From assembly GCA_965223155.1 (NCBI GenBank), contig CBDCVR010000013.1, positions 1,152,001-1,216,000 on the forward strand: a DNA stretch of 64,000 nt, written 5' to 3'. Source of the DNA: Candidatus Multivoradales bacterium (GTDB taxonomy: Bacteria > Acidobacteriota > Thermoanaerobaculia > Multivoradales > JAHEKO01). The position numbers and the translations under genes are program-made. Below the pieces are notes generated by a model. It saw nothing but the letters and a program-made list of their open reading frames with translations, had not been told where the DNA came from and ran no database searches. This document shows, one piece after another, positions 1-64,000 of the stretch (positions are counted from its first letter, which is position 1; each line of letters starts with the position of its first letter).

Positions 1-987
1 GGGACTTTCTCTTCCCGGGGCGTCGAACTGCGGCGAACCAGCAACGCGGTCAACCTGGAGGTTCGGGCGCTGCCGCCGGTGCCGCCGGAGCTCGACGCCT
101 TCCGCGGCGCCGTCGGCCGCTTCGAGATCGAGGCCAACCTGGAGCCAAGCTCGCTCGAGGCCGGCCAGGCGACTACCCTGACCGTGGCGGTCTCGGGCCG
201 GGGTAATCTGGAAGGCCTCAAGGCTCCCCGCCTGCCCGAGCTCGATGGAATCCGTATCTTTCCTCCCGAACAGAGTGGCAGCACTTCCATCTCCGGAACC
301 CGGGTCCTGGGCGACAAGCGCTGGAGCTACGTCCTGGTGCCCGACCGCGCCGGCGAATGGACGTTGCCGGCGTTGCCCCACGCCTACTTCGACCCCTGGG
401 AAGGCGCCTACCGTTCCAGCCGGACCCGGCCCTTGACGCTGATTGCTCGGGCCGCTGAGGTCGACTCGATCTCTACCCCCGCCGCGGGCTCCCCTACCGG
501 GGCCGATCCCGCTGTCCCCACCGGCGCGAGCGCGTCCGGAGGCCCTGGGGCAAGAGCGGACGCCGGTCCCGAGGGCGCCCGTTGGTGGCTCTCGCCAGCG
601 CTCTGGCTGGGAGCGAGCCTGCTGGCCATGATCGGCTTCGTTGCCGCCGGCCTGACTCGCCGGGCCGGCCGCCGCGGCGCGCGCGCGGCTACGCTCCGGG
701 ACGAGATCCGCTCCCTGGCTTCCGAGTCCAGAAGCCGCCGAGCCGCCGAGCGCATGGAAGCGGCCTGGCGAAGCTACCTCACAGATCGCTACGACCTGCC
801 CAGAGCTTCTGGCCCGGAGACCTGGCCGAGCGCTCTCGCCGGCAAGATCCCCAGAGGCGCGGCCACCGAGCTGGCGCGCTTCCTCGAGGATCTCGAGCAG
901 CTGCGTAGCGCGCCCGAGCTGGCGGCGTCCGCGGCACTCCAGGCCGAGCTCACAGCCCGCGCCCTCAAGCTCTCCAAGAGCCTCTGA
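1..987 (+). CDS. BatD-family protein, C-terminal part (5' end outside window)
   Basis: Frame is open from base 1. Ig-like BatD repeat (AVGRFEIEA...LTVAVSGRGNL...YFDP...Y), then an Ala/Pro linker, a TM helix and a helical C-terminal domain. Confidence 0.7.
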   Translation, partial: GTFSSRGVELRRTSNAVNLEVRALPPVPPELDAFRGAVGRFEIEANLEPSSLEAGQATTLTVAVSGRGNLEGLKAPRLPELDGIRIFPPEQSGSTSISGTRVLGDKRWSYVLVPDRAGEWTLPALPHAYFDPWEGAYRSSRTRPLTLIARAAEVDSISTPAAGSPTGADPAVPTGASASGGPGARADAGPEGARWWLSPALWLGASLLAMIGFVAAGLTRRAGRRGARAATLRDEIRSLASESRSRRAAERMEAAWRSYLTDRYDLPRASGPETWPSALAGKIPRGAATELARFLEDLEQLRSAPELAASAALQAELTARALKLSKSL

Positions 988-1110
988 CCAAGAGCCTCTG
1001 AGCGGCCCCGAAGGGGCCCGATGCCGGCTGTGGATTATCTAATTGTTACACCTCCGGCGCTCTGCTAGATTGCCTGTTTCCGACACCGAGACCGTCCCGG
1101 GACGGACGCG

Positions 1111-2244
1111 ATGATCGAGTACTTCAGCCTGGAACCGCAAGACCTCGAGACGTTCCTCGAGCGCAGGCGCGCCTTGCCTTCGTTCACGCTGGACATGAGC
1201 CTTGCCGACAACCTGCGGGAAGTGCTGCGCAAGGCCAACGAGTTCGTACCTTCGCTGGCGGGATCGATCTTGCTCGACAATCCGGCCGAGAAGAAGATCG
1301 AGCGGGGGGACAACTCGCTGACCTTCATCGCCGCGTTCGGAGCAAAGGGCCGCGCACTCCTCGGCAAGGAAATCTCGGCCCAGACCGGAATCGCCGGGCA
1401 CGTGTACCGCACCGGGGAGTCCTACGTGTCCTCCGACGTCAACCAGGACAGGTTGCATCACTCCATGTTCGAGGGCGTTGACGCCAACCTGACTGAATCC
1501 CTAGTAGCGATTCCGATTCGCATCGAGCAGGAAGTGTGCGGTGTCCTGGAGTTGGTAAACCGGGACCAGCGTACCCACTACAGCGACCGCGACGTGAATC
1601 TGCTCGAGATCTTCGCCGAGTACATCTCGATCTCGATCCAGAACGTCTTGGACGGCCGCCAGGCCCAGGAGATCGCCAAGCGCGACAATCTGACCGGCCT
1701 CTACAACGACCGCTATCTCCACATCGCTCTGTCCAAGACCATCGCCCGCTGCCGGCGCGACGGCGAGGACCTGGCCCTGCTCTTCCTGGATCTGGACTTC
1801 TTCAAGCGGGTCAACGACTCGCACGGCCACTTGGCCGGCAGCCAGGTCTTGCGCGAGGTGGGAGCGCTGATCCGCCATGCCACCCCCTACGAGGGCGCGA
1901 TCGCGGCTCGGTACGGCGGCGACGAATTCGTGGTCGCCTTGCCGCGCAAGGATCTGCTCGAAGCCATCAAGATCTCCGAGCAGATCCGGCACGAGATCGT
2001 GACCCGCACGTTCTGCGACCAGCCGGGTGAAATCTTGCCCGACCCGATCCATCTCACCGGCCTCACCTGCTCGGTGGGCGTCGCCACGCTCCGCCGCCAC
2101 CTGCACGACGATCTGCCGGTCGAGCAGTGCAAGTCCACACTGCTGAGGCTGTCGGACGCGGCCATGTACGTAGCCAAGGAAACCGGCCGCAACCGTACCG
2201 CAACCGCCGGCGAGCCGGTGCGCCGGGTCAGCGTCGGCGACTGA
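1111..2244 (+). CDS. GAF-domain diguanylate cyclase
   Basis: GAF (GIAGHVYRTGE, LVAIPI, GVLELVN) followed by DNLTGLYN, DLDFFKRVNDSHGHLAG and an intact YGGDEF. No RxxD I-site is evident. Confidence 0.92.
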   Translation: MIEYFSLEPQDLETFLERRRALPSFTLDMSLADNLREVLRKANEFVPSLAGSILLDNPAEKKIERGDNSLTFIAAFGAKGRALLGKEISAQTGIAGHVYRTGESYVSSDVNQDRLHHSMFEGVDANLTESLVAIPIRIEQEVCGVLELVNRDQRTHYSDRDVNLLEIFAEYISISIQNVLDGRQAQEIAKRDNLTGLYNDRYLHIALSKTIARCRRDGEDLALLFLDLDFFKRVNDSHGHLAGSQVLREVGALIRHATPYEGAIAARYGGDEFVVALPRKDLLEAIKISEQIRHEIVTRTFCDQPGEILPDPIHLTGLTCSVGVATLRRHLHDDLPVEQCKSTLLRLSDAAMYVAKETGRNRTATAGEPVRRVSVGD

Positions 2245-2277
2245 GCCGCCGGCTCATCCTTACGGCCCCGTCCTTCG

Positions 2278-2307
2278 TTGACCCTCGATTCGGGCGGCTG
2301 CTAGCAT
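2278..2307 (+). promoter_or_regulatory. Putative sigma70 promoter of lat-pcd
   Basis: TTGACC (2278-2283), 18-bp spacer, TG-c-TAGCAT (2302-2307). Confidence 0.45.
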
Positions 2308-2443
2308 CCCCGTTGCAGTCGCTGGGCGGCGCCCTTGGGCCGCCACCGGCACTCGAAGCGCACCCGATTCGTTCCGAAACCAGCCCGAGAATCCGGGACG
2401 CCGGACCCGGTCCGGCCCGCTCCCGCCGCCACGGAGTTCCGTC

Positions 2444-3772
2444 ATGACCGTAGCCGATACCGCCTCGACTTCAGACGTCCACGCGCGCCTCTCCAAACAC
2501 ATCCTCGCGGACGGGTTGCCCTTCGTTCTGGACCTCGAGCGCAGCCATGGCCCGTACCTGGTAGATCGCGTCACGGGCCGCGAGATCCTGGATCTCTTCA
2601 TGTGCTATGCGACCTGTCCGGTCGGCTACAACCATCCGGTACTGCATGATCCGGCCTTCACCGCCCGCATCCTTCCCGCCGCGCTCAACAAACCCTCGAA
2701 CTCGGATTTCTACACCGAGGAGATGGCGGACTTCGTGGACGCCCTGGCCCGGACGCTTCCTCCCGAGCTGAACGAGCGCATGTTCTTCATCTCAGGCGGC
2801 GCGCTCGCGGTCGAGAACGCGCTCAAGACAGCCTTCGATTGGAAGATGCGCAAGAACCTGGCCAAGGGCCGCGGCGCCAAGGGCCGCCAGATCATCCATC
2901 TGAAGGACGCTTTCCACGGCCGCAGCGGCTACACCCTCTCGCTGACCAACACCGATCCGGCCAAGACCGACTACTTCCCGAAGTTCGACTGGCCTCGGGT
3001 CACGAATCCGCGGCTGGAGTTTCCGCTCACCGACGAAGTCCCGGGGCGCGTCGCGGCCGCCGAACGCGAGTCGCTGGAGCAGATCAAGCAAGCGCTGCTC
3101 GAGAACCCCGACGACATCGCCGGCCTCGTCCTGGAACCAATTCAGGGCGAGGGCGGCGACAACCATTTCCGGCCGGAGTACTTCCAGGCCCTGCGCGAGC
3201 TGGCCGACGAGGAGGATTTCCTGCTCATCTTCGACGAGGTCCAGACCGGCTTCGGGGCCACCGGTGCCTGGTGGTGCCTGGAGCACTTCGGCGTCATGCC
3301 CGACGTCGTGGCCTTCGGCAAGAAGACCCAGGTCTGCGGCATCTGCGCCACCGAGCGCGTCGACGAGGTGGATTCGGTCTTCCAGGTTTCCAGCCGCATC
3401 AATTCCACCTGGGGCGGCAACCTCGTCGACATGATCCGCTGCGAGCGCTACATCCAGATCATCGAAGCCGAGGGACTGATCGCACATGCCGCCTCGGTGG
3501 GCGACTACTTCGTCCGGCGTCTCGGAGAGGCGGCGGGCTCCTCGCCGCTGGCCATGACCAACGTGCGCGGACGTGGCACGTTCGTCGCCTTCGATCTGCC
3601 CGACACCGAAACCCGCGAAGCGTTGCTGGCGGCGATGGTGGACGCCGGCCTCCTGGGCTTGCGTAGCGGCCCCCGGGGCATTCGCTTCCGCGGCCCCCTC
3701 GATCTCACCGAACAACACGTCGACGACGCCGTCGAGCGGCTCGGCAAGGCCGCGCGGGCCGTGGCGGCCTGA
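2444..3772 (+). CDS. lat: L-lysine 6-aminotransferase (class III PLP aminotransferase)
   Basis: NKPSNSDFY, GGALAVENALKTAFDWK, AFHGRSGYTLSLTNT, EPIQGEGGDNHF, FDEVQTG, FGKK, RINSTWGGNL. Confidence 0.9.
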   Translation: MTVADTASTSDVHARLSKHILADGLPFVLDLERSHGPYLVDRVTGREILDLFMCYATCPVGYNHPVLHDPAFTARILPAALNKPSNSDFYTEEMADFVDALARTLPPELNERMFFISGGALAVENALKTAFDWKMRKNLAKGRGAKGRQIIHLKDAFHGRSGYTLSLTNTDPAKTDYFPKFDWPRVTNPRLEFPLTDEVPGRVAAAERESLEQIKQALLENPDDIAGLVLEPIQGEGGDNHFRPEYFQALRELADEEDFLLIFDEVQTGFGATGAWWCLEHFGVMPDVVAFGKKTQVCGICATERVDEVDSVFQVSSRINSTWGGNLVDMIRCERYIQIIEAEGLIAHAASVGDYFVRRLGEAAGSSPLAMTNVRGRGTFVAFDLPDTETREALLAAMVDAGLLGLRSGPRGIRFRGPLDLTEQHVDDAVERLGKAARAVAA

Positions 3773-3844
3773 CCGGCCGCCCTGGCGGCTAGCGCGACCC
3801 AATCAGACCGACCCGACCAGTTTCACAGATCAAGAGGAATCGCC

Positions 3845-5395
3845 ATGTCCGCATCCAGCACCGCACCTGCTACCAGTCGCCATTCCGAGCTCCTGGCCGC
3901 GCTCGGCATCGGAGAAGAAAACTCGGGCGTCTACTGCGGCACCTGGCGCCCCGGCGACGGCCCGGCCGTGGTCTCCGTCGACCCGGCGACCGCGACTCCG
4001 ATCGCCTCAGTCACCACGGCCTCGGCGGAGGATTACGAGGCCACCGTCACTAAGGCGGTCGTAGCGTTCGAGGCCTGGCGTACCTGGCCGGCACCCAAGC
4101 GTGGCGAGGTCGTGCGCCTCGTCGGCCAAGCGCTGCGCGCGCACAAAGACGAGCTGGGACGCCTGGTGTCGTTGGAGATGGGCAAGATCCTGTCCGAGGG
4201 TTTAGGCGAGGTCCAGGAAATGATCGACATGGCCGACTTCGCTGTCGGTCTGTCGCGCCAGCTCTATGGGCTTGCAATGCACTCGGAGCGACCGGCCCAC
4301 CGGATGTACGAGCAGTGGCACCCGCTGGGACCGGTCGGAATCATCAGCGCCTTCAACTTTCCGGTGGCGGTCTGGTCCTGGAACGCGTTCATCGCGGCGG
4401 TCTGCGGCGATTCCATGATCTGGAAGCCGTCCGAGAAAACTCCGCTCACCGCCGTGGCCGTGACCAAGATCGCAGCGCGGGTGCTGGAGGAAGCCGAGGC
4501 GCCGCCCATCTTCAACCTCCTGGTCGGAGACCGGCATCAGGTGGGCGAGCCAATGACCGCCGATCCCCGCATTCCTCTGGTTTCCGCCACCGGCTCGGTG
4601 GCGATGGGCCGCGCCGTGGGCCAGGCAGTGGCCAAGCGCCTAGGCCGGAGCCTCCTCGAGCTGGGCGGCAACAACGCCATTCTGGTCACCGACGACGCCG
4701 ATCTCGACCTGGCCTTCCGGGCGGTGCTGTTCGCCGCCGTCGGCACCGCCGGGCAGCGCTGCACCACCACCCGCCGGCTCTTCCTCCAGCGCGGCATCGC
4801 CGCCGAGATGAAGCAGCGGCTAGTCGCGGCCTACCCGTCGATCTCGATCGGCGACCCCCTGGATCCCTCGGTTCTGATGGGTCCGCTTGTCGACGAGACG
4901 GCGGTCAAGGACATGATGGCTGCTCTGGCCGCGGCCGAAAGCCAGGGTGGCAAGATCCTCTATGGCGGCAAGGCCATCGAGGACCGCGACGGATTCTTCG
5001 TCCAGCCAACGATCGTCGAAGCGACCGCCGGCATGCCGATCACCTGCGACGAGACTTTCGCGCCCATTCTCTATGTCTTCGAGTTCGACGATCTGGAGGA
5101 GGCCATCGGGCAGCACAACGCGGTCCCGCAGGGGCTGTCCTCGGCGATCTTCACCCTCAACATGCGCTCGGCCGAGACCTTTCTGTCGCCGGCTGGCTCG
5201 GACTGCGGCATCGCCAACGTCAACATCGGCACCTCGGGGGCCGAGATCGGCGGCGCCTTTGGCGGCGAGAAGGAAACGGGCGGCGGTCGCGAGGCCGGCT
5301 CCGACTCCTGGAAGACCTACATGCGGCGCCAGACCTGCACCATCAACTACGGCACCGAGCTACCCCTGGCCCAGGGCGTCGAGTTCGACGTCTAG
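3845..5395 (+). CDS. pcd: ALDH7-type alpha-aminoadipate semialdehyde / piperideine-6-carboxylate dehydrogenase
   Basis: SAFNFPVAVW, ELGGNNA, GTAGQRCTT, NIGTSGAEIGGAFGGEKETGGGREAGSDSWK, LPLAQG. Directly downstream of lat. Confidence 0.88.
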   Translation: MSASSTAPATSRHSELLAALGIGEENSGVYCGTWRPGDGPAVVSVDPATATPIASVTTASAEDYEATVTKAVVAFEAWRTWPAPKRGEVVRLVGQALRAHKDELGRLVSLEMGKILSEGLGEVQEMIDMADFAVGLSRQLYGLAMHSERPAHRMYEQWHPLGPVGIISAFNFPVAVWSWNAFIAAVCGDSMIWKPSEKTPLTAVAVTKIAARVLEEAEAPPIFNLLVGDRHQVGEPMTADPRIPLVSATGSVAMGRAVGQAVAKRLGRSLLELGGNNAILVTDDADLDLAFRAVLFAAVGTAGQRCTTTRRLFLQRGIAAEMKQRLVAAYPSISIGDPLDPSVLMGPLVDETAVKDMMAALAAAESQGGKILYGGKAIEDRDGFFVQPTIVEATAGMPITCDETFAPILYVFEFDDLEEAIGQHNAVPQGLSSAIFTLNMRSAETFLSPAGSDCGIANVNIGTSGAEIGGAFGGEKETGGGREAGSDSWKTYMRRQTCTINYGTELPLAQGVEFDV

Positions 5396-5522
5396 CCGAG
5401 CCGTCTCGGCCGTCGGTGCGGCCGCGTCCCCGCCCGGTACTTGATATCCCGAGTAGGGGCTGCGGCGAGACGTTCCGCGAGGAGACGAGGACCCCGCTCC
5501 GGCTTCTTCCCGAGACGGAAGG

Positions 5523-6059
5523 CTAGCCGCCGCCGGCCGCCAGCCCCCTCCGGATCTGCGGGAGATGATGCTTCTTGTGCTCGATCATAAAGGTCAGAGC
5601 CTGCTTGAGCGTCAACGCCCCCGCCACCGGATGCCGGTAGACGGTTCGGTCCTCCAGTTCTTCCGGAAAGCCGGCAACGAAGGTTTCGAGCTCGGCGCGA
5701 GTTGTCTCCCAGGCCGCCAAGACGTCGGCCAGGGCAGGAGCCTCGGCAACTCCGCCGGCCTCGGGAGGCGCCTTGGCCTTGAGCCGGGTGCGCAAGAAAG
5801 CGGTGAGCAAGGCGAGCTTGATCTTCGCCGCCAAGCCCGCTCGCGGCAGGCCGGTGCCGCCCTGAACCTTCTTCTCCAAGTAGCGGACCGAGCGCGCTTC
5901 GGCGCTCTGGAGGTGCGACAGGATCTGGTTCGCCGACCACTTCCCGGGCGCCGGTTCTCGGGTCAGCCTCCCGGAGTCGACGCCCTCGGTCAGACCGATG
6001 AGCTCTGCCTTGAGGTTGGTCAGCGTTTCCATGAGCCGTTCGATTTCCTGACTTGGCAT
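5523..6059 (-). CDS. DinB/YfiT-family four-helix bundle protein
   Basis: PAPGKWSANQILSHL ... HPVAG ... EHKKHH His metal signature. Confidence 0.8.
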   Translation of the reverse strand: MPSQEIERLMETLTNLKAELIGLTEGVDSGRLTREPAPGKWSANQILSHLQSAEARSVRYLEKKVQGGTGLPRAGLAAKIKLALLTAFLRTRLKAKAPPEAGGVAEAPALADVLAAWETTRAELETFVAGFPEELEDRTVYRHPVAGALTLKQALTFMIEHKKHHLPQIRRGLAAGGG

Positions 6060-6071
6060 AGATCGCTCCTC

Positions 6072-6953
6072 CTATCCGGTCGTTCCGATCACCCGCAGCA
6101 TGTTGGGTTGGGCCGTGAATTCTAGCGGCCGGCCTTCCAGCTCGGCCACCAGCTCGCCATCGCACCCCACAATCTGCTGCTCGGCGAAGCGAACCCGAGC
6201 CCAGGGCGTCCGGTGAATCCGCACCGCCGGATGATGCACATGGTTGCCGCTGAAGACGCGGGGGAAAACCTGGAACAGCAAACGCCGCTTACTGAGGGCT
6301 CGCACGATCACCAGCTCGAGGACGCCGTCGGCCAGGTCGGCTCCAGGCGCGATCTGCATGCCCCCGCCAAAACGCGGAGCGTTGCACGCAGTCACGAACA
6401 TGGCCTCCCCTTCCCAGGAGCCACCGGCCCATTCCACCGCGACCAGCGGCGGACGGAAGGTGCGCACGGTACGCAGCACCGCAATCGAATACGTCAGGTC
6501 ATCCGGCCACCACCGGGGCTGCCCGGCCGCCGTGCGCGTGCAAGCAGCGTCAAAGCCGCCGCCGCCGTAGAGAACGAACCAACGCTCGCCTACCCGACCC
6601 AAATCAATGGTTCGGGCGTCGCCATCGAGGGCGATATCGAGGGCGGCCCCGAACTCGTCCGGCACGCCGATCGATCCCGCCAAGTCGTCGCCCCGGCCAC
6701 AGGGCACCACCGCCAGGGCGCACTCGCTTCCAGCCAGCGCCTGCACCGCCAGATGCATGGACCCGTCCCCACCCGCGACGACCAGGCGCTCCACGCCTTC
6801 CGCCACCGCCCGCCGCGCTCGCGCGGTCAGATCCACTCCGCTGGAGCTCACCTCAACCTCGGCTCCCAGCGCCGCAGCACGGCGCCTGAGCGCCGGCAGG
6901 TGCCGGCGGACGCGGCCGCCCCCCGACGTGGGATTCACCAGGAACCTCAGCAT
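6072..6953 (-). CDS. Diacylglycerol/lipid kinase family protein (YegS/DgkB-like)
   Basis: VNPTSGG, AGGDGS, PCGRGDDLA, NAPRFGGG, DGE motifs. Confidence 0.85.
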   Translation of the reverse strand: MLRFLVNPTSGGGRVRRHLPALRRRAAALGAEVEVSSSGVDLTARARRAVAEGVERLVVAGGDGSMHLAVQALAGSECALAVVPCGRGDDLAGSIGVPDEFGAALDIALDGDARTIDLGRVGERWFVLYGGGGFDAACTRTAAGQPRWWPDDLTYSIAVLRTVRTFRPPLVAVEWAGGSWEGEAMFVTACNAPRFGGGMQIAPGADLADGVLELVIVRALSKRRLLFQVFPRVFSGNHVHHPAVRIHRTPWARVRFAEQQIVGCDGELVAELEGRPLEFTAQPNMLRVIGTTG

Positions 6954-7086
6954 GGGCGCCTATCCTATGCGCTGCCGCCGTCAACGCACCGAACTGGCGC
7001 GGGCGGCCAGAGTTCTCTCCTCCTGGCTCGTCCCATGAACTGGCTCGGCATCCGCCTGATGGCCGCCGACGCGCCGAAGATCTCGG

Positions 7087-8268
7087 CTAGCTGACGATCG
7101 GAAGGGGGGACGCGAGGCCCCTGTTTGCCGGCGTCAGCGCGTGGCGGTAGCGAGCCGCGAGCTCGGCGGTCTCGTCCCGGGTGACCTGACGCTCGTACAG
7201 ATTGGTTCGCTGGCGCGGCTCGTATCCGGCCGAGCGAATCAGGTGCTCCATCTCGTCCTGGCTCATCTTGTACGCGGTGCCGGCCGCGGACACGACGTTC
7301 TCTTCGATCATGATCGAGCCCATATCATCGGCCCCGAACTTGAGGGCCAACTGCCCGATCTTCTTGCCCTGGGTGACCCAGCTCGTTTGCAGGTGCCGAA
7401 TGTTGTCCAGGAACAGGCGCGACACGGCCAGGGTCGTCAAGTACTCGTGCGCGAAGGTCTCGGGCACATCCTCCATGTCGGTGTGGTCGTGCTGGAAGGT
7501 CCACGAGATGAAGGCGGTAAACCCGCCGGTCTCGTCCTGAAGTTCCCGAATCTTGCGCATGTGCTCGACCCGCGCCGCCAGATCCTCGCCCATGCCGTAC
7601 ATCATCGTCGATGAGGTCCGGAGCCCATTGCGATGAGCCTGACGCATGATGTCGAGCCACTCCTCCGACGACGTCTTGCCGTAGGCCAGGACGTCCTTGC
7701 GCACCGAGTCGACCAGGATCTCGGCACCGCCACCGGGAATCGACTGGAGACCCGCTGCCTTGAGCCGGGCGATCACCTCGTGGAAGCTGAGCCGCTCCAG
7801 CTTGGCGATGAACTTGACCTCCGGCGGCGAAAAAGCGTGCAGATGCACGTCCGGGTAGCGCTCGTGGAGGTAGCGCAAGAGATCCTCGTAGTACTCGAGC
7901 GGCAGGTCGGGGTGAACGCCGCCCTGCATCAGGATTCCGGTGCCGTTGAGGGCCAGCGTCTCCTCGACCTTCTTGCCGATTTCTTCGTGCGGCAACAGGT
8001 ATCCCTCGGGATCGCCAGGCTCGCGGTAGAAGGCGCAGAAGCGGCACTTGTAGACGCAGACGTTGGTGTAGTTGATGTTGCGATCGATGTTGTAGGTGGC
8101 AATCTCGGGGTCGTTGTGTCGATTCCGGACCTCGTCGGCCGCCAGGCCCAGCTCGACCAAGTCTCCGTCCTGCAGCAGGCGCAGGGCGTCCCCTGGGGAG
8201 ATACGGGAACCAGCGACGGCGTCCGCCAGAATCGAATCCACCGCGCGGTCGGAAAGCTCCCAGGCCAT
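7087..8268 (-). CDS. mqnC: Cyclic dehypoxanthinyl futalosine synthase (radical SAM)
   Basis: DRNINYTNVCVYKCRFCAF (CxxxCxxC), MQGGVHP, SIPGGGAEIL, GFTAFISW, EENVVSAAG. Same operon as mqnA. Confidence 0.9.
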   Translation of the reverse strand: MAWELSDRAVDSILADAVAGSRISPGDALRLLQDGDLVELGLAADEVRNRHNDPEIATYNIDRNINYTNVCVYKCRFCAFYREPGDPEGYLLPHEEIGKKVEETLALNGTGILMQGGVHPDLPLEYYEDLLRYLHERYPDVHLHAFSPPEVKFIAKLERLSFHEVIARLKAAGLQSIPGGGAEILVDSVRKDVLAYGKTSSEEWLDIMRQAHRNGLRTSSTMMYGMGEDLAARVEHMRKIRELQDETGGFTAFISWTFQHDHTDMEDVPETFAHEYLTTLAVSRLFLDNIRHLQTSWVTQGKKIGQLALKFGADDMGSIMIEENVVSAAGTAYKMSQDEMEHLIRSAGYEPRQRTNLYERQVTRDETAELAARYRHALTPANRGLASPLPIVS

Positions 8269-8270
8269 TC

Positions 8271-8732
8271 CTACTCCTCCTCCTCCAAGGTCTTAAGGAG
8301 CCGCTCCAGGCGTTCCACGTCGGGCCCGTCCTTTGCGATCCTTCCAGTCGCCCGCTTCATCGCCAGCAGCTCCGCCAGACCGGCGAAGTGAGTCGGCGTC
8401 CCGGCGAGTTGGCCGGCCACCCGGCCGGCCCGGACTTCGTCCCACTCCACCCCCGGGACACGCGAGTGAATCTCCACGCGCAGCAGTCCCCCAAAAGAAA
8501 GAATGTCGCCGGCGATAAAGTCCTCGGCAGAAAACTCGGACACGAACCCCCCCCAACGCTCGACCGCTCGGCGAGCCCGTTTCGCGTTTTCAAGAGTGGG
8601 CGCGATCAAGACGTCGATGTCACGAGTCGTTCGATAGGGGATGTGCGACAGCACCGCCATCCCGCCGATGACGACGTAGTCCACGTCTTCTCTGTTGAGC
8701 GCATCCAGGAAATCGGCAAAGTCGTTGGTCAT
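8271..8732 (-). CDS. Pol-beta-superfamily minimal nucleotidyltransferase (DUF6036/AbiEii-like), about 153 aa
   Basis: Likely ATG at 8732 (MTNDFADFLDALN). IGGMAV...RTTRDIDV catalytic motif and C-terminal K...GR.KD..D. Confidence 0.75.
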   Translation of the reverse strand: MTNDFADFLDALNREDVDYVVIGGMAVLSHIPYRTTRDIDVLIAPTLENAKRARRAVERWGGFVSEFSAEDFIAGDILSFGGLLRVEIHSRVPGVEWDEVRAGRVAGQLAGTPTHFAGLAELLAMKRATGRIAKDGPDVERLERLLKTLEEEE

Positions 8733-8904
8733 GAGCGAAGCCTCGCGACAACCAGAGAGTGTAGGCCGTGTCGAGAAGGGCGACGGCCGCAGCCATTCTC
8801 TCGGCCGGCGTGGCCGCGAGCGCATCGGCGATCTCGTCGTCGATCGGGTCCCGGCCATCGCCTGCGCCGCCTACTACGTAGCGCCTCTGCCGCCTTCTCC
8901 TCAA
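8620..8904 (-). CDS. Small hypothetical partner ORF overlapping the nucleotidyltransferase 5' end
   Basis: Protein-like core DPIDDEIADALAATPAERMAAAVALLDTAYTLW. A TAGAAT -10-like hexamer lies just upstream (8911-8916). Overlaps the next gene by 113 nt. Confidence 0.45.
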   Translation of the reverse strand: MRRRRQRRYVVGGAGDGRDPIDDEIADALAATPAERMAAAVALLDTAYTLWLSRGFAHDQRLCRFPGCAQQRRRGLRRHRRDGGAVAHPLSNDS

Positions 8905-8955
8905 GTTCCCATTCTACCAGCGCGAGCAACTGGCCGGGCTGCCGTCCGGCCTGGA

Positions 8956-9444
8956 TCACAGCCCCTCGTTGCCGGCTGAAGCACGTCCGCCGGCGGCGCC
9001 GAGGTCGCCATCATCGGGATAGGCGAGGACGCCGGTTTGCGCCGTCATCTTCCAGCCGGCCTCGGTCTTGACGTAGATCTTGCAGGTCCGTCCGTGCCAG
9101 CGAAAATTATCCCCGCTCTCGCGATGACGCCAGAGGGTGTCGATGTCCACGACCGCAAAGGCGCCATCGCCCTCGTTCGACACCTGGATGCGCTCGGTGA
9201 CCCGGCGGTTGCGGACGAGCTCATGAGATTCGAAGAGCGCCCGCCAGCCGCCGCCCCAGCGCTCGGCGTCGTACCGGCCCCACTCCATCACCCAGTCGAT
9301 CGGGTCGTGATCTCGGGCCGTCGGTGGCCAAGGCCAGACCATGTCCGGATGGAAACAGGTCAAGAGTAACTCCACGTCCTGGGTATCCCAGGCCCTGGTC
9401 TCCCGATCCACGATCTCCCGGATTTCCCGCTCGGCATCGGTCAT
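8956..9444 (-). CDS. NTF2-like (SnoaL/DUF4440) protein
   Basis: IREIVDRETRAWDTQDVELLLTCFHPDMV...GWKM fold pattern. ATGA overlap with the mqnA stop. Confidence 0.75.
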   Translation of the reverse strand: MTDAEREIREIVDRETRAWDTQDVELLLTCFHPDMVWPWPPTARDHDPIDWVMEWGRYDAERWGGGWRALFESHELVRNRRVTERIQVSNEGDGAFAVVDIDTLWRHRESGDNFRWHGRTCKIYVKTEAGWKMTAQTGVLAYPDDGDLGAAGGRASAGNEGL

Positions 9445-10283
9445 CTCGCCACCTCCTGTAGGCCGGCCGCTCCCAGCTGCAAAAAGCGAAGCGGCCGAAG
9501 CTTCTCACCTTCGAGATACGGCGCGGCCCGGCGATAGAACTCCTCGAGGCCGGCCACCTCTCTAGGCCCCAAGGTGAAGCTCAGGTTGTTTCTCAGGTAT
9601 CGCATCAGCTCCTCTTCCGGCAGCCGGAGCTCGCGGCCGGCCTCGTGGGCCAGGACACCCAGATTGCGGCGGCCTCGCTCCAGGCTCGCGGCGAAGTCGG
9701 CGGCAATTCTGGACAGCTCGGCGCCGGGCAATTCGCCGCCGGACCGGATCGCCCAAAACGCAAAGACGAACGGCAGACCGGTAAGGCGGCTCCAGGCCTC
9801 GGCGAGATCGAGGACCCGCCCCTCAATCACCGGGATGCTCAGCGCGGGGTCGCCAATGAGAAGCGCGGCGTCATTGCGAGCGAGCATCTCGCCCAAATCG
9901 GCCCGCGCGGGCTCGGCCCGGGGGCGCACACCGTAGAGCGCGTCGAGCAAGATCCTGACGAGGGTCGCCGAAGTGCGGCTGTTCTCGTCCAGCGCCAGCG
10001 TCCGGATCTCGCCGAAAGGAACGTCGCTCACCAGGAGGACGCTCCGCACGGCCTTGTCCGACGCCACGCAACCCGCCGGCAGAATCTCGAGACCGGAGAT
10101 GCGCTGATACTCGATCGAAGGGATCAGCCCGACGTCGAGCTCGCCGGAGGCGAGCCGATCGGCCACCTGCGCCGGCGGCAGGTACACGGCCTCGTAGCGG
10201 TCCGCGACGGCACCGGACAGAAAATCCCAGGCCAGCGGCCGCGAGTTGAGGTAATCGACGATCCCCACGCGCATCTTGGACAT
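9441..10283 (-). CDS. mqnA: Chorismate dehydratase (futalosine pathway)
   Basis: VDYLNSRPL, GLIPSIEY, AVRSVLL, SRTSATL, AALLIGDPAL, LTGLPFVFAFW. Confidence 0.9.
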   Translation of the reverse strand: MSKMRVGIVDYLNSRPLAWDFLSGAVADRYEAVYLPPAQVADRLASGELDVGLIPSIEYQRISGLEILPAGCVASDKAVRSVLLVSDVPFGEIRTLALDENSRTSATLVRILLDALYGVRPRAEPARADLGEMLARNDAALLIGDPALSIPVIEGRVLDLAEAWSRLTGLPFVFAFWAIRSGGELPGAELSRIAADFAASLERGRRNLGVLAHEAGRELRLPEEELMRYLRNNLSFTLGPREVAGLEEFYRRAAPYLEGEKLRPLRFLQLGAAGLQEVAR

Positions 10284-10335
10284 GCCGCCGAGATTCTACC
10301 CGCCGGTCCCAACGCTGAAGACCGCCCGTGGGAGG

Positions 10336-11658
10336 CTACTTGCCCATCGCGTCCAGGAAGTCCTGATTCGACTTGGTCTTCCTGAGCTTGTCGAGCAGCA
10401 GCTCCATCGACTCGACCGTCGACAGCGGGTTGAGAACCTTCCGCAGGACCCAGACCCGGCGCAGCTCGTCCTCCGGCATGAGCAGCTCTTCCTTCCGGGT
10501 GCCCGACTTGTTGATGTCGATCGCCGGGAAGACGCGCTTGTCGACGAGCTTGCGGTCCAAATGGAGCTCGCTGTTGCCGGTACCCTTGAACTCCTCGAAG
10601 ATGACGTCGTCCATGCGGCTGCCGGTGTCCACCAGCGCCGTCGCGATGATGGTCAGGGAGCCGCCTTCCTCGACGTTTCGCGCGGCGCCGAAGAACCGCT
10701 TGGGCCGGTGCAGCGCGTTCGCGTCGATACCGCCCGAGAGCACCTTGCCGGACGGCGGCTGCACGGTGTTGTACGCCCGCGCCAGCCGGGTGATCGAGTC
10801 CAGCAGGATGACGACGTCCTTGCGGTGTTCGACCAGCCGCTTGGCCTTCTCGATGACCATCTCGGCCACCTGGACGTGCCGGGTAGCGGGCTCGTCGAAG
10901 GTCGACGACACCACCTCGCCCTGGACCGAGCGCTGCATGTCGGTGACCTCTTCCGGACGCTCGTCGATGAGCAGCACGATGAGCACGACCTCGGGCTGGT
11001 TCTTGGCGATGGAGTGGGCCAGGGACTGGAGCAGCATGGTCTTACCGGTCCGCGGGGGCGCCACGATCAGAGCGCGCTGCCCTTTACCCATCGGGGTGAC
11101 GAGATCCAAGACCCGCGACGAGAGATCGCCTTCCAACTCGAGACTCAGGCGCTCCAGTGGATAGAGCGGCGTCAGGTTGTCGAAGAAGATCTTTCCCCGC
11201 GCGACGTCGGGATGTTCGAAGTTGACCGCCTCGACCTTGATCAGGGCGAAGTAGCGCTCGCTGTCCTTGGGCTGCCGGACCTGCCCCGAGACGGTATCGC
11301 CCGTGCGCAGATCGAATCGACGGATCTGGCTGGGCGAAACGTAGATGTCGTCGGGACCGGGCAGGTAGTTGTACTCGGGCGCCCGCAGGAAGCCGAATCC
11401 GTCCGGCAAGCACTCCAGCACGCCCTCGGCGAAGATCAGGCCGCTTTGCTCGGTTTGCGCCTGCAGAATCTTGAAGATCAGCTCCTGCTTGCGCATGGTG
11501 CTGGTGCCCTCGACTTCCAGATCCACGGCCACCTTGGTCAGGGCCGCGCTGGTCATCTCCTTGAGGGCGCTGATGTCGAGTCCGTTCTTGTCCGCTACGA
11601 CGCGAGGCGAGTCGCCCTCGGCCGCCGGCGCTTCCGATTTCTCTGCTGTCTCAGTCAT
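10336..11658 (-). CDS. rho: Transcription termination factor Rho
   Basis: [54 protein letters not shown]. Confidence 0.98.
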
Positions 11659-12271
11659 TCATGACCCCTTTGGAGTTCTCCGAGGACGACGCCTCGAGAT
11701 ACCGATCCACCCGCCGCCAGAGTTCCTTGGTTCCATCGCCCGTGGTGCCGGAAACCGGCAGCACGTCTTCCGGATCGATTGCCAGCGCGCGCGCGATCGA
11801 TCCAGCGGTTCCGTGCCGCCGTCCGCGGGCGATCCGATCGCTCTTGGTCGCCGCCACGATCGGCGAGATGCCGAGGCTCTTCAGATACTCGGTGGCCTGC
11901 TGGTCGAGCGCCGTGGCGCCCACCTTCGCATCCACGAGCTGAATCACCAGAGCCCGCCCCGCGACCGACTCGAGGTAGCGTTCCATCAGCTCGGCCCAGG
12001 CCTGGCGCTCCGACTTCGAGACCTTTGCGTAGCCGTACCCCGGCAAATCCACCAGGAAGAAGGCGCGGTTGATCTCGAAGTAGTTGATCGCTCGGGTCCG
12101 GCCCGGCGTGGAGCTGATCCGGGCTAGCGCCTTGCGGCCGACCAGCCGGTTCAGAAGCGTCGACTTGCCGACGTTCGACCGTCCCACGAGGGCCACCTGC
12201 GGCCTGCCGTCCTGGATCAGGTCCGGAACGGAGACCGCGGAGCGAAGATACTCCGCCGACTTGATCTTCAA
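11651..12271 (-). CDS. engB: Ribosome biogenesis GTPase EngB/YihA
   Basis: TTG start at about 12271 after [31 protein letters not shown]. Overlaps the rho start. Confidence 0.93.
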
Positions 12272-12417
12272 ACTGCACCTCTGCGGCGATCTTTTTCGTG
12301 GGATGGGCGCCCGCGGTCCACGAAGGGACCGCAAGACTCGAACTGTGGCTGATTGTGTTTGTGGTTTCCGCGAGTCGGGCTACGAGGTGCAGCCCGGGCC
12401 GGCCTCGAACGAGGCGA

Positions 12418-14841
<2,424 letters not shown>

Positions 14842-14893
14842 ATCTTGGAATTTTCCCTTGGAGCCGGCGCGCCAAACGCGCCTGAAGGAGATT

Positions 14894-16129
14894 CTAAACT
14901 GCCTGTTTGAGAGGTGTGGGCTGGGACCGGTTGAGAACCGTCTCCTCGGTGATCACCACTTCGGAGATGTCCTCCTGTGAGGGGATAGTGTACATCAGAT
15001 CCAGCATCAGCTCTTCGAGAATGATGCGCAGTCCACGGGCCCCGACGTTGCGCTTCTGCGCTTCGCTGGCGACCGCCGTGAGCGCGTCCTCGGTGAACTT
15101 CAACTCGACGTCCTCGAGCTCGAACATCGTCTGGTACTGGCGCACCAGGCTGTTCTTGGGCTCCTGGAGGATCCGCACCAGATCTTCCTCGGTCAGCTCG
15201 TTCAAGGTCGAGATCACCGGCAACCGGCCGACGAACTCGGGGATCAAGCCAAACTTGATCAGGTCCTCGGGAGCCACGTGCTCGAGCAACTTGCCCGAGC
15301 GCCGCTCGCGCTCGGTTTTGACCTCGGCGCCGAAGCCCAGCGACTTCTCGTTCAACCGGTTGGCGATCTGCTGATCCAGGCCCACGAAGGCGCCGCCGCA
15401 GATGAACAGGATGTTGGTCGTGTCGATCTGCAGGAACTCCTGGTGGGGGTGCTTGCGACCGCCCTGAGGCGGCACGTTGCACTGCGTGCCCTCCAGGATC
15501 TTGAGCAACGCCTGCTGCACGCCTTCGCCGGAAACGTCGCGCGTGATCGACGGGTTGTCGCCCTTGCGCGCGATCTTGTCGACCTCGTCGATGTAGACGA
15601 TGCCGCGCTGCGTCTTTTCCTTGTCGTTGCCGGAGGCCTGGTAGAGCTTGAGGATGATGTTCTCGACGTCCTCACCAACGTAGCCGGCCTCGGTCAACGT
15701 GGTGGCGTCGGCGATGGTGAACGGCACCGAAAGGAGGCGTGCCAGCGTCTGGGCCAGCAGCGTCTTGCCGGTTCCGGTGGGGCCGATCAGCAGAATATTG
15801 GACTTCTGCAGCTCCACGTCACCGCGGGCCTTCTCGGCGAACTCGATACGCTTGTAGTGGTTGTAGACCGCGACCGCCAGTTTCTTCTTGGCCAAGCCCT
15901 GGCCGATCACGTAGTCCTCGAGAAACGCCTTGATCTCCTTGGGCTTGGGCAGCTCGGCTTCGTGCTGCTGCTCGATCATCCGATCCTCGGCGATGATGTC
16001 GAGGCAGATGTCGACGCACTCGTCGCAAATGAAGACGGTGGGGCCGGCGATCAGCTTCTTGACCTCGCGCTGGCTCTTGTTGCAGAACGAGCACCTCAGC
16101 GCTTCGTCGCCATTCTCTTTCCTGGACAT
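14894..16129 (-). CDS. clpX: Clp protease ATP-binding subunit ClpX
   Basis: CSFC...CDEC zinc domain, [26 protein letters not shown] loop. Confidence 0.98.
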
Positions 16130-16315
16130 GGTTACTCCCTGCGTTCCAAGGCTCTGCTCTCCAAGGCGGGGCCTTCGGGCCGCGGCGTCAGTGCCGCCTG
16201 CCCTTTCGAACAGAATCCTCCGGCGCGGAAATTTCCGCTATGCAACACGGAACAGCGTCCCCAGCTCCCTGTCGTCACCTCAGAAATCATAGCAAACGGC
16301 CTTTGGGCTCGGTGC

Positions 16316-16918
16316 CTAGGTCTGCTCCGTGGGACCGGTCCGGCGAGTCATGACCTGATCGGCCAGACCATACTCGACAGCGGCTGCGGCGGTCAGGATC
16401 TTGTCCCGCTCTGTGTCCGCGTGGATCTCGTCATGCGGCTTGCCGGTGTGCTCCGCTAGGATCTCATCGATACGCTCCCGCATCCGCATCAGGTCCTTGG
16501 CGTGGATGTCGATGTCCGTCTGCTGGCCCTGCAGACCGTGGAGCAGCGGCTGATGGATCAGAACGCGGCTGTTGGGGAGCACGGAGCGCTTGCCCTTGGC
16601 CCCACCAGCGAGCAATACGGCGGCCATGGACGCCGCCTGACCGACACACAGAGTCGCGACGTCGGGCTTGATGTACTGCATCGTGTCGTAGATAGCGAGC
16701 CCGGCCGTAATCACACCGCCGGGCGAGTTGATGTAGATCGCAATGTCCTTCTCGGGATTCTCGGCTTCGAGAAACAGGAGCTGGGCGATGATGAGGTTCG
16801 AGACGTCATCGTCGATCGCCCGTCCCAAGAAGATGATGTTGTCCTTGAGCAGGCGCGAGTAGATGTCATAGGCGCGCTCGCCACGGTTGGTCTGCTCGAC
16901 GACCATCGGTATCAGCAT
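16316..16918 (-). CDS. clpP: Clp protease proteolytic subunit
   Basis: [29 protein letters not shown]. Confidence 0.98.
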
Positions 16919-16963
16919 GAAAGGGTCTCTCCTGCTCTCTAGTTCGTAGGCACTCGAAAAGTG

Positions 16964-18322
16964 TTACTCCGACTCGTCGGTCCCGGCGGCTCCATCTTCG
17001 TCGTCCTTGCCGGCGACGATCTCCCGTGGCTCGTCGCCGAGGAGCTTCTTGATCGCTCGCTCGTGCAATAGCTGTTCCCGAAGCTCCACCAGCCGGCCAT
17101 TGCGATCCAGCTCTTGCCGGAGCTGTCCCGAGGTCTTCTTGCGAGAGCGAGCAATTGCGGCCAGGGTGGCTTCCAGCTCTTCCTCCGGAACCGCCAGCTC
17201 GAACCGCTCCACGACCCGGTCGAGCACCAGCCGGACGCGCACCCGCGCTTCGGCCTGGGGCCGCAAGTCATCACCCATCTTCTGCCAGTCCACCTCAGCC
17301 TCTTCGACGTCGACGCCTTGCATCGCCAGGTCCCGTGCGTAGCCGGTCATCATTTCTCGGACCTCTTCGTCTACCACCCGCGGCGGCAGCTCGAACGGGT
17401 GGCGTTCGGCCAGTTGGGTGAGCAGGGCCTGGCGGCGCTGGCGGTGGCGTTCGCTCACCTTGGCTCGGCGAAGGTTCTTCCGTACGTCGCCCTCGAGCTC
17501 GGCAAGGGTCTCGAACTCGCCCAACTTGCCCGCGAACTCGTCGTCGAGCGGCGCCAGATCCGGTTCTTCGATCTGGCGGACCTCGATCCGGAAGCGCTGC
17601 GGCGGAGCGTCTTCATGGTCTACCGACGGGCGCGAGAACTCGGCGCTCTGGCCGACGCCCAGACCCGTGGCCGCGAGCGACAGCTCCTCCCAGACGTTGG
17701 GATCACCGACCTCGAAGCTCGACACCTGCGGCTCCGAATCCGACTCGCCGTCCTTCTCGGCGCCCTCATCGCTGTTCTCATCGCCGGCCTCGATTTCCGG
17801 ATCCAGGAGCTCGATCGCCACGGTGACGCGATCCCCGTTGGCCGCGGGCCGTTCCACGGGTGCCCAGTCGGCGAGCTTGAGGCGCAGGTCCTCGAGAGCC
17901 TCATTGACCTCGCCATCGGCCGGCTCGGCGTCCGGATCCGGCAGATCGAAGCTATCGACGTTACCCAGCTCGAAGTCGGGCTTGAGGTCCACCCTCGCCA
18001 CGAAGACCAGGTCCTCGCCTTCGGCGTACTCGACGTTCGCCAGCTCGGGCGCCAGCAACGGCGTCAGCGAGCTCTCCGCCTCGGCCTGTTTCCAGTAGCG
18101 CGGCACCAGCCGCTCGACGACCTCGTGCTCGATGTCGTCGCCAAAGTGCTTCTTCACGATGGCGAGCGGCACCTTGCCCTTGCGGAAACCGGGAATCCGG
18201 GCGTGTTTGCGGTATTCGGAGGCTACCCGCGTGGTTTCCGCTTCGACCGCGGGAGCGGGCACGGAAACCTTGACTTCCTTCTGGCAGGCACCAAGATCTT
18301 CGATCGAAACGACAACACTCAT
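16964..18322 (-). CDS. tig: Trigger factor
   Basis: IPGFRKGKVP ribosome-binding motif. Canonical tRNA-Leu-tig-clpP-clpX-lon order. Confidence 0.95.
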   Translation of the reverse strand: MSVVVSIEDLGACQKEVKVSVPAPAVEAETTRVASEYRKHARIPGFRKGKVPLAIVKKHFGDDIEHEVVERLVPRYWKQAEAESSLTPLLAPELANVEYAEGEDLVFVARVDLKPDFELGNVDSFDLPDPDAEPADGEVNEALEDLRLKLADWAPVERPAANGDRVTVAIELLDPEIEAGDENSDEGAEKDGESDSEPQVSSFEVGDPNVWEELSLAATGLGVGQSAEFSRPSVDHEDAPPQRFRIEVRQIEEPDLAPLDDEFAGKLGEFETLAELEGDVRKNLRRAKVSERHRQRRQALLTQLAERHPFELPPRVVDEEVREMMTGYARDLAMQGVDVEEAEVDWQKMGDDLRPQAEARVRVRLVLDRVVERFELAVPEEELEATLAAIARSRKKTSGQLRQELDRNGRLVELREQLLHERAIKKLLGDEPREIVAGKDDEDGAAGTDESE

Positions 18323-18386
18323 CTGGACGACTCGACTCCGGAACTCTAAGAAACTCTAGGGGATGACTGGGGTTCGGAAACCGGGA

Positions 18387-18472
18387 TGGTGCGAAAGGGG
18401 GGACTCGAACCCCCACCCCGGTACGGGACTAGATCCTAAGTCTAGCGCGTCTACCAATTCCGCCACTTTCGC
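18387..18472 (-). tRNA. tRNA-Leu (TAG)
   Basis: GCGAAAGTGGCGGAATTGGTAGACGCGCTAGACTTAGGATCTAG...GGGGGTTCGAGTCCCCCCTTTCGCACCA. Long variable arm and encoded CCA. Confidence 0.96.
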
Positions 18473-18604
18473 CCCAGGAAAAGCCCAACACTCCGACCCA
18501 CGATGGGCCGCCGGCCGGGCACTGGCAACGTTGGCAGAACCCCACTCAAACTGCAAGACGCCGGGCCGCCCTCCGGGCCCTTCTCCACGGCGCCGGAGCT
18601 CCTC

Positions 18605-19429
18605 CTAGTGGAAGGTCACGAGCGGCGACTCGGATCTCGTCCCGGGAGGCGCGTGCCGTTCCGGTCCGGGACACCCCCAGGAGCGCAGATGGCAGATCGA
18701 GCACTCGGCGCTGGGCAGCCCGGCCCGCAGCTCGTCGGTCCGCACCACCACGACCGCGTCCGGTTCCTCGGTCAGGTAGTGGCATTCCTTGAGCCGGGCC
18801 AGGATCCGGGACAGCGTCTCGGGCTGGATCGAAAGATGCGAAGCCAGCGTGGCCTTCGGTACCGCCAGCTTGATCCTCTGAAGACCCGAGCCGCCCCCTG
18901 CCTTCTCGAGCAGATAGGCCATGACGCGCTGGGTGGCGTCGTGCAGGGTCAGCTTCTCGATGTGGTCCAGGAGCATCTGCTGGCGCCGATGGAAGGTCGA
19001 GGCCAGCCGCAGGCACAAGAGGCTCGAATCTTCCAGAAAGGACCGGAACGGCGCTCGCTCGAGGCTCAGGAGATGCGCCTCGCCCACCGCGCGGGCGTTG
19101 AGGTCGTGCCGGGGCGCTTCCAGGATCAAGGTCTCCTCGCCGAAGACCTCATCCTCTCCGACCAAAGCGACAATCGACTCACGGCCGTCGGCCGACTGCC
19201 GGAACAGAGCGATCTGGCCGCTCCGGACGACGAAGAACCGGTCCGCGGCCTCGCCCTGGTGGTAGAGCCAGCGGCCCGATTCCAGGCGCACCGTGCGCGC
19301 GCCGGCCAGGATCCGTTGGATCTCGTCCTCGTCCAGGCCCTCGAAAAGATAGAGCTGCCGCAGGTACTCCGGCAACCGCTCGCGGCATTCCAGAGCTAGG
19401 ACGGGATCGTCTGCGCAGGCGCGGCACAT
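18605..19429 (-). CDS. Crp/Fnr-family transcriptional regulator with Cys-rich termini
   Basis: cNMP-like domain (LYHQGE, VFGEE), ATQRVMAYLL, HTH with QPETLSRIL. N-terminal CRAC, C-terminal CSICH-x5-C. Confidence 0.88.
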   Translation of the reverse strand: MCRACADDPVLALECRERLPEYLRQLYLFEGLDEDEIQRILAGARTVRLESGRWLYHQGEAADRFFVVRSGQIALFRQSADGRESIVALVGEDEVFGEETLILEAPRHDLNARAVGEAHLLSLERAPFRSFLEDSSLLCLRLASTFHRRQQMLLDHIEKLTLHDATQRVMAYLLEKAGGGSGLQRIKLAVPKATLASHLSIQPETLSRILARLKECHYLTEEPDAVVVVRTDELRAGLPSAECSICHLRSWGCPGPERHAPPGTRSESPLVTFH

Positions 19430-19445
19430 GGGAGGGCAATTTTGG

Positions 19446-19461
19446 ACTGATTCGGTTCAGT
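19446..19461. promoter_or_regulatory. FNR/DNR-like palindrome, candidate autoregulatory operator
   Basis: ACTGATTCGGTTCAGT lies 16 bp upstream of the Crp/Fnr ATG and overlaps a minus-strand TAAACT -10-like hexamer. Confidence 0.4.
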
Positions 19462-19558
19462 TTACAAGCGGTCGAGCCGGCACATCCGGGCCAACAGCCG
19501 CGTCAACCGGCCCCAATCGGAACCAACGGTTCAGTCGGCAGGAGGCTCCGGGAACCTC

Positions 19559-20923
19559 CTAACGATCGACGTAGCCCAGCGCCGAGAGCTCGCGGCGCAG
19601 ATCTTCGTCGAGCTCGGCGGCCGCCGCCGGACCCACCGCGCTGATCTCGCTTGCGGCGAGTTCCATCGCCTCCACCGTCTGGCGCAGCCGGGAAGCGACC
19701 TCGGGACGTCGCTTCGAGAGATCACTCGCCTCCCTTGGATCGGAGGAGAGATCGAAGAGCCGGTCGGCCGGGCCGGGGCCGAGGCTGAGCTTCCACGGAA
19801 AACGCACCACGGCTCGGCGGCTGGCGCCGTAGAGGGTCGACGTGACGAAGAGACTGCGGTCCCGGTCGGCAACGGCGCCGCCCGTCGTCGCCGGCCAGAG
19901 CGACAGGCCCTCGACTTCGGACGGCGCCGCGATGCCCAAGGCGTCGAGGACCGACGGCATGACGTCGGCCAGAGAGGCCGGCTCGCTACGCCGCGCCGGC
20001 TCGACGCCGGGGCCCCACAGCACCAGGGGTACGCGCAGCACTTCCTCCCAGAGGGCGTGTCCGTGCTCGAAGCCGTCATGCTCGAAGAGCTCCTCACCGT
20101 GATCCGAGGTCAAGACCACCAGCGAGGTGTCCCATACGTTTCGCTCCTCGAGAGTACGGAAGAAGCGCTCGATCTCGAGGTCGACGAAGGCGATCTCTTC
20201 GTCGTAGGCGGCGATGATGAACTCCCGCTCGTCCGCCGGCACCCTAGGCGCTCGCTTGCGGATCTTCCGGGGCAGCACGACCGGCAGCGAGTAGCGCCCG
20301 CCGAGCGGTTCGGTGAACTTCCCGCGAAAGGGTTCCGGCGCGTCGTAGCGCATGTGCGGATCGAAGATATGGACCAGCAAGAAAAAGGGGTTCTCCTGCT
20401 GCCGAGCGATCCAGTCGAGCGCGACGTCAACGGTCTCGTCTGCCAACCGGTGGCGGCTGTTTCCCGGCTTGGTCGTACCTTCGTCGTAGTCCGAGAACCC
20501 TCGACCAAGTCCGAACTGAGCCCGCAGAAACGGGTTATTGACGATGGCCCCGGTCGCGAGCCCGTTTTCGGCGAGTAGCCCCGAGAGCGTCTCCAAACGC
20601 TCGTCTAGCCGGCTGAAGCCGCCCTCGCCACGACCGTCCGGCGACTTGCGCCCGGCGCCGTGTGTGTCCGCGAAGGTTCCGGTCAACAACGAAGCCATCG
20701 ACGGCAGCGTCCACGATGAGGTGGCCCAAGTACGGTCGAAGGACGTTCCGGAGTCTACCCATCGGTCGAGCTCCGGAGTCGTGGGGCGAGGATAGCCGGC
20801 AAAGCTCAAATGATCGTAGCGCAGCGTGTCCACCACGATCAGGATCAGGTTGCGCGGAGCCTCTCTCCCGCAACCCGCGAAAAGCACTAGAGCCGCAACC
20901 ACGCAGGCCTTGAGGTATCCCAT
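19559..20923 (-). CDS. Sulfatase/alkaline-phosphatase-superfamily lipoprotein
   Basis: Lipobox LFAGC, VDTLRYDH, SSWTLPSMASLLTG, DPH, TSDHGEE...HGH, C-terminal LSALGY. Confidence 0.85.
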   Translation of the reverse strand: MGYLKACVVAALVLFAGCGREAPRNLILIVVDTLRYDHLSFAGYPRPTTPELDRWVDSGTSFDRTWATSSWTLPSMASLLTGTFADTHGAGRKSPDGRGEGGFSRLDERLETLSGLLAENGLATGAIVNNPFLRAQFGLGRGFSDYDEGTTKPGNSRHRLADETVDVALDWIARQQENPFFLLVHIFDPHMRYDAPEPFRGKFTEPLGGRYSLPVVLPRKIRKRAPRVPADEREFIIAAYDEEIAFVDLEIERFFRTLEERNVWDTSLVVLTSDHGEELFEHDGFEHGHALWEEVLRVPLVLWGPGVEPARRSEPASLADVMPSVLDALGIAAPSEVEGLSLWPATTGGAVADRDRSLFVTSTLYGASRRAVVRFPWKLSLGPGPADRLFDLSSDPREASDLSKRRPEVASRLRQTVEAMELAASEISAVGPAAAAELDEDLRRELSALGYVDR

Positions 20924-21033
20924 CGCAGGTAGACTATCGTCCTTGGAGCGTGTCCGTGACGCGCGGCGGAGGCAGCCGAGCCCCCGGCGATCCGGACAGT
21001 ACGGTCACCCAGGCCTCCCCGAACCGAAGCAGC

Positions 21034-22938
21034 ATGACCCAACGGCGAGCCCTGATCCTGGCCATTGCCGTGCTGATGGCCTGGGCTCTCGGGCTCCGCG
21101 TCTGGTACGCGAGCGCCGACTTGCGGCCGGACCGGTTCTGGGACGAGAGATACAGCGTCCCCAACGTCCACGCCGCCCTCGAAGAAGGCACGCTCAAGCC
21201 CAAGCGCTACGCGTACCTGCGCTTGACTTACTTACCTCAGGTGGCCGTCCTCGGTGGGATCCAGGCGGCGGCCCGTATCGTGCAGCCGGCCTTTTCCTGG
21301 TTCGAGGACACCGAGATGCGACCGGGAGGTTACCTCGCGTGCCGCCTGATCGCGGTCGCGATCGGCTGTCTGACAATTCTCTTGACGATACGGCTGGGGA
21401 CGCGCTTGATCTCACCCGAAGTGGGGCTCCTGGCCGGCTTCCTGGTGGCGGCCTCTCCGACTCACCTGGTCTATTCGTCCATCTTCAAGCCCGACATCGT
21501 GGTCGTCGCCACGACCTTGCTGGCCGTTCTCTGGAGCTTGAGGGCGGTCTCTGCCGCTTCCGTCGGCGCGTACCTTCTGGCCGGCGTCGGAATCGGTCTG
21601 GCGCTCTCGAGCAAACCGACCGGCGGCGCGACGGCCGTGCCGCTGGCACTGGCCGCGGGCTGGCTCGGTTGGCGAAATCGGCGCCACTGGCTGGGGCTGG
21701 TTTCGGCAGCGCTGGTCTCGGCCTCGATCTTCCTGGCGCTGAATCCTTTCCCCAGGTATCTCTCGGCCTTCCGCCTACAGCGGAACCGATACGACTCGGT
21801 GGCCCTCAGAAAAGGCACCCTGGGCGATCCCGTCGCCACCGCCCGGCACGTGTTCAGAACCTTGTTCGAGGGTGCCCACGGCCCGATCGTAGGGACGCTT
21901 GCCGCGGCCGGCGTCGTGGTTCTGCTGGTGCTCGTCTGGCGGCGGCGCGGAACGTCCGGAGGCCGAGATCTTGCGATGGCGCTGACCTTCCCCGTGGTCT
22001 TCAGCGTCCTCTACGGTCTGGTCACCCAGAATGTGCTTCCGAATAACTTTCTGCCGGTGTTGCCATATACCGCGCTGGCCGCGGCGTTCGTCCTGGCCGC
22101 CGTCGGGCGGGGTCTGGCGAACCTCGTCGCCGTCGAGCTCTCCGCAGTGGTGAAGTGGCCCGCCGTCGCCGCCTTGCTCTTGGTGGCGGCGCAACCGGCA
22201 CAGCTCCGGGCCTATCGGGTCTTGGTCCCGACCACCGCAGAACGGGCTACGGCGAAGGTCGAGCAGTCGCTCGCGGAGCACGAGCTCCCTTGGCTCGGCG
22301 TCGAGCCGGATCCCCGCATGCCGGCAGTCGGTCGCGACCCGGGACCTCCCCATCGGCCGCTTCCGGGGACCCACCTCTGGACGCATGAACGCCTTTCCGA
22401 CGAGGGCTCGAGGCAACTCGATGCGGCCGACGCCCTGATCTTTCCGGCAGCGCGGCTTGAACCAGGCACGACCCTGCAAGCCTACCGGCGCCTGATGCGG
22501 AGGGGCACCCGCTTCGACGTTCATCCCAAGTGGTTTCGAGCCCGCGGGCCGTCTCAGGTCGTCGTGCTGCACCCGTGGCGGCTGACGTCACGCGAAAAGC
22601 GCACTCTGGCGCCATCGGCAGGACCGGGGCGGTACGCAACGAGTCTTCGGTCGGCGCCGGGAGAGCGCCGCGTCGCCGCTCTCCGCTTCGTCGCAGCGGG
22701 GGACGAGACGAGCTCCCGGCCCTCGGTCCGCGCCCGCCGCGGTCTCAACCTCCTCGCCAGAACGACTCGGGGAAAGACCGTCTGGACCACCGACCGGTTT
22801 CTCTTGGAGCCTGGCGGCGAGACCGCGATCCGCATCAACCTTCCCTGGGAGGCGATCCGGCGCCCGGACGGGACTCTGGAGGTCACGAGCTTCCAGTGGA
22901 CCCCCGCAACACCGGACTCGGCGACGGACCGGGACTAA
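21034..22938 (+). CDS. GT-C fold membrane glycosyltransferase (ArnT/PMT, GT39/83-like)
   Basis: First TM followed by FWDE, many TM helices, KPD and SKPTG motifs, soluble C-terminal domain. Start 21034 preferred over 20950. Confidence 0.72.
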   Translation: MTQRRALILAIAVLMAWALGLRVWYASADLRPDRFWDERYSVPNVHAALEEGTLKPKRYAYLRLTYLPQVAVLGGIQAAARIVQPAFSWFEDTEMRPGGYLACRLIAVAIGCLTILLTIRLGTRLISPEVGLLAGFLVAASPTHLVYSSIFKPDIVVVATTLLAVLWSLRAVSAASVGAYLLAGVGIGLALSSKPTGGATAVPLALAAGWLGWRNRRHWLGLVSAALVSASIFLALNPFPRYLSAFRLQRNRYDSVALRKGTLGDPVATARHVFRTLFEGAHGPIVGTLAAAGVVVLLVLVWRRRGTSGGRDLAMALTFPVVFSVLYGLVTQNVLPNNFLPVLPYTALAAAFVLAAVGRGLANLVAVELSAVVKWPAVAALLLVAAQPAQLRAYRVLVPTTAERATAKVEQSLAEHELPWLGVEPDPRMPAVGRDPGPPHRPLPGTHLWTHERLSDEGSRQLDAADALIFPAARLEPGTTLQAYRRLMRRGTRFDVHPKWFRARGPSQVVVLHPWRLTSREKRTLAPSAGPGRYATSLRSAPGERRVAALRFVAAGDETSSRPSVRARRGLNLLARTTRGKTVWTTDRFLLEPGGETAIRINLPWEAIRRPDGTLEVTSFQWTPATPDSATDRD

Positions 22939-23011
22939 GGCCGGCCTCTCCACAAGCTCGCTACAGCCCGCTCACGGGCCTTGGCATCCGCCGACTTCGT
23001 CGGCAGCCTGT

Positions 23012-24283
23012 TTAGGCTTCGGGCTCTGCGTAGCAGAACAGATGGCCGCGCGTCCGAACCAGCAGGCAGCCGTCGGCGATCGCCGGAGACGCCACCAGGT
23101 CGCTGTCCGGAACCTTACTCTCGCCCAGCAGCTCGAATTCGTCGGTAGCGGCGACGGTCGTAACCACTCCTTCCCGGCTCATCGCGTAGAGCTTGCCGTC
23201 GCCCGCCACGAGCGAGGCGATGTAGTTGCCGGACTTGATGCGATTCTTCCACAGGACCCTGCCGGTGGCGGGATCCAGGCTCACGATGAAGCCTTTCTCG
23301 TGCAGCGAGAACAGGCGACCGTTGTAGAGAACCGGGGACGAGGTTCCTGGAACCATCCGTGCCGAGCTCCAGAGCGGCGCACCCGCTTCCCCGGCGCCCG
23401 GTCCCACCTTCCAGCAATTGGCTTCGCGTACCTGATGAGCGCCGGTCGTGGAGCAGATGAGCTCGCCTTCGCCCACCGGGCTTGCCACCGGCTGGTTGAC
23501 CTTCTGCGGAGTCTCCCAGCGCTTCTCCCCGGTCGCGGCATCGTAGACCGCGAGGTGCCCCGAGTGGGACACCACCAGCTCGGAGCTCTCGCCGGAGGAA
23601 CGAACGATCGGGGTCGCGTACGAACAGCACCCGGTGCTCCATTCCGTTCTCCAGAGCTCCTCGCCGCTCTTCTTCGAATAAGCGGCCAGGAAGCCGGGGT
23701 AGCCGTCCCGGTTCCTCTCGCGATCGCGGAAGACGATCACCTTGTCGTCGACGAGAATCGGCGAAGCGCCGGCGCCGTACCGCGAGTACTCCACGTAATC
23801 CGGGTCGATCTCCTCCAGCCACCGGATCGCGCCCTCGAAATCCAGCGCGGCCAGATGGGAGCCAAAGTACACGAAGATGTCGTGGCCGTCGCTGGCCGGC
23901 GTCGTTCCGGCCGAACTGTGCAGTCGGTGCAGTTGCTCGACAGGTCGGCTCACGACGGCGGTCTGCCAGAGAGACTTCCCCGCGGTCAGGTCGAAGGCCG
24001 CCACCTTGAGATCGACGCCCGAGGCTTGCTTTTCCGCGAACGTGAGCAGAACCGTTCCGCGCGCCACGACCGGCGACGAGGTCCCACGGCCGGGCAGCTT
24101 CGTCTGCCACCTGAGAGCGTCTCCCGATTCGTCCCAAGCAGCCGGCAGCCTGGTCTCCGCGGAGACGCCGAGACCGCCCTGCCCACGCCATTGAGGCCAT
24201 TCGAGTGTCGGCTCCTGCCGAGCGCACGCCGGGCTCAGAGCCACCATCAAGACTACAAGCGCAATGCGATACCAGACTGTCAT
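23012..24283 (-). CDS. PQQ-like beta-propeller protein (BamB-like repeats), exported
   Basis: Signal/lipoprotein-like N-terminus, WPQWRG, repeated SSPV and D..TG...W blades. Confidence 0.85.
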   Translation of the reverse strand: MTVWYRIALVVLMVALSPACARQEPTLEWPQWRGQGGLGVSAETRLPAAWDESGDALRWQTKLPGRGTSSPVVARGTVLLTFAEKQASGVDLKVAAFDLTAGKSLWQTAVVSRPVEQLHRLHSSAGTTPASDGHDIFVYFGSHLAALDFEGAIRWLEEIDPDYVEYSRYGAGASPILVDDKVIVFRDRERNRDGYPGFLAAYSKKSGEELWRTEWSTGCCSYATPIVRSSGESSELVVSHSGHLAVYDAATGEKRWETPQKVNQPVASPVGEGELICSTTGAHQVREANCWKVGPGAGEAGAPLWSSARMVPGTSSPVLYNGRLFSLHEKGFIVSLDPATGRVLWKNRIKSGNYIASLVAGDGKLYAMSREGVVTTVAATDEFELLGESKVPDSDLVASPAIADGCLLVRTRGHLFCYAEPEA

Positions 24284-24731
24284 CTGTTTCCCTCCGGGAG
24301 TCGTCCGCTCCGAGGACCGCGGCCGGTCGGCCGCCGGTCGGCCGGATGTTTCGCTCGTGACTCAAGGCGCCGTCGAGTCGAAGAAAGCCGGTCTCGCCGG
24401 ATCCCGCCCGGCCGCCTCGGCGGGACAGTACCAGGATTTCGCCGCTCGGAGACCGGGTCGTCCACTTCGAAGGTCCAGAGCCTTCGCTTGACCGAGATCA
24501 AGGCGCAGCCCGCCGCGGCTTGCGTAGCCTTCGAGGGCGGCGGCGCTTCGGCGCGCTGTTTGGGCCCGTGCCCGCTCCAGATCCCAACGAACGACAATTG
24601 TCGATTCGACCATGAAGACTGCCAGCCTGCGCCGCCTCGGCCTCCCTGTGTCTACGCGCACGCGGGCTGCGATCGTGACTGGAGACAGGCTCCCGAGGCG
24701 AGGTGCGACCGAGACTGCGGCAACGGAAAGG

Positions 24732-27170
24732 ATGACACTAGCTCGAAGAACGCTAACGGCTCTTGCGGTCACGGCCGCCTTTTCTTGGAATCCGGCCCCG
24801 CTCGAAGCCTCGGCTCCCGGTGCAACGCCCGAACCGGCCACCCGATTCGCCAGCGAAGCGGCCAGGCCGGCCTCCGCTCCTCAGTCCCAGATCAGGCCCG
24901 AAACCAAGTCGGAGTTGGCCGCGGAGGAACCGGCGCCGCGGTCCGGGACTCCAGCGATCGAGACTTCGCCGGCCGCAGCTTCGGCGGCCGGCGCTTCACG
25001 GACCGAGACCTTCTCAGCCGGCGGCACCGACGCCGAGCCGGAGCGCCTCTTCGAAGAACTCCTGGTCATCGGCTCCGCCGAAGCCGCCCGGCACATACCC
25101 GGCTCGGCCCATTTCCTCTCCAAAGAGGCGGTCGAGCGCCAGGAGTACTCGGACGTCCACCGGGTCCTGCGACAAATCCCGGGCGTCAACATCCAAGAGG
25201 AAGAAGGCTACGGACTGCGGCCCAACATCGGGATCCGGGGCACCGGAGTCAATCGCAGCGAGAAGATCACCTTGATGGAAGACGGGGTCCTGATCGCTCC
25301 GGCACCCTACTCCGCTCCAGCCGCCTACTACGCACCCACCGCCGGCCGCATGGAGAGCTTCGAGATCCGCAAGGGCTCGACCTCCATCCGCCAGGGTCCG
25401 TACACGAACGGCGGCACGGTGAACTACGTCTCGACCGCCATCCCGGGAGCCCTGCGAGCCAAGGCCGAGCTGGCAGCCGGCGGCGAGGGTCTGCGCCGGG
25501 CCGCCGCCTGGGTGGGCGATTCGGGCGAGCGCTGGGGCTGGCTTTTCGAGACCTTCCAGCTCGAGACCGACGGTTTCAAGCGTCTGGACGGCGGCGGCAA
25601 CACCGGCGTTGACTTGGAGGACTACGTCGGCAAGCTGCGGTTCACGAGCGCGCCCTCGGCCCGCATCTACCAAGCGGTCGAGGTCAAGCTCGGCTCGACG
25701 GATCAGCTCGGCCAGGAAACCTATCTGGGCCTCACCGCGGACGACTTTCGGGCCGATCCGTACCGGCGCTACGCCGCCTCCCAGGGCGATCACATCGAAT
25801 CGGATCATCAGCAGTTCCAGGTGAGCTACTTCGCCCAGCCGGCCGACCGTTTCAGTCTGACGGCGACCGCCTACCGCAACGACTTCTTCCGCAACTGGTT
25901 CAAGCTCGAACGCGTCTCGGACGTCTCGATTGCCACCGTCCTCGAACAGCCGGCCGACCATCCCCGCGAGCTCGCCATCCTGCGTGGCGAGATCGACAGC
26001 CAACCGGGCGAGCTGCGGGTTCGCAACAACCGGCGGGACTACTACTCCGAAGGAATCCAGGCCGTTCTCGAATGGCAGCTAGGACCGGCCGAGGCGCGGC
26101 ACGACCTGGACGTCGGCGTCCGCTTCCACCGGGACGGGGAGGATCGTTTCCAGGAAGAGGATCGTTTCCAGATGCTCGGCGGCCGGCGGACCCTGACCGC
26201 GCTGGGCGACCCGGGCAGCAACGCCAACCGCATCGCCTCGGCCCAAGCCTGGGCCGTCTTCGTCCAGGACACCATCGCCCGCGGGCGCTGGACCTGGAGT
26301 CCGGGCCTGCGCGTCGAATCGATCGATCTCGAGCGCCAGGACTTCGGGCGCGCGGATCCCGACCGGTCCGGCACCGATCTGGCCCTGCGCGCCAACGCGA
26401 TCACCGAGTGGATCCCGGGCCTGGGAGTGAACTTTCGGATCGACGAGCGCACCAGCCTCTTCGGGGGACTGCATCGCGGTTTCTCACCCCCGAGCCCCAG
26501 CTCGACCCGGGACGTGCGCGCTGAAGAGAGTCTCAATTTCGAGCTGGGCTGGCGCTTTCGCGACCACCGGCTGAGCGCCGAGGCGGTGGGGTTTTTCAAC
26601 GACTACGACAACCTCCTGGGCAACGACACCGTGGCCACCGGAGGCGAAGGCACCGGCGATCAGTTCAACGGCGGCAAGGTTCGGGTCCATGGACTCGAGG
26701 CCTCCGCGAGCTTCGACCTCGTCGCCGGCCGGACCCGCATGCCCCTCCGCATGGCCTACACCTGGACCCGCGGCGAGTTCCAGGAGAGCTTCGAGACCAG
26801 CTTCTCGGACTGGGCGCCCTTCGTGCGCAAAGGCGATGCCGTGCCCTACATTCCCGAGCACCAGCTCTTTGCCGGCATCAGCTTGGAGCGGGAGCGCTGG
26901 GCGGCCCATCTGGACGGCACCGTAACCGGCAAGATGCGGACTCGGGCGGGCTCGGGACCGGTTCCCGAGAGCGAATCGATCGGATCGCGAGCCGTCTTCG
27001 ATCTGCGAACCGAGTTCCGCGTCAACGACCGGATCCGCCTCTGGAGCCAGATCCTGAACCTGACCGACCACGTCTACGTCGCCGGCCGGCGGCCCGCCGG
27101 GCTGCGTCCGGGCCGGCCCCGCGCCCTCCTCTTCGGCGTCCGCTTCGACCTCGCCCGTGCCAACCGCTGA
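24732..27170 (+). CDS. TonB-dependent receptor, FecA-like (iron uptake)
   Basis: ATG at 24732 after GGAAAGGA. Signal peptide, plug EEEGYGLRPNIGIRG...ITLMEDGVLIAPAPYSAPAAYY, C-terminal NLTD..Y...RPAGLRPGRPR. Confidence 0.9.
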   Translation: MTLARRTLTALAVTAAFSWNPAPLEASAPGATPEPATRFASEAARPASAPQSQIRPETKSELAAEEPAPRSGTPAIETSPAAASAAGASRTETFSAGGTDAEPERLFEELLVIGSAEAARHIPGSAHFLSKEAVERQEYSDVHRVLRQIPGVNIQEEEGYGLRPNIGIRGTGVNRSEKITLMEDGVLIAPAPYSAPAAYYAPTAGRMESFEIRKGSTSIRQGPYTNGGTVNYVSTAIPGALRAKAELAAGGEGLRRAAAWVGDSGERWGWLFETFQLETDGFKRLDGGGNTGVDLEDYVGKLRFTSAPSARIYQAVEVKLGSTDQLGQETYLGLTADDFRADPYRRYAASQGDHIESDHQQFQVSYFAQPADRFSLTATAYRNDFFRNWFKLERVSDVSIATVLEQPADHPRELAILRGEIDSQPGELRVRNNRRDYYSEGIQAVLEWQLGPAEARHDLDVGVRFHRDGEDRFQEEDRFQMLGGRRTLTALGDPGSNANRIASAQAWAVFVQDTIARGRWTWSPGLRVESIDLERQDFGRADPDRSGTDLALRANAITEWIPGLGVNFRIDERTSLFGGLHRGFSPPSPSSTRDVRAEESLNFELGWRFRDHRLSAEAVGFFNDYDNLLGNDTVATGGEGTGDQFNGGKVRVHGLEASASFDLVAGRTRMPLRMAYTWTRGEFQESFETSFSDWAPFVRKGDAVPYIPEHQLFAGISLERERWAAHLDGTVTGKMRTRAGSGPVPESESIGSRAVFDLRTEFRVNDRIRLWSQILNLTDHVYVAGRRPAGLRPGRPRALLFGVRFDLARANR

Positions 27171-27180
27171 TGGCCGGCTG

Positions 27181-27384
27181 ATGGCCAAGAAGCTCAAGGC
27201 ATCCTGCTGCGAGAAGTTCCGGACCAAGGACAAGAACGCCTGCAAGCGCTGTCCGGCCCTGGCGCTGCTGCGCCGGCTCGAAGCCAACCGGCGGTCGGCT
27301 TCGGGCACTCGGGGCCGCCTGTCCGAGAAGAAACGACGCAAGCGCCTCAAGAAGGCGGCACGCAGCCTGCGCGAGGCGGCGTAG
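27181..27384 (+). CDS. Small basic Cys protein with FhuF-type CC-x10-CxxC motif (67 aa)
   Basis: MAKKLKASCCEKFRTKDKNACKRCP... Host-like codon usage, starts 10 nt after the receptor stop. Confidence 0.7.
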   Translation: MAKKLKASCCEKFRTKDKNACKRCPALALLRRLEANRRSASGTRGRLSEKKRRKRLKKAARSLREAA

Positions 27385-27512
27385 CGCCCGAAGGCCAGAA
27401 TCGGGCGCCCAGTACCCGGCGGCCGCAAACGCCGGCGAGACGGCGACGACCCGCTAGCGCGGCCGGGACTCTGCCGCGGTCTTGCGCCCGGCGAAGAGCA
27501 GCGTCAATCCAA

Positions 27513-27680
27513 CTAGTGCTGATTCCGGAAGAAGCTCACCGCCGCGCGCCGGGCCGTGGGCGTCACCATCTTCTTTGCAGCGCTTCTCTTCAACGCCTCC
27601 TTGCAAAGCGTCACATCCGCGAGCGCCGTCTTCAGTCGCCGATTCTCTTGCTTGAGCTCCTTCAACCGACGGGCCTCCCC
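27513..27680 (-). mobile_element. IS3-family transposase remnant (orfA end / orfB start)
   Basis: EARRLKELKQENRRLKTALADVTL (OrfA zipper) followed by KMVTPTARRAAV (OrfB start). Truncated on both sides. Confidence 0.75.
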
Positions 27681-27730
27681 AGTTGCTGGCACGCACGCCA
27701 ACCACCTTTTCGTTCGTCTAGAATGCTCGC

Positions 27731-28003
27731 GTGAACGTGTTGTCTGGCATTTTTATTGGCTGGTTCAACGACCCCTGGCTTGCCCGCCTTGGAATTCCAT
27801 TCATCTGGGGACTGATGTGGTGCGCCTACCAGTCGATCTTGGGCGGTTCGGAAAGCCACGCAGCCGAGATGGCTGCCCGAGGCGTCCAGGCGCCCCCAGG
27901 TGGGTACGCCTGGGCCTATTATCGAATTGAGTACTGGACAGCAGCACTCACAGCACTGATCTTCTCGATAGCTACCGGTGTCCTCAAATCTCTCATGAAT
28001 TGA
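27731..28003 (+). CDS. Hypothetical small membrane protein in lower-GC patch
   Basis: 90 aa with two hydrophobic segments and codon usage unlike flanking genes. Confidence 0.45.
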   Translation: MNVLSGIFIGWFNDPWLARLGIPFIWGLMWCAYQSILGGSESHAAEMAARGVQAPPGGYAWAYYRIEYWTAALTALIFSIATGVLKSLMN

Positions 28004-28114
28004 ATAGGGGCAGACGGACCACAGCTCCTCAAGCCAATACGGGCGAGAGCTCGATACCAACTCCTAGCCCAGTCTTCGACGGAGCAGTAAGCCGCTTGCT
28101 TTGAGAGAGTTATA

Positions 28115-28190
28115 TGGTGAGCCGCCAGGGACTCGAACCCCGAACCCGCAGATTAAGAGTCTGCTGCTCTGCCAGTTGAGCTAGCGGCCC
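28115..28190 (-). tRNA. tRNA-Lys (CTT)
   Basis: GGGCCGCTAGCTCAACTGGCAGAGCAGCAGACTCTTAATCTGCGGGTTCGGGGTTCGAGTCCCTGGCGGCTCACCA, 76 nt. Confidence 0.96.
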
Positions 28191-28225
28191 ACGAACGGCA
28201 AATTCTACACGCCCGAAGGTGGGGG

Positions 28226-28474
28226 TCAACCACCCTGGACGAAGCGGACGATCTCCAGCCGGTCGCCGGCCGCCAGCGGGATTTCCTCGAACCGGACGCG
28301 CCGCGCCAGCTCGCCGTTGTGCTCGATCGCGACCGTTCTGGGATCGAGGTCCAGGTCGGCCAGGAGCGAGGCGACCGTGGAGCCTGCCGGACAGTCGTGG
28401 TCCTCGCCGTTGACCTGGATCGTCATGGTCTCGGTGCGGCGCGTGTCAGCGATCGATGTCGTGTCCTCTGTCAT
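28226..28474 (-). CDS. thiS: Sulfur carrier protein ThiS (ubiquitin-like)
   Basis: IQVNGE...VAIEHNGE...GDRLEIVRFVQGG with C-terminal GG. True start may be slightly downstream. Confidence 0.85.
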   Translation of the reverse strand: MTEDTTSIADTRRTETMTIQVNGEDHDCPAGSTVASLLADLDLDPRTVAIEHNGELARRVRFEEIPLAAGDRLEIVRFVQGG

Positions 28475-28484
28475 CTCGGGACCT

Positions 28485-29192
28485 CTAGATCAAGTGCTTG
28501 ATCTCAGCCGAGCCCAGCTCGCTGGTCGCCGTGATAATCAACGCCGCCGTGCCCTTGGCAATGGCCGGAATCGCGACCTTGAGGTTGAGGTTGCCGTCGG
28601 AGTTGGTGGTCCCTCCTCCCAGTGCCACCGGCTCGGCGACGGTTGAGATGAGCTTGACCGCGATCTGAGCCTCGGCCACCGGATCCCCCGAGCCGCTAGC
28701 CTCGGCATGAAAGGCCAGCAGAGCCTCGCTGCCCAGGTCCAGGTCGCCGGTCGAGTCCATCGCCAGCACCAGGTGTTCCTGATCGGCCTCCATGTTCAAG
28801 TAGTCCAGGATCACCTGATCCAGGCTGGGCGTGCTGCTGACCTCCTCGGGCATGGCCAGACCCGCCGTGGGCGCCGGCTTCAAGTCGGGCTCTTCGGGTG
28901 TTTCGGGGACCGCGATCGGGCCTAGCTGCCGCTCGACGTCGGCGTCCATGCTGCCTTCCCGAATCTCGGCGATCATCTTCTTGTGCTGCTCCTCCAAGAG
29001 GGCGAGCACGTGCTCCTTGCCGCCCTCGCCCTCCTTGACCATGCGCGCGTAGTCGGTGCGGCGGCGGCCCAGAATCTGACCGCCGACGTAGACCAGGCTT
29101 TCGACGTAGGGGTTGTTGACACCCTTGTCTTCGGTCTGGACGTGGAAGACCAGGCCCCGGTGGCGAACGTCGGTGTTGTAGCCGGTGATCAT
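28485..29192 (-). CDS. Conserved hypothetical protein (N-terminal GYNTDV...HVQTEDKG domain plus beta-rich C-terminal domain)
   Basis: Strong host codon bias. Two globular parts joined by a Pro/Glu linker. Confidence 0.7.
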   Translation of the reverse strand: MITGYNTDVRHRGLVFHVQTEDKGVNNPYVESLVYVGGQILGRRRTDYARMVKEGEGGKEHVLALLEEQHKKMIAEIREGSMDADVERQLGPIAVPETPEEPDLKPAPTAGLAMPEEVSSTPSLDQVILDYLNMEADQEHLVLAMDSTGDLDLGSEALLAFHAEASGSGDPVAEAQIAVKLISTVAEPVALGGGTTNSDGNLNLKVAIPAIAKGTAALIITATSELGSAEIKHLI

Positions 29193-29434
29193 GGGTCGCG
29201 TCTCGCGGCTCCGCCGGCGAGCGGCCGGAGTCCTATCGAACGACGTATTCTAGTGCGGCGGCAGCCAAAACCGCAGTGGCGAGCGGCACTCCCATCCTCG
29301 GTTGCCGCCGCGCGCGAGCGTCTTGCCGGGCCCGGGAGCGCGTGACAGAATCTCCCCGTTCCCAGAATCGCCCGGCCCGACGCCCGGCGGTCTCTCTGGC
29401 TAACGTTCACCCTACAGTTCGGGAGGTACCACCT

Positions 29435-30250
29435 ATGGCTGAGGCTTCAGCTGAGCAAGAGACACGATCCACCCTGGTCCAATACGAAGTTCGTGACGGC
29501 GTCGCCTATCTGACCCTGACCGATCCGCCGGCCAACACCTACACCCACGAAATGATGCGGCAACTCGATGACGCCATCCTGTCGGCGCGTTTCGACCCGG
29601 ACGTCCACGTGCTGGTGGTGACCGGCCTGGGCGAGAAGTTCTTCTGCGCCGGCGCCAACATCAACATGCTCCAGACCTCGGATCCGGTCTTCAAGTACTA
29701 CTTCTGCCTCCACGCCAACGAGACGCTGAACCGGCTCGAGCACACCCCGAAGCTGGTGATCGCCGCGCTCAACGGCCACACCGTCGGCGGCGGCCTCGAG
29801 ATCGCGATGGCCGCGGACTTGCGCATCGCCAAGAAGGACGCAGGCAAGGTCGGTCTTCCCGAGATCAATCTGGGCGTGCTGCCCGGTACCGGCGGCACCC
29901 AGCGTCTGTCGCGCATCGTGGGCAAGAGCCGCGCGATCGACCTCATGGTGACTGGCGACCTCCTCTCCTTCGAGGAGGCTCAAGACCTGGGCGTCGTCAA
30001 CCGCATCCTCGAAGGCGACGACTTCATGGACCAGATCCACGCCTTCGCCAGCCAGTTCTGCCCGCCCAACAAGGCCGCCAAGGCGGTCGGCCGGATCAAG
30101 CGGTCGGTACAGTCCGGCTGGGAGGTGCCCTTCGAGAGCGGTCTCGCCATCGAGCGCGAGCTCCAGCAGCAGCTATTCCAGAGCGACGACGCCCGCGAGG
30201 GCCTGGCCGCCTATATCGAGAAGCGCAAGCCCGAGTTTCAGGGGGCCTAG
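29435..30250 (+). CDS. Enoyl-CoA hydratase/isomerase, similar to the BoxC N-terminal domain
   Basis: ATG after GGGAGG. FFCAGANI, VGGGLE, GLPEINLGVLPGTGGTQRL. Confidence 0.88.
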   Translation: MAEASAEQETRSTLVQYEVRDGVAYLTLTDPPANTYTHEMMRQLDDAILSARFDPDVHVLVVTGLGEKFFCAGANINMLQTSDPVFKYYFCLHANETLNRLEHTPKLVIAALNGHTVGGGLEIAMAADLRIAKKDAGKVGLPEINLGVLPGTGGTQRLSRIVGKSRAIDLMVTGDLLSFEEAQDLGVVNRILEGDDFMDQIHAFASQFCPPNKAAKAVGRIKRSVQSGWEVPFESGLAIERELQQQLFQSDDAREGLAAYIEKRKPEFQGA

Positions 30251-30253
30251 AGC

Positions 30254-31723
30254 GTGTCCGACGACGCCACACTCCAGCCCCAGGTCCCGCCGGCGAGGCT
30301 CTTCATCGGCGGCACCTGGGTCGATGCCGAGAACGGAGCAACCTTCGCTACCGAGAACCCGGCGACCGAGGAGACCGTGTGCGAAGTCGGCTCGGGCTCA
30401 GCCGCCGACGTGGACCGGGCGGTCGAAGCCGCGCGGTCCGCGCTCGACGGGGACTGGGGCAAGACTTCGCCGCGTGCCCGCGGCAAGATCCTGTGGCGGA
30501 TCGCGGACCTTTTGGAAGAGCGCACGGAGGAGTTCGCGCTGCTCGAAACCCTCGACAACGGCAAGCCCATCTTCGAGTCGCGCTACGTCGACATCCCGGC
30601 CGGGGTCGAAGCGCTGCGCTACTTCGCCGGCTGGGCGGACAAGATCCACGGCGAAACCCTGTCGGTCGAGGGACCGTTTTCCTTCGCCTACAGCCTGCGT
30701 GAGCCGATGGGAGTGATCGGCGCCATCACGCCATGGAACTTCCCCATCATCCAGGCCCTCTGGAAGATCGCCCCGGCACTAGCCTGCGGCAACGCGGTCG
30801 TCCACAAGCCCGCGTCCTACACACCGCTGACGGCGCTCAAGTTCGCCGAGCTGGCGGTCGAGGCGGGACTGCCGGCGGGGGCGCTCAACACCGTGCCCGG
30901 CGGCGGCCGAGCGGTCGGCGGCGCCCTGGTCGAGCACCCGGACGTGGCCAAGATTACCTTCACCGGCTCGACCGAGGTCGGCCGCGGCATCATGAAGAGC
31001 GCCGCCGACACGATCAAGCGGGTGACGTTGGAGCTGGGCGGCAAGTCACCCAACATCGTCTTTGCCGACGCCGACCTCGACAACGCGGTCAAGGGCGCCT
31101 ACAACGGCATCTTTTACGGTAAGGGCGAGGTATGCGCCGCCGGCTCGCGCCTGTTCGTCGAACGCTCGGTCCACGACCAGCTGGTCGAGAAGCTGATCGA
31201 GCGCACCAAGCGGCTGGAGCCCGGCGACCCGCTCCATCCCAAGACCCGACTGGGCGCTCTGGTCTCGGCCAGCCAGCGCGAAACGGTCCTCGGCTACGTC
31301 GGCATCGGCAAGCAGGAGGGCGCCGAGGTCGCACTCGGCGGCGCGGCTCGCGATGTCGGCGGCAAGGGCTACTTCATGGAGCCCACCATCCTGACCGGAG
31401 TCGACAACTCGATGCGCGTGGCCCAGGAGGAGATCTTCGGACCGGTGCTCGCGGTGATCCCCTTCGACGACGCCGACGAGGCGGTGGCACTTGCCAATCG
31501 ATCGATCTACGGCCTGGCCGCGGGCGTCTGGACCCGGGACATCGGCAAGGCCCACCGCGTCGCCGCCAAGCTCCAAGCCGGCACCGTCTGGCTCAATCAG
31601 TACAACTGGTACGACTCGGGCGCTTCGTTTGGCGGGTACAAGCAGAGCGGCTTCGGACGCGAGCTTGGCAAGCAGGCGCTCGCCTACTACACCGAGAGCA
31701 AGACGGTCTTCGTGGGCAAGTGA
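30254..31723 (+). CDS. Aldehyde dehydrogenase
   Basis: [44 protein letters not shown]. Confidence 0.95.
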
Positions 31724-32928
31724 CGGCGCGGAGATCCGAAGCGGCCGAGCCACTGTTTCTGGCGGCGCCGGTACGCACTCCGATTGGAAAGTTTGGTGGC
31801 CGGCTGGCCGCCCTCGGCGCCGCCGACCTGGGCGTGGAGGCGGCGCGCGCCTGCCTCGACCGGTCCGGGATCGCCCCCGGCGCAGTGGATCAAGCGATCT
31901 TCGGGCACGCCCGCCAAGCCGGCGGCGGCCCTAACACCGCGCGGCAGATCGCCTACCGGACGGGCATCCCGGTCGAGCGCCCGGCATTCACGGTCAACCA
32001 GGCTTGCGGCTCCGGACTGCAATCGATCCTGGCGGCGGCTCGAGCGATTCGCCTGGGCGAAGCCGAGCTGGTGCTGGCCGGCGGCACCGAGAGCATGTCG
32101 AACACGCCCTACCTCCTGCCCCGCGCGCGCTGGGGTTACCGGCTGGGTCACGCCGAGCTGACCGACGGCATGTACCGGGACGGCTTCTCCGATCCGCTCT
32201 CGAACCTGGTGATGGGCGAGACCGCCGAAGAGCTGGCGGCCGAATACGGCATCACCCGCGAGGCCGCCGACGCCTACGCCGCCGGCTCGCAGCAACGCTG
32301 CGAGGCGGCCCGCGGCCGGGGCCGCTTCGAAGCCGAGATCGAACCGATCGTGGTCGAGTCCCGCAAAGGCAGCGTCACGGTGACCGCGGACGAGCACCCT
32401 CGAGACGGGGTCACCCTCGACTCCCTGGCTAGGCTCAAGACCGTGTTTCGAGACGGCGGCACGGTGACCGCGGGCAACGCCTCGGGAATCACCGACGGCG
32501 CGGCGGCGGTCTTGGTCGCCTCGGAGCGAGCGATCGACGAGCACGGACTCACCCCCGCCGCCCGGCTTCTGGACTGGGAGGTCGTGGGCGTCGAGCCCAG
32601 AATCATGGGGATCGGACCGGTGCCCGCGATCCAGGCGCTGCTCGCCCGGCACGACCTCGAGCCAGAAGCCATCGACGAGATCGAGATCAACGAGGCCTTC
32701 GCCAGCCAGGTTCTGGCCTGCCAGGCGGACCTCGACTTCGATCCGGCCCGGGTCAATCCGGACGGCGGTGCCATCGCCCTCGGCCATCCGATCGGCTGTA
32801 CCGGCACCCGGATCACCGTGACGCTGTTGCACGGCCTCGAGGCCCGAGGCGGCCGCCTCGGTATCGCCAGCCTGTGTGTCTCCGGAGGCATGGGCCTGGC
32901 GCTTCTGGTGGAACGGTTCGATGGGTAG
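31720..32928 (+). CDS. Thiolase (acetyl-CoA C-acyltransferase)
   Basis: GTG overlaps the ALDH stop (GTGA). NQACGSG, NEAFA, GGAIALGHPIG, CVSGGMG. Confidence 0.93.
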   Translation: MTARRSEAAEPLFLAAPVRTPIGKFGGRLAALGAADLGVEAARACLDRSGIAPGAVDQAIFGHARQAGGGPNTARQIAYRTGIPVERPAFTVNQACGSGLQSILAAARAIRLGEAELVLAGGTESMSNTPYLLPRARWGYRLGHAELTDGMYRDGFSDPLSNLVMGETAEELAAEYGITREAADAYAAGSQQRCEAARGRGRFEAEIEPIVVESRKGSVTVTADEHPRDGVTLDSLARLKTVFRDGGTVTAGNASGITDGAAAVLVASERAIDEHGLTPAARLLDWEVVGVEPRIMGIGPVPAIQALLARHDLEPEAIDEIEINEAFASQVLACQADLDFDPARVNPDGGAIALGHPIGCTGTRITVTLLHGLEARGGRLGIASLCVSGGMGLALLVERFDG

Positions 32929-34336
32929 CGGGTTCGCGAGACCACGAGCTCTCGCCGGCCGAAGACGGCGTCCGGGCGCCTACGCTTGCTGGCTCGCCAT
33001 CGCTGCCACGGCCGTGCTCCTAGGTTGCGCCAGCCCACCCCCAAGCTTGATACCCGAAGCTCCCAACCTGCTCCTGATCGTCGTCGACTGCCTGCGTTCG
33101 GACCACGTGTCGGCCAACGGCTATCCGCGCCGCACGACCAAGAACCTCGACCGGATCGCGGACCAGGGACTGTCCTTTACCCGGGCCGTGTCGCAGTCGA
33201 CCTGGACCCGTCCCACGATGCCGACGCTCTTGACCGGGCTGTACCCGTCGGAACACGGCCTGATGGCCTATGAAGTCGCCGATGGCAAGCCCCAGGCCAA
33301 GGCTGAAGAGATCTATACGCCGGTGCTGGACGACTCGGTGGTAACTCTCGCAGAACGTCTGAGCGAAGCCGGCTACACCAACGCGGTCTTCGGCGAGCAG
33401 GCCCAGCTTTCGCGCCGCTTCGGACTGGATCAGGGCTTCGACGCCTACGAGGTGCATTTGGGCGGAACGCGGTCCATCAACGACCGCTTCGTCGAGTGGC
33501 TGGACCAAGAGCGTCCGGAGAGGTTCTTCACTCTCCTGCACTATTTCGACTTGCACTGGCCGTACTGCCCGCCACCCAAAGCTCTGGCGGTCTTCCGTCC
33601 GAAAGGGAATCCCTTCAACCCATGCCGCGGAGCCAAGGCGCTCAAGCACGCGATTCGCTCCGGTGAGCGTACGCTCACCGAGGACGAGATCGAGGCCACC
33701 AGGGCCTTCTACAACGCCGAGCTGTTCGCCATCGACCTCCGTGTCGGACTCCTCGTCGAGGAGTTAACCGCGCGCGGGCTCTGGGAGGAGACACTGGTCG
33801 TCGTCACCTCCGATCATGGCGAGGAGTTCGCCGAGCACGGCGGCATCGGTCACAAGAACTGGCCCTGGAACGAGCTGGTTCGGGTGCCGCTGATTCTCAA
33901 GCCGCCCGCGGGTTGGCCCGGACCGCGCGGCGAGCTCCGCGACCAGGTCGTCGAGAGCCGCACCGTGGTCTCGACCTTCCTGGACGCCGCCGGCCTCGGA
34001 CCGCAGGAGGGCAACCCCAGTCTGCTGCCGGCCTTGACCGGAGGCGAACAGGAGCTGCCTCCGTACGCGATCTCGGAGTCCAGCTTCGCGGTCGCCGTCT
34101 CCACGGCGACCCACAAGCTCATCACCGATGAGAAGGGGGCGGGTCCGCGACTCTTCGACCTCGTGGCCGACCCCCTCGAGACGACCGATGTGGCCGCAGC
34201 CAATCGCGAAGTCGTCCGGCGGCTCTACCGCTACCAGCGGAACTGGCGCCAGGGGCTCGCAGGTTCGGCCGCCCGTCGTGAGGCGCTTTCCGACGAAGCC
34301 ATCCAGGAGCTGAGAGCCATTGGCTATCTCGACTAG
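32921..34336 (+). CDS. Sulfatase/alkaline-phosphatase-superfamily lipoprotein
   Basis: LLGC lipobox, VDCLRSDH, STWTRPTMPTLLTG, DLH, TSDHGEE...GH, ELRAIGY. Confidence 0.85.
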   Translation: MGSGFARPRALAGRRRRPGAYACWLAIAATAVLLGCASPPPSLIPEAPNLLLIVVDCLRSDHVSANGYPRRTTKNLDRIADQGLSFTRAVSQSTWTRPTMPTLLTGLYPSEHGLMAYEVADGKPQAKAEEIYTPVLDDSVVTLAERLSEAGYTNAVFGEQAQLSRRFGLDQGFDAYEVHLGGTRSINDRFVEWLDQERPERFFTLLHYFDLHWPYCPPPKALAVFRPKGNPFNPCRGAKALKHAIRSGERTLTEDEIEATRAFYNAELFAIDLRVGLLVEELTARGLWEETLVVVTSDHGEEFAEHGGIGHKNWPWNELVRVPLILKPPAGWPGPRGELRDQVVESRTVVSTFLDAAGLGPQEGNPSLLPALTGGEQELPPYAISESSFAVAVSTATHKLITDEKGAGPRLFDLVADPLETTDVAAANREVVRRLYRYQRNWRQGLAGSAARREALSDEAIQELRAIGYLD

Positions 34337-34369
34337 ACCTCCAAGCCCGAAGCTCGGCCCGGCGGCCCG

Positions 34370-35137
34370 ATGAACGAAGCCGTTTCGCTCGAGACCGAAG
34401 GACGGCTGGCAACACTCGTTCTGAACCGGCCGCCGCGCAACGTTCCGGATCTGTCCGCGCTTCGGACGCTCGACTCGGCACTAGCCGGCCTCGAGGCCCG
34501 GGAGGACCTCCAGGTCCTGGTTCTGCGCGCGCCAGAGGGATCCTCTTTTTCGTACGGCGTCGCGGTCGAAGACCACGTTCCCGAGCGGCTGGGCGCGATG
34601 CTCACTACCTTCCACGGCGCGCTCCGGCGGCTGCTCGCGATCCCGGCGGTCTCGATCGCTCTGGTCGACGGCTACTGCCTGGGCGGCGGCCTGGAGCTGG
34701 CCTGCTGCTGCGACCTCGTGATCGCGGCCGAAGACAGCGTCGTTGGGTTCCCTGAAGTCGAGCTGGGCTGCTTTCCACCCGCGGCGGCGACCCTCTTGCC
34801 CAGAATCCTCGGCTATCCGAGGACTCTCGAGCTGCTGACCACGGGCCGGCGTCTGTCCGGCTCCGAAGCCCGGACGTACGGCCTGGTATGGGAGGCGGTG
34901 CCGGCGGCGGACCTGGGCCGCCGTGGCGAACACTTCGCGGGCGATATCCTGGCGAAGAGCGCGCCGGTGACGCGCCTCATCAAGGAGACTCTGAGCCGGC
35001 GGCGAAGCGAGCGGATCCTGGCCGATCTGGCCGAGACCGAGAGGATCTACCGCGAGAGGCTCACCGGAGTCCACGACATGGAAGAAGGAATCGCCGCTTT
35101 TCTGGACAAGAGAGCGGCCGTCTGGTCCCACCGCTAA
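34370..35137 (+). CDS. Enoyl-CoA hydratase, cyclohexadienecarbonyl-CoA hydratase (Dch)-like
   Basis: FSYGVAVEDH, MLTTFH, CLGGGLEL, FPEVELGCFPP. Confidence 0.8.
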   Translation: MNEAVSLETEGRLATLVLNRPPRNVPDLSALRTLDSALAGLEAREDLQVLVLRAPEGSSFSYGVAVEDHVPERLGAMLTTFHGALRRLLAIPAVSIALVDGYCLGGGLELACCCDLVIAAEDSVVGFPEVELGCFPPAAATLLPRILGYPRTLELLTTGRRLSGSEARTYGLVWEAVPAADLGRRGEHFAGDILAKSAPVTRLIKETLSRRRSERILADLAETERIYRERLTGVHDMEEGIAAFLDKRAAVWSHR

Positions 35138-35169
35138 CTACTGAAAGACGGAAGACAAAGGAGAACTCC

Positions 35170-35946
35170 ATGGCAGATACCGTTCTGCGAGAAACCGAGG
35201 GTCGCGTCGCGATTCTCACGATCAACCGGCCCGACAAGCTGAACGCCCTGAACCAGGCGGTCCGCGACGAGATGCTCGAGCACCTCGAAGCGATCGCGGC
35301 CGACGACGGCGTTGGAGCCGTGGTCATCACCGGCGCCGGAGAGAAGTCCTTCATCGCCGGCGCCGACATCGGTGAATTCGAGGGACGTTCTCCCTTCGAC
35401 CAGCGCGAGGCCATGGCGAGCCCCAGGGTCTTCGACGTCATGTCGAGCTTTCCCAAGCCGGTGATCGCGATGATCAACGGCTTCTGCCTGGGAGGCGGTT
35501 GCGAGCTGGCATCCGGGTGCGACATCCGCGTGGCTTCGGACAGGGCCCGTTTCGGTCAGCCCGAGATCAATCTGGGCCTGATTCCCGGTGGCGGCGGCAC
35601 CCAGCGCCTGCCGCGTCTCATCGGCCTGGGGCAGACGCTCCGCCTGGTGCTGACCGGCGACATGATCGGCGCCGAGGAGGCCCGGCAGATCGGACTCGTG
35701 GAGCTGGTGTTCGGCGCCGACGAGCTGCGCGAGAAGACCCTGGAGCTGGCCGCCAAGATCGCCTCGAAGAGTCCCCTGACCCTACGGGTCGCCAAGGAAG
35801 CGGTGCGCGCCGCCTGGAGCACCTCGATTGAAGACGGCACCAAGTACGAGCGCGACCTCTTCTGCCTGTGCTTCTCGTCCGAGGACAAGGAGGAGGGCGT
35901 CGATGCCTTCCTCAACAAGCGTTCGGCGGATTGGAAGGGCCGCTAG
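35170..35946 (+). CDS. Enoyl-CoA hydratase (crotonase)
   Basis: ATG after [48 protein letters not shown]. Confidence 0.93.
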   Translation: MADTVLRETEGRVAILTINRPDKLNALNQAVRDEMLEHLEAIAADDGVGAVVITGAGEKSFIAGADIGEFEGRSPFDQREAMASPRVFDVMSSFPKPVIAMINGFCLGGGCELASGCDIRVASDRARFGQPEINLGLIPGGGGTQRLPRLIGLGQTLRLVLTGDMIGAEEARQIGLVELVFGADELREKTLELAAKIASKSPLTLRVAKEAVRAAWSTSIEDGTKYERDLFCLCFSSEDKEEGVDAFLNKRSADWKGR

Positions 35947-35976
35947 GACGAACCCAGGCCACCGCGGCGGCGGCGT

Positions 35977-36888
35977 CTACGGCAAACCGTGGCGCCGCCG
36001 CTTCTCCCACAGCGCCTTGCGGCTGATGCCCAGGATCGCGGCCGCGCGCCCCTGGTGCCCGCGCGTATACGCCAGCACCTTCAGGATCTGCTCGCGTTCG
36101 AGCTCGGCCAGGCTCACCGGCGGAGCCTGACTGGCGGGCGGCGCCGGATCCAGGACCGAACCGTCCGCCAGAAGGCAGGCCCGCTCTAGCGCGTTACGCA
36201 CCTCGCGCAGGTTCCCCGGCCAGGAATACGACCTCATCCAGTCCTGCGCGCGCGCTGCCAGCGTCAGACCCGGGCGGCCGAAGCGGGCTCCCAGGTCGGC
36301 CAGGAAGAACTCCAGCACGGAGTCGAGATCCGCCCGGTGCTCCCGTAGTGGCGGACACGCCAGGGTGAGAACCTCCAGGCGGTAGTAGAGGTCGGGCCGG
36401 AACGATCCGGAGCGTACGCGCTCGGCCAGCTCATGGCTGCCGATCGCCAGAAAGCGAACGTCGGCGGCCCGTTCGGTACCGCCGAGAGGAGCGTAGCGCC
36501 CCTCGCTCAACAGTCGCAGCAGCTTGGCCTGGGTGGTGCTCGGAATCTCCTCGACGTGGTCGAGCAGGAGACTGCCGCCGCCGGCCCGGCCCAGGCGGCC
36601 GGGACTCGCCGACTCGGCGCCGGTAAAGGCGCCGGATTCGTGCCCGAAGAGCTCGCTCTCGAACAGGCTGGCCGGGACCGCGGCAACGTCCACCTCCACC
36701 AGCGGGCCGGAGGCGCGCCCGCTCGCCTGGTGGAGTACGCGCGCCAGGGTCGATCGGCCAGTGCCGGGCTCACCCAGTATCAGGACCGTCGCTTCACTCC
36801 GCGCCGCCCGAAACGCCTGCCGGTAGAGCGGCTCGAGAGACGGAGAGGCCGCCGCCAGCAGCGCCAGGCCCGGTGGCAGTTCGGTCAC
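35977..36888 (-). CDS. Sigma54-type enhancer-binding protein (AAA + Fis HTH) without sensory domain, degenerate ATPase motifs
   Basis: GTG overlaps the rsfS stop. ESELFGHESGAFTGA, FRPDLYYRL, WPGNLRE and HTH are present. Walker A is GEPGTGRS, Walker B is LLLDH. Confidence 0.85.
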   Translation of the reverse strand: MTELPPGLALLAAASPSLEPLYRQAFRAARSEATVLILGEPGTGRSTLARVLHQASGRASGPLVEVDVAAVPASLFESELFGHESGAFTGAESASPGRLGRAGGGSLLLDHVEEIPSTTQAKLLRLLSEGRYAPLGGTERAADVRFLAIGSHELAERVRSGSFRPDLYYRLEVLTLACPPLREHRADLDSVLEFFLADLGARFGRPGLTLAARAQDWMRSYSWPGNLREVRNALERACLLADGSVLDPAPPASQAPPVSLAELEREQILKVLAYTRGHQGRAAAILGISRKALWEKRRRHGLP

Positions 36889-37268
36889 GCCGAGGCGGCG
36901 CCGGTGACGTCCACGGCATCCCCCCACAGCCGCTCGAGAGCGTAGTAGCCGCGCAGCTCCTGGTCGAAGACGTGAATCACGATGTCGCCGTAGTCCAGAA
37001 GAACCCAGCGGCCGTGTCCGTAGCCCTCGACTCCGAGCGGCCGGCGTCCTGCCGCCTTGGTCGCTTCGACAATGGCGTCGGCGATCGCCTGCACCTGCCG
37101 CTCGCTGGTGCCGCTGCAGATCAGGAAGAACTCTGTGAAGTCGCTCACCTCGGCAAGGTGCAGCACCTTGAGCTCTTCGCCCTTGCGGTCCTGAATGGCC
37201 TGGACCACCGTACGAAGCCGGTCCGGGATCTCGGGCGGGGCTTCGTGGGGCGCGGTTTCGGGACTCAT
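36885..37268 (-). CDS. rsfS: Ribosome silencing factor RsfS
   Basis: DRKGEE, ICSGTSERQVQAIA, WVLLDYGDIVIHVF, YYALERLWGD. Confidence 0.95.
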   Translation of the reverse strand: MSPETAPHEAPPEIPDRLRTVVQAIQDRKGEELKVLHLAEVSDFTEFFLICSGTSERQVQAIADAIVEATKAAGRRPLGVEGYGHGRWVLLDYGDIVIHVFDQELRGYYALERLWGDAVDVTGAASA

Positions 37269-37873
37269 GTATAGAGAGCGTACTTCCGGATGTAGTCTAC
37301 CACCAGCTTGGGAGCGGCACCCGGGGGAATGTCGCCGCCGGTGCGGAAGAGATGGCGCAGCTCAGTGGAGGAGATCTCGACCGGCGGGTTCCGTACGAAG
37401 TGCACGCGCCCGGAGTCCACGAGCTCGCGCAATTCCCCGGGCACTCCCTGCTCCACCGAGCGATAGTCCCATCCGGGCCGCGTCAAAACGGCCAACGAGG
37501 CCAGCCGCCCGATGTCCTGCCAGCGTTTCCAGGTCGGCAACTGCTTGAAGGAGTCCGCGCCGAGCAAGAGACACAACTCGGCGTCCGGATGCCGGTGCTG
37601 GAAGCGCTCCAACGTCTCCACCGTGTAGGCCGGCCGGCCCGGAGTCAGCTCCCAGGCCGACACCAGGAAATCGGGCTCGTCCAGCAGCGCCAGCTCGACC
37701 ATGGCAAAGCGGCGCTGCGAACGGGCGAACTGGCGGCCGGGCTTGTGTGGCGGGCGCGCGGTGGGCAGGTACACGACGCGATCCAGGCCCAGCACCTCGC
37801 GCGCTCTCCGCGCCGGCTCGATGTGTCCGTTGTGGATCGGGTCGAAGGATCCGCCAAAGATGCCCAGCTTCAT
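37265..37873 (-). CDS. nadD: Nicotinate-nucleotide adenylyltransferase
   Basis: FGGSFDPIHNGH, PPHK, YTVETL, GADSF, ISSTELR. Confidence 0.95.
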   Translation of the reverse strand: MKLGIFGGSFDPIHNGHIEPARRAREVLGLDRVVYLPTARPPHKPGRQFARSQRRFAMVELALLDEPDFLVSAWELTPGRPAYTVETLERFQHRHPDAELCLLLGADSFKQLPTWKRWQDIGRLASLAVLTRPGWDYRSVEQGVPGELRELVDSGRVHFVRNPPVEISSTELRHLFRTGGDIPPGAAPKLVVDYIRKYALYT

Positions 37874-38868
37874 GATGGCTCCGTCAGCAAGCGCTCGAGG
37901 TCGGCCAGGAGTCGGTCGAGTCCCGCGCGCGTCGCCGAGCTGATCTCATAGTACGGCATCGAGCGCCGGTCGGCGGCCGCCTCCAAGTCGCGCCGGCGTT
38001 CCTCGTCCGCGGCGTCCAGCTTGGTGCCCACGATCCATCGGGGCCGCTCCAGCAGATCGTTCGTGTGGCGCCCCAGCTCCTTTTCGATTGCCGCAAGCTG
38101 ATGGTGCGCGGGCTCCGGCCCGGAGGCCAGATCCACAAAGTGCAGGAGCGCCCGGCAGCGCTCGGCGTGGCGCAGGAAGCGCGCGCCCAATCCCGCTCCC
38201 TCCGCGGCACCCTCGATCAAGCCCGGCAGATCCGCCAAGACGATCGTGCGCCGCTCGAAGCCCCGGTCGACGACGCCGAGGTTGGGCACCAGGGTCGTGA
38301 ACGGGTAGTCCGCGACCTTCGGGCGAGCCCCCGAGACGGCGGCGATGAACGTGGATTTCCCGGCGTTGGGCAGGCCCACGATACCGACGTCGGCAAGCAG
38401 CTTGAGCTCGAGCTTCAGGCGCCGCTCCTCGCCGTCGCCACCGGGTTCGGAGCGGCGCGGCGCCCTGTTTCTCGAGCTCGCGAACCGGGCGTTGCCGCGG
38501 CCCCCCCGGCCGCCCTGGGCGACGCACAGGCGCTCTCCATCCCGGGTCACCTCCCCGACCCAAACGCCGTCGGCATCCCGTACCTCGGTGCCCAGCGGCA
38601 CCGGCACCAGCAGATCCTCTCCGGACCGGCCGGTCTTGTTCGAGCCTTCGCCGTGCCGTCCGCGATCCGCGGCGTAGAGCCACTGGTGGCGCAATCCGTA
38701 GAGCGTGTTGAGCCCGGGGTCTCCGACGAGGTACACGGAGCCACCCTCGCCGCCGTCACCGCCCGACGGTCCCCCTTTGGGCACGAACTTCTCGCGCCGA
38801 AAGGCGGTGCAGCCGTTGCCACCGCGGCCGCCGCGGACCTCCAGCTCAGCTTCGTCGATGAAATTCAC
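37870..38868 (-). CDS. obgE: GTPase ObgE/CgtA
   Basis: FIDEA, FRREKFVPKGGPSGGDGG, GLPNAGKST, YPFTTL, DLPGLIEGA. Confidence 0.97.
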   Translation of the reverse strand: MNFIDEAELEVRGGRGGNGCTAFRREKFVPKGGPSGGDGGEGGSVYLVGDPGLNTLYGLRHQWLYAADRGRHGEGSNKTGRSGEDLLVPVPLGTEVRDADGVWVGEVTRDGERLCVAQGGRGGRGNARFASSRNRAPRRSEPGGDGEERRLKLELKLLADVGIVGLPNAGKSTFIAAVSGARPKVADYPFTTLVPNLGVVDRGFERRTIVLADLPGLIEGAAEGAGLGARFLRHAERCRALLHFVDLASGPEPAHHQLAAIEKELGRHTNDLLERPRWIVGTKLDAADEERRRDLEAAADRRSMPYYEISSATRAGLDRLLADLERLLTEPS

Positions 38869-38925
38869 GGCAACACCCGGGCGCCGGCCCGGCAAGCTGG
38901 AGCAGACGGCCGGAACTCGGAGCCG

Positions 38926-39183
38926 CTACTCGGCGGGCAGCACGTGGACGATCTTGCGCGACCGGCCCTTGCGCCGAAACTGGACGACGCCGTCGGCCTT
39001 GGCGAACAGCGTGTCGTCGCCACCGCGGCCCACGTTGGTACCCGGAAAGATCTTGGTGCCCCGCTGGCGCACCAGAATCGTGCCGCCGGAAACCGTCTGT
39101 CCGCTGAAGCGCTTGACTCCCAGATTCTTGGGATTCGAATCGCGGCCGTTGCGGCTGGAACCCTGTCCCTTCTTATGTGCCAT
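38926..39183 (-). CDS. rpmA: 50S ribosomal protein L27
   Basis: [16 protein letters not shown]...LVRQRGT. Confidence 0.99.
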
Positions 39184-39204
39184 TGCGCAGTCTCCGTCGG
39201 CTTC

Positions 39205-39513
39205 TTAGGTGTTGATGCTGTCGATACGGACCCGGAGCTGGCTCTGGCGGTGGCCACGCAGCCTCCGGTAGCCCTTGCGCCGCTTCATCTTGAAAACCAG
39301 GATCTTGGGTGCTCGGACCTCGTCCACGAGCGTTGCGGAAACGGAGGCGCCATCGACCAGCGGCTGGCCGACCTGCACGGCATCGCCGTCCTTGACCATG
39401 AGCACCCGGTCAAAGGTCACCTTGCCATCGTCCACGTCCCGCGTCTCGATGTCGATCGTGTCCCCGGGATTGACTCGGTACTGTTTTCCGCCTGTTTCGA
39501 TAACCGCGTACAT
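39205..39513 (-). CDS. rplU: 50S ribosomal protein L21
   Basis: MYAVIETGGKQYRV...GHRQ. Confidence 0.99.
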   Translation of the reverse strand: MYAVIETGGKQYRVNPGDTIDIETRDVDDGKVTFDRVLMVKDGDAVQVGQPLVDGASVSATLVDEVRAPKILVFKMKRRKGYRRLRGHRQSQLRVRIDSINT

Positions 39514-39552
39514 GACGCACTCCTTCGGTCGCGCCGCAGCGCAAGAGCCGGA

Positions 39553-39582
39553 AAACTAGCACAAGAAAAGGCCGCCGGTCAA
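39553..39582 (-). promoter_or_regulatory. Putative sigma70 promoter of the rplU-rpmA-obgE operon
   Basis: Minus strand TTGACC, 18-bp spacer, TG-c-TAGTTT. Confidence 0.45.
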
Positions 39583-39618
39583 CGCCGGCGGACCGGCGGT
39601 AGTGGGGTCAGTTTGAAG

Positions 39619-39863
39619 CTACAGCAGCCCGATCAGATCCTCGGCGGTCATTGGGCGATCGGAAACTCCCGCCGCCATCGCCGGTGTGACTCGGTTGTCT
39701 TTCTTCGCCCGCACCGACCGATGCGGGCGACAGAGATCGTACCAGGCGAAGTGCAGCGAGACAGCGGCCACTTGATTTTCGAACTTCTTCGAGAAAGCGT
39801 TCGTGAGTCGCGTGAAGCGGCGCATGGACATCCCCCATCGTTAGCTTCTGCCGCTCAACGTAG
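39619..39863 (-). pseudogene. IS1-family transposase C-terminal remnant with frameshift
   Basis: YVERQKLTM, then one extra G in a G run, then MSMRRFTRLTNAFSKK...TPAMAAG. These are characteristic IS1-like DDE C-terminal motifs. No N-terminal part. Confidence 0.8.
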
Positions 39864-40135
39864 CGATGAGCGTGCGATCGCGGTGAGCTGCAGCTATTCG
39901 TTTCGCGCTTTGTCCGGGGAAGACGAAGCGGCTAAGGCGCGAGTCGATGGTGGCGTTCTTGCTTTGGGCTCTTGGAGCCCGGGCTCGGAGGCGTGACCAT
40001 TACCAGCCGGCGCTCCTCTCGCGTCGGGCCGTACCAGGGTCGAGGCACTGGGGCAGAGCGGGCGCTTCGTGCCCTCGTAAACGATCGCCGCCAGGGTCGG
40101 GGCTTCACTGCCGGCGCAGGGATGGACCGGATCGG

Positions 40136-40714
40136 CTACGACGCCGCCCCCCAAAAGAGATCAGGAAAGAAAATCGATAGCGCCAGTATGGTCAAGAAGG
40201 TCGCCAGGGGAACCGGAATTCCGTTGACGAGGATGTAGAAAAGCTCCGCCTCGGGGAATCCCCAGTTGTTGTCCTCAACAAGCCTCTTCGCAGGAATCCG
40301 CCTTCTCGCCGAGATCGCCAACAAAGCAAGCAGCAAGAAGGCCAGGGCAAGCCATCCGTTCTGTTCGTTTGGCCAGTTGGGGTGCTCCGTCCTGTAGTGA
40401 AACAACGCGACCAGAGCACCCACGAAACCGAGCGGCATCGAAAAGCAGCCCACGCACCAGCCCCACAGCGCCTTGACGGGCTCGACACACCTGTCGTTGA
40501 GAATCGGCAGGACAGCCAAGAGAAGCACTGCGCCGAGTCCGGCAAAAACCGGCCGTGTCGAGTCCGCAACGAATTTCGCGTTCGCTGACATCTGGATGAA
40601 CCCGATACCGGCCGCGCCGCTGACAGTCGCCAGAGCCGCCCTCCCGGTCTCGCCAATGTCCTCCAACCACTGCTTAATCCCATTCCACATCGACAAAGGC
40701 CCACCCTCCTTCAT
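40136..40714 (-). CDS. Hypothetical multi-pass membrane protein
   Basis: About five hydrophobic segments, lower GC than core genes. The start may be the second Met (MWNG). Confidence 0.6.
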   Translation of the reverse strand: MKEGGPLSMWNGIKQWLEDIGETGRAALATVSGAAGIGFIQMSANAKFVADSTRPVFAGLGAVLLLAVLPILNDRCVEPVKALWGWCVGCFSMPLGFVGALVALFHYRTEHPNWPNEQNGWLALAFLLLALLAISARRRIPAKRLVEDNNWGFPEAELFYILVNGIPVPLATFLTILALSIFFPDLFWGAAS

Positions 40715-40754
40715 GCCCCTCGGGGCGTCGATTCAGTGAAGCGATGAAGCGAGA

Positions 40755-40922
40755 CTAGCTATCTGAGCACACGCAGGCTGTATGCGAAAGTTGTGCAGGA
40801 ATGACAGCCAAGAAGGCCCACTGCCAGCCGACAGCCAAGGCTAGGCCCGCCACAATGACGGCGGCACCCCACGCAAGATAGAAATACGTGGATGATTTCA
40901 GTCGCTTTTTCTGAGTTGCCAT
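40755..40922 (-). CDS. Small hypothetical membrane protein (about 55 aa)
   Basis: ATG after GGAAAGGAAGGA. Basic N-terminus followed by hydrophobic helices. Confidence 0.45.
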   Translation of the reverse strand: MATQKKRLKSSTYFYLAWGAAVIVAGLALAVGWQWAFLAVIPAQLSHTACVCSDS

Positions 40923-41357
40923 TGCCAATCCTTCCTTTCCGTCCCGCCAGGGTCGCGTGACGCCTAGATGCCCAACCACAATTCTCCCAATCTGGACGCC
41001 CATCCCAGGGCTCCAAAAGAATACGTCAATTTACAGCTCTCGGTTGCGGAATCTGCCACAACGGCGAGCCTCGCCCCTCCCAAGAAAAACCACCGCGGCT
41101 CCCTCCTTCCACCGACGGTACACCAAAACGTCCTGATTTCTCGATAAATTTCAGAAAATCCTTCAGTTGCCCTTGACCCCCATCCGCTCCCCCGCGTCGA
41201 TCGGATTGAACTCCTGGGTGCCCGTCCGCCAACGGCTGAACGTCTGGCGGCGGATCCCCGCGTAGTCGGCCCGCCGGCCCTCCGGAATCGCTCGCAAGCG
41301 CTCCGAGAGCGCGCCGCGGCGCCATCCCGGCAAGCCGAAGATGCTAGGCTCTGCGCG

Positions 41358-42233
41358 ATGCTGTTGCGCCTGTTTCCGCTCTGGACGTCCAGCGTCTTGG
41401 CCACCCTGGGCGCGAGGCGCCGGGAGCTCGAGATCGACGGCGGACGGCTCGTCTACTACGAGGCCGGTCCCGCCGACGGCGAGCCCTGGATCCTGCTCCA
41501 CGGCCTGGCCTCTACGACCTTTTGCTGGCAACGAGTAGTGCGGGCGATGCGGCGGGACACCCGTTTGATCCTGCCCGAGCTTTCGAGCCTGGGCGGCACG
41601 CTGGTGCCGGGCAGCGCGCTCAACGTTCCCGAGGGTGCCCGCGCGCTCGAGGCTCTGGTCGAGGACCGGGCGCCGGACCGTACGGTCACCCTGGCCGGAA
41701 TCAGCCTGGGCGGCTGGATGGCCGTGCGCTTCGCTCTCGAGCGGCCGGATCTCGTCGGCCGGATGGTCTTGGTGGATGCCGCCGGCTACGAGCACCAGGA
41801 TTGGGACCGGATCCAGAGTCTGGTCGAAGTGGACAGCCTGGAAGACGTGGACCGACTCTACGGAGCGCTGTTTCACCGCACGCCGCTGCTGCTGTCCCTG
41901 GTGCGCCGGGGCTTCTATCGCGCCTACACCTCGCCCGCGGTGCGCCGGATCCTGGCGAGCACCGAGGAAGCTCACGCCTACGGACCGACGGAGCTGGCCG
42001 CGATTCAGGCGCCCACGCTCCTGGTCTGGGGAGCCAGTGACGGCCTCTTCCTGCCCGAGGTCGGCCACGCGATGCAGGCCCATCTGCCCGAATCCGAGCT
42101 TCTGGTCCTGGACCGCGTCGGTCACGCGATTCACTGGGAGACGCCAGCGCGCATGACCGAGGCCCTACAACGATTCCAGCGCGCCGGTCTGGACGCCTTC
42201 CGCGGTGGCGCGCTCGCCCACCATGCGGCGTGA
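41358..42233 (+). CDS. Alpha/beta-fold hydrolase
   Basis: LLHG, GISLGG nucleophile elbow, WGASD, VGHAIHWE. Confidence 0.9.
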   Translation: MLLRLFPLWTSSVLATLGARRRELEIDGGRLVYYEAGPADGEPWILLHGLASTTFCWQRVVRAMRRDTRLILPELSSLGGTLVPGSALNVPEGARALEALVEDRAPDRTVTLAGISLGGWMAVRFALERPDLVGRMVLVDAAGYEHQDWDRIQSLVEVDSLEDVDRLYGALFHRTPLLLSLVRRGFYRAYTSPAVRRILASTEEAHAYGPTELAAIQAPTLLVWGASDGLFLPEVGHAMQAHLPESELLVLDRVGHAIHWETPARMTEALQRFQRAGLDAFRGGALAHHAA

Positions 42234-42290
42234 CCGCGGAGACGGCATCGCCCGGGTGACTCCGACCTGCCGCCAGATGGAGACCTAGCC

Positions 42291-42452
42291 ATGGCCGAGC
42301 CCGACTTTCTGGTCTGTCTCAACTGCGAGAATCCCTGCTACACGTTCGAGTGGAAGGAAGGGAAACTGGCCGAGATCCTCTGTCCGGTCTGCGGTAACGA
42401 CGACGTCGACGAGTTCTTGTCTCAGGACGATCTCGACGCCCTGGCCGGTTGA
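42291..42452 (+). CDS. Small acidic CxxC/CxxC metal-binding protein (53 aa, absent from ORF track)
   Basis: GGAG SD, then MAEPDFLVCLNCENPCYTFEWKEGKLAEILCPVCGNDDVDEFLSQDDLDALAG-stop. High GC3. Confidence 0.75.
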   Translation: MAEPDFLVCLNCENPCYTFEWKEGKLAEILCPVCGNDDVDEFLSQDDLDALAG

Positions 42453-42467
42453 CGTCCCGCCGCGCCG

Positions 42468-43886
42468 CTAGGCTCGCGCCGGCCGTTCGACCGTCCGCTG
42501 CAGGCGCGCCTGCGACTCCCCGCCCTCGTGTGCCGGAAACCCGATCTGGAAGCGGGTCCCCACGCCCGGCGTGCTGTCCACCTGGACGGTGGCGGCATGA
42601 GCGTCGGCGATGCGCTTGACCACGGCGAGCCCCAGGCCGGTGCCGCCGCGCTTGGTCGAATAGAAGAGATCGAAGACCCGATCCCGATCCTCGGGCTCGA
42701 TACCGACGCCGTTGTCCAGCACCTCCAGCAGGACCCGGCCACCCTCGGTGCGCGCGATGAGCCGCACTTCCGGCCGGAAGTCGCCGGGCCTGCCTCCGGC
42801 GCCGTCGAGCGCCGTAGCCGCCAAAGCGTTGCGCGCCAGATTCAGGAGAAGCTGCGAGATCTGCTCGGGGTCCACCCGTACCCGGGCCCCGGCGGACCGG
42901 TCTTCCACCAGCAGCGAGGTGCCCTCGGCGGCGGCCTCGGGCTCCAGCACGTCGCGGCAGTTCTGGAGCAACTGGCCCGCCGGGATCTCGGCGGGCTCGA
43001 CCGGCCGGGGCTTCGCGTACTGCAGAAAGTCGGTTACCAGGCGCTCGAGACGGCCGATCTCGGAGCGGGTAATCGACAGCAGCCGCCGGGTCGAATCCCG
43101 GCCGCCGGAGCTCCGGCCCGCGGTTTCCTCCTCAAGCATCTGCATGTTCAGGTTGAGCGAGTTCAAGGGATTGCGGATCTCGTGAGCGAGGCCGGATGCC
43201 AGGGTGCCGATGTAGGCCAGGCGCTCGGACTCGACGGCCTTGGCCTCGAGGCTGCGGCTCCGGTGCCAGAGCCGCCAGATGATGAAGTACGCCAAGGCCA
43301 GGATCGCCAGCGTCACCGCGCCGATTCCCACGGTCTGGCGCAGCAGCTCCTGCCGCAGCGTCCCGATCCGCTTGCCGAGCTCGCTGTCGCTGATGCCGAT
43401 GTGCACGAACCCTACGTCGGCGATGGGCACGTCCAGATCGTAGGTCTGCTCGCGGGTGACAGTCTTTTTCTCGACATTCGGAGGGATCTCGCGGTTCTCG
43501 AGCCGTACCGGGGCCGCGTCCTCGACCGCGATCTCGGCCTCGGAGTACCCTCGAAAGACCAGCTTGCCTTCCACGTCCCGAATCTCCACCGTCTGAACGA
43601 TGTCCCGCTTGTTCAAGATCGAGTCGATGTAGGTCTGGAGCTCGCGCTCGACGGCGACGACCGTATAGAGATCCTCACCGCCACCGTCCTCGACCCTGCG
43701 CGTCAGCCGCTCCGCCAAACCCTCGGCCTCGGTGCGAGTCTCGACCAGCACGCGCTCGATCTCGCGCTGCGACAGGGAGCGGAAGCTGAACCAGGCCAGG
43801 AGAGCCAGATCGAAGAGCACGAACAGTCCGAGGACCGCCAAACCCAGAACCAGCTTGCTCGATCCGAACCCGCGAGCGCTCGCCAT
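42468..43886 (-). CDS. Membrane sensor histidine kinase
   Basis: Two TM helices around a periplasmic domain. H-box [10 protein letters not shown]-box NLARNA, DNGVGI, GTGLGL. Confidence 0.93.
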
Positions 43887-43921
43887 GGCCGCAGCAGAAT
43901 AGCACCCGCGAGAACCCGAAA

Positions 43922-43950
43922 TTGACCGAGTCTTACGGCTTCGGTACGAT
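43922..43950 (+). promoter_or_regulatory. Putative sigma70 promoter of the ABC/queA operon
   Basis: TTGACC, 17-bp spacer, TACGAT, 24 nt before the ATG. Confidence 0.6.
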
Positions 43951-43974
43951 CCTCGGCGTCAACCCCCAACCTCG

Positions 43975-45648
43975 ATGATGCTACGCCGTCGCCAGACCAC
44001 CATGGCGGTCCTTGCCGTGAGCGCACTCGCGCTCCTGTCCTGCGGCCGGACCGAAGTCCCCGATCGGAGCGATCGGGCCGATCAGAACGATTCGGCACCG
44101 GGCGCGCATCCCGAAGAACCGCGCCGGGGAGGCACGGTGGTTCTGGCCGCCGGCACCGACATCGCCGGCATCAATCAACTCACCGGCACCGGCACCCGCT
44201 TCAACCAGGACGTGCTCGACATGCTCTTCTTGCGGCTCTTCGACGAACAGCCCGACTACCAGGAGCATCCGCCGACCTTCGCCCCCGAGCTGGCGGCGAG
44301 CCACCGGTTCTCGGACGACCGGACGGTGCTGACCGTCGAGCTGACCCGCGGCGTCACGTGGAGCGACGGCGTCGAGATCACCTCGGCCGACGTGGTCTGG
44401 ACTCACGAGGCCCAGATCAGTCCCGAGATCGCCTGGAGCTATGCCGACATCAAAGAGCGAATCGCCTCGGTGACCGCGCTCGACGCACACACCATCCAGT
44501 ACCGGTTTCACGAGGCCTACGCCTCGGCCCTCGCCGACGTCAACGAGGGAGTGATCCTGCCCCGGCATCGCTGGGCGGAGCTGCCGTTCTCCGAATGGCG
44601 GGGCAACGAGAGTTGGTTTGTGGACAACGCAGCGTACAGCGGCCCGTTCGTGCTCGCCGCGCGCCGGCCCCAGGAAGAAATCGTGCTCGAGCGCAATCCT
44701 CGCTACTTCCGGGACGGCCGCCCTCTGCTGGATCGAGTGGTCTTCCGAGTCATCCCCAACCGAGCCAACCAGATCGAGCACCTGCTGTCCGGGCAGGTCG
44801 ATTTCGTCGAGCACGTCGCGCCCAGCCGCGCCGCCGACGTGGAACGCTCGGAGCGGGCCAGAATCGACGCCTATCTGCACCGTCAGTACAACTACATCGT
44901 CTGGAATGGCTGCCGGGAGCCGTTCCGGGACGCCCGCGTCCGGCGCGCCCTGACCCTCGCCATCGATCGCCATTCCATGGTCGAGGCGCTCTGGGGAGAT
45001 CGGGCCCGCCTGGCGTTTTCGCCGATTCTGTCCTCGTTGTGGGCGGTCCATCCGCAGCTCGAGCCCTGGCCTTACGATCCCGAGACCGCGGCTGAGCTGC
45101 TGACCGAGGCGGGCTGGGCGGACAGCGACGGGGACGGCATTCTGGACCGCAAAGGCCGGGACCTACGCTTCGAGCTGTCCACCAACAGCGGCAATCAAGT
45201 ACGCGCGGACGCCGCGGTCATGATCAAGACCGATCTCGCCCGCATCGGCGTCGACGTGCGCTTGCGCCAGCTCGAGTTCAACACGCTGATCCAGAGCAAT
45301 GAGGCCCACGATTTCGACGCCACCATCGGCGCCTGGAGCATCGACACCTCGCTCGACCTCAAGTACGCCTTCCACTCCGATTCGATTGAGAACGGCCATA
45401 ACTACGGTTGCTACGTCAATGCCGAGCTGGATGAGCTGATCGACGACGCCAAGACCCAGGTCGACATCGTCGATGCCGTGCCCTTGCTCCATCGCGCGCA
45501 GGAGATCCTGCACCAGGAGCAGCCCTATACGTTTCTGTGGGAGCCGACCCGGTTGAACGGAGTCAGCCGATCCCTGCGCGGCGCCCAGCCCAATCCGTTG
45601 AGCGCCTACTTCCGCATCGAGGATTGGTGGCTGGCCGATCCCTCCTAG
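43975..45648 (+). CDS. Peptide/nickel ABC transporter substrate-binding lipoprotein (family 5)
   Basis: LLSC lipobox, PELA, WSDG..ITSADV, SGPF, VRRALTLAIDR. Confidence 0.9.
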   Translation: MMLRRRQTTMAVLAVSALALLSCGRTEVPDRSDRADQNDSAPGAHPEEPRRGGTVVLAAGTDIAGINQLTGTGTRFNQDVLDMLFLRLFDEQPDYQEHPPTFAPELAASHRFSDDRTVLTVELTRGVTWSDGVEITSADVVWTHEAQISPEIAWSYADIKERIASVTALDAHTIQYRFHEAYASALADVNEGVILPRHRWAELPFSEWRGNESWFVDNAAYSGPFVLAARRPQEEIVLERNPRYFRDGRPLLDRVVFRVIPNRANQIEHLLSGQVDFVEHVAPSRAADVERSERARIDAYLHRQYNYIVWNGCREPFRDARVRRALTLAIDRHSMVEALWGDRARLAFSPILSSLWAVHPQLEPWPYDPETAAELLTEAGWADSDGDGILDRKGRDLRFELSTNSGNQVRADAAVMIKTDLARIGVDVRLRQLEFNTLIQSNEAHDFDATIGAWSIDTSLDLKYAFHSDSIENGHNYGCYVNAELDELIDDAKTQVDIVDAVPLLHRAQEILHQEQPYTFLWEPTRLNGVSRSLRGAQPNPLSAYFRIEDWWLADPS

Positions 45649-45709
45649 GGGCCGGTGCGGCGAAGACCCCAGCGCCCGGCTCACGAGCTTCGTCCCGCAT
45701 AATGACGCC

Positions 45710-46699
45710 ATGAGGCGCTACCTCGCGAGGCGGGTGGGAGCCGCGCTGGTCGTTCTCGCGCTCACTCTGACCCTGGCGTTTTTCGCGGTCGAGCTTGCCC
45801 CGGGCGATCCGACCAATGCCTTTCTCCATCCAAAGATGTCGGCGGACCAGCAGGAGGCCCTGCGCCAGACCTTCGGCCTGGACCGGCCGTTGCTCGAGCG
45901 CTACCGGGCCTGGGTCACCGCGGTCGTGGTCCGACGAGACTTGGGCACGTCGTTCCTGCACAACCGGCCGGTAACGGCAGTGCTGGCCGACCACCTCGGT
46001 CCGACCCTGCTCCTGGCTTCGACCGCCCTCGCGATCGAGTTCGCCGTGGGCATCGCGCTCGGCATCGCCGCCGCCCGGCGCCGGGGCGGATGGATCGACC
46101 ACCTGATCAGGACCCTCAGCCTCGTCCTCTACTCGACGCCCCACTTCTGGATGGCTCTGATGGTGTTGCTGGTCTTCAGCTACCAGACCGGCTGGTTTCC
46201 GGGTGGGCACATGACCTCGGCGGCGACCGCTGGCGGCGAAGCGGACTGGCTCGACGTCCTCTACCACCTGGCACTGCCGGCGGCGACGCTGGGGCTGGCC
46301 TCGGCCGGAGGCGTGGCCCGCTACGTACGCAACAGCCTGAGCGAGATCCTGACCGAGCCCTTCATCCAGAGTGCTCGGGCCCGCGGCCTGAGTGAGGCGC
46401 GGCTGGCCCGGCGCCACGGCCTGCGCAACGCTCTCGGGCCCTTGCTCGAGCTGGCCGGCCTCAGCTTGCCGTTTCTGCTGAGCGGCGCCCTGGTCACCGA
46501 GGTCGTTTTCTCGTGGCCCGGAATGGGGCGGCTGACCTATGACGCCATCCAGGGCCGCGACTACCCGCTGATCCTGGGCGCCACGGCGCTCTCGGCGGTA
46601 TTGGTCGTCCTCGGCACGCTACTCGCCGACCTCGGCCAGGCGGCCGCCGACCCGCGCGCCCGGCACCAATGGGAGATTCACGAACATGGGCTCGTTTGA
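45710..46699 (+). CDS. Peptide ABC transporter permease (OppB/DppB-like)
   Basis: PGDP, FGLDRPL, ARARGL, EVVFSWPGMG, RDYP. Confidence 0.92.
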   Translation: MRRYLARRVGAALVVLALTLTLAFFAVELAPGDPTNAFLHPKMSADQQEALRQTFGLDRPLLERYRAWVTAVVVRRDLGTSFLHNRPVTAVLADHLGPTLLLASTALAIEFAVGIALGIAAARRRGGWIDHLIRTLSLVLYSTPHFWMALMVLLVFSYQTGWFPGGHMTSAATAGGEADWLDVLYHLALPAATLGLASAGGVARYVRNSLSEILTEPFIQSARARGLSEARLARRHGLRNALGPLLELAGLSLPFLLSGALVTEVVFSWPGMGRLTYDAIQGRDYPLILGATALSAVLVVLGTLLADLGQAAADPRARHQWEIHEHGLV

Positions 46700-47648
46700 G
46701 CTCCGCCTGGGCGGCGGACTCCTGGCTCTGATCGTCCTGGCCTCGTTGGTGGCCCCGTGGCTGGCGCCAGCTGCTCCCGAGCTCGAGTTCGACCGGGTCC
46801 AAGGCGGCAATCTGGAGCCGGGCACCCGGCGCCTGGAGGTCGAGCTCCGCGATGGCCGCCGCTGGCTGGCAGACTCCGTCGCGCCCGGAGACGGAGTCCT
46901 CGACATCGACCGCGGCGGCCGGCGCCAGCGGCTCGCCGCCGGCGAGCTGCTCCATCCCGAACGGCCGGCCCGGAAGCGCCGGTTCTTGCTGGGCACCGAT
47001 CACCTGTCACGCGACGTCCTTTCGCGGCTCCTTCACGGCGGGCGGCTGTCGCTGGTCATCGCCTCGGCGGCGGCACTCCTATCGACCCTCCTGGGACTTG
47101 GCATCGGAGCGCTGGCGGCGGCGTCCGGCCGCGGCTTCGACGCCGTCCTGATGCGCGCCACCGACACCTTCCTGGCCTTCCCCAGGCTCTTCCTGCTCCT
47201 GGCCGTCGCCGGCCTGCTGCGCCCGGGGGTCGCCATCATCGTCGCGATCTTCGCGCTCACAAGCTGGATGTCGGTCGCGCGCATCGCTCGCGCCGAGTTG
47301 GTTAAGCTTCGTTCGACCGAGCTCGCCGTGGCGGCCCGGGCCAGCGGCTTGAGTGCGACCGCGGTAATGCTCAGGCATCTGGTGCCCAACGCCCTGGCTC
47401 CGATCTTGGTGGCCCTGGTGCTGCGCATCGCCGACGTCATGCTGCTCGAAACCGCGCTGTCGTTTCTGGGTATCGGCGTCGAAGCGCCGACGCCAACTTG
47501 GGGCAACATGATCGCCGACGCCTCGCGCGACCTGCGTACCGGTTGGTGGAACGCCGCCTTCCCGGGTCTGGCAATCCTGGCCACCGTGGCGTCGATCCAC
47601 CTCTTGGGAGACGGCCTCCAGGAGCGCCTCCAGCCCAGGAGTCATTAG
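46686..47648 (+). CDS. Peptide ABC transporter permease (OppC/DppC-like)
   Basis: LGTDHLSRD, ARASG, RHLVPN, LSFLGIG...PTWGNM. Confidence 0.9.
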   Translation: MGSFELRLGGGLLALIVLASLVAPWLAPAAPELEFDRVQGGNLEPGTRRLEVELRDGRRWLADSVAPGDGVLDIDRGGRRQRLAAGELLHPERPARKRRFLLGTDHLSRDVLSRLLHGGRLSLVIASAAALLSTLLGLGIGALAAASGRGFDAVLMRATDTFLAFPRLFLLLAVAGLLRPGVAIIVAIFALTSWMSVARIARAELVKLRSTELAVAARASGLSATAVMLRHLVPNALAPILVALVLRIADVMLLETALSFLGIGVEAPTPTWGNMIADASRDLRTGWWNAAFPGLAILATVASIHLLGDGLQERLQPRSH

Positions 47649-47663
47649 CGGCGCTAGCCGATC

Positions 47664-48842
47664 ATGGGCGGACCTTCCGACGATGACGCGACACGAGACG
47701 GCACACCCGCCGCCTTGCCGGCCGGCGACGATGCGGACGTAATGGCCGTGGGTGCGTCTGAGACGGCGAACTGCAAGACGGCCGATTTCGACTACCCGCT
47801 GGACCCGAGCCTGATCGCGCAAACTCCCGCAGAGCGGGGCGCCAGCCGGCTGCTGCGCCTGACCGGCGAGGACCTGGAACACACCCGCTTCGACCGGTTT
47901 CCGGACCTGCTACGACCCGGGGATCGGCTCGTCGTCAACAACACCCGCGTCCTTCCCGCCCGCCTCCTGGGCCGGCGCCGGGGGGGCGGGCGCGCCGAGC
48001 TCCTCCTGGTCGAGCTCCAGACCGAGACCACCTGGAAGTGCCTCGTCCGCCCGCGCCGGCGCCTGCCGCCGGGCGCGACGATCATCCTCGCGCCGGACTT
48101 TCACGGCACGGTGGCCGAGCATCTTCCTGGAGGCACCGCCACCGTCCGCTTCTCCGAAGACCCGTTGCCGCGGCTCGAAAGCCTGGGCCGGACGCCGCTG
48201 CCGCCCTACATCCGCCGGCCACGCGACCCCGAGAAAAGCACGGAGCGCGAGGACCGGAACCGCTACCAGACGGTCTACGCCAGCCGGCCCGGCGCCGTGG
48301 CGGCCCCCACCGCGGGACTTCACTTCACCCAGGACATCCTGCGGACGCTGGCCGAGCGCGGCGTCGAGCGCTCGGAGATCACCTTGCACGTCGGGCCCGG
48401 GACGTTTGCGCCGGTGACCGCCGAGGAGATCGACGCCCACACGATGCACTCCGAGACCTACGAGATCCCGGCGGCCGCCGCGGCCGAGATCCAGGCCACC
48501 CGGGCGGCCGGCGGCCGCATCGTCGCCGCCGGCACCACCGTCGTCCGTACTCTCGAAAGCGTCGCCCTCGGCAACCGGGGCCGGGTGGTGGCCGGCCGGG
48601 GCCGAACCGACCTCTTCATCCGTCCCGGCTTCGACTTCCAGGCGGTCGATGTGCTGCTGACCAACTTCCACCTGCCGCGCTCGACGCTGCTGATGCTGGT
48701 GTGCGCGTTCGGCGGCTTCGAGGCGGTTCTGAACGCCTACCGTGCCGCCACCGAGGCCGGCTATCGGTTCTTCTCCTACGGCGACGCCATGCTGCTGGAA
48801 CGCGCGGCTACCGGTCGGCGCGAAAGGCCCGGCGCAGGCTGA
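47664..48842 (+). CDS. queA: S-adenosylmethionine:tRNA ribosyltransferase-isomerase
   Basis: DFDY.L...IAQ, NNTRV.PAR, PLPPYI, YQTVYA, AAPTAGLHF, LTNFHLPRSTL, YRFFSYGDAM. Start may be 47742. Confidence 0.96.
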   Translation: MGGPSDDDATRDGTPAALPAGDDADVMAVGASETANCKTADFDYPLDPSLIAQTPAERGASRLLRLTGEDLEHTRFDRFPDLLRPGDRLVVNNTRVLPARLLGRRRGGGRAELLLVELQTETTWKCLVRPRRRLPPGATIILAPDFHGTVAEHLPGGTATVRFSEDPLPRLESLGRTPLPPYIRRPRDPEKSTEREDRNRYQTVYASRPGAVAAPTAGLHFTQDILRTLAERGVERSEITLHVGPGTFAPVTAEEIDAHTMHSETYEIPAAAAAEIQATRAAGGRIVAAGTTVVRTLESVALGNRGRVVAGRGRTDLFIRPGFDFQAVDVLLTNFHLPRSTLLMLVCAFGGFEAVLNAYRAATEAGYRFFSYGDAMLLERAATGRRERPGAG

Positions 48843-49242
48843 CCGGAACCAGGAACAGCACCACGTAGACCCCGAGAGCATAGAGCGGGGCCAGGGGGAA
48901 GCCGGAGCGCAGGGACTCCTGCGCCAGCGCCCAGAGCAGGTAGAAGAGTCCGCCGGGCATCAGGAGATGGAGCCAGTAGAAGCCCCGCCGCTCGGCCACG
49001 AGGCCGCCCCCGGCTTCGGCCCGCCGGCGGCGCAGCACCTCGAGGTTGCCAAGCATCCAGCCCAGCGCCGCCGCCAGGCCATAGAGCAGATACAGATCCA
49101 GCCGGATGGTGCCGGCCAGCGGATACCCGAGCCAGGCCATCGCCACGAAGACGATCCAGCACAGCCCGAAAAACAGAATGATGCCGAACTCGGAGCGCGC
49201 GAGGCTCGGCGCGGGAGGCCGCTCGGACGCGGGCGTCCGCAC
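48808..49242 (-). CDS. Hypothetical membrane protein
   Basis: Four hydrophobic segments. Downstream of gcvH and convergent with queA. Confidence 0.55.
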   Translation of the reverse strand: MRTPASERPPAPSLARSEFGIILFFGLCWIVFVAMAWLGYPLAGTIRLDLYLLYGLAAALGWMLGNLEVLRRRRAEAGGGLVAERRGFYWLHLLMPGGLFYLLWALAQESLRSGFPLAPLYALGVYVVLFLVPVSLRRAFRADR

Positions 49243-49320
49243 CCGGCTAGCTCAGCCCTTTCCCGAGCTCGAGCCCGCCGCGGCCCAGAGCCGCGCTGGC
49301 GCCGCCGGCCACCACCGCCG

Positions 49321-49701
49321 TCATCCCTCCTGGATGAACTCCTCGTACTCCGCCGAGGTCATCAGGCCGTCCAGCTCGTCGGGTGCGCTCAGGGTCATCT
49401 TGACCAGCCACCCGTCGCCGTGAGGATCGTCGTTGACCTTCTCCGGCGCGTCGGTCAACACTTCGTTGACGGCAACGATCTCGCCGGAGACCGGCGTGTA
49501 GACCTCGGCAACGGCCTTGACCGATTCGATCGAGCCCAGCTCGTCGTTGGCGTCGACTTGCTCGCCGACCTCGGGCAGCTCGACGAAGACCACGTCGCCG
49601 AGCTCCGACTGCGCGAACTCCGTGATGCCGACGGTGTAGGTGTCGCCGTCCTCGACGATCCACTCGTGGTCCTTCGAATACTTGCGGTCCTCTGGATACA
49701 T
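49321..49701 (-). CDS. gcvH: Glycine cleavage system H protein
   Basis: YSKDHEW, GITEFAQSELGDVVFV, lipoyl motif ESVKA. ATG at 49701 after GAGGAG. Confidence 0.97.
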   Translation of the reverse strand: MYPEDRKYSKDHEWIVEDGDTYTVGITEFAQSELGDVVFVELPEVGEQVDANDELGSIESVKAVAEVYTPVSGEIVAVNEVLTDAPEKVNDDPHGDGWLVKMTLSAPDELDGLMTSAEYEEFIQEG

Positions 49702-49735
49702 TGCGTTCTCCTCGCCGGGCCGACGGACCAACCCG

Positions 49736-50860
49736 TCAGTCCCGTTTGTAGAAAGGTAGCTCGACCACCTTCGCCGGCAGCTCGCGGCCGCGAGCCACGA
49801 CGATGAGGTCGGTTCCCAGCGCCGCCAGCTCCGGCGGCACATAGGCCATCGCGATCGCGCGCTCCAAGGTCGGACTGAAGGTGCCACTGGTCACCGCGCC
49901 TACCGTTCGGCCCTCGGCCCGAACCTCGTACTCGGCGCGAGCCATGCCACGACCCACGACCTCGAGACCGATCAGTTTCTTCCCGGGCCCGGCGGACTTG
50001 GCCTCGACCAGCGCGTCGCGCCCCACGAAGGGCCCGCGATCCAGCTTGATCGTCCAGCCCAGGCCGGCCTCGAAAGGAGTGGTCTCCTCGTCGATCTCGT
50101 GGCCGTAAAGCGCCATCGCCGCCTCGGTTCGCAACGTGTCTCGGGCTCCCAGGCCGGCCGGCTGCAAGCCGTGGCCGGCGCCGGCCTCGAGCAGCGCCCG
50201 CCACAGGGAAGCGGCGTTCTCGGGACGGGCGTAGAGCTCGAACCCATACTCGCCGGTGTAGCCCGTGCGCGACAGCAGCACCTTGCTGCCGGCGACCCGC
50301 GCCGTGCGAAACCGGTAGTACTTGAGCTTGCCCAGAGTCTCCGCGGTCGCCGGTTTGAGCAGCGGCCGCAGCACGTCTCCCGCACGAGGTCCTTGGAGCG
50401 CCAAGAGCGCGTACTCATCGCTCACGTCGTCGAGCTCGAAGGCCTCGCCCTGCCACCTCTCGGCCAGCCCGGTCAGGTGAGCGAAGTCCTTGGCGCGGTT
50501 GGCCGCGTTGACTACCAGCAAAAACTCATCCTCGGCCAGCCGGTAGACGAGCAGGTCGTCGAGATAGGTTCCGCGTTCGGTCAAGAGCGCCGAGTAGTGC
50601 GCGCGCTTGGGCCGCAGCGAAGCCACGTCGTTGGGAGTCGCGACTTGCAGAAAGGCCTCGGCACCCGCGCCGCGAACACGAAATTCGCCCATGTGCGACA
50701 CGTCGAAGAGACCGGCGGCAGTGCGCACGGCCTGATGTTCCTCGATCACACCGGAGTAGCGGACCGGGAGGCTCCAGCCCGCGAATTCGACCATCTTGCC
50801 GCCGGCATCGCGGTGTTCTCGATCCAGAGGCGAGTGCTTGAGATCTTCGTTTGCGCTCAT
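49736..50860 (-). CDS. gcvT: Glycine cleavage system aminomethyltransferase T
   Basis: [41 protein letters not shown]. Confidence 0.97.
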
Positions 50861-51020
50861 CGGGCTCGGCCGCGCACTATAGCGCACGCCGGCACCGGTT
50901 TCCCACGTCTGGGCACTCGTCCCGACCGCCCGATCGGCAACTCCATCGGCCTTCGCGGCATAGGTTCCTGCCGGGCTCGCCGGGACCTCCAGGACTCCCC
51001 AACCATCGCGCCGGCTCCGA

Positions 51021-51290
51021 ATCTCCACAGCGTTCGCCTAAGTCCTTGACCGACCATCAGTTAGCGCAAGACGACGAGGTTTCTGTGGAAATTACCTGAC
51101 GCCCTCGGGCCGGCCCGGTAGCACTCGGAGAAATTCGATCTAACCAACTGAGATTCCACGACTTATCCAGATTGCACAGAGTCTTGGTCAATTCGGGCCT
51201 CCCGCATTGCGGCCGGCTCTCCCGGAGCTTTTCCACACTGTTTTCCGGACGGTTTTCCGCAAGCCCTGTCGAAAACTTGTGGCCCGATCC
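51021..51290. other. Cluster of DnaA-box-like 9-mers with IHF-like sites (candidate oriC or DARS/datA-type locus)
   Basis: TTTTCCACA 51229, TTTTCCGGA 51241, TTTTCCGCA 51253, TTATCCAGA 51163, TGTGGAAAT 51084, TGTCGAAAA 51267, ATCTCCACA 51021. A 40% GC tract spans 51131-51180. Confidence 0.5.
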
Positions 51291-51328
51291 ACCTATCTCC
51301 TTCCAGGTGCTAGGCTTGCGCCGCGCTC

Positions 51329-53125
51329 ATGAGGACAACGGCCTGGACACACCTGCCTCGGGCGCGCTCCGTCGCCGGTGCCGCCGGCCTGCTGCTGGCC
51401 GCCTGGCTCGGCCCGGCACTCGCCGCCTCCGCCGCTGCCAAGGAGGCCGATTCCAAGATCGAAGAGTCAGGGCACGGCGTCCTCTTCGAGGACGCCACCT
51501 CCGTCTGGCGGCTTGAGTTCGATCACGTCAACGGCATGGTCGGACGGCTCTACTTTCCTGAGATGACCGGTCAGGGCGGCGCGCTTCTGGACTTCGACGG
51601 GGATGGCGACCTGGACGTCTACTTCCGCCAGGGCGGCTTGCTGGGCGCCGTCGACACGCTCCAGGATCTCGTCTTCGAAGTCCCGCCCGGCGCGGCCGGC
51701 CTCGGCGACCGGCTTTTTCGAAACGACGGCGCGCCTCCCGGCGAAGGAGGCCCCGGGCGCCGCTTCCTGGACATCTCTGAGCGAGCCGGCTTCGCCGGCA
51801 CCGGCTACGGCATGGGCGCCGCCGCCGGTGACTTCGACGGCGACGGGCTCCCCGATCTGGCGCTCACCAACTACGGCCCCAACCAGCTCTGGCGCAACGC
51901 CGGCGACGGCACCTTCCGCGACGTCACCGCCCAGGCCGGCTTCCACGACAAAGACTGGAGCACGAGCGCCGCGTTCTCCGATCTCGACCGAGACGGCGAC
52001 TTGGACCTTTTCGTCGTCAACTATGTCGACTTCGACGTCGACGAGAACCCGGTCTGCTACGCGGAGTCGAGCGCCGTCGACTATTGCGGTCCGAGCGCCT
52101 TCGCCGGGCAGCGGGACCGGCTCTGGGAAAACCGCGGCGACGGCACCTTCGCGGACGTCTCGGTGCGCTCCGGCATCGCCGCCCTGGCCGAACCGGGACT
52201 CGGAGTCGTCACCGGCGATTTCAACGACGACGGCCTGACCGATCTCTACGTCGCCAATGACGGCCGGGAAAACGCGCTCTGGTTGGCCCGGGGCGACGGC
52301 GGGTTTTCCAATGACGCGCTCCTTGCCGGCGCCGCGGTCAATCGCCGAGGCCTGCCGGAAGCCAGCATGGGGGTCGTGCTGGGCGATTTCGACGAGGACG
52401 GGGACGAAGACGTCTTCCTGACCCACCTCACGCTCGAGTCGAACACGCTCTACCGCAACCTCGGCGAGGGCCTGTTCGAAGACCGCTCGGCCGAAGCCGG
52501 CCTGGCCGGGCCCAGCCTGCGCTATACGAGCTTCGGCGTCGGCGCCTTCGACGCCGACAACGACGGTTACCTGGACCTGGCCGTGGCCAACGGCGCGGTC
52601 AAGCAGCTAGGCGAACGCGTCGCCGGCGGCGACCTCTACCCCCTGGACCAACCCAACCAGTTCTTCCGCAATCTGGGCCCGGCCGGCGCCGGGACGTTCC
52701 AGGACGTCTCGGCCGCGGCCGGCTTCAACCGGGAAGCGGTCAGCCGCGGCCTAGCCACCGGCGACCTCGACAACGACGGCGCCACCGATCTCGTGATCTT
52801 CAACAACAACGACCGCAGCCAGATCCTGCGCAACCTCGCCTCGGAAGCCACTCCGGGCGCCGGCTGGATCGGTCTGACCGGCGACCTCAGGGCGCCGGCG
52901 CGAGCCCGAGTCGCGACCCACACCGGCCGGCGGCAGCGCGCCTCCCGGCCCGACGGCAGCTATTGCTCGTCGAGCGATCCCCGTATCCTGATCGGGCTGG
53001 GCGCCGGCCGTCCAGAGTGGGTAGAGCTTGCCCTGGGCGGCCCCAAGCCCCGCACCATCCGCTTCCTGGAGCCACCGGCGAACCGCTATCTCGTGCTGCC
53101 GCGCGCAGCGGACGCGGGCAGGTAA
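51329..53125 (+). CDS. CRTAC1-like FG-GAP repeat protein with ASPIC/UnbV-type C-terminus
   Basis: Signal peptide, repeated DFDGDGDLD and N.GDGTF.DV motifs, C-terminal GSYCSSSDPR..IGLG. Confidence 0.88.
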   Translation: MRTTAWTHLPRARSVAGAAGLLLAAWLGPALAASAAAKEADSKIEESGHGVLFEDATSVWRLEFDHVNGMVGRLYFPEMTGQGGALLDFDGDGDLDVYFRQGGLLGAVDTLQDLVFEVPPGAAGLGDRLFRNDGAPPGEGGPGRRFLDISERAGFAGTGYGMGAAAGDFDGDGLPDLALTNYGPNQLWRNAGDGTFRDVTAQAGFHDKDWSTSAAFSDLDRDGDLDLFVVNYVDFDVDENPVCYAESSAVDYCGPSAFAGQRDRLWENRGDGTFADVSVRSGIAALAEPGLGVVTGDFNDDGLTDLYVANDGRENALWLARGDGGFSNDALLAGAAVNRRGLPEASMGVVLGDFDEDGDEDVFLTHLTLESNTLYRNLGEGLFEDRSAEAGLAGPSLRYTSFGVGAFDADNDGYLDLAVANGAVKQLGERVAGGDLYPLDQPNQFFRNLGPAGAGTFQDVSAAAGFNREAVSRGLATGDLDNDGATDLVIFNNNDRSQILRNLASEATPGAGWIGLTGDLRAPARARVATHTGRRQRASRPDGSYCSSSDPRILIGLGAGRPEWVELALGGPKPRTIRFLEPPANRYLVLPRAADAGR

Positions 53126-53928
53126 GCGCCGGCCCGGGCGTGGCGGCGGCGCGAGAGCTCTCGAAAAGCTCCGTCCCGCTCCGAGAAGCCGAGCCGCGCG
53201 AGCAGGAGGGTCTCGGCCTCGAGCTCGATCCACCAGCAGGTGCTGGCGCCGCGCTCGCCTCCCCGTCCACGGTTCGACGTGGCCGTCCCCGACTGCACCA
53301 GCAGAACCGGCGCCCGGCCGCTGGGATAGAACTCCTCGGAGCTGGCAACGAAGGACTGGTGGTTGTGCCCCGACAGCACCAGATCGACGCCGGCACGGGA
53401 AAACAGCTCCACCGCCGCCGCCGAGTTCCAGGCGACCCGCTGGCGCTCGAAGCGAGGCACCGGTGCCAACGGATGGTGCGCGACCACGATCTTGAAGCTC
53501 CCTTCCGGCGCGGCTTCGAGAAGCTCGGCCGCTTGCGCCAGCCGCCGGCGCCGGTACCGGCCTTCGGTCGTCGTCCAGCCATGCGCGGTATTGACTCCGA
53601 TCACCAGCAGCCCATCGTCGCGGAAGACGGGTTCGAGATCACGAGAGAACCAGCGCGCATAGCTGCCGTAGGGGACGAAAACTCGCTCCCACACCCGCCA
53701 CAACGGCACGTCGTGATTGCCCGGCACCGCCAAAGTGGGCATGGAAAAGCCGTCGACAAAGGCGCGCGCCTGCCGAAATTGCCCGGGCTTGGCGCGCTGG
53801 GTCAGATCGCCCGCGATGACGACGAGATCCGGCCGGCGCTCCTCGGCAAGTTCCAGGATCGCCTTGGCGCGCGCCCGCTCGTGCGGCGGCCCGAAGTGGA
53901 CGTCCGAGATATGGAGAATGCTAGGCAC
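53086..53928 (-). CDS. Calcineurin-like metallophosphoesterase
   Basis: SDVHFG, GDLTQR, PGNHD, AHH, SGHNH. Confidence 0.9.
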   Translation of the reverse strand: MPSILHISDVHFGPPHERARAKAILELAEERRPDLVVIAGDLTQRAKPGQFRQARAFVDGFSMPTLAVPGNHDVPLWRVWERVFVPYGSYARWFSRDLEPVFRDDGLLVIGVNTAHGWTTTEGRYRRRRLAQAAELLEAAPEGSFKIVVAHHPLAPVPRFERQRVAWNSAAAVELFSRAGVDLVLSGHNHQSFVASSEEFYPSGRAPVLLVQSGTATSNRGRGGERGASTCWWIELEAETLLLARLGFSERDGAFRELSRRRHARAGAYLPASAARGSTR

Positions 53929-54039
53929 GAACCGGTATTGGAGCGATCCGGAGCCGACCGCCTAGCAGCCGGCGCCGGGAACTTGCCGCAACGATCTCAT
54001 GACTTGGGCGACGGCGCCCCAGGGCGCGCGCAGGCAACC

Positions 54040-54243
54040 CTACGACGACGCTCGGCGGCCGGCGAGGGCGTCCAGGCTCTCGGCAATCGTGTCGGCCGCG
54101 AGCCCCGAGGCCCTCTCCACCAGACGCCGGCCGTGCAGACGGCCCAAGAAGTAGCCGCCGGCAGCCGCGGTCAAGAGCGAAGCCTTCGGATAGCTCACGA
54201 CAAACTGGCGCCAGTCGATCTCATTGGGCAGCATCTCGTCCAA
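54040..54243 (-). CDS. Small hypothetical membrane-anchored protein
   Basis: DWRQFVVSYPKASLLTAAAGGYFLG resembles a DUF883/DUF3618-type anchor. Start uncertain. Confidence 0.55.
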   Translation of the reverse strand: MDEMLPNEIDWRQFVVSYPKASLLTAAAGGYFLGRLHGRRLVERASGLAADTIAESLDALAGRRASS

Positions 54244-54323
54244 AAGCTCGTCGGCAAGCGAACGAGCTGGCTCTTCGGACCACGATGGCGAATCTGTGCC
54301 CGCGGCGGACAGGGATCGGCGTC

Positions 54324-54707
54324 TCAGTCTCGACGTCCCCGCAGCAGGATGCCGAGGACGAATCCGACCCCGACCGCGATCGCGACGGACTTGCCGGGAT
54401 GATGGCGCACGTAGTCGTTGACGTCCTCGCTGAGCTGTTCGAAGTCCTTGGAGACTCGGTCGTAGCCGTGCCGGACGGTCTCGCGGGCGCTGTCAACGGT
54501 GTCCCGAGCCGTCGCCGAAGCCCGCTGCGCGGTCTCCTTGAACGAATCGGAGGCGCGGCCGGCGCCGTCGCGAATGCCACGCACCTTGCGGTCGACGACG
54601 TCGCCGAACTTGTCGCGGGCCGCCGCCAGGCGTTCGCCGCTGGATCCGGCCGTGGCGCCGTCTCCGGGGCTGGCAGGGTTGATGTCGGAATCGAAGCTAT
54701 CGGTCAT
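54324..54707 (-). CDS. ElaB/YqjD/DUF883-family tail-anchored protein
   Basis: ATG after GGAGGT. Helical repeats, then DYVRHHPGKSVAIAVGVGFVLGILLRGRR. Confidence 0.85.
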   Translation of the reverse strand: MTDSFDSDINPASPGDGATAGSSGERLAAARDKFGDVVDRKVRGIRDGAGRASDSFKETAQRASATARDTVDSARETVRHGYDRVSKDFEQLSEDVNDYVRHHPGKSVAIAVGVGFVLGILLRGRRD

Positions 54708-54787
54708 GGGTACCTCCCGTGGTTTCCCAACCAATGTAGCACCAACGTCAAGTGGCGGCCACCACCGGACCGGGCCCGGAGCCTCGT

Positions 54788-55297
54788 CTACCAGGTCGCG
54801 AAAAAGCGAGCGTAGAGCGAGACGGTTTGCACCAGGAGAAAGGCGCCCAGGACCAGGAGCAGCACCAAGACACCAAGCAGTCCCGAGAGCTTCCACCAGG
54901 CCTCCCGGGCCACCAAACCCAGGGAGCCGGGGTTCTTGAGCAACTGAAGGTTCTTGCGGTGGGACTTCCAGAAGAGGTCGAAGAGGTCCCCCAGGATCGG
55001 AAACGAGCCCACGATCGCGTCCACCAGGACGTTGACCAACATCGCCAGGATGACGACCACGGGTAGCCGGCGCCGGACCGCGGCGACGATCAGGGGCAGC
55101 CCGCAGGCCATGCCGGCAAAGTCGCCGACAAACGGCAACAGTCCGAGGATCACGTCGATGCCGAACGTGATCCGCGTCCCCGGGATGCGAATCGCCTCGT
55201 CCATGAGGTGCGCCCAGCGGTCGGTCCAGGGCCGTGCCGGAGCCTTCAGAGCCGGTGATACACTCCCGCGGCTCTCTCGGAGAGGGGTACCGTTCAT
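54788..55297 (-). CDS. DUF4112-domain membrane protein
   Basis: LMDEAIRIPGT...FGID.ILGLLPFVGD...GDLFDLFWKSHRKN. Confidence 0.85.
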   Translation of the reverse strand: MNGTPLRESRGSVSPALKAPARPWTDRWAHLMDEAIRIPGTRITFGIDVILGLLPFVGDFAGMACGLPLIVAAVRRRLPVVVILAMLVNVLVDAIVGSFPILGDLFDLFWKSHRKNLQLLKNPGSLGLVAREAWWKLSGLLGVLVLLLVLGAFLLVQTVSLYARFFATW

Positions 55298-56690
55298 GCC
55301 CGAAGTCACGTTCTCAGGAGCGGCCGGAACCGTCACCGGAAGCTGCACCGTCCTGCGTTGGGGCGATACGACCGCGTTGGTGGATTGCGGACTGTATCAA
55401 GGCGACGACGAGCTCGAGCAGCGCAACTGGCGTGACTTCTCGTTCCGGCCGGCCAAGCTCCGCGCGGTTCTGGTGACCCACGCCCATCTGGACCATACGG
55501 GGCTGTTGCCCCGGCTGGTGGCCGAGGGCTTCGAGGGTCCGATCTACTGCACCAAGGCGAGCCGCGGCTTGGTTTCGCTGATCCTCCAGGATGCCGGCCA
55601 CATCCAGGAGGAGCAAGCCCGGTACGCGCGCAAGAAAGGCTACAGCCGCCACCGCGAGCCCAAGCCGCTCTACACGGCAGCCGATTCCCGAGCGACGCTG
55701 AAGCAGCTCCGGCCCGTACCCTTCGATCACGACCTGGAGATCGCGCCCGGGATCCGCTTTCGCTATCTGCGCGCCGGCCACCTTCTGGGAGCGGGGTCCA
55801 TCTTGATCCGCGCCAAGGACGCCAAGGGCAAGCGCCGGACCTGGTGCTTCTCGGGGGACGTGGGCCGGTACGGCGTGCCGATCCTGCGCGATCCCGAGAC
55901 GCCGGAGGAGACTCCCGACGCGCTGGTGCTGGAATCCACCTACGGCAATCGCGGCCACTCCAACAACGATCCCGAGGGGGAGTTCCGCGACACGATCCGA
56001 AACACGTTCGCCAGGGGCGGCAAGGTCGTCATCCCGGCCTTCGCCCTGGGCCGGACCCAGGAGGTCCTGCACCATCTGGCGGCGCTCGCCGACGACGGCG
56101 ACCTGGATCCCGACGACGTCTTCCTGGACAGCCCGATGGCGATCAAAGCCACCGACATCTACCGCCGCTCGGAACAGGAGCACGATGAAGAGCTGGCCGA
56201 GCTGGTGGAACGCGAGCTGAGCGGCCTCAACCCCGACCGCTTCAATCGCTGCCGAAGCGTCGAACAATCCAAGGCGCTCAACCACCGCAAGCGGCCGGCG
56301 GTCATCGTCGCCGCCAGCGGCATGGCCAACGGCGGGCGCGTCGTGCACCATCTGAAGCGCCTCTTGCCGGATGAACGAACGGCCGTCGTCTTTGTCGGCT
56401 ACCAGGCGGGTGGCACCCGCGGCCGCGCGCTTCTGGACGGGGCGCGCACGGTCGCCATCCACGGCGAGCCGATTCCGGTCCACGCCGAGATCCTCTCGAT
56501 CCAGGGGCTCTCGGCCCACGCCGACGCCGGCGAGCTCCTGCGCTGGTGCGACGCGATGCCCGGCAGACCCGAGCGGGTCTTTCTGAACCACGGTGAGGAC
56601 GCCGCCCGCAAGGCGCTGGCGGCCGAGCTCGTACGCCAAGGCCTGCCCCGACCGGAACGGCCCTGGCCCGGCGATACCTTTCGCTGGTAG
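55296..56690 (+). CDS. Metallo-beta-lactamase/beta-CASP RNA-processing nuclease
   Basis: GAAGTVTGS, THAHLDH, AGHLLG, FSGD, ESTYG, PAFALGRTQE, LSAHAD, NHGE. Confidence 0.93.
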   Translation: MPEVTFSGAAGTVTGSCTVLRWGDTTALVDCGLYQGDDELEQRNWRDFSFRPAKLRAVLVTHAHLDHTGLLPRLVAEGFEGPIYCTKASRGLVSLILQDAGHIQEEQARYARKKGYSRHREPKPLYTAADSRATLKQLRPVPFDHDLEIAPGIRFRYLRAGHLLGAGSILIRAKDAKGKRRTWCFSGDVGRYGVPILRDPETPEETPDALVLESTYGNRGHSNNDPEGEFRDTIRNTFARGGKVVIPAFALGRTQEVLHHLAALADDGDLDPDDVFLDSPMAIKATDIYRRSEQEHDEELAELVERELSGLNPDRFNRCRSVEQSKALNHRKRPAVIVAASGMANGGRVVHHLKRLLPDERTAVVFVGYQAGGTRGRALLDGARTVAIHGEPIPVHAEILSIQGLSAHADAGELLRWCDAMPGRPERVFLNHGEDAARKALAAELVRQGLPRPERPWPGDTFRW

Positions 56691-56823
56691 TCCGCCCAAG
56701 GAGGCCGAGCAGCGACGCCACGCGCCGGCCTGGAGTCCCCGTCCGGCGTCCAGGAGAGACACCGGCGACCGGCGCTCGGGGCTGGCGGAAACCCCGCCAT
56801 CCGAGCTAAACTCTGCCGCCCGT

Positions 56824-56899
56824 GGGGCAGTAGCTCAGCTGGGAGAGCACCACGTTCGCAACGTGGGGGTCGAGGGTTCAAGTCCCTTCTGCTCCACCA
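56824..56899 (+). tRNA. tRNA-Ala (CGC)
   Basis: GGGGCAGTAGCTCAGCTGGGAGAGCACCACGTTCGCAACGTGGGGGTCGAGGGTTCAAGTCCCTTCTGCTCCACCA, with the G3:U70 Ala identity pair. Confidence 0.96.
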
Positions 56900-57010
56900 T
56901 CGTCTCCCTGGCCATCCCGGGTCGCTTCCGGACCGACCCGCCGATGCCAGCGGCCACCCGCGACGGAGCGCCTCGCCCCGGCCCGCGATTTGCTTATACT
57001 CGTACCTGGA

Positions 57011-57400
57011 ATGAGGCGACGGTTCCGGCCAGCAGTCTTGCGGATCGTGGCCCTCGGGTCGCTAGCGGCGGCCCTGGGCTCGGTCTTCGACCTTCACCTG
57101 GCCGCCGAGGACGGCGCCGGTCACGGGTTCTATGCCGGTCAACCCGTCGTCGAAGCCGTTGCGGCCGAAGCCAAGCCTTGCTCGCCCGACGAGCGGCGGC
57201 ACCTCGAGCCCGCCGAAACCGGCCTGACCCGGCCCTGTCCTCTGTGCTTGCGCAAGCTCCGGGACAGGGCACTGGCGGCACGCGCCACCTCGCGCATCGC
57301 CGCGAGAGCCGGCTCCGGTAGCTCGGCTCCGGACCGAACCCCCGTCCCGGCGGTTCGCCTCTGGTCTCCGCGCACCCTCCGCGGTCCCCCGATCGCCTAA
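57011..57400 (+). CDS. DUF2946/CruR/CutF-like leader protein (signal helix, CxxC, C-terminal RGPP)
   Basis: MRRRFRPAVLRIVALGSLAAALG...H...H...C...H...CPLC...LRGPPIA-stop, directly upstream of a TonB receptor. Confidence 0.7.
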   Translation: MRRRFRPAVLRIVALGSLAAALGSVFDLHLAAEDGAGHGFYAGQPVVEAVAAEAKPCSPDERRHLEPAETGLTRPCPLCLRKLRDRALAARATSRIAARAGSGSSAPDRTPVPAVRLWSPRTLRGPPIA

Positions 57401-57528
57401 TCCGCGAGATTCCGTCGGCGGCGCAACGGCGCCGTCCACCCACGGTCCGGGCTTCACGCAATGGCGCGAGCCGGCGTCAAAGCCCTGGTTGAACAGCTCA
57501 TGGATTCAGTCGACTAGGAGACTCTACA

Positions 57529-59871
57529 ATGCAAGCCCATCTAGCATCGCGCGTCGCCCTCACGGCGGCGCTAGTCTGCTTCGCCTTTCTTTCATCCGCT
57601 TTCGGCGCCACCGAGACCGGCACCATCCGAGGTACGGTCACCCTGGCCGACGGCACCCCGGTCGCCGACGCCGACGTCGAGATCCTCGACCTGCACCGCC
57701 GGGTTCGCGTTGGGGCCGACGGCACCTTCTTGTTCGGTGAGGTACCCACCGGCCGCTACGTACTGGTGGTCGACAGCCTGGTCCACGGCAACGCCGTACG
57801 CGAGGTCACGGTGACCGCCGGCACCGAAATCGTGCTCGAGCTCGGAACCGAGCTGAGCGTGCACACCGACACGATCGTCGTTAGCGCCGCGCCCAGCGCC
57901 CAGCGCCGGTTCGCCACCGGCTCGGCCGCCGACGTGGTCGCGGGTGACGAGCTGGCGCTCCGCTCCGAACCCACCCTCGGCGCCACGCTCGCCAACCAGC
58001 CCGGTGTCAACCAAACCGGCTTCGGGGCCGGCTCCAGCCGGCCAATCGTACGAGGTCTCGGTGGCGACCGCGTGCGCATGCTCGAAGACGGCGTCGGCAC
58101 CGGCGACATCTCGGAGGTGAGCCCGGACCACGCCGTGACCACCGAAACCCTGACCGCCGATCGAGTGGAGATCCTGCGGGGACCGGCAACCCTCCTCTAC
58201 GGCTCGAACGCCATCGGCGGCGTCGTCAACATTCTGGACGAATCGATTCCCAGCCATCTGCCTCACGCCGCTCTCACCGGAACGGTGGACCTGCGTCTGG
58301 CCTCGGGTACCGAGGAGCGCAGCGGAGCCGCGGTTCTGCGCGGACGCCGTGAGCGCTGGGCTTGGACCGCCAGCGGTCTGGTCCGCGACACCGGCGACTA
58401 CGAGATTCCCGGGTCCCCGCACGGCGCTTCGGCCGAGAGCGAGGAGGAACCGGCCGGGCACGAAGACGAACATGGCCCGGAGCCCGAGGGCTTCCTGCCC
58501 AACAGCGATACCGACACCGAACAGCTCTCGCTCGGCGCCTCGTATTTCTTCGGCGGCAAGCAGGAAGCCGGCCACGAAACCGGCTTCGTCGGCGTGTCGG
58601 TCAGCGGTTTCGAGACCGGCTATGGCATTCCGGAAGGAGCCCACCAACACGACGAACACGACGAACACGGGGCCGAGGGCGAGGCCGAGGAAGAAGACGG
58701 GGGCATCCGGATCCAGCTCGAGCGGCACCGATACGATCTCAAGGGCTCAATCGCCAAGCCGTTCGGCCCCTTCGACGGTCTCAAAGTCCGTCTCGGCCTC
58801 ACCGACTACGAGCATGACGAGATCGAAGGCAACGGCGAGATCGGCACCCACTTCGAGAACGACGCCTGGGAGGGCCGCATCGAGCTTCAGCAGAAGGAGC
58901 GCGGCCGCCTATCGGGAGCCTTCGGTCTCCAGGGCGGCTCGCGCGATTTCCTGGCCGTCGGCGAGGAGGCCTTCGTGCCGCCCAGCAAGACCGACAGCTT
59001 GGATCTCTTCGCCTACGAGGAGCTGGACTTCGAGCCGTTTCGCCTCCAGCTAGGCGCCCGCTGGGGTACCCGAGACATCGCCGTGGCGGATGCCTCACTG
59101 CCCGATCGGAGCTTTGACGGACTCAGCGGCTCCGTCGGCCTGGTCTGGACGGCGGGTACCCGTGCCGTCGGGCTCTCGCTCGCGCGCTCGGTCAAGTTTC
59201 CGGCGCCCGAGGAGCTCTACCCTTTCGGCCCCCACGCGGCGACGCGCACCTTCGAGCTGGGCAACGCCCGACTCGGCGTCGAAACCAGCCTGGGACTCGA
59301 TGCGTTCGTGCGCCACGAGTCGGAGCGGCTCCGCGGCGAGCTGACGGTCTTCCTGAACGACCTTGACGACTACATCTTCCCTGCTTTCACCGGCGAGGAG
59401 AGGGAAGGCTTTCAGGTCGTCGAGTACCGCCAGCAGGACGCCGAGTTCTTCGGCGCCGAACTGGACGTCAGCGTCGAGGCCTACGAATCGGACCGCCTGC
59501 ACCTGGACCTGCGTCTGCAAGGCGACTTCGTGGACGCCGAGCTCGCCGACGGCTCGAACGTTCCGCGTATCCCGCCTCTGCGCCTGGGAACCGGGTTCGA
59601 CCTGAGGACCGGACCCTGGACCGCCCGCGCCGAGGTGCGCTGGTCGGACGGTCAAGATGCGACCGCCGAGAACGAAACCTCGACGCCGGGATCCACCGTC
59701 GTCAACGCCGCCGCGGGCTACCGCGTCGTCGGCTCGCGCACGGTCTGGGACGTGCTCCTCCGGGGCACCAACCTGACCGACGAGGAGGTGCGCCTGCACA
59801 CGTCCTACTTGAAGGATCTGGCTCCCCTGCCCGGCAGGAACCTCACTCTGAGCCTGCGCCTGTCCTTCTGA
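57529..59871 (+). CDS. TonB-dependent receptor, ZnuD-like with His/acidic loops
   Basis: AGGAG SD, signal peptide, carboxypeptidase-like N-domain, SRPIVRGLGGDRV, SPDHAV, RGPATLLYG, HQHDEHDEHG loop, GPHAAT, HTSYLKD...PGRN...F terminus. Confidence 0.92.
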   Translation: MQAHLASRVALTAALVCFAFLSSAFGATETGTIRGTVTLADGTPVADADVEILDLHRRVRVGADGTFLFGEVPTGRYVLVVDSLVHGNAVREVTVTAGTEIVLELGTELSVHTDTIVVSAAPSAQRRFATGSAADVVAGDELALRSEPTLGATLANQPGVNQTGFGAGSSRPIVRGLGGDRVRMLEDGVGTGDISEVSPDHAVTTETLTADRVEILRGPATLLYGSNAIGGVVNILDESIPSHLPHAALTGTVDLRLASGTEERSGAAVLRGRRERWAWTASGLVRDTGDYEIPGSPHGASAESEEEPAGHEDEHGPEPEGFLPNSDTDTEQLSLGASYFFGGKQEAGHETGFVGVSVSGFETGYGIPEGAHQHDEHDEHGAEGEAEEEDGGIRIQLERHRYDLKGSIAKPFGPFDGLKVRLGLTDYEHDEIEGNGEIGTHFENDAWEGRIELQQKERGRLSGAFGLQGGSRDFLAVGEEAFVPPSKTDSLDLFAYEELDFEPFRLQLGARWGTRDIAVADASLPDRSFDGLSGSVGLVWTAGTRAVGLSLARSVKFPAPEELYPFGPHAATRTFELGNARLGVETSLGLDAFVRHESERLRGELTVFLNDLDDYIFPAFTGEEREGFQVVEYRQQDAEFFGAELDVSVEAYESDRLHLDLRLQGDFVDAELADGSNVPRIPPLRLGTGFDLRTGPWTARAEVRWSDGQDATAENETSTPGSTVVNAAAGYRVVGSRTVWDVLLRGTNLTDEEVRLHTSYLKDLAPLPGRNLTLSLRLSF

Positions 59872-60997
59872 GCGCCACCCGTTCGAGCTCGCGATCCAAG
59901 GCCGCGGCGCGCTTCCTCCAGGCGAAGCGCGCCGTGCGTCTGCGGGCCTCGTCGGTGTGAGCGAGCTCCAACCGGGTCTCGGACTCGGGCGACTTCGCTC
60001 GGCCGAGCTCGACCAGGCGCTCGGCGAGGGCGGCCGCCCCTCCTCGGTAGAAGAACTTGTCAACCGGCGACGAATCGCCGGCCTCCGCGCCGAGAAGCTC
60101 CGGATAGGACAGGCGGCGCGGCAGCAGCGGCCAGGCGCCGGCCGCGATCGCCTCCAGGACCGACAGGCCGAAGAACTCGTGCCGGGCCGTGGACACGAAG
60201 ACATCGGTCTCGGCCAGCACTCGCTCGTAGTCGGCCCGGGGCTGGTAGCCCCAGGCGTCGATCCGGGAGTCCAGCTCGTCCCGCGCCGCCGCGAAGACGG
60301 GAGGCACCCGGGTGAAGCTCTCGCCAAGTACGTTCAAGCGCAGGTCGGTTCCGGCGGCGAGCGCCCGCCGCACGGCCTCGAACAACGTCTCGGGGTCCTT
60401 GTCGAACTCCCAGCGGGCGGCCCAAGTGACCGTCAAAGGACCTGCTTGCGCCGAGGAAGTAGCACGCTCCCGCCCGAGCGGCCACGCCACCCCGGGGGAA
60501 TGGACCTCGGCCTTGGCCCGAACCTCCTCGACCGCCGCCAGCGGCCGGTGATCGGGCATCAGCTCCAGAAATCCCGGCAACGCCTCCAGGAAGGCGTCGC
60601 GGTGAAACGCCGAGTTGAACCAGACCGCGTCGGCCGCCAGGGCGGTGGTCAGGTTGGTGAGCCCGAATTGGTAGTCCCGCGCCGTGGCGTGCCGAACCGG
60701 GTAGGTGATCTGGTTCTCGTGGAAGTAGGCCACCCGCGGAAGCTCTCGCACCGGCGGCGGCGCCAGGCCCACGAACTCGGCCAGATTCAGCATGTCCGAG
60801 CACCAGACCACGTCCCAGGCGCCGGCGCTTTCGGCCAGCCGGCCAGCGAACTCGATCGCCCCGTGCCGCATGCGCCACTTCCACTTGAACGGCTCGAGGG
60901 TGAACAGCGTCCACCGGTGCCGGCTGCGGTCGATCCAACCGTCCAGAAAGGCCTGATGGCTGCCGCCATAGTACGGCTCGAGGGCGAGAACTCGCAT
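59843..60997 (-). CDS. GT4 glycosyltransferase with DUF3524 N-domain (GTDC1/QTMAN-like)
   Basis: LEPYYGGSH, KWKWRMR, YFHENQITYP, FNSAFH, RWEFDKDP, STARHEFFGLSVLEA, LSYPE. Confidence 0.85.
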   Translation of the reverse strand: MRVLALEPYYGGSHQAFLDGWIDRSRHRWTLFTLEPFKWKWRMRHGAIEFAGRLAESAGAWDVVWCSDMLNLAEFVGLAPPPVRELPRVAYFHENQITYPVRHATARDYQFGLTNLTTALAADAVWFNSAFHRDAFLEALPGFLELMPDHRPLAAVEEVRAKAEVHSPGVAWPLGRERATSSAQAGPLTVTWAARWEFDKDPETLFEAVRRALAAGTDLRLNVLGESFTRVPPVFAAARDELDSRIDAWGYQPRADYERVLAETDVFVSTARHEFFGLSVLEAIAAGAWPLLPRRLSYPELLGAEAGDSSPVDKFFYRGGAAALAERLVELGRAKSPESETRLELAHTDEARRRTARFAWRKRAAALDRELERVALRRTGAGSE

Positions 60998-61063
60998 CGG
61001 GTTCCGGAGCCTATCGCTTGCGCCCGAGGGCTCGCTTCCTTAGCCTAGGACCGAGCGCACGCC

Positions 61064-62488
61064 GTGGATGTCCCGACCGCAAACTATGCCTTGCCCTTGC
61101 TGCTCGCGGGAGCGGCGCTCGCCGGCGTTGCCGTCGGCTGGTGGCTGGGGCGGCGCTCCGGAGCCTCGGTCGAGAGCACCCGCAGGCTGGCCGCGGCCGA
61201 AGTGGTCGCCGAGCGCGAGGCCGAGCGCCGGCGCGAGCTGGAGGCCGAGGTCGAGGAGCAGGAATCCGCCTTGCGTGACCTGGACCGGCGTCTGGCGGTG
61301 GCTCAAGAGCGAAGCGCCTCTCTGGAAGAGGCTCGGCGCGACATCGAGACCACGTTCGAGGCCCTGGCGCACCGGGCGCTCAAGGGCAACGCCGAACAGT
61401 TCCTGGCCCTGGCGCACGAGTCCCTGCGCGTCCATCAGAGCGAGTCCGACCGGACGGCGGACGCTCGCGAACGGGCCATTGCCGAGCTGGTCCGCCCACT
61501 CGGCGAGCAGCTCGCCAAGCTGGACCACCGCACCGCCGATCTGGAGCGCGCCCGCACCGAGGCCTACTCGCGCCTGGGAGAGCAGGTCCGGCACCTGGCC
61601 CGGTTGACCGAGGGTCTGCGCGGCGATACCACCTCGCTGGCTTCGGCACTCAAGGGCTCCGAGACGCGCGGGCGCTGGGGCGAGATCGCCCTGCGCAACG
61701 TGGTCGAGCTGGCGGGCATGACCCGGCACTGCGATTACGTCGAGCAGACCACCACCGACGACGGCGGCCGGCCCGACATGATCGTCCATCTTCCCGGCGG
61801 ACGCCACATCGCGGTCGACGCCAAGACTCCGCTCAGCGCCTATCTCGAGGCCCAAGACGCCCCCGACTCGCGCGCGCGGCGCAAAGCCTACCGGCGGCAC
61901 GCGCGCTCGGTGCGCGACCACGTCAAGAAGCTGAGCGCCCGGGAGTACGCCAAAGCCATCCCGGGCGACGTGGATCTCGTCGTTCTCTTTCTGCCCGGCG
62001 ATCCCTTTCTGAGCGCCGCCTTCGAGCACGACCCGGACTTGCAGGTGGACGCGCTACGGCGCAAGGTGCTGGTGGCTACGCCCACCACGCTGGTCGCCCT
62101 CCTGCGCACGGTTGCCATCTACTGGCAGCAGAGCGCCATGGTCGAGAACGCCGAGGCTATCGCCTCGACAGCGCGCGAGCTCTACGAGCGAACGGCGAAA
62201 TTCGGCGAGGACCTGGCCCAGATGGGCAAGGGGCTGGCCGGCGCCCTCGACGCCTACAATCGAGCGGTGGGCTCCTTCGACCGGCGTCTGACGCCGATGG
62301 GTCGGAAGCTCGAGGACTCGGGGCTGGCCGGAGACCAGACCCGCCGTCGCCTGAGCGCTCCGGCGGCGATCGAGGATCCGGTCCGGCAATCGACCCACGG
62401 CCAGCCCGAAGCGACCGCCGAGGCCGGCGACGCGGACGAGATCGAGGACAGCGGTCCGCGGCGCTTGCCGTTCGACATCGGCTCTTAG
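61064..62488 (+). CDS. rmuC: DNA recombination protein RmuC
   Basis: N-terminal TM and coiled coil, RGRWGEIAL, RPDMIVHLPG, VDAKTPL, LFLPG, ATPTTL.ALL. Confidence 0.93.
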   Translation: MDVPTANYALPLLLAGAALAGVAVGWWLGRRSGASVESTRRLAAAEVVAEREAERRRELEAEVEEQESALRDLDRRLAVAQERSASLEEARRDIETTFEALAHRALKGNAEQFLALAHESLRVHQSESDRTADARERAIAELVRPLGEQLAKLDHRTADLERARTEAYSRLGEQVRHLARLTEGLRGDTTSLASALKGSETRGRWGEIALRNVVELAGMTRHCDYVEQTTTDDGGRPDMIVHLPGGRHIAVDAKTPLSAYLEAQDAPDSRARRKAYRRHARSVRDHVKKLSAREYAKAIPGDVDLVVLFLPGDPFLSAAFEHDPDLQVDALRRKVLVATPTTLVALLRTVAIYWQQSAMVENAEAIASTARELYERTAKFGEDLAQMGKGLAGALDAYNRAVGSFDRRLTPMGRKLEDSGLAGDQTRRRLSAPAAIEDPVRQSTHGQPEATAEAGDADEIEDSGPRRLPFDIGS

Positions 62489-62563
62489 ACGAGCCCCGCG
62501 CGCGGCCTGGCCGCGAGCCGCTCCCGGCCAGCACCGGCGAAAAACGACGGCCAGCCCGGACGG

Positions 62564-63283
62564 CTAATCCGGCTCGGTGACCATCGGCACGAAGCGCACC
62601 GCGGCGACCCGGCGCTTACGCACGCCGTCCTCGGTCTTCTGGATCACCATGAGGTCCTGGAAGTACTGTCCCACCGGCACGACGAGTCGGCCTCCCACCT
62701 TGAGCTGCTCGACCAGCTTCTCGGGAATGCGCGGCGGCGCCGCGGTGACCACGATGGCGTCGAAGGGCGCCTCCTCGGGCCAGCCGTCGTAGCCGTTGCC
62801 GGTGCGTACCTCGACGTTCTTGTAGCGCAGCGAGTCCAAGGTCTTCTTGGCTCTCTTGGCCAGCTCGGACCGGATCTCGATGGTGTAGACCTCGCCGGCC
62901 ACCTTGGACAGAATCGCCGCTTGATAGCCCGAGCCGGTACCGATCTCGAGCACCTTCTCATCACCCTCGAGCCGCAACAGCGACGTCATCAAGGCCACGA
63001 CGTAGGGCTGCGAGATGGTCTGGCCGGAGCCGATCTGCTGCGGATAGTCCCGGTACGCCATGTCGCGCAGACTCTCGGGCACGAAGAGATGCCTGGGCAC
63101 GCTGGCCATGGCGTCGAGCACGCTGCGCTCGTCGACGCCCCGCGCCCGAATCTGCTCGTCCACCATGCGCTGGCGTTCCATCACGAACGAATCGAACCCT
63201 TCCGAGCCGGACTGGGCGAGCGCCGCTGCGGCCGCCAGGCCAGCGATCATCGCCCAAGCCGGAATCCACCGAAGAGACCTCAT
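62564..63283 (-). CDS. pcm: Protein-L-isoaspartate O-methyltransferase with N-terminal signal-like peptide
   Basis: ATGA overlap with the upstream gene. VPRHLF, GQTISQPY, VLEIGTGSGYQ, APFDAI.VTAA, VRFVPM. Confidence 0.95.
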   Translation of the reverse strand: MRSLRWIPAWAMIAGLAAAAALAQSGSEGFDSFVMERQRMVDEQIRARGVDERSVLDAMASVPRHLFVPESLRDMAYRDYPQQIGSGQTISQPYVVALMTSLLRLEGDEKVLEIGTGSGYQAAILSKVAGEVYTIEIRSELAKRAKKTLDSLRYKNVEVRTGNGYDGWPEEAPFDAIVVTAAPPRIPEKLVEQLKVGGRLVVPVGQYFQDLMVIQKTEDGVRKRRVAAVRFVPMVTEPD

Positions 63284-64000
63284 TCCGTGCCTCCGCGCTC
63301 GAAGGCTACCGCGCCTCCGACCAGGGTCAGATCGACCCGGGTCTCCAGGAGCTCGGACACCGGCACGGTCATCGGATCCCGGTCGAAGACCACGAGATCG
63401 GCGCGCTTGCCGACTTCGAGGCTGCCCAGCTCGTCGTCCAGGAAGAGCGAATAGGCCGCGTCCAGCGTGAAGCCGCGCAGGGCTTCGGCCCGATCGAGGC
63501 GCTCGTCCGGGTACCAGCCGCCCTCGGGCTGGCCGGCCGCATCCTGACGGGTGAGCGCGGCGTAGAAGCCGAGCAGCGGATCGGCCTTTTCCACCGGAAA
63601 GTCGCTGCCCAGGGCAAGCCGGCCGCCGGCTTCCAGGACCTGGCGCCAAGCGTACGCCCCGCGGATGCGTTCCGGTCCCACTCGGGCCTCGGCCCAGGGC
63701 ATGTCCGAGGTGGCATGCGTCGGCTGCATCGAGGCGATCACCCCAAGACCGGTCATGCGCGCGATATCCGCCCGGCGTAGCACCTGAGCGTGCTCCACCC
63801 GGAACCTGACCTCGGGCCGCGGCTCGCCGAAGCAAGCCTCGAAGCCATCCAGCGCCATCAGGCCTCCCCGATCGCCGATGGCGTGAATGCCAATCTGGAA
63901 CCCGGTGTCGAGCGCCCGCCGGCAGACCTCGGTGACGTGGCCGGTGCCGGTCTGGAGCAGCCCCAGGTTGCCCGGATCGTCGCTGTACGGCTCGATCAGG
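63280..64000 (-). CDS. YtcJ-like amidohydrolase (family 3), C-terminal part (5' end outside window)
   Basis: GIHAIGDR, RVEHAQV, SMQPTHATSD, GSDFPVE, GSLEVGKRADLVV. Confidence 0.9.
   Translation of the reverse strand, partial: LIEPYSDDPGNLGLLQTGTGHVTEVCRRALDTGFQIGIHAIGDRGGLMALDGFEACFGEPRPEVRFRVEHAQVLRRADIARMTGLGVIASMQPTHATSDMPWAEARVGPERIRGAYAWRQVLEAGGRLALGSDFPVEKADPLLGFYAALTRQDAAGQPEGGWYPDERLDRAEALRGFTLDAAYSLFLDDELGSLEVGKRADLVVFDRDPMTVPVSELLETRVDLTLVGGAVAFERGGTE

Follow-up and report, generated by a model that had tools for sequence, protein, structure and literature searches.

Organization of the locus

The window, i.e. the whole 64-kb stretch of DNA that was analysed, harbours a small gene on the forward strand (27181..27384) coding for a protein of 67 residues, plus the stop codon; we call them the mini-gene and the mini-protein. 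The preliminary description had placed this ORF 10 nt after the stop of a receptor gene, and the ORF coordinates and translation bear this out: the TGA codon of the receptor gene is at 27168-27170, and the ATG of the mini-gene follows after a 10-nt gap. Residues 9-25 of the mini-protein read C9-C10-x10-C21-x2-C24-P25 (27205..27255, forward strand), and the Cys residues of this loop are putative metal or [2Fe-2S] ligands. The CC-x10-C-x2-C pattern occurs only once among the 127,996 residues of the six-frame translation of the window, and the form of the motif with a nine-residue first spacer is absent from them. Further downstream are a segment of 17 residues, R31-L47 (27271..27321, forward strand), and a basic tail, residues 48-67 (27322..27381, forward strand), which ends with -AA. 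This tail had been described as very basic, correctly so, as 25 of the 67 residues of the protein are Lys or Arg. AlphaFold2 predicts a helix for it (residues 49-66, pLDDT 87-89).

The receptor gene (24612-27170, forward strand) is co-directional with the mini-gene and corresponds to an ORF of 852 aa with Plug (2.5e-11) and barrel (6.2e-41) domains. Its true start is probably an internal Met codon near 24732, ahead of a signal-peptide-like stretch. The protein had been called FecA-like; it is indeed a TonB-dependent receptor, but its resemblance to FecA is loose, with 110.4 bits for the NCBIfam FecA model as against a cut-off of 1100. Its best model is TonB-siderophore (115.6 bits, below the cut-off of 223.5), and it scores 32 bits with the TonB-copper model (cut-off 472). 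The mini-gene would be co-transcribed with the receptor gene, and possibly translationally coupled to it.

A gene coding for a PQQ_2 beta-propeller protein, as identified with Pfam, is divergent from the receptor gene (23012..24283, reverse strand). Upstream of the presumed receptor–mini-gene operon, we found a palindrome of the FNR/CRP type, TTGAC-N4-ATCAA (24488..24501), the single exact site of this kind in the 64-kb window. The window also encodes a Cys-rich regulator of the Crp/Fnr family with cNMP_binding and HTH_Crp_2 domains (18605..19429, reverse strand). The genes of the Lon protease, ClpX and trigger factor (12418-16129, reverse strand), a few kb upstream, are ordinary housekeeping genes. 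On the other side, the GC content is 56-59% at 27500-28250, as compared with 65-72% in the flanks. This stretch, which separates the mini-gene from a tRNA gene (28118-28190, reverse strand) and in which no gene was recognised, may be what is left of an insertion at the tRNA. An ORF in this region (27513-27701, reverse strand) was considered as the remnant of an IS3-type transposase, a guess without Pfam support that we did not retain.

A family of small, basic proteins with a conserved Cys loop

Searches with the single sequence returned the query alone, both with phmmer against 1.84 billion representatives and with a word-index search. The family surfaced through six-frame searches of related genomes, followed by a profile search. 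The six-frame matches were weak and limited to the Cys region, and they corresponded to ORFs of 47-57 aa with the same architecture. A profile of seven sequences was then run against 5.8 billion sequences and matched 80 proteins at E<=0.01. None of the 80 has a Pfam domain, and they carry either no name or that of 'hypothetical' protein; similarly, the matches in the ESM Atlas were only unnamed clusters of hypothetical proteins. Where a source is named, it belongs to the Thermoanaerobaculia or to other Acidobacteriota, apart from one Opitutales MAG. A related-locus search with a narrowed alignment gave three loci only.

The typical family member has 47 residues, and Lys and Arg together make up on average 40% of the 80 sequences as against 5% for Asp and Glu. 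The C-terminus is AA in 50 of the 80 proteins, 36 of which end with KAA. The four Cys residues, on whose conservation in homologues the preliminary description had made its proposal depend, are kept in 78 of the 80; the full motif is missing from the other two because of a deletion in one and an N-terminal truncation in the other. The pattern is CC-x9-C-x2-C in 76 proteins, and the x10 spacing is found in two, namely the window protein and the Opitutales protein. The motif given in the preliminary description, exactly C-C-x10-C-x2-C, is therefore true of the window protein, but it is not the family norm. In an alignment of 74 sequences (the 80 minus four N-extended gene calls, the protein with the deletion and the truncated one), the only invariant columns are the four Cys and the Pro that follows the last of them. 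The orthologue of genome G001, found after the alignment, has a Ser in place of this Pro. According to the alignment, the window copy is a divergent member that differs from the 47-aa norm by one additional residue in the loop and by the 17-residue insertion R31-L47, which is lineage-specific. In pairwise comparisons of ten 47-aa genes, the differences at the three codon positions number 732, 606 and 969, i.e. they are mostly in the third position.

The mini-gene is present in 33 of the 201 genomes sampled from the order and in 10 of the 401 genomes of a phylum sample. The gene is thus accessory and patchily distributed, and a paralogue of a ribosomal protein was rejected for this reason. The precursor of a RiPP or of another secreted peptide was also considered and rejected, as there is no hydrophobic leader and no recurrent maturation enzyme is encoded nearby. 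Judged from these sequence comparisons, the mini-gene is a genuine gene whose product is a small cytoplasmic protein, a member of a family without a name. In the available excerpts of the literature on FhuF_C or FhuF-like proteins and on small Cys-rich proteins of Fur regulons, there is no description of a stand-alone protein of this kind.

We then modelled the window protein and a canonical 47-aa member with AlphaFold2. The model of the latter (mean pLDDT 80.1, with moderate values of 72-82 for the Cys loop) comprises a helix (residues 5-14) that includes the CC pair, a loop with the two other Cys residues, a short helix and a long basic helix (residues 29-46). The window protein was predicted with a mean pLDDT of 71.5 and values of 57-60 in the Cys loop. 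The predicted family architecture is therefore helix-loop-helix. Foldseek searches of the PDB returned nothing for either model, the best Z score of a wide VIA-align search was 3.6, which corresponds to helical noise, and a profile search of the PDB sequences gave nothing at E<=10.

Resemblance of the Cys loop to FhuF C-termini

The preliminary description had called the Cys module FhuF-type. The Pfam model for FhuF_C (PF11575) does not match the window mini-protein at E<=1, nor does it match anything in the genome of the window at E<=10. A search of the 201 genomes of the order gave no match at any mini-gene in the 33 genomes that harbour one, and the two marginal matches that were obtained, neither of them at a mini-gene, are both in spurious frames. 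The sole NCBIfam match of the mini-protein is with TIGR03950, the model for siderophore ferric iron reductase, of which it covers the last 20 positions (E=0.02; model cut-off, 137.9 bits), and apart from this weak tail match Pfam and NCBIfam provide no name for it.

We next compared the profile of the family with FhuF using hhalign. With E. coli FhuF alone, the probability was 5.1%. We then assembled a set of ten FhuF C-termini from E. coli FhuF and nine plasmid-borne homologues, leaving out that of locus L134, whose frame ends early. Against this set, the probability was 48.5% (P 1.8e-4, 21 columns, score 22.8). Neither the 200 FhuF profiles nor the 200 family profiles with permuted columns that served as controls reached this score; their maxima were 16.9 and 18.8, respectively, with a mean near 8.9 and a standard deviation of 2.3. 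Because no permuted control attains the real score, the alignment indicates that the likeness of the loop to FhuF C-termini is specific in its arrangement and goes beyond composition. The spacing in the ten FhuF sequences is variable, with 10 or 11 residues in the first spacer and two or three in the second. A Tyr residue is found three residues past the CC pair in nine of them, and the last Cys is followed by Pro and then Leu or Val in seven; the mini-family has the same features. The signature common to both families is therefore CC-x-[KR]-Y...C-x2-C-P-[LV]. The FhuF-type label is thus partly supported: the loop aligns specifically with FhuF C-termini, and the Pfam model gives no match. A Cys motif of 21 columns is too short to tell homology from convergence, and the resemblance could be convergent.

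That the module stands alone, as proposed in the preliminary description, agrees with two further results: a search for longer relatives of 136-2000 aa, albeit a weak one, found none, and the N-terminal substrate-binding domain of FhuF (PF06276) is absent from the five mini-gene genomes G000, which is that of the window, G022, G048, G458 and G037. The latter result led us to reject a split FhuF in these five genomes. An excerpt of a preprint on FhuF presents vicinal Cys residues that bind different Fe atoms as a hallmark of this protein (bioRxiv 10.1101/2023.07.04.547673). The vicinal Cys residues of the mini-protein would suit a binuclear cluster more readily than a lone Zn ion.

Genomic context of the mini-genes

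To describe the genomic context, we used a set of 40 loci from 36 genomes, including the window. Genes were called with a simple codon-usage scorer, and the two nearest genes on each side were scanned against Pfam. A TonB-dependent receptor gene is located directly upstream of the mini-gene and on the same strand in nine of the 40 loci, six of them in the family of the window and three in two other families; one more locus is cut by the end of the contig. Orthologues of the window receptor with 60-63% identity are encoded at the same position in genomes G022, G025, G001 and G003, and G002 shows a partial match there (62% over 329 residues). The receptors of the two other families are only ~25% identical to that of the window.

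The receptor gene of G002 (L051, 3733-5001) appears truncated or rearranged, as its ORF of 423 aa contains the Plug domain only and gives split tblastn matches. The mini-gene behind this receptor gene is intact. In G001, a gene of the SCO1/SenC family according to Pfam (L056, 7588-8142) is located directly upstream of the orthologous receptor gene, which hints at copper and suggests that the substrate of the receptor need not be iron. In G003, we noticed by eye a similar stretch coding for a CxxxCP motif (L049, about 2070-2560).

Genes of Kelch/PQQ_2 propeller proteins are found at six of the 40 loci (the window, L050, L057, L062, L067 and L069), in different families. An ApbE gene is present further downstream in L062. 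Nramp genes are convergent with the mini-gene in four loci, all of one genus. The remaining loci have unrelated neighbours, e.g. genes for peptidases, GGDEF proteins or a helicase.

Bona fide fhuF genes occupy a similar position. On a plasmid of Rhizobium etli, fhuF starts 4 nt past the gene of a TonB-dependent siderophore receptor, and fhuF also adjoins receptor genes on plasmids of Pseudoalteromonas and Ancylobacter (the three fhuF-receptor loci being L129, L132 and L133).

Putative Fur-type operators in related lineages

We searched for palindromes upstream of the mini-genes. In two sister families of the order, the sequence TTGAGA-N5-TCTCAA, with at most one mismatch, is present upstream of the receptor–mini-gene operon in L050 and L057, and 44-156 nt upstream of the mini-gene itself in L055, L066, L070 and L071. 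Exact copies are rare: in four genomes of 7-10 Mb, we found 2, 3, 4 and 3 sites, as compared with 0, 0, 0 and 1 for a reversed-palindrome control. Three of the 12 exact sites are at mini-gene loci, and the others precede feoA or feoAB (two sites), TonB receptor genes (four sites at three loci), genes of SBP_bac_6-type periplasmic binding proteins (two sites) and ApbE (one site). One of the receptor sites is ~130 nt upstream of a fur-family gene, which itself precedes the receptor gene.

A second palindrome, WTGAAA-N5-TTTCAW, precedes the mini-gene by 35-54 nt in three genomes that belong to other classes. There are 2, 2 and 5 exact sites per genome, and none for the controls. Three of the six sites located away from the mini-genes precede FTR1, feoB and a TonB receptor gene, and the three others are uninformative. 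Loci with a palindrome of the TTGAGA type include L099-L110 (G048, G458, G512 and G037), and those with one of the WTGAAA type include L119-L127 (G228, G265 and G305).

Both palindromes show the 7-1-7 build known from Fur-family boxes, and they mark putative Fur-type iron regulons in Acidobacteriota. In these other lineages, the mini-gene would belong to such a regulon. Altogether, Fur-type operators were detected upstream in nine of the 40 loci, all outside the lineage of the window, and any of three operator types, including the FNR-type box, in 16. The other 24 loci have no recognisable operator, with the upstream DNA cut by the end of the contig in three of them. The link with iron genes put forward in the preliminary description has thus been strengthened, as receptor genes adjoin the mini-gene in nine of the 40 loci and relatives share candidate Fur-type operators with feoAB, FTR1, TonB receptor and fur genes. 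The candidate operators appear to be the strongest link of the mini-gene to iron, a stronger one than could be seen in the preliminary description.

The lineage of the window: FNR-type box, Crp/Fnr regulator and possible absence of Fur

The FNR-type box of the window is also found upstream of the receptor gene in G022 (L046), G003 (L049), G002 (L051) and G001 (L056). In G013 and G045 (L047 and L052), where there is no receptor gene, it is located 80-119 nt upstream of the mini-gene itself. The genome of the window contains nine exact sites of the TTGAC-N4-ATCAA type, seven of which are within called ORFs, one at the very end of an ORF.

The Crp/Fnr-family regulator encoded in the window is 60% identical to the one that adjoins the G002 locus, and such a regulator adjoins these loci in four genomes. 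It has conserved Cys clusters, C-x2-C-x9-C in its N-terminal part and C-x2-C-x5-C-P in its C-terminal part. An orthologue is present in eight of 41 genomes of the family, and the mini-gene was found in seven of those eight. This regulator is the probable reader of the FNR-type palindrome, and it may be a local Fe-S or redox regulator of the receptor operon.

We found no gene of the Fur family (PF01475) in the genome of the window, which is 98.7% complete, and no box of the TTGAGA type; no classical Fur box, TGATAAT-N-ATTATCA, is present near the locus at up to four mismatches. Among the eight mini-gene genomes of the family, two gave a Fur match, versus 26 of the 41 of the family sample; these genomes are kin, and the figures are an observation rather than a statistical test. 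The lineage of the window may be a clade devoid of Fur. An unpublished genome, G005, is included in these family-genome denominators, and no claim depends on it.

Possible function of the mini-protein

Tentatively, we favour the hypothesis that the mini-protein is a stand-alone, FhuF_C-like metal or [2Fe-2S] module of the response to iron limitation, which we consider a serious possibility, somewhat short of probable. We favour it because the gene is real, the Cys loop is the conserved core of the family, this loop is specifically FhuF-like, and both the position of the gene and the candidate operators point to iron. Two features of the context add to this: real fhuF genes are likewise found directly behind or next to TonB receptor genes, and the mini-gene follows receptor genes even in lineages whose receptors are only distantly similar. 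In the mechanism that we envisage, the CC-x9/10-C-x2-C-P loop would hold a cluster, most likely [2Fe-2S], with the vicinal Cys residues bridging two Fe atoms as in FhuF. The module would be made within the iron-limitation response; in several lineages it would be expressed behind a Fur-type operator, and in that of the window together with the TonB-dependent receptor, from an FNR-type box read by the Cys-rich Crp/Fnr regulator. Through its polybasic C-terminal helix, the module would attach to an anionic partner, where it would hand an electron over to imported Fe(III) or signal the Fe-S status. We infer the binding of a cluster, the redox role, the partner and the identity of the regulators.

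A number of observations count against this hypothesis. There is no Pfam FhuF_C match, the family norm is x9 rather than the x10 of FhuF, and the hhalign probability is below one half. As the substrate-binding domain of FhuF is missing, a reductase activity would lack a substrate site. A content of 40% Lys and Arg is unusual for an electron carrier, and it is typical of nucleic acid binders. In addition, no operator was recognised at 24 of the 40 loci, which also lack metal-transport genes in their vicinity, the genome of the window has no Fur-type box, and the SCO1/SenC gene beside the G001 receptor gene hints at copper. Lastly, the AlphaFold2 confidence is low over the Cys loop of the window protein.

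The mini-protein might instead be a regulator or chaperone of an iron-sparing response that binds nucleic acids, in the manner of FbpA, FbpB and FbpC. Its Cys4 motif would then form a knuckle around Zn or a labile Fe-S centre, with a structural or a sensing function, the polybasic helix would bind RNA or DNA, and the -AA end would make the protein short-lived. The composition of the family, rich in Lys and Arg and very poor in acidic residues, is in keeping with this, as are the long C-terminal helix, predicted with pLDDT values of 80-89, and the frequent AA or KAA ends. A C-terminal -AA is known as a protease tag, as in the ssrA/ClpXP system. Moreover, the presumed membership of the mini-gene relatives in a Fur-type regulon parallels the situation of FbpA, FbpB and FbpC, portrayed in an excerpt of a published article as small, basic and Fur-regulated (PMC10730256). 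Nevertheless, no nucleic-acid-binding family was identified with Pfam or NCBIfam, no structural match was obtained, the sole specific sequence similarity is with the cluster loop of FhuF, and a vicinal CC pair would be an unusual set of ligands for a single structural Zn ion. On balance, we regard such a regulator as possible but rather unlikely.

There is also a more speculative proposal. The 47-aa family would be the smallest natural [2Fe-2S] protein and a sensor of Fe-S status rather than an enzyme: its holo form would bind RNA, DNA or a regulator via the polycationic helix, and the apo form would be removed via -AA. Together with the Cys-rich Crp/Fnr regulator, it would take over iron sensing in the Thermoanaerobaculia clade for which we obtained no Fur match, and the resulting replacement circuit would control TonB-dependent uptake. 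We deem this full scenario improbable.

More doubtful still is a chaperone or buffer for a thiophilic metal, Cu(I), Zn or Mn/Fe(II), delivered by the adjacent transporter, with the CC...CxxC loop binding the ion directly. Cox17 has a vicinal-Cys Cu(I) site that is loosely comparable to this loop. The TonB receptor genes at nine loci and the Nramp genes at four, the latter in one genus, would suit this function, and so would the SCO1/SenC gene of G001 and the CxxxCP-coding stretch seen by eye in G003. However, the candidate operators also precede feoAB, FTR1 and fur, rather than copper or zinc genes, the receptor scores far below the cut-off of the TonB-copper model, the Nramp genes converge on the mini-gene and are not co-transcribed with it, and a strongly cationic protein would be a poor buffer for cations. 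Finally, it is extremely improbable that the mini-gene is an ORF by mere chance, or a short trailer ORF that is translated only for the sake of the expression or termination of the receptor mRNA: the 10-nt gap holds no clear Shine-Dalgarno sequence and the purifying signal is weak, but length, frame, the four Cys and basic character are kept across the 80 proteins, from several phyla, and the gene also occurs without any receptor gene, with its own operator 35-156 nt upstream.

If, as we tentatively propose, the loop of the FhuF_C-like module binds a [2Fe-2S] cluster, the vicinal-Cys cluster site of FhuF can exist as an autonomous module of ~20 residues, which would provide a minimal model for FhuF-type coordination chemistry. 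The family would then represent small iron-response proteins of a new class, overlooked by annotation pipelines in Acidobacteriota and in other phyla. The comparative analysis also yields candidate Fur operators for uncultured lineages, and it draws attention to a clade in which we detected no Fur gene and in which, instead, the receptor operon is accompanied by a Cys-rich Crp/Fnr regulator.

Comparison with known systems

The mini-protein resembles FhuF, and ferric-siderophore reductases (FSR) more generally, in the vicinal CC pair followed by C-x2-C, with CC-x-[KR]-Y and C-P-[LV] in both. The two also have in common a gene directly behind that of a TonB receptor. Regulation by iron of the Fur type is documented for FhuF in an excerpt of a published article (PMC8068687), and it is presumed for the relatives of the mini-gene. 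In contrast with FhuF, which has ~260 residues, the mini-protein has 47-67, lacks the FhuF N-domain and is below the detection threshold of Pfam. Its loop usually has the x9 spacing, whereas that of FhuF is x10 or x11, and it has an additional polybasic helix that is absent from FhuF.

A second comparison, based on published descriptions, is with FbpA, FbpB and FbpC of Bacillus subtilis. The Fbp proteins are not known to have a Cys4 motif. They are reported, in the excerpt cited above, to be very basic proteins of 29-54 aa that are Fur-regulated and take part in the iron-limitation response (PMC10730256). Thus, small size and basic character are common to both, and membership in a Fur regulon would be shared by the relatives of the mini-gene only. 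In contrast with the role that we envisage for the mini-protein, the one proposed for the Fbp proteins is that of RNA chaperones and does not involve a metal centre.

The third system is Bfd (Fer2_BFD), a stand-alone [2Fe-2S] protein of ~60-70 aa that belongs to the iron-starvation response and provides electrons for the mobilisation of iron. The Cys pattern of the mini-protein differs from that of Bfd, and there is no match with the Pfam Fer2_BFD model at E<=1. Given its conserved FhuF-like loop, the position of its gene behind that of a TonB-dependent receptor and, in relatives, candidate operators in common with iron-uptake genes, the mini-protein may well be a stand-alone iron-sulfur module and a new kind of iron-uptake accessory.
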